DNA of 64,000 nucleotides from Eledone cirrhosa (taxonomy: Eukaryota): the NCBI GenBank assembly GCA_964016885.1, contig CAXHJY010000739.1:1-64000 (forward strand), given 5' to 3'. Each line of letters begins with the position of its first letter. Position 1 is the stretch's first letter. Position numbers and translations under genes: made by a program. Below are positions 1 through 64,000 of this stretch, piece after piece. Under the pieces are notes generated by a model that was given only the letters and a program-made list of their open reading frames with translations, did no database searches and was not told the DNA's origin.

Positions 1-5258
<5,258 letters not shown>

Positions 5259-5399
5259 GTAACATCAGAGAGTAATCTCAGTAATACAATTAAAAATACA
5301 TACCGTACACTTCTTGAACTTAGTACTTTTTTCTCATGCTTGCAAATTCAAATATATGTCGAAAATTGTAACTTAATGATTTGAAAAATATTAATTGGT

Positions 5400-5525
5400 A
5401 AAATAGTACCAAATTGAAAAATGCTGGTGTTGACATGATCAATTAAAACTCTTGAAAGTGGTACCTTAACATTTCCACAATCCTACGGCTGAAACAAATA
5501 AAAAAATAAAAAAAATAAAAAGTAA
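5400..5525 (+). mobile_element. Degenerate 3' end of an octopus OR1-like SINE
   Basis: AATAGTACC...CTTGAAAGTGGTACC...GGCTGAAACAAATAAAAAAATAAAA resembles the remembered OR1-type SINE tail. Related fragments lie at ~35395-35460 and ~45775-45895. Confidence 0.45.
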
Positions 5526-6109
5526 AGCAAATCCCAGACACATCAAACACCGACCTAAAGGTACTTTATGTTTCTCCTTCCGACAACCTGTACGCTGTGG
5601 CGAATGTGATGGTCACTGCATCGATAGTAGAACGGAATAAAACTCTAAAATACCAGAAGATATCGCAAAGTATTTTTTTCTATCTTTGATTGGTGGGGGG
5701 GGGGGGGGTCTTTGATTGGTGGGGGGGGTGACTAGCCTTACCGGCGCATCAGGTGATCCCCGCGAGGGTGCTTGGTTATTTTCCGCGTCTTAGCCTCGCT
5801 ATCACCCGCGGCAAGGAGGCGAATGTCTTGGCTTTCCTAAAAATTATTAGAGGGGAAACTCCAACGATTGTAGTTGCGACATGTCTCCTCCATTTTTTCA
5901 AAATTTAAATCCTGTTTATTTATATATATTCTATTAAAATAATTTCATATAAAAGGATATGGCTTTAAAAACTGCCCTATTTTGGTGGAGTGTAGCTCAC
6001 TCTTTTTTAACCCCCAATCACAACTAGAACAGGCCTAAGCCCAGTCTCATCAAACGCTGTCCTAACGCATCCAGACATCATATTCTATCCTAACCAGCTC
6101 ACACTGCGA

Positions 6110-7100
6110 AGAAGCCTTTATTTGGTTGCTCAATCTGCTTGATATAACAGCAAATCTCCCTAAAATCACGCCCAGTACCTTAAAAAAAGAATAACACATT
6201 AGATAATGTAATCCTAGATACACTGTCTGAAAACAGAAGAGATGGTCACAGTTGGAATCCTTTGGTATAGTTTATCGCTTTGATCTGGGATTATTCATTG
6301 AAAACAACAGACGCAACATCAAACACTGCCCTAATCTAAAGTCACAACACTGCTTTAATCACATATCCAAATCTAACTCCATACACAGGTCGAATTAAAA
6401 AAACAATTACCTCCAAATAAAAGCACCGGCCCTCAATACAATTGACCGTATAGTACAATACATTTCCAAGGAAGACAGCTATAAACACGGTTTGTAATTC
6501 TATAGAATCGGGGTTGTACAAACCCCAACAAAGCACATCCCCGAGATTACACCACGAGGTAGCCAGTTCTAAATATCATATCAGTCCACTGTTACAAATA
6601 CAAATTGTGAACCAAACAAGTTAACCGGCTCTACTGAATGTACAAACCAATGATTACATACTCCTCAATAATATACTAATAAACAAGAGAGCCAGCTATC
6701 TAAACCATTGCACCAAACACAAGGAAGCTTCTAAATGGTCACCCGACCTACCAGAAGTAGCAGTCAACTCTCTTTCAAACCACATAATACTATCTTTAAT
6801 GAGGAAAGAACAGTATAAATGTAGTGCTATACACTCCTATAAGAACGTAGTGGTCACAGCTGCATTGCCTTTGAACATAAATCTGCTTGGCTGACATGGG
6901 GCTAAGACCCAATAACAAACTACAATCCCTACGGGCTGCTAAAAATAAGAATCAACTCAACTCACATACCATCTTGAATAAGGACACTTTATTCAATGTA
7001 GTCCTATACCACCCTAAAAAGATGAATAGTCATGGCTGGAATAACTTTGATCATATGTCTACTCGATGAAGACTGATCTAGGATTAAACTTTACCAACAA
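6110..7100 (+). mobile_element. Cluster of three copies of a ~190-bp interspersed SINE-like repeat ending in (AAC)n
   Basis: Copies at ~6110-6310, ~6725-6920 and ~6925-7100 share CTAGAAATAGCAGCCAAATCTC...GATAATGTAGTCCTAGATAC...GGTCAYRGCTGGAAT..CTTTGATCATA...GGGCTAAACAAC. The same family recurs more than 10 times in the window. Confidence 0.75.
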
Positions 7101-8047
7101 CTGCCAAACCAAAACAACGGACCAGCCCACAAATAACCAAGCAGTCGCAAGACCTTACGTAACTCTAATTGGTGGAAAACCCGCTCAAATCTTTAAACCG
7201 TGCACTATGATACGAGAGATTCAATTAAAAGAGTTATAAGTTTCTTAGTTATCCTTAATCTTCTTTCAGCCTTTCGGGACACGAAAGAGCAAATGCTAAA
7301 TATAACGATCTATTATTGACAAAATATGATTGAGCATAGCTAAAGTAATTCCATTAAATCAGTAACACCATAGCCCCAATAATCTCTATAAAGGTCCTAA
7401 ATGTTAGTATATGTATAACTTCCCCAAATCATAGCATACCTTGAACCACATGGCATTTCAAATTGCACCATCAACAAAATTGCACATACATATATTGTCA
7501 AGAGTGTTTAATTAAGTCGGCAGAAATTCTTGATAATCGTTTAAATAATCCTTGAATGCTACCTAAAGTTGGATATTAAATTGTCAAAATAGCTTGTTAA
7601 AGATGAGTATGCGGTGGTGGGAAAGGAAAGAGTTACGGCTGGGCCAGAGTTATAAAAGTAAAGAGCTAAGACAGATGAGAAAGAAACTAAGACAATAAAG
7701 AATCTGTACCCGCTTTCAACACAAACTAATAACAGTTAAATTATAGTTGTTCATTTAAACTTATTTCTTATAATTATATAATTAATGTCACTCGAGAATG
7801 CATTCCCATTAAACTTTAACAGATCTGTATGTGAGATCAGATTTTCTGGAGACGGGAAATGACACAGATTGAATTGAAAATAAAAAAATCCAGCACTCCG
7901 TATTATAATTTATTTTCTATATATACAATAGCTGAAATACTTTTGGTTGGCTGGACTTGTATTTCCACTTAGTTCTGCTGCTGACGGGACGAAAAGTGAT
8001 ACCCTATTACCCTTACATACATACATACATATATATATATATATATC

Positions 8048-8109
8048 TGGAGTACAAAACGCAGCTGTATATATATATATATATATATACAGCTACGTTT
8101 TGTACTCCA
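8048..8109. repeat. Inverted repeat with (TA)n core
   Basis: TGGAGTACAAAACGCAGCTG-(TA)n-CAGCTACGTTTTGTACTCCA: 20-bp arms with one mismatch. Confidence 0.9.
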
Positions 8110-9494
8110 TTTAAATGCGTCTTATCAATGAAATAAAATACTAACACACACCTCAGTCAGTTCAATAGTCCCCCCACCCATCTTTCTCCGTAAGTCAGTT
8201 TCCGTACAAACCCTCCTTACCTATCCCACCCCTGAAAATGTCCAGGCTAACACAGTTTACAAGTCTTCTTTCAGGCAGCAATTACGCTATAATATACTTG
8301 GTACGGGAAAATGATGATGAAACATTACTGAACGTTAAAAAACAACAACAAAAAACAACGAAACAAACGCAAAAAAAAACAAAAATAAAATAACGTGAAT
8401 GATGAGGGATGGTATCTGAAATCTGTTTAGTTAGCATCAAGCGTTAATGATGTCTAAATATTATTAATGACGATGATGATGATAGTAGCGTTTTTCCCTT
8501 CTTCTCCCCATCACCCGCGATTATCTTGTTCCCTTGATGGTCGACAATCAAGACAAAATAGAGTGATAAAGCAAAAATAAATAGGCAAAGGTCAGAAACG
8601 GAAAGCTACGAAGTTGAATGGTTTTTGTCCTGTTAGGATAATCTTTTTTTTAAAGTAATGTGTCGATCAATATTAGTTCTGGTGGAGAAAAATGGTCAAA
8701 TACGAAATGTCAGAAGTATGTAGGGAGGCCTGTCGAATGCGAAGGATGGCTTGGTTTTTTTTTTTTCCTTCTTTTTTTTCTCCCAACAATTTTTACCAAA
8801 ACATGTTTTGTTTAATCAGTTTGCGGCAATCTATGTTGAGGAGTGATTAAACACCTCCGTCTGGTCTAGTCGAGTTTATAAATAAGGTGTGGAGGAGAAG
8901 TACACCGACGAAAGATTTGGCTAGGGAACAGTGAACAAAAGCGACATAGTTTAGAGAGAAAGCGATGTGAGGCACGGAACGAGAGGGGGGGGGGGGGTCA
9001 GCTTGCGGAAAGCTTTGAGAGGAAAGTAAGTTCGAGTAGAGGTAGAGCGTCAGCTTATGGTATTCGGATTTGATTCGATAGATGTAAGGTTCGTTTCCAG
9101 GACACCCTCCCTTGCATATAGGCATAAGACTTACGGAGAGAGAGGGAGAGAGAGGTAAGAGACATCACAAACTCTGGCTTACCTCATCAATTCCGACTGA
9201 TGGAAGCATCTGCATTCGGTCTACACTTGTCGTACATACATCGTCGTCATCGTATCATCATCATCATCATCATCGTCGTTATCACTATCTTTATCATCAC
9301 TATCGACGTGGTGTTGATTTTTGTATTCTCATCCATCCATCCATGGACTAAAGTCGCAAGAACCTCCACAATAACGTATGGGAAGGAGATGTGTCATCTT
9401 AAGACATACAGTCCATATTTTGAGTTGGTATCTCTATCTATAAATAAAACAACTCGCTGACTACTGTAGCAAGTGTTTGTAATTTGTTATAATG

Positions 9495-10225
9495 GCTTTT
9501 TTTCACCCTCCCCCCTTTCTCCTCTTATTCTTTCTTCTTTCTATCTTTCTCTCTCTCTCTCTCTCAGTCTCCCTCCCTTCCCCCCAGAAGACAAAAGTAA
9601 AGGGAGAAAAAGAAAGGAGGAGTAGGAAGTCGGAGGGAGGGGAAGAAGATGGAGGGGAGGGTAACGGGAGACTAGTAAGCAGAAAAGTACTTACTAAGAT
9701 CAGATAATTTATCAAATAGCGACAGAAGAGGTGGGGGAGGTGTAAATAGAGAGAAAAGGGAGGAGGACGAAGAGGAAAGAGAAACAGAATCGAAGGAGAA
9801 CAGTGTAGTGAGAGAAAGAAGGTAGAAAGATATATGGGGAGAGGTAAGAGGATAGTGCTTGTGTCTGTGCGTATAGGGGGTGAGGTGATGTGTAGATTCA
9901 AAGGTAGAAGAAGAGGATAAAAAGAAACAATTGAAAGAAAGACATTATGAATAGAGATTAAAGTCGAAGGGGGTGGATAGGAAACAATACAGATGTAAAA
10001 ATGAAAAGGGGGGAAGGAAAGAGGAGAGATAATGTGACGGGAAATACAGAAATGAAAATACAGAAGAAGGAAGGGGAGGCTAATGAGAATGAGATGGAAG
10101 GATGAGGACATAAAAGAAAACGAAGTAGAAGACCTAAGGAAAATGAAAGGGATAGGAAAATAAAAGAAAGGGGGAGGAGAGGTGTTCTGTCACTTTCTCA
10201 CTCCTTCTCTTTCTTTCCTCCTCAT
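9495..10225. repeat. Polypyrimidine/polypurine low-complexity tract
   Basis: CT-rich at 9495-9585, ~590 bp strongly GA-rich at 9595-10180, then CT-rich again at 10185-10225. Confidence 0.8.
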
Positions 10226-10402
10226 AGACTAACCTCTACTTCATCGCTAGAGAGTTTAATTAGCTTCAGCCGACCTCCCATTGCAGGAACATTGTTGGTT
10301 AGAAAGAAAAAAAATATTAGCCTACAACATTCCGTCCACAAACTTCCCCCTGTTCCGTAGCTCACCTCCTTACCTATCAACTACACACACACATTCACTG
10401 AT

Positions 10403-10462
<60 letters not shown>

Positions 10463-10989
10463 ATACGATGTCTATTGGTGTGCAAGCAAGAATGGGCGTG
10501 GAGCAAAGGTAAGACTGGCAGTAAAAAGGAGGAAAGTATAAATAGAACAATAAAAGAGAATTACCTCCGTCGTCAGCTAGAGAATGCCTGACCTCTTTGA
10601 ACAAATTCTGGTTTTCTGGTAATCAGACACCGCCACTAACCACCACCATCAACATCACCAGTGAATTATTTATTAAACATCAACTGTTTTAGAAAAGAGG
10701 GTGTGGTGGAACAAGAAATGATCTGATGAGAGGAGGGAGAGAACGAGTCAGAAAAATTGATTTTATTTTTAATAAAGATCTTTCTACAATATTAATGGTT
10801 CATGATATTGGCATGAAGCCTGAGCGAATTCTCTAGCAATAGTGTGGAAAGTTGTGACAAGCATGCCTTGCCTAGTACTGTATTATAAATGAAAATAAGA
10901 TGATTTTGATTTGCAGATCTTCCACCACCCACTCCAAATCTTATTTGAATGAATCGTTGAATTCTCCATAATTCATGAAATGTTTGTTC

Positions 10990-11165
10990 TAGCTCTTTAG
11001 ATTCTTTCTGAGTTCAAATCACCCAGAAGTCAACTTGGAATTTCATCCTTCCGGGGTCGATAAAATAAAATACCAGTCATGTACTGAAGTCGATTACATC
11101 GACTTTCCCATCCCAACATATAAGAGTTCATTATTTTGTGCCAAAAAGTAGAAACAATTATTATT
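10990..11165 (+). mobile_element. tRNA-derived CORE-SINE (octopus OR2-like)
   Basis: CTGAGTTCAAATC (B box), then GTCAACTT...TTTCATCCTTCCGGGGTCGATAAAATAAAATACCAG (CORE domain) and an (ATT)n tail. Confidence 0.8.
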
Positions 11166-13109
11166 ATTTGAGAGAACTAGTGCTAATTAAATAGATTGGT
11201 ATTTTAGGTGTAGTTTTGTAAAATTAAAATTAGAGGTTGGGAAATGAAATTGAGAAAGTGTTCTAATTGAATCCCAAGAACTTGTCTGAATAGAAACTAA
11301 ATAGATTTTTCAACGGGAAAGTCGGTCTCATTAGAAAATTTACTCAGTTCAAATCATTTTTGACTCATAGAACTTCTAACTTATACTTAAATTCACTTCC
11401 CACATTCTATTTTCAGATCTTATGTATGGTTTACCAATTAAATGTCTTCTGTCCGCAAACAGTATAGAAATATATATCCAGATACACACCCATATGTACG
11501 CGAGTCTCTCTCTATATATATATAGCCACTGTTTGCAATTTAAGAAAGTCAACTGATACATTTGAAGCACCACATTTCTTAATCTATTTCAAAATGACTT
11601 TTAAAAACATATATCTATGTCTATAGAATTATTTTTAGAAATTTCCTGTTTTGGGCAGTATTAGCTGTTTGATATATATTTTTGTTTTATAAATAATTTC
11701 CTTTATATCTTCATGAAAAAATAATTTTCTTCCTTTCGTTTATAGAGGGAAAACTAAGGAGAATTCTGAAATTAGTATGAAGAATATAGCTTTGCTGCAA
11801 TATTAGATAGATATTTTAATAGCAGAAATGTTTTATTTCAATAACTGTATTTATCAGCAAATGAAATCAATGCTTCCAGCAGGCTAACATTATTTTAATT
11901 GGAGAGAGAGGGGGGAAGAGAGAGAGAGAGAGTTAGTATGGCCTAAATTTACTCGGAAAATGAGCCATGTGATATAGTTGTATTTCGGCACTTCAGTGCT
12001 TCTTTCTTGACAACGTTGAAGAATGATAACTCTCTACCTACAAATGTCGGAGAGCTTGTTCATAAATTACACAAACTTTCTCACGAAAGAAGAAGCAACA
12101 ATGATTAAACCTTTGTCCGCATTTTCTTTTTTCCCCCCAGTTCCTCATAGCAACAGTGTATAAATTAAAGAATTGTATTGTTATTATTTCACTTGACCTA
12201 TGACATTTTCCACAATTAAGCCGAACATTCTGAAGAACTTCATTAGGTATTCGTATCCATTGGTTGTGATAGTTAAATCGATGTTTCCGGTCGTTTATGG
12301 AAAAGGCGCAAAATTAAACCCAAAGCTTATGATTAAGGAATCACTGAAGAGAAAATTAACGGGTAACAAGTATAAGACATACGAAACTATCTAAAGAAAT
12401 GATTTGGCTCCAGCACAAAGTGACCACATTTCGGCCCATTTCAACTTTGATACACACCCCTCTCACACCAATTTCCATAATTCACTTGTAAGAAATCTTA
12501 TATTTGAATTTCTATAATTATTTATATAATCAATTTTGTTGATATATTGGGGCCAAGAAATTATTTGTTCAATAATAGATAAAAATAACGACGACTATTT
12601 ATCTGTTGCCGTTATTTGCCCCCATTTTACATAACGGTAAAAAAAGAAAAGAAAAAACATTAATTGCTGGTGTATATTAAACCAAACACCATTTTTTAAT
12701 CCAGTGCTAATTTTTTAAGAACAGTAGGAATAAATTTGTGAATATTTATCATTCTGATTTATTTAGCCTCTTCTCTGAAAGATATATAATTCTTTGACAC
12801 AAGAAATTATCTATGTCTAGCAAGATGTATTTGAATGTCATAAAAAACATGGCATACTACTAATTACTGTAGTAGCAGCCACTACCATACAAAACACAAA
12901 TCGTCCTCCACATATTTTATTGCAGTTTTTATTGTTTTTTTCTTTCTACTTCTTTTTCTCCATCTTACTTCCCTAAATATACTGATTATTTTTCGGAAGG
13001 AAAAACAAATTAAATAAATAAATGAAAGAATGGAAAGAGAGTTGACTAATGAAAGTCATTTGTTGTGACGAGAGAAAAAGTAAATATGTTCTGCTGATTG
13101 TGTTGATGT

Positions 13110-13150
13110 AAAATAGAGGTGCGTGTGACGTAGTTACTTCCGTCAGGGAA
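13110..13150 (+). promoter_or_regulatory. Candidate promoter of the + strand ZnF gene (CRE half-site next to an ETS site)
   Basis: GTGACGTAGTTACTTCCGTC contains TGACGT and ACTTCCG in a CpG-retaining region ~300 bp upstream of a GTAAGT donor. Confidence 0.4.
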
Positions 13151-13518
13151 ATGAGAAAACCTGTCAAGTCTTCCACACCGACATCACCCTCTCCTTCTCT
13201 CACTTTCAATCGCAGTTACCTCCCTTCGTTAATGCCCCCCCCCCCCCCCTCTTGTCTTCTTTTCCTTGATTTTTTTTTGTTGTTTCTATAATATGGTAAA
13301 CTATAAGCTACAAAGAGAGGGGTCTTTATCGTACAGGGTTTTCACAGCTTAACACTACACTGACACAGACATAAAAGAGAGAACTACCTAAAGGCTGTAA
13401 ATTAACGGGATTGTTGGGAAAGAAGCAAAGCAAATTCAAAGAGAATGTAAGTATTATGAATTAATATACTCTGGCCAGCTGGAAGAGAGAGATAGACAGA
13501 CAGTGAAGAGAAGAGCAT

Positions 13519-13553
<35 letters not shown>

Positions 13554-14854
13554 GGATGTATGTGTGTGCGTTTGTATCTCATTCCATACAATATATAAGC
13601 ATTATACCGTTATATTGAATCATTGATCAGTTAGACTAATGTCTTCCTGCTGAATACAGTAGTACTGATTGATGAGAAAAACTTCTCCCAAGCTCTCAGT
13701 GTAAATAAGTGCCTCAAGCAGACCTAACCAGGTGCCTGATTCCCCATGGCTCTTCGTTCTCCCATTTCTAGTCACCCTATCACAAACATCTACATACATT
13801 CATCCTGTTTATGTATAAGGCACCGATTATATATCTTTTATTTGATCACAGACCCAGGTAAGTTGGGAGGGATTTTTAAAACATAATTGTATTAAATATT
13901 TCACTCTAATTTTCCATACAACTTACACTTGAATATCCCACTAGATCTATTTCATATTCCTCTATATACCCACTGAACCCCTCTAAGCTTGCCCTATTAT
14001 TACCAATCGTTTTGTATCCGAACACTTCCGTACATCCACACTCACTGGCATGAATATGTGTCTATATATATATTTATCCCAAGTTTTAATATATTTAGCG
14101 GTCGGTTGTCTGTCCGCTACTATACCACTTTCTTAATATACTAATGAAAGAAACATTACTCCCCCCTCTCATATATTTATTTATAATTGGAGATTCTAGT
14201 ATGGTTGAGAGAATGGGGGAGGGAGAATGTGTGTGTATTTCGTTTTAATAATAATTGAGTTTGATGATATTTAAAATGAACTACTACTGTTGAAGTGTAT
14301 TCATTCTATTCCTTGCGTGTCTATAGTCTCCTGTGACATTTATTCAGACAGACCTATTTGCACAATATACCAACCAGAAGAGGTTCCCATAATATGCTTA
14401 CATGTGTGCATGTGTCTACCTATCTATCTATGTGTGTCTGTGGAAACCTTACGAGTCTAGTTCATCCTTTAAAAAACATCTTTCGACAGGACAATTACGC
14501 GGGAATAAAACATTTTATCTTCATTTAATATTACCTATTAATTAATTTAATTAAAGAGAATAAACTGGTTTAGTTGAATCTGCCTGAACGGAACAGATTC
14601 TGGGTGAGTGGCAGTAGAAATATCATTTGACACATTCTTTTATTGTCTATTATCTCTTCATATTTTTCACTTTCTTTCTCCAATGGTGCCAGTCTATGTA
14701 TTTTTTTCCTTTGAGATTTCCCCTGATTTTATTAATTACGTTAATTAGATGCAGCTTTTCACATCAACATCACTGCGGCTGTAGTCTTCAACAAAATCAT
14801 TATTACTAATAACAAACCTATGATTTAATTGGCAACTTCTAGTGACATTGGGTT

Positions 14855-15285
14855 ATTGTTGTTACTGTTTATAGCCCCAGGTCAACAGACTGACACATGA
14901 CCAAATACTATTCCAACCATGGCCATACCGCCTTTTCTTCAGGAGTAATGTATATCCCGTTCAACCTTGTGCGTTCTTATAAGACAATTGGAGTTATCTG
15001 AGTGAGATTTGGATATTATGTCTAGCACGTCGAGTGACCATGTAGACGCTCCATGATTAGTTTGTACCCTATTGGGCTTTTGTTGTTGTTTAACCACAGG
15101 CCAACTCTATTCAAGCAAATTTATGATCAAAAGCTTTCCAACACTGACTAATCCGTTTCTCTGCATAGCCATGGTTACACTATTCATCCGTATCCTTTCT
15201 TTTACAAGACTGTGGGATGTGATTGGAGGAAATTTAGTTACTATTTCCAGCCGGTCGAGTGATTGCGTAAAGGTTCCCTCATTAA
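14855..15285 (-). mobile_element. Two tandem copies of the ~190-bp (AAC)n-tailed repeat
   Basis: Reverse-complement matches (GTTTATAGCCCCAGGTCA...GAGATTTGG..ATT.TCTAGC) at ~14855-15060 and ~15078-15285. Confidence 0.7.
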
Positions 15286-15351
15286 TTCCTGCCCGCTAAA
15301 GTATTTGCGGGTGGTGGTGATGAGTCTTGTAAAGCCCTTGAGTTTGCATTT

Positions 15352-15660
15352 CATTGGCCTGGTATGGTGCATTTAAGGCATGTCATCTTGTAGATCCCTG
15401 TGTTGGGACATCATTGGCTTGATGTGTATTTCATATCTAGGGCATATCATCTTGAAGACCCTGTACTGACACATTGGCCTGGTTGGTGTATCTAGGGCAT
15501 GTCATCTTGTAGACCCCTGGTTGCGATCTCACTGGCTTGGTGTAGTGTATCTAAGGTATGTCATCTTGTAGATCCCTAGATCAATGGGACATTAACTTAA
15601 TGGGATATAATCTAGGACATCACTGGCTTGATGTGGCATATCTCGGGCATGTCATCTTAG
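15352..15660. repeat. ~60-bp minisatellite, about 5 copies
   Basis: Unit CAYTGGCYTGRT...ATCTAGGGCATGTCATCTTGTAGAYCCCTG starts at ~15352, 15412, 15472, 15530 and 15621. Confidence 0.85.
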
Positions 15661-16165
15661 CAAAATCCTCGTTCCCTGCACATCAGGAAACATTTCCAGT
15701 AGGTTTTAATCTGTAAATAAGAGAAGCACTTGTCACAACACACTATACTCCTGCTACATGTGGTAGTAAACTTTATCTCCCTTCCATGGTACACATATAC
15801 AGCTGGATGGACTGGGCCGATTGTTTGATGTATAAGTAGACAAAAACAGGACATGTGGTATGATATGAACCATTCATCTTTTGGTTTACTGTCCAACATC
15901 TTATGGAGCCAACCTAAAGTCACTGTTGGATATACCAGGATCATTATTAACAGCAGTTTACATCTCTCTATAACAGTGCCATGATAAAAGACATAAAACA
16001 CACCCAGTATACCACCATGAAGTGGTTGGCATTAGGAAGGAGTTCCAGCTATAGAAACTATGCCAGAATGGGATATATGAGCAAGATGCAGTTATCTGAC
16101 ATGTCTAACTTCAGAACATAACAATCTGTCTAAAATGGCGATGATTATATATATATATATATGTA

Positions 16166-16325
16166 ATCATCATCATCATCATTTTACATCTGCTTTTCCC
16201 TACTTGCAGGGGTGAGACGGGTCCTATTCAGCACAGCATCTCGCCACTTGTCACAGTCCTTCATCATCTTCACCATGAGCTTCAGCGATCTGAGGTCTGC
16301 TCTCACAACCTCCGCCCATGTTTTT
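16166..16325 (-). mobile_element. 3' end of an RTE-clade LINE
   Basis: (CAT)n tail plus GCTTTTCCCT.CTTGCA...GAGCTTCAGCGATCTGAGG; closely matches the copies at 24245 and 31980. Confidence 0.8.
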
Positions 16326-16337
16326 ATATATATATCT

Positions 16338-17595
16338 GCCTGGTAAAAGTACCACAGATGCTCTCTTCCTTGTGTGGCAACTACAGGAGAAGTACCTAGC
16401 TAAAAGTAAACCCTTCTACTTAGCTTTTGTTAACTTGGAGAAAGCCTTTGACAGAGTCCCCCCGCTCTATTATCTAATGGGCTCTTAGAAAACTAGGAGT
16501 GTATTAGTGGTTTGTGAAAGCTATACAAGCCATGTATAGAAGAACAGTCACCAAGGTTAGAATCAACAATGAATATAGTGAAGAATTTAGCATAAAAGTA
16601 GGTGTTCACCAAGGTTCCGTCATTAGCCCCCTCCTGTTTATTATTGCCCTACGCCTATAACAAGAGTTTAAGACTGGCTGCTCATGGGAACTTCTATATG
16701 CAGATTATCTAACTCTCATAGCTGAATCTATGGGAAAACTAGAGAAGAAATTCAAAACATGGAAGCATGGCCTAGAAGCAAAAGGCCTTAAAGTTAACTT
16801 GTCTAAGACTAAAGTTCTAGAATGTAGAAAGGAAAATAGGGCACAGATGCCCTCTGGGAAATGGTCTTGCTCAGTGTGTACGAAAGGAGTAGGTAGAAAT
16901 TCCATTCTATGTCCCAAATACAAACTATTAAAGATATAGGGGGATCACAGGCAAGATATCTAAGAATGTAGGTTTTATATGTGACCGATGCTAAGGTGCA
17001 GTAAGTAGCAAGTGCCCACTGGATACTAGCTCCTTCAACTGCCCAGATGGTTCTATAGAAATAGTAGAGAGACACTTTCCGTTACCTGGGTGTCAAAATC
17101 AGCTGTTGAGAGGGTGTTCTGAAAGTATAGTAACCAGAGTTAGAACGGGATGGAAAAAGTTCAGAAAGCTAATACCACTGTTGGCCACAAAAGGTTTCTC
17201 TCTAAAAATGAAAAGCAGATTGTATGATACTTGTATACAAACAGCAATGTTACATGGTAATGAGACCTAGGTATTGTGTACTGAGGATCTGCGTAGATTG
17301 GAAAGGGACGAAACATGCATGCTCCGATGGATGTGTAATAGTAATATACACAAACAGAGAAATTAGGCAGAGAGAGGAGATTACGTTGATATGGTCATGT
17401 GATGCGTATGAAGGATGACAGCTGTATAAAAAAAAAGTGCAGGCAATCAAAATTGATGGAAGCTTCAGAGTAGGTAGACCCAGAAAAACCTGGGACGAAG
17501 TGATAAAAGCTGACCTTGCACACTTGCACCTCTCTAAGGCAATGTCACAGGATTGAGATCTTTGGCATTATGCAGTAATACAGAAGACCCGCCTT
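16338..17595 (+). mobile_element. Decayed RTE-clade LINE reverse transcriptase and C-terminus
   Basis: Translates to PGKSTTDALFLVWQLQEKYLAKSKPFYLAFVNLEKAFDRVP, VGVHQGSVISPLLFII, WELLYADY and GRPRKTWDEVI, with stops and frameshifts. Confidence 0.92.
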
Positions 17596-17603
17596 CCCTT
17601 GCG

Positions 17604-18074
17604 TATGAACTTAAACTTACAGTCAGTAGGACCTCTGAATCCAATGTACACCCCACGCCCCCTACCCCTTCTTACTTCCGCTCACACCACCCTTTCTCTG
17701 TAATGTTATGTTGGTACCACAAAACATCCAGCCCACACTGTAAAGTGGTCATGTAGGAGACATGGTAAAAAGCACCCAGCATACACTGTAAATGTGGTTG
17801 GCGCTAGGAAGGGCATCCAGCCATAGAAAACCAGCCACAGTCCTATACGAGCGAAACATGATCACTCGACCCAACTTGTCTCAAGTGGGACAAACCCGTC
17901 TAACCCATGCTAACTGTGCTTTTAGCTGTGTCTTCTACACGACCACTTTACAGTGTGGGCTGGATGTTTTGTGATTCCAACATAACTTACAGAGTAAGGG
18001 TGGTGTGGGAGAGAGGTTTAGAGGGTGTGGGGGTGTATATTGGATTAAGAGTGCCTACTAAGTTTAAGTTTATA
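17604..18074. repeat. Long imperfect inverted repeat (~170-bp arms)
   Basis: 17604-17782 is the reverse complement of 17907-18074, e.g. CACAAAACATCCAGCCCACACTGTAAAGTGGTC / GACCACTTTACAGTGTGGGCTGGATGTTTTGTG. Confidence 0.85.
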
Positions 18075-18207
18075 TATATATACATAAGCACGAGAAAATT
18101 GATGTAAAAATGGTAATGATATAGAATAGTGAATTTGGTTGCAGCAACATTAAAATAGTTACATAGTTGAATGTCATTAGTTTAAGGTGAAGAGAGTGGG
18201 AGAAATT

Positions 18208-18545
18208 TCATCATCATCATCATCATTTTGCATGGGTTTGACAGGTTGTCACATACTGAGGCATGACTGATCTGGTAACTACAGATCTACTGTGCTCATA
18301 CACAGTTTTGGGTTTGGTTTTCTATGGTAGGAGGCCTTTCCTATTGTCAACCACTTTATAGCAAGCACTGGGAACATTTTATTGTGTCTCTGGCATTACC
18401 ATTACAGAGTAGACTGAGTGCTTTTTGTTGTGGCACCAGCATTACTGCCTTACAGTGTTGACTGGGTGCTTTTCACCATGGCACCAGCACTACTGCCTTA
18501 CAGAGTGGACTGGGTGATTTTCACTATGGCACCAGTACACCCCGC
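18208..18545 (-). mobile_element. RTE-tailed SINE with internal ~43-bp tandem array
   Basis: (CAT)n tail and TGCATGGGTT.GAC end shared with the local RTE LINE; internal repeats GGCACCAGCACTACTGCCTTACAGAGTGGACTGGGTGCTTTT. Other copies at ~20165-20490, 20885-20970, 22555-22800, 23567-23890, 35050-35290, 39180-39420(+), 49215-49445(+) and 60710-60856. Confidence 0.75.
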
Positions 18546-19622
18546 ATTACAACACTAGAGTACTCAGTATGTCAGGCCAGGGAGATATTGATGAGATACA
18601 AAAAGATGTTTCTATAGTGTTGTCAATTGTTTCATCATTACTATGTGAATCTCACTGAGGACCTCTCGTCATGATCATCTTCAACATATCAGCAAAGACT
18701 GGCCTTCAGGTCCAAGAAATACTTCTTTCTAAAATAATGATATGATGGAAGGTTTTAATAAAAGGCTAAACATTTTAAAATGAGCAGTTTTGTATCATAA
18801 ATTGATTGGTTTCAGATGGTTTGGTATCAAAATGGTTAAAACTAAATTGAGCTGTTAATGGGATAAAAAACAGTTGAACCTCAAGCTGACTCTTTCTTGT
18901 CTTCTGTTATTTTTTTTGTTTAGAGAGTGGGACAAAATGCTTTGCAGTATTTGACTTCAAATCCTGCCCCGAGGGTCATCTTTGTCATTTATCCTTTCTA
19001 GGCTGATCGATTATTGGGTTTGTTAGATCATCGAAGAAGATTCCTTGTGATATTCATTCCAGCTCTTCCTGAAGTTCAAATCCCACAATGGTTTACTTTT
19101 GAGGTAGACTTAATCTATCATCTGATTTAACACCACTATATGGCCTTTGGGCACCTTTAGAGGAGTCCTCTCTTCTTTCAACTCTTGGTCATTACCTTAA
19201 TCCTGTTTGCCTTGAAAGAACAGAAACTACATGGTGTAGAGAGGGTATCCTATTCTAAAAACCCTGCCAAATTTTGTCTTCCAAATTTTAGCATGGTTTC
19301 TAGAGTTAGATGCCTTTCCTAATATCAACCATGTTACAGATAGTATTTTTCACTTAACAAAATGTTTTTATATCAAAATATATTGTCAGATTTTAATTTA
19401 TATTGAAACCCTTTTAAATATGTGATTTTGTTTCATAGAACCAGAGGCTGGTATAAAAAGGGTTAAACAGAGGGTAGTAACTTTTGTGTCAATTAGCATT
19501 GCCAACTTGAGTTTAGAAATAAAGGTGCCTGGTTCAAATCCAGTATTGTATCATGTTCACACTCAGGAATAAGACACTGACAAAAGGAGATCAAACCATC
19601 CAAAACAATGTTTCATTTTTAA

Positions 19623-19866
19623 CCCTTTCGATACCATATTTCTAATGTGTTTCAATTGATTTTGAAAATAATAATAAAAAATTCAGAGGAATTTAGTAAT
19701 ATAACTAATTTTCTCATTATTAAGCTGGTGTTCAGAACACAACTTAACAAACGTTCTTACCTGAAATTATTATGAAAGGTTTTAATATAAGTATGAACAC
19801 TATAACCCGTGTTGCTTTCCCCCAATAAAACTAAGGGCAGTTTCAAGCAGTTTGATATTAAAAGGG
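19623..19866. mobile_element. piggyBac-type MITE
   Basis: TTAA|CCCTTTCGATA...TATTAAAAGGG|TTAA: TTAA target duplication and CCC/GGG termini. Partial relatives end at ~18839, ~19467 and ~25096, and one starts at ~36323. Confidence 0.8.
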
Positions 19867-22142
19867 TTAAAGATCTATTAAATAGTCTAAAACATTGTAA
19901 CTGTATTAACAGTATCTCATCTTAGATATGTAGATATTTAATCAACCCAGATGTTAAGAAGATCATTGAGAGAAAACAGTGCTTTGATAGAAAGACCTAA
20001 AGTTTAAATGGTTCATTGATTCATCCTCTTCATCATCGTTTTCACATCCACTTTTCCCTGCTAGCATTAGATGGATAGGACATTTTTGAGGCAGTGTTTT
20101 ACATCTGGATACCCTTCCTCACACCATTCCTTTTAATCACTTATTACTACATGCAGAGATATGGGGTTATCATTTAATGTCTATTTTCCATGCTTGCATG
20201 GGTTGGATGGGGTGTCTCATTCTGAGTGAGATGACTACATTTTACTCATGCACACTATTTTTTAGTTTGGTTTCTACAACTGGATGTCTTTCCTAATGAC
20301 AACCACTTTACAGTGTGTACAGTGAGCAGTTTATCATGGAACCAGCACAACCACCTTACAATGTGGACTAAGTGTTTTTTGTTGTAACACCAACACTACC
20401 AATTTTCAGAGTGGTCTGAGTGTGTTTTATTGTGGCACCAATGTGACATTTCACAGAGTAGGCTGGGTGTATTTTATTGGGTCACCAGTACCTATTATAA
20501 ATGGGATAAACTCTGCTAAACATATCCAAGGGCTGCATTTTTCTGTCTCTAAAGGCTTATATGCACAACTTGGTCAACTATTTTTCATAGTTAAAAACTT
20601 TGTTGAAACAAGAACTTTAAGCTAATATACATTCAAAATTCATAATTTGCTCAATGCTCCTCAAAATACAATTGTTTATTTACATACTGGCCTATAGATG
20701 AAAAAATGTGTCAGTTTGCTTTGGTGTAATTGGTGGTACAGCTGTACAGCTTACTGCAAGAGTGAGTTTGTTTCACAGGCGATGCTGTCTACTTTTCAGT
20801 CAAAAACCAGCGTTGAAGCAGTTAACTTTAAGCTGTCACATACATATATATTTCTATGTGTGTTGTACTTTTCCTATTTTGGTAAGGTTTTATTGACTGG
20901 ATGCCTTTCCTATCACCAACCATTTTACAGCATGGACTGGGTGTATTATTCCTGCCACCAGCACTAGAGAGGTTGTCTGACCAGACTGAAGAGTCCTCTC
21001 TACCCTGTAACAGTTTTTATTCTGAGTGGCTGCTGTCCTAGACAGGTTGCCTACATTACAGCTTACGGAGCCCACGTCTACTCCATGCAGTTGTATTTTC
21101 TTCAAAGTCACTGCCCTCCTAGATGGGCTCCTTTCTGCATGGTTTATTTCTAAACTAAACAGAATCATATATGTGTGTTTTGAACAATAAAAAAAACAAA
21201 GATTTTTAATTATTTCACACATACACACACTAAATTGATACATATACTGAGAGAGAGGGAAAATTGACCCCTGAATTGGACTGGTGCTTTATTTATAGAC
21301 CTCAAAAGGATGAAAGGCAAAATATAGGTCTGGTAGTATGTGTCATAACCCTACATATCAGAGTAGCTGTTTAGAGAATCTGGCAGAACAGACTCTGCTA
21401 TGCCAAAATCCAAGATGATATGCAGTAACTTGAAGGAATATCCATTCAGTTAAGTCATTGTTTCAGGTTATTCCTCTGATTGCTCAGCCAATGATATATG
21501 TTTCACAAAATTTTACTTTTAGGATACTTCTGTTCTCTATTTTTATTGAGATATACTTGTGTGTCTTAAGAGTCAATTAAAAGGGTTGTAAAACATTGTC
21601 TCAAACCATCCTGTCTAACCCATGCCAGCATGGAAAAGTGAACGAAACAATGATGCAGATCATGATGAGCTTGTCAGCACCTGTAAAAGTGAGTCACATC
21701 TTGTGGGTGAAGATCACATGCTATTTAACCAGTAAGATCAACAGGTTTAAATGACTTTGCAGCGACTAATTAAACAGAGAATTTGTCACAGTAGATCACT
21801 GGAATGTCACGTTTCAACCAACAAAGTTCAAAGCAATGCTTCTACCATAGAAAAAATTAATCCATCAAATCTTGAACTGCATTTTAACACTTTCAACATG
21901 CTGACCTAGTATTCCAGTAACAATAATATTTGAGTGTATTCCACCATCCCACTATTCCATTCTGCCATACACTTCTGTATATTAAATTTTAGACTGCTTT
22001 CTACATAAATCAGCAATCATTTAAGTCATCGCTTTATCCTGGGTTTGTATATATAATTTTTTTGAGAATTTTTATTTAGATTTAATTGCTGAATATCATT
22101 CAATGATTTTCATGCAATTAAATCTAAATTTGGGGTTATAAA

Positions 22143-22260
22143 AGCATGTGGCCTAGTGGTTAGGGTGTTGGACTCATGATCGTAAGTTTTTCAGTTCAGG
22201 TCCTGGACCGGGCAGCATATTGTGTTTTTTGAGTAAGACACTTCATTTCACATTGCTTTT
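22143..22260 (+). mobile_element. tRNA-derived SINE head (not a tRNA gene)
   Basis: A box TGGCCTAGTGG and degenerate B box GTTCAGGTCC, followed by SINE-type body TTGTGT..TTGAGTAAGACACTT; no complete acceptor stem. Confidence 0.7.
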
Positions 22261-22814
22261 CGTTATATAACTGAGGCCGTTATCATTAAAGCATCCGAGA
22301 AACCTTCTATGAAATGCAAGGAGGCCAGCTAAACCTGAATAGGTGTAAGCTGTAATTTTTGTTTTTACATTTATACATTCAGAGTTGGAAACCACACACA
22401 TAGTAGGGGTGGAGTCAATGTTCAGAAGCTTAAGAACTGTAAACTGGCTATTAATTTGGTACTTGAAATTTTGGTTATTACCATAGTTAGCAAACTAATG
22501 TGTGAAAGACATGTCACTAACAGAGCTGCACAGAATCTTGCAAAACTACAGAAAACATCAATATCACTGTTTAACATCTATTTTCCATGCTTGCATGGCT
22601 TATCACATACTGAAGCTAGACAGGTCAGATGACTACATCATGTTCATATGCTCCATGTTTTTGCTGTTTCCACTACTTGGTGCCCATCATAACACCAACC
22701 ACTTTATGGTATGTACTAGGAGCATAGGAGCATTTTTTTAATGACCCCAGCACTACTGCATTACAAACTGGCCTGGATCCTTTCATGGCACCAGCACTAC
22801 TAAGTCTTTTCCAG

Positions 22815-23560
22815 TACAGTATTAATGTGCATGAACGACGAAGTATGGATGAGCTAAGAGAGAATCTGGTATAAGGGGAATCAGATGCAGTGTGCAGGAA
22901 AAACTTCACTGGTGTGAACATGTGATGTGTGTGGATGATGATTGTTTGGTGAAGAAGTGCCAAGAAAACTGCTGTAGGAGACCAAGGAAGACTTGGCAAG
23001 AGTTTGTGAGAGTTGGTGTCAAGTTGCTGAAGCTCACAGAGGAGATGTCAAAGGATCAGGAGTAGACAGATGCTGTGCTGGAAAATACCTGTCCAACCCA
23101 TGCAAGCATGGAAGAGCAGATGTAAATTTGTGATGATGATGATATCTCTTCACTTGTTGCTATAGCTTAAAGATCACCTTAGTAAAGTTCAGCCTCTTGA
23201 GATAAACCTTCCATACATCTTCCCATGTTCTTCTGTCTATGGCTTCTTAACACTTCTTTACTTAGCTGTTAACTTCCATCATTACATGTCCATATCAATG
23301 CAGTCGTCTCTCTTACACACTGCATCTGATTCCTCTTATACCTACTAGTTCTTGCACTTCATCTATGTTCTTCTATTGTTCAGGCACAGTAACATTAGAC
23401 ATCCAGAGAACATGCTCCACACAAATATTTCCACCTTTTACACATGCTCTCCATTCAATACCCATGTTTTGCTACCAGGCAATATTACACTTCATAAACA
23501 AATGCCTGATACAATCTGCTTGTCACTCACAGAGTGAATAATTTTGTTGCCAGTAGAAGT
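22815..23560. mobile_element. Two RTE LINE 3' fragments, tail to tail (22815-23140 +, 23150-23560 -)
   Basis: GHVM...WVKKC and GRPRKTW-like motifs and a (GAT)n tail on +; the same region in reverse downstream. Confidence 0.7.
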
Positions 23561-24244
23561 AATAAGTCATCATTATCATTATCATCATCATCATCTTATG
23601 TCTATTTTTTTATGCTTGCATGGGTTTGACAGGTTGTCACATTCTTAGGCCAGACATGTCAGATGACTGCACCTTGCTCATACATGGTTCCTGTGGCAGG
23701 ATGCCCTTCCTAATGCCAACCACGTCACTGTGTGTACTAGATGTGTTTTATCATGTCACTGCCACTACCACCTGTCAGGGTGGGTGAGTACTTTTATTGT
23801 AGCATCAGAACTACAATTTTACTCTGGGTGCATTTATAGTGGCACCAACATTGCCAATTTACAGTGTGGGCTGAGTGCATTTCAATAAAACCATATACTC
23901 ATTAAGTCTCTGAACATATTCTATTTTTGTCTTCTAGGTAACAGACACTGTCGGCTACTTTTAGGGAGCCTTCCATCATTTATGAGATTTCTTTTTCATG
24001 AGTACTCTTAGTGCATATACCGTCTTTGGTTCTGCTGCATACATCGTCTTTCTTCTCACTGCATCTCTTGTATACCCATAGTTTACATTGGGTACACAAT
24101 ACAGAGTTCTACTAATTTTCTTGCATGTTGCATTGCCATTTTCCTGCTGTCAGTTGTTGCGTCCTATCTTCTTTGCTGCTAACAAATTTTTGATTTTGCT
24201 ACATATTCTTTTACTTTTTCATGACCATATTTCTAATGAAATAC

Positions 24245-24572
24245 ATCATCATCATCATACGTCCGCTTTTCCCTGCTTGCAAAGGTGGGACGAGTCTTAT
24301 TCAGCACTTGTCATGGTCCTTTGTCATCTCCTCAGTGAGCTTCAGCGATCTGAGGTGTGCTCTAACCACTTCCGCCCATGTTTTTCGTGGTCTTCCTCTA
24401 CTGCGTCTTCTTTCTACTGGGATTTCTTGGCACTTCTTTACCCAGTGGTCATCCTCCATGCGCATCACATGTCCATACCATCGCAGTCTTCTCTCTCGCA
24501 CACTACAACTTATTCCTCTTATACACAGTTTCTCTCTCAACTCATCTATGATTGGTCATCCATGCACATCCA
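24245..24572 (-). mobile_element. RTE LINE 3' end
   Basis: ORF 24301-24540: RERRLRWYGHVMRMEDDHWVKKC...RGRPRKTW, the RTE ORF C-terminal signature, plus a (GAT)n tail. Confidence 0.9.
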
Positions 24573-25099
24573 ATACACTCTATTTCCATTAATGAAGAAT
24601 TTTGAGGGATTTACTAAAATAAAATCATTAATTATTCCATTACTATGATAGTAGTTTCACATATGGTTATTCCCGGGCACTGCCACCCATTACCAGAGGA
24701 GAGGATGATAGCCAAATATAAAACTTCGCCAACTACTTTCTTTTCATGCCAGCCAATGTCAAGACCTCTGGTACCCTGAACTACCATTTTCCTCAGCAAA
24801 ATTGGGAGGAATACATGCTGCCTGAAGAAAGAGCTCCATGGGGTGGAGTGGTTGAGTCTTCAGGTGTTGCTGGCTATTCTTCATTGCAATGCCTTCACCA
24901 ATTAACCGTGTGATACAGCTGAGAAATACCTCCTAGACTGGAGTATAGAGTTTGCCACTCCCTTGCCCTTTTCCTTTACTTTTCTATTTAATTTTTTTTC
25001 TGTCTTTTTCTTATATAAAATTATGTTGGAACCTTTCAAAATGGGTGTTTCATAGAACCAGAGCCAATTTTAACCAGATTGATGTCAAAAGAGTTAAGA

Positions 25100-25275
25100 C
25101 CTCTTGAATCTAGGCCTTGCTTCCACATTTGGACTCTACTGTAATTCTTCAATAGATTCAGCTATGAGAACTAGGTCATCAAAATACAAAAGTCCTCGCA
25201 GACAACAGGCCTTGAACTTTTTTGTTATAACCTGGAAAACTATAATAAACAGGATGGAATTAAAAATCAAGCCTT
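25100..25275 (-). mobile_element. RTE RT fragment
   Basis: QGLIFNSILFIIV...LLYFDDLVLIAESIEEL, a degenerate QG and YADD region. Confidence 0.75.
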
Positions 25276-25304
25276 GATATATGTGTGTATGTACATATCT
25301 ATAT

Positions 25305-25336
<32 letters not shown>

Positions 25337-26194
25337 GCATATAACTGCGTGTGTGTATATTACACTATCATCATCAGATATTTTACCATTTTTTTTAATC
25401 CTCTGTGTAGTATGAGTCAGGTCATTCAATTAAACCTTTATGATTAACCTCTTTTATTTGGTGTAATTTCATGTTACTTTAGCAATTAAAGATGTTTTAA
25501 TTAAGTCAATTCTTAATCATTGTTTCTTCTTTTCTCTTTTTTCTTCTTCTTGCAGGTCTCTCTGTTGATAAAAATTTCACATTTGCAAATTCCTACCTGT
25601 GCAAACATTTGGAGATAATTCATAAGATTTTAACTCATGGTCTGACTGTATAAGTTTCCAAGTTGGACAAATCCTTGAAGAATTTACATCACATGGTGAT
25701 CTTTGAATAAACCCTTGTACTCTTGAGACTTTGGAAGTTGGAAGTAGGGGTAGCCAGGAGATACTTACTAAATCCCCCAAAACACACAAAAAAACACTAA
25801 AAGACACTGAAAAATAAACACAAACTTCTCAAACTGACTTCTTCAAAATGGTATCACTGGGTTGACAAAATCCTCTACAGATAATATGTACATGTAATTA
25901 ATTAATGAATGTGTGTGTGTGTATGAGTGAGTGAGTGTGTGTGTATTTGTTTGCATGTGTGAATTTGAATATGTGTGTGTTAATGTCATAAAATCTGACC
26001 ATTTAGTTCTTTAGTTTATTTCAGCCTCGATGGACAAGGCCATGCTGGGGCAAAGTAATTCTTTCAGTGAAACTTGTTAATAACAAATGCTAGACTTGGC
26101 AGGGAGGCTTCTTCATTTTTTTATCTTATCAGACTAAACTTGTTCTGTACTGAAACAAACCTCCCCACACCCACATACACGCTAAACATTAGTC

Positions 26195-28159
26195 ATGTAT
26201 TCAGTACAGTCTGTGTACACCCCAATGGGGAAACAGTTTTTTGGAACTTTTGATTTTAATGGAGGTAAAAGTTACCCTCCAACCTCAGAGCCTGAGACAG
26301 AGAGCCCACCTACCAGTACTCCATCAACCAATACTGGGATCACATCATCAAGTAACACTGGAATTACTAACAGTATAAGTTTTATGAACAATTCCTACCA
26401 ACATCATCACAGACAGATGTCCATACAACATAGTTTGGCCCACAAGAAACCATATCGATGTGATATTTGTCGAAAAGGATTTTCAAGAATGGCTAATTTA
26501 ACGAACCATGAACGTGCATCAGCTGCAGGTTTGACTCAAACGCATTTCAGTTGTGAATATTGTACAAAGGCTTTCAGCCAACGGGATTACTTACGGATAC
26601 ATGAACGTGTTCACACAGGGGAGAAACCTTTCAAGTGTTCTATGTGTGAACGCTCTTTCAGCCATCAAACCATTCTACAGAATCATGAACGAGTCCATAC
26701 TGGAGCCAAGCCATACAACTGTACAATTTGTTCCAAGACGTTTGCACATCAAACTACTCTTGTTAACCACCAACGTATTCATACTGGTGAAAAACCATAT
26801 CGGTGTTCGATCTGCAGTAAAAATTTTGCTCATCAGACTACGCTTATAAACCATGCGAGAACACACACAGGAGAGAAGCCTTTCAAGTGTTCGATATGTA
26901 TGAAAGCTTTTGCTCACCAAACAACGCTGATTAATCACCAACGTATCCACACTGGTGAAAAAACTTACCATTGTCCAACTTGTCTGAAGACGTTTGCTCA
27001 CCAAACCACTCTTATTAACCATCAGCGTGTCCACACTGGTGAAAAACCTTATAAGTGTTCAGTTTGTGACAAAATTTTTTCTCATCAGACAACACTGACA
27101 ATTCATGAACGGATTCACACTGGAGAACGCCTCTACAAGTGTTCACAGTGTGACAAAAGCTTCACACATCAAACCACTCTGAAAAACCACGAGCAGTGCC
27201 ATTCAACTGAGAAGGCTTATAAATGTTCGATTTGCATGAAATCATTTGCTCATCAAACATCTCTGTTGAATCACGAACGTGTTCACACAGGGGAAAAACC
27301 TTATCATTGTACGACATGCTTGAAGACATTTGCCCATCAAACCACACTAAAGAACCATGAACGGACACATACTGGAGAGAAACCATTTACATGTTCAATA
27401 TGTCAGAAGTCCTTCACACATCAAACTACCTTGCTGAATCACGAGAAGACCCACGTTGGAGAAGTGGTTGTTCCACCGGTATCGATGTCAGAGAATGCTG
27501 GCGGAATGGTATCTCGCACTACTGTATCATCACCAAACATATTCCACTGCACTATTTGTAGGAAATCCTTCTCACATCAAGCAGATTTGAAAAGCCACGA
27601 ACGGACTCATGTCTCGTCTGTTGGCAACAGTAATAATAACGAAAAGCTATACAACTATGATGGCACTTCTTCCAGTAGCATCCAACCTCCCTCTGGGTCT
27701 TCTGTTTCACCTGGTACAGGTGGTGCTGGAGGTAGTAGCAGTGCAACTGGAGACAAGACATACTCTTCAACTTCATTGTCTCAACATGACTCAGACACCC
27801 CACCTACCACAAGCCTCAACTCCAAGTCCAGCTCACATTCATCTCACAATCGAGGCAGCAGCAGCAACAACTCCTCTGCCTCTTCTAATAGTGCGGACAA
27901 ACACCACAGAGACCCCAATAGCCATCCATCATCTTCCCTTTCTCCGCGATCAAGCGGATCTCATCAGCAGACTCAATCCCATTTAAACCCCAACACACCA
28001 ATGCAGATGTCATCCTCTTACATCCATCAAATGTCATCCCACTGGGACAACAGCTACAGTTGGCCCAGAGGTTTTCCAGTGTCTTCGGGATGGAGCCCTA
28101 CATGGCCTAAACCCCCAAATCCTATACCTACATCAGTACGACAGAAAGAATTGACTTAA
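26195..28159 (+). CDS. C2H2 (Krueppel-type) zinc-finger protein, 654 aa, 13 fingers, Ser/His-rich disordered C-terminus
   Basis: Uninterrupted 1965-bp ORF. It has one degenerate finger (CDIC...HERAS), 11 contiguous CxxC-x12-HxxxH fingers with TGEKP-type linkers, one isolated finger (CTIC...HERTH), an S/T/P-rich N-terminus and an S/G/H/N-rich tail. Confidence 0.96.
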   Translation: MYSVQSVYTPMGKQFFGTFDFNGGKSYPPTSEPETESPPTSTPSTNTGITSSSNTGITNSISFMNNSYQHHHRQMSIQHSLAHKKPYRCDICRKGFSRMANLTNHERASAAGLTQTHFSCEYCTKAFSQRDYLRIHERVHTGEKPFKCSMCERSFSHQTILQNHERVHTGAKPYNCTICSKTFAHQTTLVNHQRIHTGEKPYRCSICSKNFAHQTTLINHARTHTGEKPFKCSICMKAFAHQTTLINHQRIHTGEKTYHCPTCLKTFAHQTTLINHQRVHTGEKPYKCSVCDKIFSHQTTLTIHERIHTGERLYKCSQCDKSFTHQTTLKNHEQCHSTEKAYKCSICMKSFAHQTSLLNHERVHTGEKPYHCTTCLKTFAHQTTLKNHERTHTGEKPFTCSICQKSFTHQTTLLNHEKTHVGEVVVPPVSMSENAGGMVSRTTVSSPNIFHCTICRKSFSHQADLKSHERTHVSSVGNSNNNEKLYNYDGTSSSSIQPPSGSSVSPGTGGAGGSSSATGDKTYSSTSLSQHDSDTPPTTSLNSKSSSHSSHNRGSSSNNSSASSNSADKHHRDPNSHPSSSLSPRSSGSHQQTQSHLNPNTPMQMSSSYIHQMSSHWDNSYSWPRGFPVSSGWSPTWPKPPNPIPTSVRQKELT

Positions 28160-30314
28160 ACATTTGGTTTCACTTTCAAACCACAAAAATCTCATTGGAA
28201 TAGATATTGAGTCCTGTAGTTTATAAAATTCTCTTTTCACTTCAAACTATCTCTACATCCCAAAGAGATGTACTTAAACAGTTTCTTTCTATGATTTTTC
28301 TTTTAAATCACAAATGACATCAAGTCAAATACATACAGTGACACTTTCTTTCTCCTCATTTCTGTCATCCATTTCATTACAATGTTTTGTAAGAAACTCA
28401 ATTATCTCCAAATAGGTTGTTACTCTTAATATATTCCAGGGCCTCTTTCATCTCTCTCTCTCGCTCTCTCTCTCTCTCTCACACTTGTTTCTACAGGAAG
28501 CAATTCTTCTTTTCTTTTCTCACTAAATATTTAAAATTTCTATATTTAGTGGAAAAGGTTTCATTTCTTATTTGAACCCAAATTGATCAGCACATTTATA
28601 TAATACAACCTTTATGACAGCTGAGTAACATTCTCAACACATCTGTTGCAGCTATGTCACATTACTAGAAATTTGGTTAAAAAAGCAGTTATGGAAATAA
28701 CGACAACCTAGAAATATGAATTAGTGTGGCTAATTATTATATATATGTTTTTTTTTTTTTTTCAATCGTAGTTGTATGTGATGGCCATCTTACAGTTTTA
28801 TTTAAAGATGCCGGTGAAAGTATGAATTGATCAACAACAGCAGGATATCATAGGCATTTTTGCAGTCTTATAAAGCAAGTTTCTATTTTTTTAGAAACTG
28901 TTTTTTTTTTCCAATCTATTTTAAGCTTTATATATGCAAAATGTTATCTATCTGGTGTTCTGGGTAAAAAAAATACCTAGCTGTGTAGAGAGTTGATCTT
29001 GTTGGAAAGTGTAATGCAACACTTCCAAAATAATGCATATATGAATGGTGTGAAGCAAACCAAAACATTTTAATTCTTCAATGAAAACAACAAAAAAGTA
29101 TTGATTCCATCAGCCCTGTAATATTCAACAACAAAATAGCTATTTTGATTAAAGTAATTGGGGTGTATCAACAACAATCTGGATGATGTGGGGAGGCAAT
29201 ATTTTTGTAGGAATCAAGGTGGATCAACAACACATACTGATTATGTGTGAAGGCAGTATTACTTTTTTGGTGGGTGGGCGACGTGTTGTGCAACAAATTC
29301 TCTCTTGTCTTTATGTCAGTCTTACAATAATTAAAACAGTCATTGACCTTTTCTAACCCCTTAACCCCACCCATCACATCTTAACTGCCATCTGATCATT
29401 TGTATACTACTACAGTTTATTTATATACCTTATCTATATGTAACACCTCTCTCTTGTGCATACATTCATGCAGTGTACATATATACATACATATGGGTGT
29501 ATGTTATGTAGGTAACAGCTCCTTATTGTCATGTGTCTGGTTATTGGTGCAAACATCACAAACTAAACAATAGATATTTTAATAATTTTTCTATTATTTG
29601 AGATAATCATTTTTTTCTTTGATGGTGTCTCATTGCTTCCTTGGAGAAATTGTCCATTTTAAAATTGAAATTGCATCCAATTGGCATCATTATGGTTCGA
29701 TCTAGTGTGGACTTCCCAGTGACAGAGATGTGTGGCAAGACTTATGAGTGAACTAGAACAGATGAAAACACTGTGTCAAAGTGGTGATTTGAAATCAGAG
29801 TCCTATCCCCACACTCCCTTCCCATAACTGCCATTTTAAATCACTAACCAACCCATCTATTGCTAATAGCTTGTATGTGGAAATATTTAAATGGTAGCTT
29901 GTCTTTCCCTAATCATTGTAACAGAAATAGAAATTGGTAAAGGTTTCCTTGATTTCATTAAGTTCGTTTCATCAGACAAAGGAAAACAAAAGGAAATCTT
30001 GCAAAAGTGTTATTTCTATGTCAGTACCACCATTTTGGGGTTTCAAATTTATTCCATCCTGTTGTTTACTAGTTTGATCAGTGTGTACTGCATCTTACCC
30101 AGTTCTCTTCCCACTTAGTCATTTCAATTCTTCAGTCGGTTCAGCAGCAGATTTTGAATTGTTTTCATTCTACAAAAGACTGCATATATATATGAAATCT
30201 ATATGTATGTGTGTGTGAGTGTAGGTGGATTGATGGATGTGTGTATGTACTGCATGTAATCACTTAACTATATATTTTTTATATCACACACACACATATA
30301 TGTATATGTATAAC

Positions 30315-31450
30315 TTTGATAACTTTAGGCCAGTATTGGCCTAAGCCATGTCTAACTTAATAGCACCAGCTGGCAGTCTTTCAGATCATGATTCACACTT
30401 CAGTCATGTTTTGGACACCGTGCCCCACTTTAGTAAAGAGTTATTGTTTTTGGAGACATATCCAGGTGTAGAGGGTTTATCCGGAATTTCTGGGAGGAAT
30501 TTGTCTAGAGACATTTTGAATTTTATGAAATCTGTTTCTGTTTTGATATTAAAGAGAGTGGGCCAAGTTGAGGTGATATAGTTGTGACTTAATGCTGTTA
30601 TGAGATGAGAGTTCAATTTTTGTAGTGGGCAGCTAGCACAGGGACCAAGCCTTGGATTGATTTTCAAGTTGATGCTAACATCATTTGGGTAATGTTGATA
30701 GAATATTTTCGACATCATATAGATGATGTAGTGCTCACAGCAGCATTGGAGAGAGTATAGTTTGAGTTTTTCTAGTCGACCCCAATAGTCAAGGCCTGTC
30801 ATGCCATCTATCTTTTTTGTAATTGACCTCTAGGGTACTTCAATTTTTATAATACTTTTTCATGTGAGGAGGTAATAATGGACATCAGTATCCAGAGTGG
30901 GACTGAGCAAAGGTAGAAAAGAGAAGGATGATGGTGTGGATATCTCTCAACTGGAAAGTTCTATGATTCCAGGAACATATAATCAACTTTGTTGATTATA
31001 TGAGTACTCTAGCTTAAGTTGTTATCACCAATTACTCCAAGGTTTGAAGCGTTGTTGAATGCCATGAGGTTTCACCTGAGGGAAGAGAATATGCTAACTT
31101 TAGTGCATTCTTTTTTCCAAAGTGGATTAATTCAAATTTGTTTTCATTTTGTAGAACAGTCTCCCAGTCTGTTGATGACCATCTGGAGCTTAGAATCATC
31201 TGCAAAGATTCTTATGTTGCTGCGCCTATAATGTCATTGATATAACTAATGAATAGAAGTGGGCCCAACACAGTGCCTTGTGGGACACCAATGTTGGATA
31301 GTTTCTTGAACACGATGCTATAATCAACCCTTGCTGAAATTAAAGTATATAACATTAGTATTGGGGTCCTCTCACAAAGCCTTTAGGATGTCATCAAAGT
31401 AATGCAGAAGCCATATCAGGATTGCTGAAAATGGACCAGTATTGTTTCTG
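30315..31450 (-). mobile_element. 5'-truncated CR1-clade LINE relic
   Basis: Minus-strand GVPQGTVLGPLLFISYIND, IFADDSKL and LDYWGRLEKLKLYSLQ (CR1 ORF2 C-terminal motif), with multiple stops. Confidence 0.88.
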
Positions 31451-31979
31451 TAGTATCTCACCCATGGTTTATCAGCATTAACATGAAGAGTGTATTGTAT
31501 ATATATAAATAATAGGTATAAATTGAAGTTTTAGCTGTTGCACAGCAAGTACTATTCACTTTGTTTAAGGCAATCACAAAACACTCAATGGAGTGAAAGT
31601 TAAATACATTAGGTCCAGAGTAAATACAACAGTTATAAAATGTGACACCAAGAAAACCAACCAAAGGCACATATAACACAATGTCGACAGAAAGGTTTTA
31701 ATACATGAATATATATATATGTGTGTGTGTGTTATATATGTATATATATACATTAGTGTATATATATATATATATATATTTATAGATAGATATATGTGTG
31801 TAAAGTAAGTAGGATTGAAGTCACTGTTGCAGTATATATAAACTTAATTGGCATATTACAATTGTTTCAGTGTGTGTGTATATATATATCATCACCGTTT
31901 AACATCCATTTTTCCATGCTATATATATATATATACACACATATATATATATGTATATACATACACACACATATATATA

Positions 31980-32177
31980 TATCATCATCATCATTTTACG
32001 TCCGCTTTTCCCTGCTTGCAAAGGTGGGGCGGGTCCTATTCAGCAGAGCATCTCTCCACTTGTCACGATCCTTCATCATCTCCTCCGTGAGTTTCAGCGA
32101 TCTGAGGTCTGCTCTCACCACCGCCGCCCATATTTTTTGTGGTCTACCTCTACTGCGTCTTCCTTCTACTGGGATTT
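31980..32177 (-). mobile_element. RTE LINE 3' end
   Basis: EIPVEGRRSRGRPQKIWAAVVRADLRSLKLTEEM plus a (GAT)n tail, embedded in (TA)n. Confidence 0.88.
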
Positions 32178-32202
32178 CTATATATATATATATATATATA
32201 TA

Positions 32203-32392
32203 TTTGCAAGAGATGTCAACATCAATGGACCTGTTATTTTTATCTAAAGACATTTTTTCCAATTCCAACCCGCCCGTCCTCTCATTCTTTCTTCTGATGA
32301 AGGACTAGCGTCCTGCTATACCAAGCTTTAACTTAATATATCCCTTCCATATACTGTACCGATTGTGTTGTTATTTCTGTTTACCTTTTACA
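32203..32392 (+). mobile_element. Penelope-like terminal-repeat relic with partly deleted hammerhead motif
   Basis: Homologous to 61440-61662. Contains CTGATGA-A-GGAC-TAGC-GTCC at 32294-32313, with the GAAAC arm deleted. (TA)n on both sides. Confidence 0.7.
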
Positions 32393-32785
32393 TATATATA
32401 TATATATATATATGTGTATGTTTATGTATCCATTTATCTATCTATACACACACACACACCAAAACACTACTAATATTTATAAATAATATGCATACAGATA
32501 ACAAGAACATATCTGTAAATGTGTGTTTGCAACATAGGTTTATATCTACAACTTCCACAGCAATACACAGTTACTAATGTTAATATCTCATCTTATATAC
32601 TTCTCAGAGGGGGCCACATTTCTTCATCTAAAAGCCACATATAATGTTGATACATACTCATGTGTGAGGGCCACATAGCTTAATTTAATAGCCACATATA
32701 ATATTGATTTCATGTTTCAGAGGTGTAAAACACGAAGCAGCATAACACATTTTGCTATTACTGCTTACTACATATTTTAATACTA

Positions 32786-32824
<39 letters not shown>

Positions 32825-34549
32825 GGAAACAGCAGATCCCACTATAAGAGTCAAATCATGTCTATCATTTGACAAGCAATCATACTACCAATTATACCAA
32901 TATTATATAATATTAAGTGTCAAATTGGTAAATATAAACATCTTTTGTTGCATAAGTAAACCTTTTATTTTCCTCTCATGTCATATGAGTCTCAGAGACA
33001 ATTTAATAGCTATATAACCACCAGCAGTTAATAAATATATGTGTGTGTGTGTAACTATAGCAGGTATTTATATATGCATTTATATTTATTCATATATGTA
33101 GATTTTGGCAATGTAAAGAAAAATTCAATATATATAAATGATATAATTCTATAAGTGTGGAATTGTAAGTCAGTTTAATTGAAAAAGAATACTCAATACA
33201 TGTAGAATATATTTATTTGTACATAGCTGCTGATTTATTCCATAACTACTATTTTTCACTCAATGCAATCTGAAGTGAAAACAACTAATATATAGTTGAT
33301 AAATGAAACAAACAAAACACAGAAGGCAATTTTTACCCAGTTATATTAGGTTCACGCTTAGTGCAAGTGGAGGATGTTTTGACAAAGTCCTTCTTCAGGA
33401 AAGTTTAGATAGGGGGGGAACACATACATGAAAGGGTAGTTAGGGAAGGGAATAAGAAAAATATATATGTATATATAACTGAAGCCAAAATTTTGATTAG
33501 AGGGAATACAAGCTAGACAAACTAAAATAAGTTTCACTCATATATATATATATACATATACACACACATTTGTGTATTGCCAATGGGGATGCATGTGTAT
33601 ATTGTTTGTGTAGTTTATTAGTGTGTATCATATGAGAGGTAATATCCAAAAAATTATTGTGTGAAGAGAAGAAATTTCTGTGACAGGTTTCAAAAGTTGA
33701 GTTGAGAATGTCTTGTCGAGGCCAGTGAAGAAATATAAAGAGGAGTGGGTGGTGGGTGGGTGAGTGTGTGTGTGTGTCACTAGGGATGAAAACTGATATA
33801 ATAGTATTGACTGGCAAATTAAAAGAATTCAAAAGGTTTGTCATTGCAGGTCAGATGTGTGTTTGGAGTAGTGTATATTTTGTTTTTCATGGTGTTTTTG
33901 TGTGTTGATATATTAAGTTTGAATCAAAACTTCATTTTAAAATGCTTTTATTGAATATTCATCTTTACATATGATGAGCTCAAGATCTATATCAATGTGA
34001 TAGACCTGACTCCAGTATTGATGTTTATTAGACACATGGACTCCATTTTAAAGTGAAATTTTGTCATATATCAAACTTTTAATATATATATATGCATAAT
34101 TACATCCACATTTTTCTCTTTATAAATTTGTTAGATACAGTGAGGATAATGTAGTGCTTTTGATCTGATATTTTATGTATTAGACCACATGAACAAGCAA
34201 GGGGGCCTCTCATTGTAGCTACCCAAACTACCATATGGGCCTTTAAAAATACAGTCCATGTGAACTAGCAAAAGACCCTCTGGTTGTAGCTGCCAAATTT
34301 CCTTCTACACTCTGTTATGGTTCTTTAGAAAGCTCCAAATCTGAATGTTTGTTAACTGCAGTGGATTGGCAAAATTGTAAGAATACTCTAGTGTTTCAGT
34401 ACAGCAATCTATATTCTGAGGTGAGCTTTGCCCATCAGTCTTCAATAAAATATTTTACTGGGTTTATATATATTCCTAAAAAAGCCTTCTAGATGTGAAT
34501 AAGAACTAACAAAGTCTTTTTTTTGACAACAGTTCACTATAGAAATAAC

Positions 34550-34740
34550 AAAGGATCCTCCATGTCGTCACTCAATCTACTGGAAATAGCTGCCACATCT
34601 GATAATTATATCTTACCATCTTAAAAATAAAGGACACATTACATAATGCAATCCTAGGTGTCTGGAAAAGAAAAGGTGGTATGGTCATGGTTGGATTGCC
34701 TTTGAGAATAGGTTTGGTCAACTATGCTAACAACAATAAT
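34550..34740 (+). mobile_element. ~190-bp (AAC)n-tailed repeat
   Basis: CTACTGGAAATAGCTGCC...GGACACATT..ATAATG...GGTCATGGTTGGATTGCCTTTGA...AACAACAA. Confidence 0.7.
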
Positions 34741-37010
34741 CCATCACAGATTTGTTTGTGTCTATGTGTTAAGGTTTTCTGGCCTCCACAATAAAGTCCA
34801 TGTATCTGCGGGTGTGCATGTTTATTCGTGTATATATGTGTATTTATACTTTGTGTAAATGTGATCTAGTTGGTTTTTATCAGCCATGGAATGATCTATC
34901 ATTTCTTACATTTCTGCTGTGGTGGCATTCATTGATAGAGGCAGGAGTGAAAGCTGCACTGAAACATGACATAACATAGAACTAAGGCTTCCAATGATGA
35001 CAGTATCCAAGAACCTAATTAACATATTCTTTATCTCACACATACACATATCATCATTACCATTTAATGTATATTTTCCATGTTTGCATGGGTTAGATGA
35101 GTTGTCATGTACTGAGGTCAAACTGGCCAGGTAACTGTGTCTTATTTGTACACTCTGTGTTTGGCTTGGTTTCTACAGATGGATGCCCTTTACAGCATGT
35201 ACAGCGAGCATTTTATCAAGACTCCAACACTACCACCTGACAGGGTGGACTTGGTGCTTTTCAGTATTGCACCAACACTGCCATTTTTCAGAGTATATGT
35301 GTGTTTATATATATGTATATATTTTTGTCTCCATATATTCATATTTACACTGCTTAAACAGCTCTTGCTGTTTGTGTCCTGCACCGTTGATATATCCCAC
35401 AGCTTAGCAGTTCAACAGGTGGGAAATTGAGAATAAGTACCATATGTAAAAATAAGTAAGAGATGGTGTTACGAATAGAATTTGGTTGTAGAATACTGCC
35501 TAAAAAGGTCTTGTCCTATTCATCTCATGGAAAAGAAAAACATAAAAAAAAAAATTGTGTGTGTGCATACATTAACTTAAGGGCCATTGGGGCTATAATT
35601 ATATTTTGTCTCAGGTTACAAGTTATTAAATAGACATTATATATAACTGCTACTTATTTTATTGACCTTGGAAAGCTGAAAGGTAAAACTGCTACTGGCA
35701 GGATTGGAACTGAAGACGAGTACTGAGATGGTTACAGTAGTTTCCAGTTGAAGATATATGTGAACACAAGTATTTCACTGGCGCAATATTCAATCTACAC
35801 TTGGAGGCTTCAGTTGGAATGCTAGATATCAATTTGGAAATGCAAAATGACCTAACATTTGTGTAAAGTATTGTCCCTTAAAAATTCATTTCTTTGAGAA
35901 TCACTGGGTAGGGTGAGGGCTACTCCAACGAATTTTCCTAATAAAATCAGCTGATTGAATCGGATAGCTATCAACCTATTTGTGTTGAAAGTTAAGGGCT
36001 CTCAAAAGTCAATAACAAAGTGTTTTAATGAAAGTCCTTTAAGATTTGGCCAAACCAAAAATTGTTTCTGCTCCATCCCCATTTATTTTAGTCTTATTTA
36101 AAAAAATGTGTCTAAATTAGTTGCTTGTGCCAAGGATGTATGCTGTTTATGTAATTCACAATTAAAGCCAAAGTTTCAATATGAATATTGTAAAATGAAG
36201 CGATTCTCTGACTCTCTCTCTCTCTGTGTGTGTAACATTCCCCCATTTGTCAATGGTGGGGTATCTAGCAATAAAAGCTAACCATTCTTTTGTCTTTAAG
36301 GAGCTGCATTCATGTTTTATTTTAACCCTTTTGGTAACAACCTACCTAAAATCACCTCATTTTAAGGTGTTTGTATTTCAATTAAAACCTTCCATTGTAA
36401 CATTAAATAAGAACATTTTGTTAAATTATATTCCAAACACCAGATTAATAAAGACACATGTTGATGACGATATGTGTATGTATATATATATATATATACA
36501 CACACATACATAAATAGAAAATCATAGTCAAGAGGATAATATGATGGAATACAAACCCAAAGGGGTTTGGAGTTCAAATCTATGCCATGCATTTTCTTAT
36601 GTATTGGAGACAGTACACTCAATACTACACACCTCAGTTCACACAGCTGTCAGAATGTACTTAAGTAGAATATTATCATATCATAGGACATGTTTCTCTT
36701 TTAGCTTCCTCATTAAAAGATTTGACACTAAAATAGATGTCCTGCTGTCCTCCCAGGAACTCTATTATCTCAATTCTCTCATATCTTAGATTACTTGTTG
36801 TTAACTGACTCACAGCTGCTTCTTCCAACTCTAAATTTTACCTAAGTAACAACATAACTAGAATATTTTCAAAGTTAATTGCAATGCAATCTCGGTGAAA
36901 GGTTTAAAACTTGTCTTCTGACACAAAATGACTTTATATAACTCTATCATCTCATGTCACTTGTCTTTCTCACATGATAAGCTGACTACCGCTACTGAGG
37001 AATGAAATAG

Positions 37011-37250
37011 CCACAGGTGTCTGATCTACTTCGCTCAGATTTAGAATATCCATAGGTGCTCTATCTACCTCTGATGAGCTATGGACTATCTATAAGTATC
37101 TAATTTTCCTCTGTTCAGGTATAGCATACCCACAGATGTCCAATTTTCCACTGCTGAGCTGTGGACTACCTGGAAGTGTCTGATCTATCTTTATTCAGGT
37201 GTAGAATACCCACAGGTATCCAATCTACCTCTGATGAATTGCGATCTACT
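37011..37250. repeat. 40-bp minisatellite with 80-bp (AB)3 higher-order structure
   Basis: Six 40-mers alternate between A (...TCAGRTDTAGMATAY) and B (...CTGMTGARYTRYGGACTAY). Confidence 0.75.
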
Positions 37251-38384
37251 TCTTTTCAGTTATCCTATCGACCTTTGTTGTGTGTAGATTACTCAAGGGT
37301 CTCCCAATTACTGATGGTACGACACACCCACATCTGAGCAATAAACTAAATTATGAGTTTCACCCAATATCTGCCTCTTGTAGGCATGGGGCTTACGCTC
37401 GTGTTCAATCTTACCTTTTTGAGTTGCTAAGTAGCCGTGAGAGCTATCCAGATTTAGAATATTTCTCTTAGAAATTTTCATGCCAATCAATGTCTGTTTA
37501 CAAAAATCTATAACTCTGAATCATCTTAAGTCTAGCAGTACTGTCAAAATCTATACATCATTGATGAGATCTGATAGGACTGAAATATATCTTAAGTTAT
37601 CATACTGTTGGAGATAAAACTCATTTCCAACTGTATTTAAATTTTAGGATTGTCTTCCCTGTCTTTCTTGACTAGAATCAGTCATTAAGTTAATGATTTA
37701 TTTATTCTCCTCACTACAGATGTAATTTTTTTATTCATTTATTTTTTAAAAACTCACCACATTAGGTATGTTAGAACTGATTGTATTATTTATACCTAAG
37801 ATGAATTCACCTCTACATCTTTAACATCGGTTGTGAGGTGCACTATATATATTGTGTAATGTCTTCCACAGATACATTATCAACATTTTTAGTCATATAT
37901 AGCTGTCTTTTTTTTTTCAACAGGTATTTATCAGCTATCTTGCTCTAAGATTAAAGAAGCATAACCATAAAAATGCAACAGTCCCAAGTCGTATGGATAT
38001 TTTCTTCACCCATGGCTTGTGGGACACAGTCCTCAGACATGCCTTCCAGAGTCCTATCTCAAATAACCATTTCCATATGATCTGGATGGATCCTAACCAA
38101 GGTTATGGATATTTTCCAACCATCTTTTTCGTCATCTACTGCCAAGTCTTCAGCCAGTTGGTTTTGAACCATAAAATCTGTCCTCTGACTCTTTTCTTAG
38201 ACTTTTGGCACCATTATTTACTTTTTAGGAAATATGGTCATCAATAATAGCCATTTGTTCATTTTCAGAATCTTTCATCTTCAGGCCTTTGTTGAGCTGC
38301 AATCATTCTGCAGTTCTTGAGGATTTCACTCTTGTTGCTCTTCTCACTTTTCACTATGCTAACATTTACTTTATTATGGAGAAA

Positions 38385-39045
38385 CTGAGTCTATGTGGTC
38401 ACCAGACTTGCTGGATAGAGCAACTAAATCTCACCGAAATCATACCCTACTCATATCTTTAAAAAAAAGACTTTTGTATAATGTGCTCCTGATTTCCCTA
38501 CACATCACAGAAATATGTGAGTCATAGCTAGAATATATTTGATGTATTAGATTAGGCTAACCTGGGACTAAACAAGAACTGTGGAGATGATTTCTTTAGA
38601 AGCTTCTAATCCCTTAAGAGAAGCAAAATTTTATCCCAGTCTTTTTATTTTAATTAGTGAACGATTGCTTTTCGTGATTGTTATATTGTGTGTATATATC
38701 CCTACAGAGAAAATCAATTCACAATTACCTTTCTCTCATTTGGTATGCTTTCTCTGGTAGGTGATTGCAAACAAACATCAAAGTGTTTCCGTTCTTCATC
38801 TTCAAACTATGTGCCAATTTTACTAGTACCAGCCAATGTAATGAAAAAAAAAGGACTTTAGGCAGTTGTTGCCCCTTAAGAAATTAGAAGCTTCTGTAAA
38901 AATCAGAGTTCCTATAGTTGGTTACCCATACGTATTCCAGCTCTATCCCGTCTTTTTCCTTTGTCCTTTTTAAAGATAGTAGGATGTAATTTCAGCTAGA
39001 TTTGGTTATTTCGAGTGGGTCATGTAACCAAAATGAAGTTTCTTT
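38385..39045. mobile_element. MITE (38589-38904, ~36-bp imperfect TIRs) flanked by two inverted copies of the (AAC)n-tailed repeat
   Basis: Left TIR GATTTCTTTAGAAGCTTCTAATCCCTTAAGAGAAGCAA versus reverse complement of the right TIR GATTTTTACAGAAGCTTCTAATTTCTTAAGGGGCAA. Repeat copies at 38385-38580 (+) and 38930-39045 (-). Confidence 0.65.
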
Positions 39046-39502
39046 ATATACTCCAACTTTCCATAGTAAAGGGAATGTTAACATATTGAATTTAATGATG
39101 AGAAACAATGATTTATTTAGATCAGTATAGGCAGGGGAGACAACCTTAGTATTAATGCCAATAAAAACGATAACGTGCAGTGAGTCCAATTCACACTGGT
39201 AAGTGGAATTACTAACGTCACGATAAAATGCACCCAGTCCACTCTGTAAAATGTAGAGCTGGTACCACAATAAAACACACCCAGTTGACACCGTATAGTG
39301 TTAGTACTGGTGCCACAATAAAAATGCACCCAGCTGTAAAGTGGTAGTGCTGTTGTTACGTTAAAACGTATCCAGTACACGCCATGCAGTGATTGACATT
39401 GGGAAAGGAATCCTGCCAGTTTTGCGCAGATCTACATAACTCTTACGTTTGGTGGAAAATAGTTATTTTTCTTAAGGCTGGGGGGGTTATCAACAAATCT
39501 AA

Positions 39503-39810
39503 ACTCTTAATTGCTCGTAATCGACTTTTTCCTGAAAAACGGAGTCCCTAACACTAACCCTAATCCGGGGGGAAAAAAGTCGATTGCGAGCGTCTAAGAG
39601 ATCATATTAGTTGATGGATCTGTGAAACTCCGATGGTCTTTTTGCCCCCTTTCATATAAAGCTAGTCGTTTCCGACTGGTTTGGAAGTTATATTCGTGGA
39701 TAGAACGTGAAAAAAAAAATCGTAGAGAAGACTCCGATGAGGGCAGGAGGGCATCCATCCCACCTCTCCGATTTCCAGGACAAAAGGTCGATTGCGAGCA
39801 TCTTAGAGCT
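39503..39810. mobile_element. Non-autonomous element with inverted repeats and a CCTAAC-like core (HINE/MITE-like)
   Basis: CTCTTAATTGCTCGTAATCGACTTTTT pairs with AAAAAGTCGATTGCGAGCGTCTAAGAG around CCCTAACACTAACCCTAAT. A third arm copy lies at ~39782-39810. Confidence 0.55.
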
Positions 39811-39884
39811 TAAATTATTTGATAGCACACGAAAAACCAAGTTAAACCTTTTTCCCCCACGGAAATCGAAGGTGTTCTTCGATA

Positions 39885-40470
39885 ATGGTTTCTGATTTAG
39901 GCACAGGGCCATCAATTTTTAGGGAGGGGAAAGTTGATTAAATCGACCCCGTAAGGATGAAAGGAAAAGCTAACTCTGGCAGGATTTGAACTCAGAATGT
40001 AAAGGGACATAACTCTATGGTGTACGATGCTCTGCCAATCCATCGCCCTGTGTTTGATGTTTCTACTTTTGGCACAAGGCCAGCAATTACCCCATTGCAT
40101 TACTGCTGCTTTATTTTATCGGTAAGGATGAAAAGCAAAGTGTTCGATAATAATAATAAAAAAAAAAAAATAAATAAATAAAACTATTGACATAAGGCCA
40201 ACAAATTTATGGGAAGAACAAAATTGATTAAATCAACTTCAGATTATTTTCATATATGTCCACACGTGGTGCTGCTGTTGACGTGGATATTAATACTATT
40301 ATTGTTATTATCTTTTTATGTTCTGAGTTCAAATCCCGTCAAGGTTAGCTTTGCTTTTCATCCTTATGGGGTCGATAAAATAAAGTACCAGTAATGTACT
40401 GCAGTCGATTTAATTGACTTTCCCCTCCCCCCAAAATCGTTGGCCTTGAGCCTTAATCAGAAACTTTTAT
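39885..40470. mobile_element. Inverted pair of CORE-SINEs plus fragments
   Basis: 39885-40040 (-) and 40315-40470 (+) are reverse complements through the B box and CORE domain. Confidence 0.8.
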
Positions 40471-40499
40471 TATTATTATTAGTAGTAATACTGATTATT

Positions 40500-40880
40500 G
40501 GTCTTCCTGTCCGAGATGTGTGCAAGGTGATGAAACCATCCTGCATGCACTCGTCGAGTGTCTGTGTATTGCTGGCCTGTAGATTTATGTCGAACACCAG
40601 TTGTCACATGTAGAACAGATCTGGCTATCAGCTGAGTTCGTTATGAAGATTGCCCTGTCGCCTTTCTTTAACCGAGAAGGGCAGGCAGTTTTCATCTGCC
40701 TGGTGACCATAACAAAAGATGGTCATGTGGAGGACATGTATGAAAGGGTTGAAGACAAGCACTTTCTTCTTTGATGAAGCCCTGATAAACTTTTTCAGGT
40801 TTCACTCGAAGAGGATAATCAGAGTGGAGAGGGAAGTGCTGCCTACCAACCAGAGTGGCAAGCATAGCCCTAGTGAATAG
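40500..40880 (+). mobile_element. L1/Tx1-clade LINE ORF2 C-terminal fragment
   Basis: Translates to CPRCVQGDETILHALVEC (CxxC-x7-H-x4-C zinc-knuckle of Tx1/L1 ORF2), then degenerates. Confidence 0.7.
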
Positions 40881-40884
40881 TCCA

Positions 40885-41350
40885 GCTGCCTTGCCTGTCT
40901 TCATATCTTTACTTACTATACTACTGCTAACTTATACAGCCAGTCCTTCTGTTGGGTCAAATTATCTTCATCCCATTCATTCTCCTCATTTAGTAGTCTT
41001 TTATAGTGGCACTTCCATGCTACCTTCTTTTCAGCATCATTGAGAGCAAGTACTCTGTTATCCTCACAGACACACTTCACCCCAATGACATCACAATTTT
41101 CCCCGACACATTGCCTCACAATCCCGAACACCTCACGCCTTTGGTCCTCATGTTGCAGAACATACTTAAATGTTTTATCTTCTGCTTCCCTTCTTGCAAA
41201 ATACACTTGTCATCTAGCTTCTCCCCTAGCCTCCTGGTAGTGTTCTCTACTTCCACCATCTCACCATTCTTTCCATACCCAACTTTCGGCCTTAATTGTC
41301 TTCTCCACTCTACTGTTCCACCACCAAGTCACTCCCCTTCTGCCTAGAGA
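40885..41350 (-). mobile_element. RTE LINE internal fragment (between EN and RT)
   Basis: ORF 40916-41206: VIGVKCV...EKKVAWKCHYKRLLNEENEWD, the typical W..HY..LLN.E motif. Confidence 0.75.
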
Positions 41351-41559
41351 CCTGCTTCATATATATCATCATTTTACGTATGTTGTTCTAGGCTTGCATG
41401 GGTTAGACGGGTCCTTCTCAGGGCTGCTGAAGCTTTTTCTTTCAATAGTACCAAATACTTGGTTTAAAAAATACCAAAATATACATAAATGTACCAAATC
41501 CAATTACATCAATATGAAACTCCATAAATGTTAAAAAAAGAAAAGAAAATGTTTTACAT

Positions 41560-42420
41560 TTACTTTATATATTACTATTAAAAAGAAATGTATTCTTCCA
41601 CACTTTGCTTGCTGTACCAGTTTCTTTTTTGCAGTTTGAGACAAAGTTACTGTTGTGGATGCAGCTTAATGCAGTCAAGACTGATGTTAGCAGGGAATTT
41701 AATGTTGATGGTTTTAAAGCATTGCAATTTTTTGTTATGTTGTTTTGAAGAGAAAAAAAACCTCTTTCTTCAGCTGCTGAAGAATGTGGCAATGAAAGAA
41801 GTTACATCATGAACTTAGACAGTAATGAGTAACAATATATCATCACATTTTTCTTGAGAAAGAAGAAACCAGTGTTTCTCAGGCTCATTTTGTGCATTAA
41901 GTGATACATCTTGCAGAGTCAATTCCCTCCATTCTTTATTTATTTGTTCATATTGGTCTTCATGCACAAGGTTGGAAAATTTCATTTCCAATGGTATGAT
42001 CGATTTTGGTTTACCTTCAATAACATTGGTTGGGTCTAAAGCTTCAAGTAGTTCTAAATTTGTAAACATATCATATGAGAAGTGTTGCGTCATTTTTTTT
42101 GAGAGGCACACATAGAAACTCGATATTTTTACTCAAAATTCTTGTAATTCCTTTTGAGAAATGGTGGTAGAGTTTTCTATCAAAGTACTTTCTGCACTGG
42201 CACCATAATAGATGTCTTCTATTTTAAGGTATGTAGAAGAATCATTCACATTTACTTTACTGATATCATAGTTTCAATAACTCTGTTTTGATGAAATTAC
42301 TGAGAATAGCTTTCATTCCGGTGTTAATGTACTATCATAACTTATGAATTCTATGTTTCTGCCTGGAACCTCAAATTGAGTTTATCAATGTCCTGTAAAA
42401 TATAAGCAAGAAAAGCAAAA
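41560..42420 (-). pseudogene. hAT-superfamily transposase relic (C-terminal half with dimerisation domain)
   Basis: ORFs 41815-42111 (LDP...EQINKEWREL...KHWF) and 41565-41792 (PHSSAAEERGFFS...TKNCNALKPSTLNSLL, the hATC motif); frameshifted. Confidence 0.8.
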
Positions 42421-42809
42421 TACTTTTTGCCATGTGCACTCCCTTCACAGGGATTACTTGGCACTTCTTCACCCAGCGATCATCATCAATATACTTCACA
42501 TGTCCATACCTACACAGTTTCCTCTCTTTCACACCACTTTTATACCTATTTTCTCCCTCAGTTCATCCATGAAAGCATGCTTGCTTCATTTATTCCTAGC
42601 CTTCATGTCCTCTGTATTCACTGCCATGCAGCATGGCACTTCGCCCACAGACATCATACAGCCGATTGAAATATGTTTATATTATTAATTTTAGTACTAT
42701 TGGCACTCTTACTATCAATTGTTCCTGAACATCTACTTCATAGCCTTCCTTTCCTGTTATCCCACCTTAACTCTTGTGTACCCAAAATTTTCATTGTGTA
42801 CATTGTATA

Positions 42810-43975
42810 GAGTTTACGCTACTCTTTTTCTACATACTAAGTAAGGCCACTTCCCTGATGAGATTGGTACCCTATTTTCTTTCCTACTTATTAACATTTT
42901 GGATTTTACTCTAAGGTCTTTTGATTCGAAGTTCTGTTTCCAAAGCTGGAATTTATTCTCTAGTTCTTTCTGATCCAGCAATGAGGACCAGATCAGCAAC
43001 ATACAGAAGTTCCCATGGGCAACCAGTCTTAAACTCCTCTCTTATGGTCTGGAGGACTAGGATAAACAGGAGTGGGCTAAAAACTGAACCCTAATGCCCT
43101 CCTACCTGTACCTTGAATTCCTCACTAAAATTACTTCCTATTCTCACTTACAGCTCCTTTGTGCATGGCTTGTACTGCTCTTACAAGCCACTCTGCTACA
43201 CCTAGTTTCCTTAAGGGCCATTGGATAACTTCATCAAAGGCTTTCTCTAGATCAACAAAAGCTAGATATAGAGGCTTACTGTTTGCTAAGGACTTCTCTT
43301 CTAGTTGTCTTACTAAAAAGAGATCATCTGTGGTGCTCCACCCTGGCATGAAACCAAATCATCTCATCTAATTTGACTCTTTCCCAAATTAGTTGTGCTA
43401 GAACTCTTTCTGTCACTTTCATAACTTGATCTTTTAGTTTTATTCCCCATTAGTTGCTCCTTTCTAGAGCATCTTTTTCCTTTTAGCAATTAATGATTAT
43501 GCTGCTGCACCAGTCATTGGTTATGGTCCCATTCTGTATTATCTGATTCAGTATGCTAGAGATTAGTTTGACTCCTACTTTCTCAGATGCTTTCAGCATC
43601 TCACAATTATCTCAAACAATCCCACTGCTTTACCCTTCTTCATTTCCTTGATTGCTTCTTTGACCCTATATTTTTCAATTTCAATAGCATATCTCTCTGT
43701 TAGGTCAGTTGGGAGCAGTCATGCTTCCTCCCATTCATTAATCTCTCATAGTAGGGTGGTGGATTGGCAGTATCGGTAGAGGGTCGGACGTCATGCTTTC
43801 CAGCATAGTTACGTCCCTTTACGATCTGAGTTCAAATCCCGCCGAGGTTGACTTTGCCTTTCATCCTTACGGGGTAGATAAAATAAAGTACCAGTAATGC
43901 ACTGGGTAATTGCTGGCCTTGTGCTTAAAGTAGAAACAATTAATCTCTCATAGTAGCATTTCCAGGCTTCTTTCA
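42810..43975 (-). mobile_element. Decayed RTE LINE RT region, interrupted by a SINE
   Basis: GFMPGWSTTDDLFLVRQLEEK...YLAFVDLEKAFD, GSVFSPLLF and WELLYVAD motifs. Confidence 0.88.
43755..43938 (+). mobile_element. CORE-SINE with intact head and 18-bp target-site duplication
   Basis: TSD ATTAATCTCTCATAGTAG at 43737-43754 and 43939-43956; A-box-like head, B box GAGTTCAAATCC and CORE domain. Confidence 0.92.
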
Positions 43976-44184
43976 AAAGAAAAAAAAATCCTCTACAATA
44001 TATATATTTACTATAGTGATTTCTAATTTAGAGACAAGACCAGCAAATTACTTGAATAATTTTATTGACCTAGCAAGATTGACCTTGTGGGATTTGAACT
44101 CAAAATGTAAAAAATCAAGATATGGCAATGCCATTTTATCTAATGCTCTACCAATTCTGCCATTCCATCATTCTTTATATATAG

Positions 44185-44328
44185 CATTCATATTAACAGT
44201 TTAACTTATTTCTGCCATTACAAGCAGTTTCAAGACATATACACAACTGTTCCATCTGATGAGATAGATGTGTTTACGTCTTGAAACTGCTGGTAAATCA
44301 AAAATAAGTCAAACTATTAATATAAATA
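44185..44328 (+). mobile_element. Fold-back element with minimal hammerhead motif (Penelope-like derivative)
   Basis: ~70-bp imperfect arms centred on CATC-T-GATG. CTGATGA at 44256-44262, GAAAC at 44283-44287, GTA at 44293-44295. Confidence 0.65.
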
Positions 44329-44424
44329 CCTGATGAATGGTATAGAAGTATCAACAACTACTACAAGGCCAAATGTGATGCTCTAGAAACGAACAGTTAC
44401 AGAAACAGCAAACTGAATGTAATG

Positions 44425-45722
44425 AAAATAATTTTAGGACAACTTAGGAAGAGGATTAGATTAGGTGGGATGTAGTTTGGATTTATGCCATGATAGAGTT
44501 CAACTAATGCCTTCTCTTTGGTGAGACAACTTCAAAAGAGGTTCCTAGTTGTGTAAGTACCTATACCTAATATTAGTTGATTTGGAGGGTACCACACAAT
44601 TTAGTCAGGTGAGGTTTAAGAAAATTAGGTGTAGATGAATGGCTTGTGAGAGTAGTGCAAGCCATCTACAGAGATATTGTCATTAAAATGAGATTTGGCA
44701 AGAAGTTTAGTGGATAATTTACTGTGCATCAGGGTTTGCCTTTCACCCCTCTTCTATTTATTATGGTTCTCCAACCCATTACAGAGGAGTTTAAGACCAG
44801 CTGTCTATGGGAACTCCTGTATGCTGATGACTTAGTTCTTATAGCTAAATTTGTGAAATATCTATCGAAGAAATTCCAGATAATCATCATCATTTAATGT
44901 CTGCTGTCCCTGCTAGCAAGAACTGGACAGGTTGTCACCAACAGTCAGTGCTTAATCAGAGCCATTAACATCTCAGACAGGTTGGGGGCTCACATCTCAC
45001 TTACATATGTTCCTACACTTTGCCAAGTGTATTTTATCATGACACCAGCATTAGAGTCGTTATCCTGTTTTTGACACAACTGAAGAGTTAGTAATAAGAG
45101 CATTAGTGAAATAAACGTTTACCAATCCAAGACAAAATCCATTAAATTAGTTGATAGATTCTGTTTCCCAGGTGACCTAATTAGCAGTGGAAGAGGTTGC
45201 TCTGAAAGCATAGTAATTAGAATAAGAATAGTAGGGTAGAAAAGTTTAGACTGCTGCTACCTCTGTTGGCAACAAAGGGATTCTCTCTCTGAGGGAATGA
45301 TAGAGTGTGTGATACCTGCATATGTAGTGCAAAGCTTGATGGTATTAAGACATGGACACTGAATTTAGAGGCTATGAAAAGGCTACAAAGAAATGAATCA
45401 AGCATGTTCACTTGATGTGTAATGTTAGTACTCATGAATGAGGCAGATGAGTTGAGATAAAAACTAGGTATAAGTGGAGTCAATGTAGTATGCAGAGGCT
45501 ATGTTATGATGTTATGATGTCCATTGGTTGAATAAGTGTCAGGACTTTCAAGTGGAAGGAAGCAGCAAAAGAGGAAAACCAAGAAAAACTTGGCCAGAGG
45601 TGATGAAAGCTGATCTCAGGATACTGAACCTCACAAAGGAGATGGTACATAAAAGAGATAAGTGGAGAGGATTTGTCTAACCCATGAGAGCATGGAAAAA
45701 TAGATATAAAGCAATGATGAGG
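44425..45722 (+). mobile_element. Decayed RTE LINE RT to 3' end, with an inserted SINE fragment (~44882-45070)
   Basis: FGFMP, HQG...PLLFI, WELLYADDLVLIA and RGKPRKTW motifs, plus a (GAT)n tail. Confidence 0.88.
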
Positions 45723-46455
45723 ATATATATGTTTGTATTCATGTTTACATCAAAACTGTTTAACAGCTAGTCTCGTTTGTTTGAGCCATGTAACTTAGCA
45801 GTTTGACAAAAACAGATAGATAAATTAAGTGACAGATTGTTAAAAAAAGTACTGGGGTTGATAGAATCGTTTAAATCTCCAACAGTAGTACCCCTGTATC
45901 CCTCAAATTGCACTCTTCTTTTCTGAAAAAGTATACACTAAATGTCAATCTAGATATGCAATGTTCTATAGAAGAATGGGTTGGTCATAGCAGAAATATG
46001 TTTCAGCATAGGTCTGCTCAATGAAGGCTGACTTGGAGTTAAACAACAACAGTAGTTACGACATTTCACATACAAACAACAAATGAAATGTAATCTGCAT
46101 AGAGTCCTTAGACCATCAGATAAAATGCTTTGCTGTATGACACTACAGCATCCCTACAACTCCACTAGGAGTCATAGGTTCATACATATATACAATCCAC
46201 ACATCATGTTTTTTAATACAGAAAATTGAAAAGTGAATTCAACTGAATTAGACACATTATATTGCTGGTATTTACTTTATCAATCTCATGCTGAAATAAA
46301 TTAACCAAATACAAGTATGGTTGTGTGGACAAATAACAATATGTGCAGTAATAAACTCATCACCATCGTTTTTATGTTCAGAGTTGGTATGGGTTAGACA
46401 AAATGTTTTGAAATATTTTACAACAGCATGTCCTTCCTGATGCCAACCCTTTTAA

Positions 46456-46642
46456 CCCTTTAGCATTCACATTACTCTATATATACTATTATATTTTCAT
46501 GGTAAAGGTTTTACCTCGCATAATATCGAATCTATGAGATTTTGAAAGTATTTATTTTGAGAACAATACCTTAACATCAGTTTGAGCGGCCAGTTTCAAC
46601 AGAAAAAGGTAGAGAATTCTGGCCGGTTTGAACACTAAAGGG
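46456..46642. mobile_element. piggyBac-type MITE, copy 1
   Basis: TTAA|CCCTTTAG...CTAAAGGG|TTAA. An empty-site paralog with a single TTAA lies at 20133-20136. Confidence 0.9.
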
Positions 46643-46715
46643 TTAATCACTTCCTACATGCAGGGATATAGTGTATTTATTTTAATACCGGGATACACAC
46701 TGATCTAATCTTTAA

Positions 46716-46900
46716 CCCTTTAACATTTAAACCGGCCAAAATTCTCTCACCTCTTTCTGTTCAAACCAGCTGCTCATATTAATGTTGAGGAATTGTTCTC
46801 AAAATATATATCAAAATCTTGTAGATTCAATATTATGTGAGGTAAAGACTTTACTGTGAAAATATAATAGTAAATATAGAGTTATGTAAATGTTAAAGGG
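46716..46900. mobile_element. piggyBac-type MITE, copy 2, inverted relative to copy 1
   Basis: TTAA|CCCTTTAACATTTA...TAAATGTTAAAGGG|TTAA; the body is the reverse complement of 46456-46642. Confidence 0.9.
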
Positions 46901-47404
46901 TTAAATATTCCCAAATTACAATTATGTTCAGATTTAACTACAGAGCAACAACAATCAACAAGGGAACCCAATTTAAGAAATATAAGCATTCAATAAATGT
47001 ATAGTTATTAACCTTTGGTACTTACTTTTCTTTTAAACATATATAATTTCCTCTGATAGAGAACATCTTTTACATATCCGTTAGCTACATGACGCATTCA
47101 CTATGAATATCTCAGAAGAGCTAACCTATAATAGCTGTACCAAATCAGTAATCCACCAAACACAAGCATAGTTGTATGGTTACGAAGTCTGCTTCAGAAC
47201 TATGAGGTTTTGGGCTCAACAACACAGTGCACACCTTGAGTAAAATTTAGATGAAAATGAACAGTTTGTGGAAGTGTCTTTTTCTTGTGTCAATGTAATT
47301 TGTTGGCCAGTTTAACACTCCCATCTGAGTGCCTTTAGTAAAGTCCATTGTGTTGAAAACATTATGGCCAAGTTTCCAGTCTAAAACACTTCTTCACAGC
47401 AGTT

Positions 47405-47630
47405 TGAGGTCCTGAAAAGAGTCATGGGCACTAGCCCTACTTCAACCAGTCCCTTGAAGGCAATGAAAAAAACAATGACCACTGTCGTCTCATCCTTCTA
47501 TTAATCCCATGGAAGCCATAAAAAGGATCATGGGTACTGTCCCGCTTCCCATTAATCCTTTGGAGGCCATAAACACTGTCCATCCTCCCACTAACCTCTT
47601 GAAAGGCATGGAAAGGATCATGGCCAGTTT
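47405..47630. repeat. Degenerate ~50-bp minisatellite
   Basis: Recurring GRAGGCMAT.AAAAGGATCATGG...CACTGTC..TCCYAYTAAYCC; a related unit lies at ~48550. Confidence 0.6.
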
Positions 47631-48744
47631 TTACTCCGCTGGTTAAGCCATAAAGAAAACATTCTCTTTCACTTACCTAAATAAATTAGTCAATACTTTA
47701 TATACCACGGTGTATGACCATATCATTATATAGCAAACATTATTATGACTTTGATGTTGTTCTTTGTTTCTCTTCTAAAATACTGAGAACCAACATCCAG
47801 CCAACCACCCGCAGAGAGAGATATTTAATTAGCTTGAATAACTTTAATTAAAGAAGAAACACACACAAATTTATAAACATAAAATGTCAAGAAAAAATAT
47901 ATATTTATTTAAACAACACTGAAGAAAAATTGTAGATTGTTGGACAGACGTTAAAGCAGCTATTTTTAACTTGTTCACTTCAATTTTACATGCCTGTAAT
48001 TTTGTGCACTAAAATATTAATTGCCCTCATTTTTTTAAAGGTCAAATTCCACTCTTGGTGGACAATTCTTGTTGATATACTTGTATTCATTCAACTGTCT
48101 TTCAAGTAGATTCACTTTGAATGAAAATAAAATTCAATTTTAAATTCAAACATTCTGAGAATTTTAGTGGGAGAACAGCTTCTCTTAGTTCTTGATATCA
48201 CCTATAAAGTATAATCCTAAATTTTGTTGGAATCAAAACTGTTAGCTGTTTCAATTAAAGAGGATTCCAACTCCCAATCAATGCAATTTTAAAGTTATCG
48301 TAGTATCCCAAAAAGCCACTAATTATTCTATTGGATAATGTTAGTCCAGGTATGAATTATCTGAAGGTGATTCTCACCCACATGATCACATGTTTATAAC
48401 AGATATGTCAATATATTTCATATACTTGGTTGATTGACTTAATTTGTTGCCTAGTTTAAAACCATTTGCTGGTCCTTGCATGTCTTTAACTGACTCCACT
48501 ATTGTAAGCATTCAAACCAGGTCTCCTGTTTGATGACACCTTCCTGTCTCAGAGGCCCTAAAAAGGGTCATGGACACAGCCTTCTCCTCACTGACAAAAC
48601 GGGAAAAAAAGTTTTTTCTTCTGAAAACTCTTATAATAGACAATTCAACCAAAAATATAAAATAATAAATATATAAAAACAGAGGAATGTCTTGTTTAAT
48701 TAACTCTCTTCCATTTCAAGAAAATATCTCCCAATGAAGTAATG

Positions 48745-48950
48745 ATTTCTAATTTAAGCACCACAAGGCCAACAATTTTGGAAGAGCAGAAAGTTGATTA
48801 TATCAACCCCTGTACATGAATGGTGCTTTATTTTATCGTCTCTGGAAGGATGAAAGGCAAAGTTGAAATCAGCAAGAACGTAATGAGCCAGAACAAACAC
48901 TGTTACATAAGTATCTGATTCTATAACAACTCTGCCAATCAATTGCCCTC
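48745..48950 (-). mobile_element. CORE-SINE
   Basis: Reverse CORE domain GGATGAAAGGCAAAGTTGA and head CTCTGCCAATC. Further copies at ~21260-21325, 35650-35715, 44030-44170, 53935-54020 and 54985-55170. Confidence 0.75.
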
Positions 48951-49649
48951 ACTACTCACCCAAAGAAATAATAAAAGATTCAGATAAATTTGAAAATGAA
49001 AGATATATAATCTGAAACAATAAAATGTTCTCAGTATTTCCATAGAAATTAAACTAAATAAATTTTTTACAAACTACATTATTTATTTTCTTCACTGACT
49101 CCCAATCCACATATTTATTACTAAATCATTCTTTTTCCATTTCATAACAATGTCAAGCTAGAAAAATCAGTTTATATAGACGTAAACTATAAACAATTAT
49201 TTAGTAGATAACCTGACACACACTGCACCTTAGTGTTGTAATGAGGTAGTGATGGTGCTTTAATAAAAAGCACCCATTCCGCCCTGTAAAGTGGTAGTGA
49301 CATAGGCACGGTAAAATGTTCCCAGTACACCGAGCCCAAAACGGAGCATCAAGCAAGATGTGGCCACCTGACGAGCCAAGCCTCAGTACATGACAATTCA
49401 TCTAACCCAAGCATGCATAGAAAATAGACATTAAATGGTGATGTGGATAATGATAAAAATAAGGTGTATATGAAGGTATATATATGTTTATGTATAATAT
49501 ACATATGTCTCAATAGTAGCCATGGAGATAGCTTGATATGATCCCTGCTTAATCTTTAACATGCTAGACAGTTTTATGAATTGCTTCCCTTGACACTGCA
49601 TTGTGTATTAAGGAGAGGAACTTAATGTACCCGGAGCATCCAGATTAAA

Positions 49650-50060
49650 ACTGTCATGAGACATAATGTTTATTGTACATAAACATATCATACATGCCTT
49701 CATATATATCTCTATTATGAATCATGCTGTGTTAGTACTATAGTTAATTAATCCCAGCCTAGTCAATCACACAACATGCAAATGAACTTTCCCAGCAGAT
49801 GTTCTATATGCAACGCGTATACAAGGTATAACTTATTTTAATCTTAACAATGAGTCAGTAAACATCACTGATGAAGGATTAAAAGATCCTAAAACACTAG
49901 TCTAGCTTTCTCACATAGCCACTGAAATAGCTGTGTCATGATCATAGATTAAACAGTAACAATAACGTTTATATATGTTTATTATACATAAACAACTCAT
50001 ATATGTCTTCATATACACCTCTATTATGCATCACGCTATGTTAGTGTTACTACTAATTAG
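49650..50060 (+). mobile_element. Direct-repeat-bounded element with a degenerate hammerhead motif
   Basis: Direct repeats at ~49665-49750 and ~49975-50060. Between them, CTGATGA-AGGAT-TAAAAG-ATCCT-AAAAC-ACTA-GTC at 49868-49902. Confidence 0.55.
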
Positions 50061-50097
50061 TTGATAATAAAGTTTATAAAATATACCCAATGAACTT

Positions 50098-50367
50098 TGA
50101 CCTCCCTTTAAACTGTAATCCGATTATTAAGCTTAAGTGTATTTCTCAAGGTAATTTATCTTTCTTATCTAAAGTTGACCTCCCTCATTTAAACTTCCCT
50201 TAAAATCTAATCCAACTATGAAGCTCAAGTGTATTTCTCAGAGAAATTTATCTTTCTTACACCTAAAAGCTGACTTCCCACATTTAAACTCCCCTTAAAC
50301 TGTAACCTAATTATTAGGCTCAAGTGTATTTCTCAAAGATATTTATCTTTCTTACATCTAAAGTTGA
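50098..50367. repeat. ~80-95-bp tandem repeat, 3 copies
   Basis: TGACYTCCC...GCTYAAGTGTATTTCTCA..G..ATTTATCTTTCTTA..CTAAA x3. Confidence 0.88.
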
Positions 50368-51582
50368 TATCCATTCAGCATTTTTCTGAAGAAAATTTCA
50401 TATCAAATAATTATGTTCCTGGAACTGTTGCAGCCAGCCATTGGGGTGTTGCTCTAAATGTTTGACTGTGTTCATCATGGCAGTTTAGTGGGCCTTAGAA
50501 ATGCTTGGTGGTGCACATCTCTCCAAGGGTAACATTTAGTAGGACATAAAATTAAAATCAACCCAACAGTTGAGTGATTTAGGGCAGTCTTTAAACATCC
50601 CTTTTATACTGAAGTACCTTAAAGAGATAGCCCTCAAATATCAGATTCCTCTTCTCCAAAGTATAAAATCTTTTGAAACCTAAACATTTCTTTTTTTAGT
50701 TTGAAGATGATTGGAAATAGAAAAAAATATCTAAAATCTTTTCATCCAGAAGAAGTGGGGCTTGTGTGCGTCACCCATTGTTATTTCAAGAAAATTAAAT
50801 CAAACTTTTGTACAACAGCACAGAATAATCCATTGCTATATGTGGTGAGATGGTTTGACAAGGATCTTATGTCTTTTATTTTCTCTTGTATTCTTTGCCA
50901 AAGTCCATGCCAAGTAAATATTTATTAGTACCTAGATTAGTGCTTGGCCCCAACAACAACTAAAATATTACAGCATATTTAGTATTCATGCTAGAACTGA
51001 TTTTACAATCGCAATGATCCACAACTATTGTTGGAGGTGAAAGACAGCATCAATCTTGCTTGCAAGTTCAAATGTTGGACTGATTATTGATTTATTTAAC
51101 AACAAATGGAAGTGAGTGCGATTGCTTCCTTATACACTTACTTGTGTACCACTCAGTTTAAAGTTAACCTGAGAGAGAGTAGATTGTTATTTTTTGTATG
51201 CAATATTGTGTTCAATCCCTTCAAATACAGAAAGTCTAAAATTGAGTTTAGACTATCTCTCTCACACACACATACATACACACACTCTCTCTTTTCATTT
51301 AAGAGGAATTTGGTCATTTTACATGCAGTAAAGTGCAGAAATCAACCTTTTTTTCATTTAAAGTTGGTGCTTTATTAGTCAGAAGCTTTCTTAATGCATT
51401 GTTTGTGTCCAAACTCTTAAATGCAGCACTGCAACTGTTTTACAGACACACCACTACATTATAGAAGAAAATTATAGTAATATATTTTTAGAGATTGTGC
51501 GATGATATTGGTCAAGATAGGATTGAAAATGTTATACCAAAAGAAAACATCTGGTTCCTGAGGAGGATGAAATCAAATATTT

Positions 51583-52680
51583 TTAAGTATTCATTTTTGC
51601 ATGAGACTTCTTATGTTTCAATAAGTGACTTCCATCAGTAAACTTCCGGTCACATATGTCACAGCTGTAGGGTTTCTCTCCTGTGTGTATTCGCTGGTGT
51701 CTACGAAGGTCAAATCCTCGAGCAAACTTCTTCCCACAGACATTACATTCATGAGGTCTGATGCCAGTGTGGCTGCCTCGATAATGAGAATTCAGGTGGC
51801 TGATCTCGCCAAACCTGAAGCCACAGAGAGGACACTCATGTGGTTTTTCTCCTGTGTGGGTTCTGTGGTGACGAGTAAGATCACACTGTTTTCTAAAGCT
51901 CTTCTCACAAATATCACAGACAAAGGGTCGAATTGAAGAATGGGTTAGCATGTGAGCCTTCAAATGACTATTTTGGAGAAATCGTTTATCACAGAGGTCA
52001 CACTTGAACCGCCGTTCACCCGATTGCGACCGGTTGTGTGTATGGAGATGGCTGCCTTTAGAATACAGATTCTGACAGATGTCACAAAAGAAAAGTTTGC
52101 TTGTTTCATTCTCAACTTTCACCCTGATAGCTCCTGCATTCTTTTCAAGTGGTTGACTGGGCATATTATTCTGACATGGTTGGCTGGTGGTGTTACTTTG
52201 ACATGGTTGATTGGTGGTGTTACTTTGACAGGGTTGACTGGTGGTGTTACTTTGACATGGTTGACTGGGAGTGCTACTTTGACAGGGTTGACTGGTGGTA
52301 TTACTTTGACAGGGTTGATTGGTGTTACTTTGACATGGTTGACTGGTGATATTACTTTGAAATGATTGAATAGTTGTATTGCTTTGAAATGGTTGACTGG
52401 TCATATTGTTCTGACATGGTTGAGTGGTGGTATTGTTCTGATGAAATGACTGAATGGCTGCATTGCTTTGAAATGGTTGACCAACTGTACTAGTTTGAAA
52501 TGGTTGAGTAGTTACATTATTTTGAAATGACTGAGAGCTAGAATTGTTTTGAAATGGTTGATTGCTTGCAGTTGCAGGATTAAGCAAGTCCTTATTGGAC
52601 TTTTTACAACCGTGCATCATAACATCAACATTCCCACCAGCATCACTTTCACTGAGGTTTGGTATAGGGAAAAGGTCCAT
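51583..52680 (-). CDS. C2H2 zinc-finger protein, 365 aa: N-terminal 9-aa Q/S/N/T tandem repeat plus 6 fingers (first degenerate)
   Basis: Intact ORF with fingers CDLC, CDIC, CPLC, CNVC and CDIC joined by TGEKP/TGIRP/SSIRP linkers; repeat consensus SQP(F/C)QSNTT. Confidence 0.95.
   Translation of the reverse strand: MDLFPIPNLSESDAGGNVDVMMHGCKKSNKDLLNPATASNQPFQNNSSSQSFQNNVTTQPFQTSTVGQPFQSNAAIQSFHQNNTTTQPCQNNMTSQPFQSNTTIQSFQSNITSQPCQSNTNQPCQSNTTSQPCQSSTPSQPCQSNTTSQPCQSNTTNQPCQSNTTSQPCQNNMPSQPLEKNAGAIRVKVENETSKLFFCDICQNLYSKGSHLHTHNRSQSGERRFKCDLCDKRFLQNSHLKAHMLTHSSIRPFVCDICEKSFRKQCDLTRHHRTHTGEKPHECPLCGFRFGEISHLNSHYRGSHTGIRPHECNVCGKKFARGFDLRRHQRIHTGEKPYSCDICDRKFTDGSHLLKHKKSHAKMNT
52141..52563 (-). 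repeat. Coding 27-bp minisatellite (~15 units)
   Basis: On the + strand the unit GGTTGACTGGTGGTGTTACTTTGACA(T/G) repeats in frame. Confidence 0.92.
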
Positions 52681-53084
52681 TGTTACAAAGCTAAACTATT
52701 ACCAGAACAACATTGCCAATTAAAACACAGAAAACAACTTGAAAGCTTGGTGCCAGAACTGTCTATGCTGTTGTGTTATAGAAATAGTTCAGTATTTATA
52801 TATTAGATGACCATCACCCACTAATACATCTTTTATGCTTCTCCACTTTAGCTAAGATGATGAAATGAAAGAGAGAAAGGCAAACCTTTACAGGCTGCTT
52901 CCTCTTCTTATTTCAGGAATCCTTAGATTTTTTAATGCAATAAAGTTGAAGTAAGTGTAAATTCATAGGTTGTTTGTGTGAATAATCTCGACAGAATTCT
53001 TTTAATTATAGAAAAGAAAACCAACACAGCTCAAGTGTGAAGAGGTCTGTAAATACACACAAACCACTGTGACAGCTCAGTCAT

Positions 53085-56000
53085 CTGAAAACAGAGGAAA
53101 ATTAGTGAAATGAAATATTCCATAAAATTAAAATGTTTGAAATAAAGAGAATTATGTTTGTTGTTATTTTTTTCCATCGTTTATATATCCACTTTCCCAT
53201 TCCCATGTTGGCATAAATTTGGACAGGATGGTTTGAAACAGTGCTTTACAGCCTGGAGCCTTTCCTGACGCTAAAAAGTGTACTAAATGGCCCCACCAAA
53301 AAAAGAAACATTTAGAGATCGCAAGTTCAAACCTTGTCACAAACATTTATATAGTTGTCTTATTAAGAACATTTTCTCAAAATTTTAACTATAACAACTC
53401 ACACTGAAACATATAAAACTCTAATTTTTTTTATGCTGAACATCTTTCGACAAGGTTTGCTATAACATGATTGCTATATCTGATTTAACAATTGACACCA
53501 CACCATGAAATGATCAATACTGTGACAGTCATTCATGTGCAAGATATCTGATCTAACAGTTTTCAAAACACTATCACTGATGTACTCCACAAAGGGGGAA
53601 GACAGGTTGCTGCTGAAAAAAATTGGTCAGGGACCTGAATTGAAGCACTTTTCTTGAGCATCGTCTGGTCAAGCAAGGTGTGACAGAAAAAAGTACACCA
53701 GCAAGAGAAACAATCCAGTGTCAAGATAACTATGAAAGTTAGCTGATTTGACAATGCAGGAGGATCCATAAAATATGAACCAATGCTTATTTCAGACTAC
53801 ATTAGCCAATGTATCCTTTCCATCTGTGACTAAATTAGAAATCATTATTATTAGCACCAAAGACTGGGTTTTGGATATTTTGTGCCATAATTCTAGCAAT
53901 GACTGTTAATTCTCAAATGTAGTTAGGCTTTTATGTTCAAAGTTCAAATCTGAGGTTAATTTTGTTTTCATACTTCTGGGTTCGATAAGATAACATACTC
54001 AGTTAGGGGTATAGATTTAATATTCCTTTTATAAAGAATGATAAATGTGGATGTAATTATAGTAGAAGAGACTGAGAAGGTATTTTGAATAAGAGATTAC
54101 AGTGGACAGAAACAGTAGTTATTTATAAACCAGTTTTGTTTATTCGCCTACACTTTCTTGAATCTAATTGTTCTGCTGCTGTTTTATATGCTAATAAAAA
54201 CAATAATTTAATGAAATATTTTATGTGCAGACTGGTAAAACAAGATATATAAATAAGTATCAAATATGATAAATCAGACAAAGGGTAACAAAAGGGAGAT
54301 GGTAAAGGGAAATAATCCGGTTCTTTCGGTATAAAGAGAGCAATATAGTATCAAACATTGATTATACAATGTCTCAAAAAATAAAAAAAAATAAAATGAG
54401 GGGTTGAGGGGAAATAAGGGGAAGTAATAATGCTATTTGTGTTTTAAACTAAACTTTACCTGTATGACACGGACGAACGAAGGGGCCTTTAAGTGGTTAC
54501 TTGACATGCTAGAATTAGCAGACGAATTTTTATCAAATCACACATCTATTTTAAATAAACGTGGACACATTGGATAAACTAGTCATTGATATACAAATAC
54601 GATTGAATGATTAAGACTGGAAAGACTTGGATCATAATAAGTATGTTGTATTGACATCGTTCGTTAGTCATAACGCATGTAAGCCACTGATACTTTTATT
54701 TCTCCACATGTTTAAAAAACAGTGACGTCTGAAACACCTTTGATACTAAGTTTACTCAATCCGAGACAATCGTTACGAGAGCCACTATGTAATCATTCGA
54801 CCGGCTAGCGATAGTAGCCCAATCTCTCATATAATACTCTACTATTTTAAATATGTACAAGGATACACTGAACAATGTAATGCTTAGTATACAAAAAGGC
54901 GGGATGGTCACTGTCGAAACACCTTTGATCATAGGTTTGTTGGATCAGAGGTAGTTTGTGGCTAAACAACAAATCATCAATATTGAGGAATTGGTAGGGT
55001 GCCTGATAAAATGCTATTGCAGAATTTGTTTTAGCTCTTTACATTCTGAGTTCAAATTCTGCCTAAGTCATCTGTGCTTTTCATCCATTCTGAGTCGATA
55101 AAATAAAATACCAGACATGTACTGAGATTGATTTAATCAACTCTGCCTTTCTCCAAAATTTTGCTGGCCTCAAATCACGCTCTAGGGATCGCAATACTAG
55201 TCTCACAACTAAACGCCGAGCAAACATGGGGAGCACTATACGCTCCTGACCTGTTAGAAATAGCAGGAAAATCTCAACGAAATCACAGCCAATGCAACTT
55301 TAAAGACACTCGTTAGAGAATGAAGTCCTAGATATGCCTCACCCACCCACCTATTACACTCATAAACAAAAGACAAGATGGTCGTGGTTGAAATACCTTG
55401 GTCTGATCGATCAAGGTTTCCGTAAACCAAACATTAAACAACCCAACAGTGAATTCAGCCTTCTAAGTGGTAGCTCGATCTGCTAGAAATAGCAGCCGAC
55501 TCTCCCTGAAATGACACCCTTACTGTCTTACAAAATAGGAAGACGCACTGAATAATGTGACCCCAAAAAACACTGTATCTGAAGATAATACGAAATGGTC
55601 ACAGATGGAAAGTCTTTAATCATAGTACTGCTCGATTAGAACCAACCCGTGGCCAAACAACTGATTAAAGGCTGTATTTAATACTGAAACTCTTATCCCA
55701 CAGAAATCTAGCAACTAGGAAATTAAACTGAAAAGATACACTATAGATTAACACATTCCTCCAAAAGGCATGTTATATGGAAATAGAATTATAATAATAG
55801 ATGATTTTAAAAAGCTAAGAAAACTCGTTGGTGATTAAGAAAGACTACATCCTACTTTTATTATACATAATTCCTTTAATTGATTGATATTATGTGATGT
55901 AGCGATGTCCATACCTTCTCTAAAGACAACTAATGACAAAAGTGGAGCAGAAACTAAAGCAAAGTTATAAACCACAGTGCCCCCTCCACCTCCACGACTA

Positions 56001-56295
56001 CAATAATAAATACCAATATGACTTTGTTTGCAATACAGTTGATTCTCAGATATATGCATTATGAAAGTTGTTTTTGTTTGAAAAGGTCTGCTACGTTCAT
56101 TATAAAGGTCCGTCCGTTACAAAGCAAACGCTTGAGAATACGAAGAAATATGATTGCAGTTTAAAGATTGGTTAAGATAATTGAGAAACACGGTTCCAAA
56201 AGGCCATGTTACTTACTACGCAGCTTAGAATTTTTAACAACATGACAGAACAACACAAACAACTGATTAAAAAAATAAATCAAGGTTGATCTTAC
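53085..56295 (-). other. Putative ~3.2-kb 5'UTR intron of the - strand ZnF gene
   Basis: Minus-strand branch point CACTAAT (53101-53107) and acceptor TTTCCTCTGTTTTCAG| at 53085. Donor AAG|GTAAGA at 56295, with an alternative CAG|GTAAAG at ~54459. Confidence 0.5.
54478..55665 (+). mobile_element. Cluster of four (AAC)n-tailed ~190-bp repeats and one CORE-SINE
   Basis: Copies at ~54478-54670, 54780-54972, 55228-55435 and 55458-55662; CORE-SINE at 54985-55170. Confidence 0.75.
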
Positions 56296-56359
56296 CTTGA
56301 ACGGTGTAAAATATGCTGCAACGTTTCACAACAACTTCGATTTAAATAGGCAAGAGAAT

Positions 56360-56760
56360 ATAGTAATATGACGTCGATGGGTGGTGGGGTTAATATAATA
56401 AACAAGAAGTGTTTACATATAGAAAGACAGAAATAAGTGCTGTGAGGTTTGATTAAGGGAAGCAACACATTAGAGAAAGACTTGAAAGGTCATGTGAGGG
56501 AGAGACACGCGCGCAAATTAACACACTATGGAAGACACGAAAGGTCTCGATGAAAAATAAATGGTCTAATTATTCGTGATGTCAGTAGCCTGTTTATGTT
56601 GTTGTTTTAATCTAATTATTTTTTATTAAATTTTTTTTATGTAAATCAATTTGTATTTTCATACCCAGTGTTTATTATTTGAATATTATTGCTTACAATA
56701 TAGTTTCTTTGTTGGATAATCAATTTAAATCACAAAGGTACTTCCGTAGATACGCCTTGT
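56360..56760 (-). promoter_or_regulatory. Candidate promoter of the - strand ZnF gene
   Basis: CpG-retaining region with CRE-like ATGACGTCG (~56368), E2F-like GCGCGCAAA (~56509) and ETS ACTTCCG (~56741), just upstream of the 56295 donor. Confidence 0.35.
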
Positions 56761-57519
56761 CATAAATTACTTCCCTTTACAAAATGCTTTTATTAAAAAA
56801 ATTATTTTACAGTCTCGTATAGTCTTATATATATATATATATATATATTGAGAGAGAAAAGGGGGATAGTTTTCTCCTGTACAAAACTTGCCTAGTTTTC
56901 ATTAGATGTACTTCTTCCGTGCATGACTGCGTAAGTGGCTATTGACCACCGAAAATTATTTGAAATTAGTATTACAAACAGTGCAAATATGTCTCATTTC
57001 AAGTGGTACAGTATTGTTTGTCATGCCTGGTGTGTATTTAGCCCAGCGCAGGTCTTATTAGGCGGCAACACTGCGAGTGTGCTGGCTTGCCTCAAAAATC
57101 ATTAGAGAGCTTGCCCAGTACTCCTCGCTCTGGTGTTGGCTCTGTTGTTCACCCCTTCCTTTACATTTTCTTTAATATTGTAACATTAAAAGAATATATC
57201 TTTCTGAAAGAATCGCGAACAATTTATAATGTTATTTATGTATATATTTAAAACATATTTGTTATGTTATTCTACTGTAAATTTATTTATATGCTCTGTT
57301 TATGTTTTCATTCTGAAAGAATTGCAAACGATTTTTGTAATGTTATTTATACAACTGTGAATAAAACTAGACTAGTTGTAAAAAGAAAAGAAAAAAATTT
57401 GGACCGAAAGATGAGTTCTGAGATGTGAAATTACACGTTGAGCAGCTGAAAGATAAATCTATTTCTGTGGTTTAACAAAATGTTATTCTTCCACAGTTCT
57501 CTTTTCATTTTTGAAAACT

Positions 57520-60230
57520 TCTGTCTCCAGACCAGATCTTTTTTCACTATATATATTTCTATCAAAAGCAATAAATTCAACATCTATTTTGGTATATTCA
57601 AATCCTTCAGACTGGTTTTTAGCAAGTTTTTATACCGTCTTTTCTTTTTCTGTACTGTTTTCGCTTCCCAACAAGTAGTTCACCATAAAAAAAAACTGCT
57701 TAGGGATGCGTTCAGACCCCATCAGTAATAACTGACCTGTACACCTCAGCTGATTAAAAAACAGCAAAATTCGAATTGATGAGGTTCCTGCTCTTTCTAA
57801 AACCTCTGTATCTGGTGTAAATGATTTCCAGATTATCATAAGATTTTGACAGGCACTTTTGGTGAAAGCTAAGGATTTTATGTGGTGGTTGTAAACAATC
57901 CATGTCGCTAATGAATAGAGAAGGGAGGATAGTACACATGCACGCACGATAGACCAATAGTTTTGCGCTGATCTTACACGCTGATCTATCAATGCGATCA
58001 GACACGATTCCTAAAAGAACTAAAATACTTTGCTGTTTTTTTTAATGTGAGATACAATTTCTGTGTTCAAAGTTCTGTTTGAGATTACCATGCTGCTGAG
58101 GTACTCAAAAGAATTGGCAACTGTTAACCTTTTATCTTTCACATATATTTGAAGAACAGTAAGGTCCTGTCCTGGTGTGGGGAGATATGTTACTAGTTTT
58201 CTTAGCATTAATTGTTAATTCAAAGATGTCACAAACAGAAGGCACCATTGTCACAGAGTAAATAGCAAAATGTATTGAAGCATCAAGATCACCCTGCTTT
58301 ACACCACTTTCCACAGCAAATGGTTCTGAAAGTGCCCTGGCAAAGATGATTATAGCCTTCGTATTTTTATGCAGTAACTTAATTATTTAAAAAAATGTAT
58401 CAAGTCATCCATATTTTTTCAAGACAATCTAGAGTACATCCATATTTACAAAATCAAAGGTCTCACAAAGTCATATTTTATTCGATACACTTTTCTTGGA
58501 GTTGAAGAACAGTAAATATATCGATTGACTCCCTTAATTATTTGAACACACATTGTGATTCTGGAACAAAAGTTAGAACAATGTGTTTATTTGCTTGCTC
58601 CTAAAGTATACAAGCCAGCACTTTTCTTACCACTGATGGAAGAGATATTCTACAAAAATTTCCACATTGATTTTTGGACCTGATTTGAATAGTGATACAA
58701 AAACTGTATCTACCAATCTTGTGTGATTTCTTCATTCAAGTGAAAAACAATCAATGAGTGAAGCAGATCAATCATTTTCTCCACCACACTTAAGAAGCTC
58801 TGCATTTATGCCATCAATACCCTGAACCATATTGTTATTTAGTTTTCTTATTGCTAGTCTTATGTCCTCTACTAAAGGTCTTGATGCTATTTTCCACTCT
58901 GATGGGGCACTGTTCAATAGAATTGATTAAATATCAGTTGACTTCAGAAGACTTATTCAGAATTTTGGAGTAATGCTCCTCCCAGCACTTTTGAATAGAT
59001 ACATTATCTTTACAAAGTGTTAAACCACTTTTTGAGTGTCCAGCTGCAATGTTTGATGGTTCCGGACATATGTTCTCTTTTATAAAAGTGTAAAACCTAC
59101 TAGAATCTTTCTAGCTGCTGCTTGTGCAGCACTTGCTTTCTCACACCAACAATTATCTTTCATTACGGCAGATTTTAAGTTTTTTTTATTGTTGAGATAT
59201 TGAATAAGAAACTGTCCATGAAGTTCCTGTTCTCTTTGAAGCAAGTCACAAATTGTTACATTATTTTCAGCAAACCAGTCTACAACTTTCTGTCTTCTGA
59301 AACCAATGGATGTTGATGCTGCTTCTTAGAACTTGATTTTAAAATTATTCCATAAGTCTTCCTTCCCAAAGATGATGTCACTTATTACATTTTGATAGAT
59401 TTTAAGTGAAAATTGAACAATTTTAAATTACATACATTTAACTTTTTAAGAAGTATTGGAGGTACGTACATATTTCTTAATTTCAAATGTAAGCTTATTT
59501 TGGCTTTATAAGTCTATGATCATTATCCATACACAAAAAATATCTTTTTGATCAGCTGTGTGGACAAGAACATAGTTTATAAGGTGCAAGTACTTAGACC
59601 TTAGATACTTATTTTTCTGTTTGAAAAGAGTACTGGAGATAGAAAGATTGTGTTCAGTACAACACATCAGGAGAACTTTTTAAGCCATTACAATTACATT
59701 TTCCTAAACTATAGTTCCCAAGAACTGGCCATGTCTGAAAATCGTTTCCTAATCTTATATTTAAATCTCTCATAATTATCAGTTTATAAGTTTAAGGTAT
59801 TGATTGTTATATGTTTCCAAGTTCACTATAAAATAATTCTAGGGATTCTAGAGTATGTGACATAGTTGGTGTATATATATGCATATTGTAGTAAGAAATG
59901 TGTTATTCTTTAGTTCTATGCGACAAGTAATAATTTTTTTATGATATACCACGTGGATATTCTTTAAGTGACGATACAATTGTGTTTTTTATAAGAAAAT
60001 AAACAAATCTTCACCTGATTATCTATGCATCCCTTCTAGAAGTCCTTTCCAAAAAAAAAAACGTACATCCACTTCCATCTCCAGTAAGATGCCCTATATC
60101 ATGGAGACATGTTTCAAACAAAGCCACTATATTGATATTTTAATGTTTGAGTTCATGAGCAACAAGTGCTGTATGTTTTTCTGGAGAATTTCATTTCTTG
60201 TTCTCAGTAACCATGCACACAATCCAACAG
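57520..60230 (-). mobile_element. Near full-length, heavily decayed RTE-BovB-like LINE (EN and RT)
   Basis: Endonuclease IYTPTM (YAPT motif, ~59870), SGVKQGDLDASIHF, FEYLSS, ACVLSSLLYSLATW and LRCTGQLLLMGSERIPKQ. Many stops, and different from the other RTE family in the window. Confidence 0.85.
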
Positions 60231-60857
60231 GTCAAATTCATTTTATGATTATATGCCTTTTTTTACTTTGTATTTGCCACAGTAGCAGGATGACAACCAG
60301 CCCAGCTTGTGGCAGAATGAGACACCTGCCAGAGCCAGGCCTGTTCAACTTGATCACAAGACCTTGTCACTTATTGAATTTCATTGAGTTTTTGCATTTT
60401 ATAAGGGTTACTGTCAACTTTTTCATGATTTTATGAGCCTAACATGTGCATAAGTACCTGCATAAACAATAGAACAATTTTCAGTATGATATTTAAAATG
60501 TCAAGACTCATACTCTAGAAATGGCTGGTGTTGAATTTAAACATTTCCTTCTCTAGATATACACACACACATATGCCCACTCACATGTGCACACATATAT
60601 ACATGTGTACACATACACTCACCCATACATAGTCACATATACACATACAAAATATATACTTATGTATGCACTATTGGATGGCTATAGACTCATGAGCTTT
60701 GTTTTTAATCATACAGTGTGGATTGGGCGCTTTTTGTTGTGGCACCAAAATGACAACTTTACAGTATGGTCTGGGTACTTTTTGTCATGTCACCAACATG
60801 ACCACTTTACAGTGTGGACTGGGTGCTTGGCACCAAAATGACCACTTTGTGGACTGG

Positions 60858-60932
60858 AAATTGAAAATGCAATTGGAGTCTTTAAGGTTTATTTATAGGT
60901 TATTGTAAAGACTCCAATTGCATTTTCAATTT
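60858..60932. repeat. Perfect 27-bp inverted repeat with 21-nt loop
   Basis: AAATTGAAAATGCAATTGGAGTCTTTA (60858-60884) / TAAAGACTCCAATTGCATTTTCAATTT (60906-60932). Confidence 0.95.
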
Positions 60933-61189
60933 GTTTTTCCTATATATTTACTTGTGTGGGATATATTAAAAAAAACAACTTACATATATATATATAAAAT
61001 GAATGACTAGGAAGGAGAAGTAGTTAATTAATCCATTGCTATACAATCATTTCAGTGAATAAAATTGTCAATGTGCATACTAGTTGATGGAAGTTATGCA
61101 ACTACATACCACAAGCCTTTAAAAATCACATCTATTCTGCTGTCTATTCTCAGATTCCTATGGTTCAGCTGATAGAGACCAACAAAATA

Positions 61190-61684
61190 TGTGCACACAC
61201 CTCTACTTTTCCCTTCACACCTCTGTATACACACATACACACGCACACTCTTTTACTTACATATACACACACATTCCTCTTAGCGTCGTATGGACATATA
61301 ATAAGAAACATATCCACACACACGCGCACACGTATAACTCTATATACAAAATGTTTTTTTTCGATTTCAGTTAGACGCGCTCCATCATCCACTTTTCTAC
61401 AAAAGTATAACATACACAAAACGCCAGTATCAACAGTTTTCCAAGAGATGACAAAATGAATGGACCTGTTATTTTTCTCTAAAAACATTTTTTCTGGTTC
61501 CACCTGACCCGTCCCTTCAATCTTTCAAATTTCTCATTCTTTTTTCTGATGAAAGACTAGCATCCAAAACATTAAGACCCTCTTCCTGCTATTTCAAGCG
61601 TTAAACTAATATATTTTTTCCATATACTGTACCGATTTGTTGTTATTTCTGTTTACCTTTTACATATATATATATATATATATA
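61190..61684 (+). mobile_element. Penelope-like terminal-repeat relic with decayed hammerhead motif
   Basis: Homologous to 32203-32392 from ~61440. CTGATGA-A-AGAC-TAGC-ATCC-AAAAC-ATTA-AGA at 61546-61577; ends in (TA)n. The 5' boundary is uncertain. Confidence 0.65.
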
Positions 61685-62037
61685 CTAGACCACTCATGAC
61701 CCACTGGGTCATGTTCACTTCAAAATATTTTTTTAAAATCATGTTCACTTAAAAATAATTTTTAAATAATTAAAATATATACAGACATGTATATAATGTG
61801 AAATGAAACTGCAAGGCCCGTATATATATACGTGTGTGTATGTGTATATATAAATATGTTACACACATATATGTGGGTGTCTGTGATCTATATACACTGG
61901 TCAGAGACACACACACACATATACACACATATATATACACAACAGCACCATCAGTTCTCTCTCTCTTCCATTCTCCTTCTCTGTCTCCTCTCCCTCTCTC
62001 TATGTCTCTCTTTCAATCTAGTCTCTCACAACCACTA

Positions 62038-62090
<53 letters not shown>

Positions 62091-62260
62091 ATGAAGGTAC
62101 CCGGAAAAACCCCATATCTCAGGAACCCATGTACCGATTTACGCGAAACTTGTTTTATTCCATTTGTATTCCTATTTCAGGGTCAACTTCTTCTTTTGGC
62201 TGTATTACATTACAGACAAGCAAGCAAGCAATCACAGAGTTTTAGTAATATATAAATAGA
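61685..62260 (-). mobile_element. Complete non-autonomous Helitron (~576 bp)
   Basis: Minus strand starts A|TCTATTTATATATTACTAAAA (62260) and ends with hairpin CATGACCC-AGT-GGGTCATG (61695-61713), 6 nt, then CTAG|T (61685). A/T insertion with no TSD; internal (GA)n and GCTT repeats. Confidence 0.78.
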
Positions 62261-63006
62261 TATATATATATCCTATTATTAATATAGGAATATTTTCTCT
62301 CTGGACCCTCAAAGCTTCCAGTTACACGTGCACAATGAAAAAAAACAGAAGTACACATCCTTTCATTTGTCTATATATATATATATCAATCCATACCAGA
62401 ATGGAAAAAATCAGAGTAAATAATTAAAATTGTGAGATATATATACTTATACACACACACAAATATTCATATATACATATATATATATATATAAGACGTA
62501 AAATAAGAAAATTATAAAAATTAACTTACTTACTAAAATTTCACTCCAACTAATTAGTTTCTGAAAGGGAATAAACATGGTTTCCAAATGGAAAGCATGG
62601 AGAAGCCGTTTCGCTATCAGGAAGTCTGTTCTCAGCTAAGTTACCAGGCGATGCGTGGACACAGGGAACTTATACAAAAATAATTCAGTGGATGGAAAAA
62701 AGCAAGCGTGGACTAAATTCCAAGACATTGAAAAAATCACTGCCTACTTGGTCGGTGGCAAATTCAAAAGAATCAATCACGTGACATCGAGGTTAATCAG
62801 TGAGGAGTGGGGTGTTAAAAAGACAGTAGCCGAGCCATTACTATGAACTATAGTAGCAGTTTTGGCAAATTTTTGCGCAACAAAATAATTTGGAGATAAT
62901 TATAAAGAATTAGTATATCTACCAACATATATATATATATATATATATATTTCATTTCTGAATTTGTTTAGCAAGATTCTTTATATGAAAATGTGTGTTG
63001 AAACCA

Positions 63007-63360
63007 ATATTATTATGCTTTGGGAGGGTCATGTTGCCAATAAGAAACACATGCACCAGTTGCTTTCACTCCAATTTATTATAAATTTAAGAATTTATAA
63101 ATTTCCGGTTGGTTGGTTGGTTCCATAACCGGACGGTTGTTCATATATTGTCAAAGTTCTTTCGTCACACATTCTGTGACCTCTTTAGTGACTGGGGATT
63201 CTTGTGTGACGAAAGAACTTTGACAATATATGAACAACCGTCCGGTTATGGAACCAACCAACTGGAAATTTATAAATTTAATTTATAATAAATTGGAGTG
63301 AAAGCAACTGGTGCGTGCATTTCTTATTGGCAACATGACCCTCCCAAAGCATAACAATAT
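63007..63360. mobile_element. ~354-bp fold-back element (~160-bp near-identical arms) with a hammerhead motif at the apex
   Basis: 63007-63171 is the reverse complement of 63203-63360 with few differences; 31-nt spacer. Confidence 0.92.
63150..63192 (-). ncRNA. Minimal type-I hammerhead ribozyme motif, probably inactivated (G5A)
   Basis: GUCA-CUAAAGA-G-GUCAC-agaaugu-GUGAC-GAAAG-aa-CUU-UGAC. Stems I and II pair perfectly and stem III is 2 bp; the core differs from CUGANGA only at G5 (63186). Confidence 0.72.
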
Positions 63361-63990
63361 ATATATATTATTATTTTTTTTTTTTTTTAAGTAAACAGAG
63401 AACAAAAAACAGAAAAACGAAAAAACAGAAAAACAAATGTTATTATTATTAATTTCACGCTTGAGAGTGGGGGGTGGGGGACGACGTTTCGGGCATAAGC
63501 CCTTCATCAGGAGAAAAGTGGGTAGGAAGAGATTTCCGAGGGGGTGTGGGGGAGTGGGGGAAAGACATTTAAAAAGGGAGGGGAGAAAAGGGAGGGTAAA
63601 AACATTTTTTTAGAGAGTAAAAAAATTTTTTAAAATAAAAATAAAAAGAAACAAGTGGTGAAAGGGTGTGAGGAATGTAAGGGTGGTGGTGGGTGGATAG
63701 GGGAGAGGGAGGCGGGGGGTCAGAGCAGGGAGGGCTGAAGGTGGTATGTGTGTGTGTATATGTGAATGTGAGAGTTGGGGGAAGAACGAGGTTCCATGTT
63801 CAGTTAAAAGGGAAACCGGTGTGTACATGGGGTGGGGTGTAAGTCGGTTTGTGTGTGCGTATGAATGGAGAGGGGTCAGAGGGGGGTGTGGGTGGAGTCC
63901 GGAGACTGAGTGTGTGTATGTGAGGATACGAACATGTGTGGTTTGTGTTTATATGTGGTGTGGATGTAGGTGGCGTGTTTCAAAAATAAT
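63361..63990 (-). mobile_element. Penelope-like terminal-repeat relic carrying the 63483-63511 hammerhead
   Basis: On the minus strand a pyrimidine-rich leader precedes the hammerhead, then TCAAGCGTGAAATTAATA...TCTGTTTAC...(TA)n, matching the tail of the 61546 and 32294 elements. Confidence 0.6.
63483..63511 (-). ncRNA. Minimal hammerhead ribozyme core of Penelope-like type
   Basis: C-CUGAUGA-A-GGGC-UUAU-GCCC-GAAAC-GUC: intact core, stem II and palindromic ACGU stem III. Stem I is reduced to 1 bp. Confidence 0.72.
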
Positions 63991-64000
63991 ATAAGTGTTT

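What the first reader, a model, noticed from the sequence alone, without database searches (positions are those of the whole stretch)
26630..27454. Ten tandem zinc fingers with one conserved recognition helix (HQTTLxN): candidate microsatellite-reading protein
Seen: fingers 3-12 have helix positions -1..+6 HQTILQN, HQTTLVN, HQTTLIN x3, HQTTLTI, HQTTLKN, HQTSLLN, HQTTLKN and HQTTLLN. H(-1), Q(+1) and T(+2) are invariant, T(+3) is present in 8/10 and N(+6) in 9/10, while scaffold residues and synonymous codons differ (CAT CAA ACT ACT / CAT CAG ACT ACG / CAC CAA ACA ACG). This is the reverse of the usual pattern of diversified contact residues, and argues for old purifying selection rather than recent duplication. 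Established: each finger reads ~3 bp via -1/+2/+3/+6. From memory, engineered ANN-triplet modules HRTTLTN (AGT) and HKNALQN (ATT) share H-1 and N+6. Inference: the protein binds a ~30-bp period-3 repeat such as (AGT)n or (ATT)n, in a genome rich in microsatellites and (ATT)n-tailed SINEs. It could be a dedicated microsatellite or SINE-tail reader, with a disordered tail for cofactor recruitment.
Basis: partly seen in the sequence, partly recalled or inferred. Interest (0 to 1): 0.8.

Follow-up and report, generated by a model that had tools for sequence, protein, structure and literature searches.

The report
Ten-finger triplet-repeat DNA reader
A gene in what is likely an octopus genome has ten zinc fingers in a row that keep nearly the same DNA-contact residues although their silent DNA letters have drifted apart, so it likely binds a three-letter DNA repeat, predicted to be (ACT)n, much as the fly protein Aef1 binds (ACA)n.

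Summary
Observation confirmed. An intact ORF (26225-28159, +) has 13 C2H2 fingers. In fingers 3-12, H-1, Q+1 and T+2 are 10/10, T+3 8/10 and N+6 9/10. Synonymous sites between fingers are saturated (pS 0.88 at contact codons), yet contact pN is 0.067 against 0.43 in the variable scaffold. That indicates purifying selection, not recent duplication. It is the most extreme of 103 arrays compared.

Published one-hybrid data show fly Aef1 and CG4360 fingers with T+3/N+6 read ACA repeats, and H-1 fingers mostly prefer T. This predicts ACT. The engineered HRTTLTN module (AGT) points to the same duplex repeat, (ACT/AGT)n. (ATT)n and SINE tails rank low.

Binding is untested, and the window holds no ACT tract. 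No orthologous protein was found, though two other organisms hold the 5' part. Repeated helices reading a repeated triplet are known (Aef1), so this is a new, longer variant of a known kind.

The parts
25531..25555 (+). Pyrimidine tract and AG splice acceptor of the large exon that holds the whole ORF
   Evidence: Sequence. A contig of run X1 starts matching exactly at 25556 with 136 other letters before it, while DNA-type run X5 continues upstream. X1 is not on record as RNA, so splicing is inferred.
25556..26194 (+). 5' leader within the same exon, with 14 upstream ATGs (uORFs of 1-19 codons)
   Evidence: X1 contig 1 is continuous over it; ATG list
26225..28159 (+). Single-exon ORF, 644 aa from ATG 26225 (654 aa from the in-frame ATG 26195), 13 C2H2 fingers; no KRAB, SET, BTB or other non-finger Pfam domain above its cut-off
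   Evidence: All coding differences shown for organisms B and C are synonymous (40 of 93 rows were shown).
26225..26452 (+). N-terminal S/T/P/N-rich low-complexity segment, likely disordered
   Evidence: Composition; no Pfam family; 2 weak hits only among 1.84 billion representatives
26453..26536 (+). Finger 1, degenerate (helix RMANLTN; second His replaced by Ser)
26546..26629 (+). Finger 2, different helix (QRDYLRI), joined to finger 3 by TGEKP; may anchor one end of a bound tract (inferred)
26630..27454 (+). Fingers 3-12: ten tandem fingers, 84-nt period, helix HQTTLxN; 5 of 9 internal linkers TGEKP, the others TGAKP, TGEKT, TGERL, STEKA
27542..27625 (+). Finger 13, isolated, helix HQADLKS
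27620..28156 (+). 179-aa Ser-rich tail (52 Ser, 18 Pro) with Trp/Tyr/Pro near the end; likely disordered; cofactor role untested
   Evidence: no Pfam family; no homologue of the tail
28160..30811 (+). Probable long 3' UTR; the end is estimated from contig length and was not aligned beyond 28450
   Evidence: X1 contig 4 covers 26777-28450 and has 2361 more letters beyond

Best explanation
This is an intact C2H2 zinc-finger gene whose ten central fingers keep nearly the same contact residues, and it likely encodes a DNA-binding protein that reads a period-3 repeat, predicted to be (ACT)n with some tolerance of ACC, which is the (ACT/AGT)n microsatellite class. Shown: the array, its canonical fold and linkers, and selection that keeps the contact residues alike while synonymous sites are saturated. 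Taken from published code data: N+6 reads the 5' A, T+3 the middle C, and H-1 the 3' T or C. Inferred: equal helices spaced one finger apart read equal triplets 3 bp apart, so the array would bind tracts of up to about 30 bp in any register. Affinity would rise with tract length, and shorter (ACT)2-4 sites could be bound by a subset of fingers. The low-complexity tails would recruit chromatin or transcription cofactors (untested).
For: Selection. [quoted passage not shown] Code: 7 of 7 natural T+3/N+6 fingers (Aef1 x4, CG4360 x3) prefer A then C; CG4360 QLTTXRN, which shares T+2/T+3/N+6, gives A 0.99, C 0.94 (PMC4005693 supplement 3). Four engineered RSDTLKN entries give C 0.59-0.75 in the middle and A first in 3 of 4. 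T is the top 3' base in 10 of 12 H-1 entries that I read, C in 2. The composite ranks ACT first at 0.44. HRTTLTN = AGT gives the same duplex repeat. Real gene: spliced-looking contig, and only synonymous changes shown in two other organisms.
Against: No binding data. No finger with H/T/T/N was found in the one-hybrid file, so the triplet is pieced together from different fingers, and the H-1 entries came from term searches, not the whole file. H-1 specificity is soft (T 0.24-1.0). The engineered module and the one-hybrid data disagree on the middle base (G against C) and agree only at repeat-class level. The window has 0 ACT-class runs among 13 trinucleotide runs (8 ATC, 4 AAT, 1 AGC); its best 30-bp ACT match is 21/30, and the best matrix score (16.2 of 44.2) is near the shuffled maximum of 14.8. 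Fly motif sizes plateau at about three fingers, which the authors partly ascribe to their method (PMC3668361 Discussion), so all ten fingers need not be used. Helix conservation in orthologues is not shown.
Confidence: 0.55

Rival explanations
1. It reads a period-3 or homopolymer tract of another class, such as the (ATC/GAT)n ends of retroposons, (ATT)n SINE tails or T-rich runs, and so acts as a retroposon-tail reader.
For: ATC-class runs are 8 of 13 trinucleotide runs in the window and several sit at LINE- or SINE-like ends; TTA runs flank a SINE-like element near 40300-40490. T+3 gives T at 0.2-0.46 in some engineered contexts. ZNF motifs are predicted to match transposons in octopus (PMC10547256 passages).
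Against: Natural T+3/N+6 fingers give C 0.93-0.99 in 6 of 7 cases. Composite class values are AAT 0.035, AAA 0.007 and ATC 0.005 against ACT 0.44. Strong purifying selection is the opposite of the positive selection reported at contact residues of transposon-targeting ZNFs.
Confidence: 0.17
2. The conserved helix face binds a repetitive non-DNA ligand (a triplet-repeat RNA or a repetitive protein), or binds DNA in a non-canonical way.
For: Q+1, which is not a canonical base contact, is also 10/10. The helix has no Arg or Lys at contact positions. Some fly ZFPs that failed in one-hybrid assays are thought to bind RNA or protein.
Against: The linkers are mostly canonical. The conserved set includes all four base-contact positions while +5 varies. 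Fly fingers with near-identical determinants bind DNA.
Confidence: 0.2
3. The likeness is a by-product of recent internal duplication or gene conversion, as recalled for PRDM9 arrays, and has no functional meaning.
For: An 84-bp tandem period is detected over 26741-27060 at 70% match. Fingers 4, 6, 7 and 10 are slightly closer to one another (pS 0.53-0.75).
Against: Synonymous sites are saturated even within the helix codons (pS 0.88-0.90), the scaffold has diverged (pN 0.43), and the longest shared run is 17 nt. Recently homogenised arrays in the background have scaffold identity at or above contact identity, e.g. P0085 0.65/0.83.
Confidence: 0.03

Closest known systems
Drosophila Aef1 and CG4360 (repeating-ACA C2H2 fingers)
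   Same: Tandem fingers with one repeated determinant set: Aef1 QLSTxTN, QSSTxTN, QLSTxAN, QSSTxNN; CG4360 QLTTxRN, QISTxTN, QQSTxIN. T+3 and N+6 are shared, and they read a repeating triplet (PMC4005693 supplement 3; PMC3668361 Discussion).
   Different: His instead of Gln at -1 (predicted ACT, not ACA); ten fingers against the four and three characterised; invariant Q+1. Orthology was not tested because no Aef1 or CG4360 sequence was fetched.
Engineered module HRTTLTN (AGT)
   Same: Identical at -1, +2, +3, +4 and +6 (PMC7317221 Table 1)
   Different: Artificial, used singly in mixed arrays; Arg rather than Gln at +1; assigned a middle G, which the one-hybrid data for T+3 do not favour
Drosophila CLAMP, GAF and Combgap (simple-repeat-binding C2H2 proteins)
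   Same: C2H2 proteins reported on simple repeats: CLAMP on long GA repeats, Combgap enriched on ACATAT (bioRxiv 10.1101/2024.12.04.626877, passages)
   Different: Their repeats are di- or hexanucleotide; their helices were not compared here
Expanded coleoid cephalopod C2H2 families
   Same: Polydactyl C2H2 gene without KRAB or another accessory domain, in an octopus-like genome; a second ZNF gene lies in the window
   Different: Typical arrays have diverse contact residues (PMC10547256 passages; the neighbouring gene has six different helices). Their binding sites are described as an open question (PMC12513265 section 16).
PRDM9-type homogenised arrays
   Same: Long array of alike fingers
   Different: Reverse pattern: PRDM9 has a near-identical scaffold and variable contacts (recalled); here there is no SET or KRAB domain and synonymous sites are saturated

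Membership tests
Kruppel-type tandem C2H2 zinc-finger protein | C-x2-C-x12-H-x3-H with F and L core, 28-aa period | tested here: met
   (PF00096, PF13465); fingers 2-13 intact, finger 1 degenerate
Kruppel-type tandem C2H2 zinc-finger protein | Beta-beta-alpha fold and TGEKP-type linkers | tested here: met
   AlphaFold2 model pLDDT 93.3; TGEKP in 6 of 10 linkers between fingers 2 and 12
Aef1/CG4360-like repeating-triplet readers (works like) | Same determinant set repeated in consecutive fingers, with T+3 and N+6 | tested here: met
Aef1/CG4360-like repeating-triplet readers (membership) | Gln at -1 (reads the 3' A of ACA) | tested here: not met
   His at -1 in 10 of 10
Aef1/CG4360-like repeating-triplet readers (membership) | Orthology to Aef1 or CG4360 | not tested
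   No such protein came up: 8 of 243 fetched proteins have any T+3/N+6 finger and none has more than two
Aef1/CG4360-like repeating-triplet readers (works like) | Measured binding to a repeating triplet | not testable with these tools
   Needs SELEX, PBM or EMSA
PRDM9 | KRAB/SSXRD/SET domains before the array | tested here: not met
   Pfam scans of the ORF and of both ends; the leader has only short uORFs
KRAB-, SCAN-, BTB- or ZAD-type ZNF | N-terminal effector domain | tested here: not met
Octopus- or coleoid-specific C2H2 expansion clusters | Placement in one of the 19 expansion clades of PMC12513265 | not testable with these tools
   The sequence set is in Dryad; the 2 supplementary files held contain no HQTTL
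Conserved orthologue group | HQTTLxN helices kept in other species | tested here: inconclusive
   Contigs of organisms B and C cover only to about 26801 (fingers 1-4), and 40 of 93 difference rows were shown; no orthologous protein

The most novel reading that the evidence does not exclude
Octopods evolved a dedicated length-sensing reader of (ACT/AGT)n microsatellites. Ten equal fingers wrap about three helical turns of a 30-bp tract and turn repeat length into cofactor recruitment across the genome, which would make these microsatellites tunable regulatory or chromatin-organising elements.
Probability: 0.25. Interest if true: 0.75.

Novelty: new variant of a known kind. Interest (0 to 1): 0.5.

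Why it matters
What the more than a thousand cephalopod C2H2 proteins bind is described as open (PMC12513265 section 16). This gene gives an unusually simple, falsifiable prediction: one triplet, ten times. It can be tested with ten repeat oligos and needs no cephalopod genetics. If right, it is a natural reader of a long triplet repeat kept by purifying selection rather than an arms race, which would imply that its target matters to the host. It would also add a natural H/T/T/N finger to recognition-code data, where I found none. The principle itself is already known from Aef1.

Tried and rejected
Orthologue searches found none: fingers at near lengths (best 120 of 8000 scored, top identity 56%), tail (1 generic hit among 4485 candidates), shorter proteins (best 120 listed, top 306 bits), N-terminus against 1.84 billion representatives (2 weak hits), exact look-up of three start variants. 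By calibration a full-length relative at 80% identity would have been listed and one at 70% would not. Proteins over 1127 aa were not searched with the fingers or the tail.

ESM Atlas and PDB sequence search gave generic C2H2 hits only. A pattern for two HQTTL helices 84 nt apart matched 24 metagenome and 2 viral loci; 0 of 26 encode zinc fingers in that frame.

No RNA holder listed. X9 (RNA guessed) gave only short pieces under 120 letters among those listed. Lack of cover beyond about 27470 in X5, X6 and X9 is no finding. No whole genome is held, so genome-wide ACT tract counts and paralogue counts could not be made.

The single-sequence AlphaFold2 run gave a low-confidence all-beta model (pLDDT 47.9), rejected as an artefact after the alignment-based run. 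The best matrix hits lie in the gene's own Thr/Pro-rich codons and are near shuffled scores; rejected. The telomere repeat was rejected because period 6 would need alternating helices. Rfam gave 0 matches.

Literature: 'HQTTL' occurs in 0 papers of the held library and in none of the supplements searched of PMC12513265 and PMC10547256 (three files of the latter were not searched). Look-ups of earlier scan findings gave nothing that bears on this. PMC4330361, PMC12564688, PMC12988792 and bioRxiv 2023.05.16.540928 gave no recognition data or trinucleotide class counts in the passages seen.

Full report
Observation. The stretch 26630-27454 lies in a stop-to-stop frame of 657 codons (26186-28159, +), with in-frame ATGs at 26195 and 26225. 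It encodes 13 C2H2 fingers. Finger 1 lacks its second His and finger 2 has QRDYLRI. Across fingers 3-12, H-1, Q+1 and T+2 are 10 of 10, T+3 8 of 10 and N+6 9 of 10. Pfam finds no non-finger domain above its cut-off in the ORF and no family at either end. AlphaFold2 with a 41-row alignment gives ten canonical fingers (pLDDT 93.3); a single-sequence run gave a low-confidence all-beta model that I rejected.

More than chance or recent copying. Four-fold third positions agree in 85 of 260 pairs (33%; 29% expected at random). Over the 45 finger pairs, which are not independent, contact codons have pS 0.88 and pN 0.067. The zinc and core residues have pN 0.004, the linkers 0.27 and the other scaffold 0.43. 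No two fingers share more than 17 nt in register. As a control I scored the 243 other proteins fetched; 102 have ten tandem fingers. Taking each one's most uniform window, this protein ranks first with contact identity 0.86 against scaffold 0.40. The next is 0.69/0.56 and the median 0.31/0.52. Two of the 102 have contact above scaffold, and 0 of 2473 fingers have H/T/T/N. These controls are mostly vertebrate top hits, not cephalopod genes. The second ZNF gene in the window has six different helices.

Is it a real gene? In run X1 (same organism; possibly the window's own source; not on record as RNA) a contig begins matching exactly at 25556, after a pyrimidine tract and AG, with 136 other letters before it. 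A DNA-type contig of organism B runs on upstream. I read this as a spliced transcript whose large exon holds a leader with 14 upstream ATGs, the ORF and a long 3' UTR. Organisms B and C hold the 5' part to about 26801 (26 other letters over 25958-26802 and 52 over 26185-26801). The coding differences shown, 9 places in B and 4 in C, are all synonymous, but only 40 of 93 rows were printed and fingers 5-12 were not covered by the orthologous contigs. Helix conservation across species is therefore not shown. That the organism is an octopus is inferred from the repeat landscape and the paralogue type; no call names it.

Relatives. No orthologous protein turned up. A full-length relative at 80% identity would have passed the listing cut, and one at 70% would not. 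Pattern scans of metagenome and viral contigs gave 26 loci, 0 with zinc fingers in that frame. No whole genome is held.

What it would read. PMC7317221 Table 1 (passage) assigns HRTTLTN to AGT; it equals HQTTLxN at -1, +2, +3 and +6. More telling is the one-hybrid data set of PMC4005693 (abstract, passages, supplement 3 part 1 of 28 plus term searches; supplement 1 and the PDF were not readable). All 7 natural fingers with T+3 and N+6 that I found, four of Drosophila Aef1 and three of CG4360, read A-C-A. In six the middle C is 0.93-0.99 and in one 0.50. Four RSDTLKN entries give middle C 0.59-0.75, with A first in three and G in one. Of 12 His-1 entries that I read, T is the top 3' base in 10 and C in 2; these came from term searches and are not all such entries. 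Multiplying the means gives ACT 0.44, ACC 0.14, ACA 0.09, ACG 0.07 and ATT 0.013. (ACT)n and (AGT)n are the two strands of one repeat, so the two lines agree on the class while disagreeing on the triplet a finger touches. No H/T/T/N finger was found in that file.

Evidence against. The window contains 13 perfect trinucleotide runs of four or more units: 8 ATC class, 4 AAT, 1 AGC, 0 ACT. The best 30-bp ACT match is 21 of 30, and matrix scores are near shuffled values. One 64-kb window says little about the genome, but it offers no target, and the ATC runs at retroposon ends keep the rival alive. The code is context dependent. PMC3668361 (passages and Discussion; supplements not opened) notes that motifs plateau at about three fingers and that some ZFPs bind RNA or protein.

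Mechanism. Shown: array, fold, linkers, selection on the contact face. From published data: the per-residue base preferences. Inferred: equal helices read equal triplets, so the protein binds (ACT)n-like tracts in any register with length-dependent avidity, finger 2 perhaps marking an end, and the Ser-rich tail (52 Ser of 179) recruits cofactors. Confidence 0.55; another repeat class 0.17; a non-DNA or non-canonical ligand 0.20; neutral homogenisation 0.03.

Comparison and novelty. [quoted passage not shown] It is not filed as a member, because -1 is His rather than Gln and orthology is untested. CLAMP and Combgap are other C2H2 proteins reported on simple repeats (bioRxiv 2024.12.04.626877, passages). 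It is not PRDM9 or a KRAB-type gene; the PRDM9 pattern is recalled. Contact residues are normally among the most variable positions (PMC10547256, passages), and cephalopod C2H2 targets are described as open (PMC12513265, abstract and sections 8 and 16). 'HQTTL' occurs in 0 papers of the held library and in none of the supplements searched. Most subscription papers, the Dryad set of PMC12513265 and three supplementary files of PMC10547256 were not seen and could hold the gene.

Verdict. A real and unusual array under old purifying selection, with a sharpened and cheaply testable prediction, but of a kind already known in flies. New variant of a known kind; interest 0.5.

Noticed in passing
window 51586-52680 (-): Second C2H2 gene, 365 aa, with six fingers that all have different helices (first one degenerate) and an N-terminal 9-aa Q/S/N/T repeat from a 27-bp minisatellite. 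Used as an in-window control.
   Followed up: partly
window ~56985 (-): Lone finger-like motif interrupted by a stop codon, possibly a ZNF pseudogene remnant.
   Followed up: no
window 3-5258: A 5.2-kb (AT)-rich microsatellite with interspersed AC, GC about 10%.
   Followed up: no
window 25556-26194: Leader with 14 upstream ATGs, five of them opening short uORFs in the main frame; three lie at 26030-26137. Possible translational control.
   Followed up: no
window 16166, 18208, 23581, 24244, 31981: (ATC)n runs abutting similar retroposon-like ends; the one at 24244 lies just past a LINE-like reading frame at 24301-24555 (-). The LINE label is recalled; Pfam gave no family.
   Followed up: partly
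window 40288-40490: SINE-like element with a B-box-like motif, flanked by TTA runs and ending in TTA then AGTAGT; label recalled, Rfam gave no match.
   Followed up: no
window 8500-9500 and 39250-40000: Stretches with CpG observed/expected of about 0.9-1.0, possible promoter or first-exon regions; the unplaced 136-nt upstream exon was not mapped.
   Followed up: no
P0097, P0024: Two mammalian ZNFs with milder contact uniformity (YSSSL and HSSSL runs) exceeding their scaffold identity.
   Followed up: no
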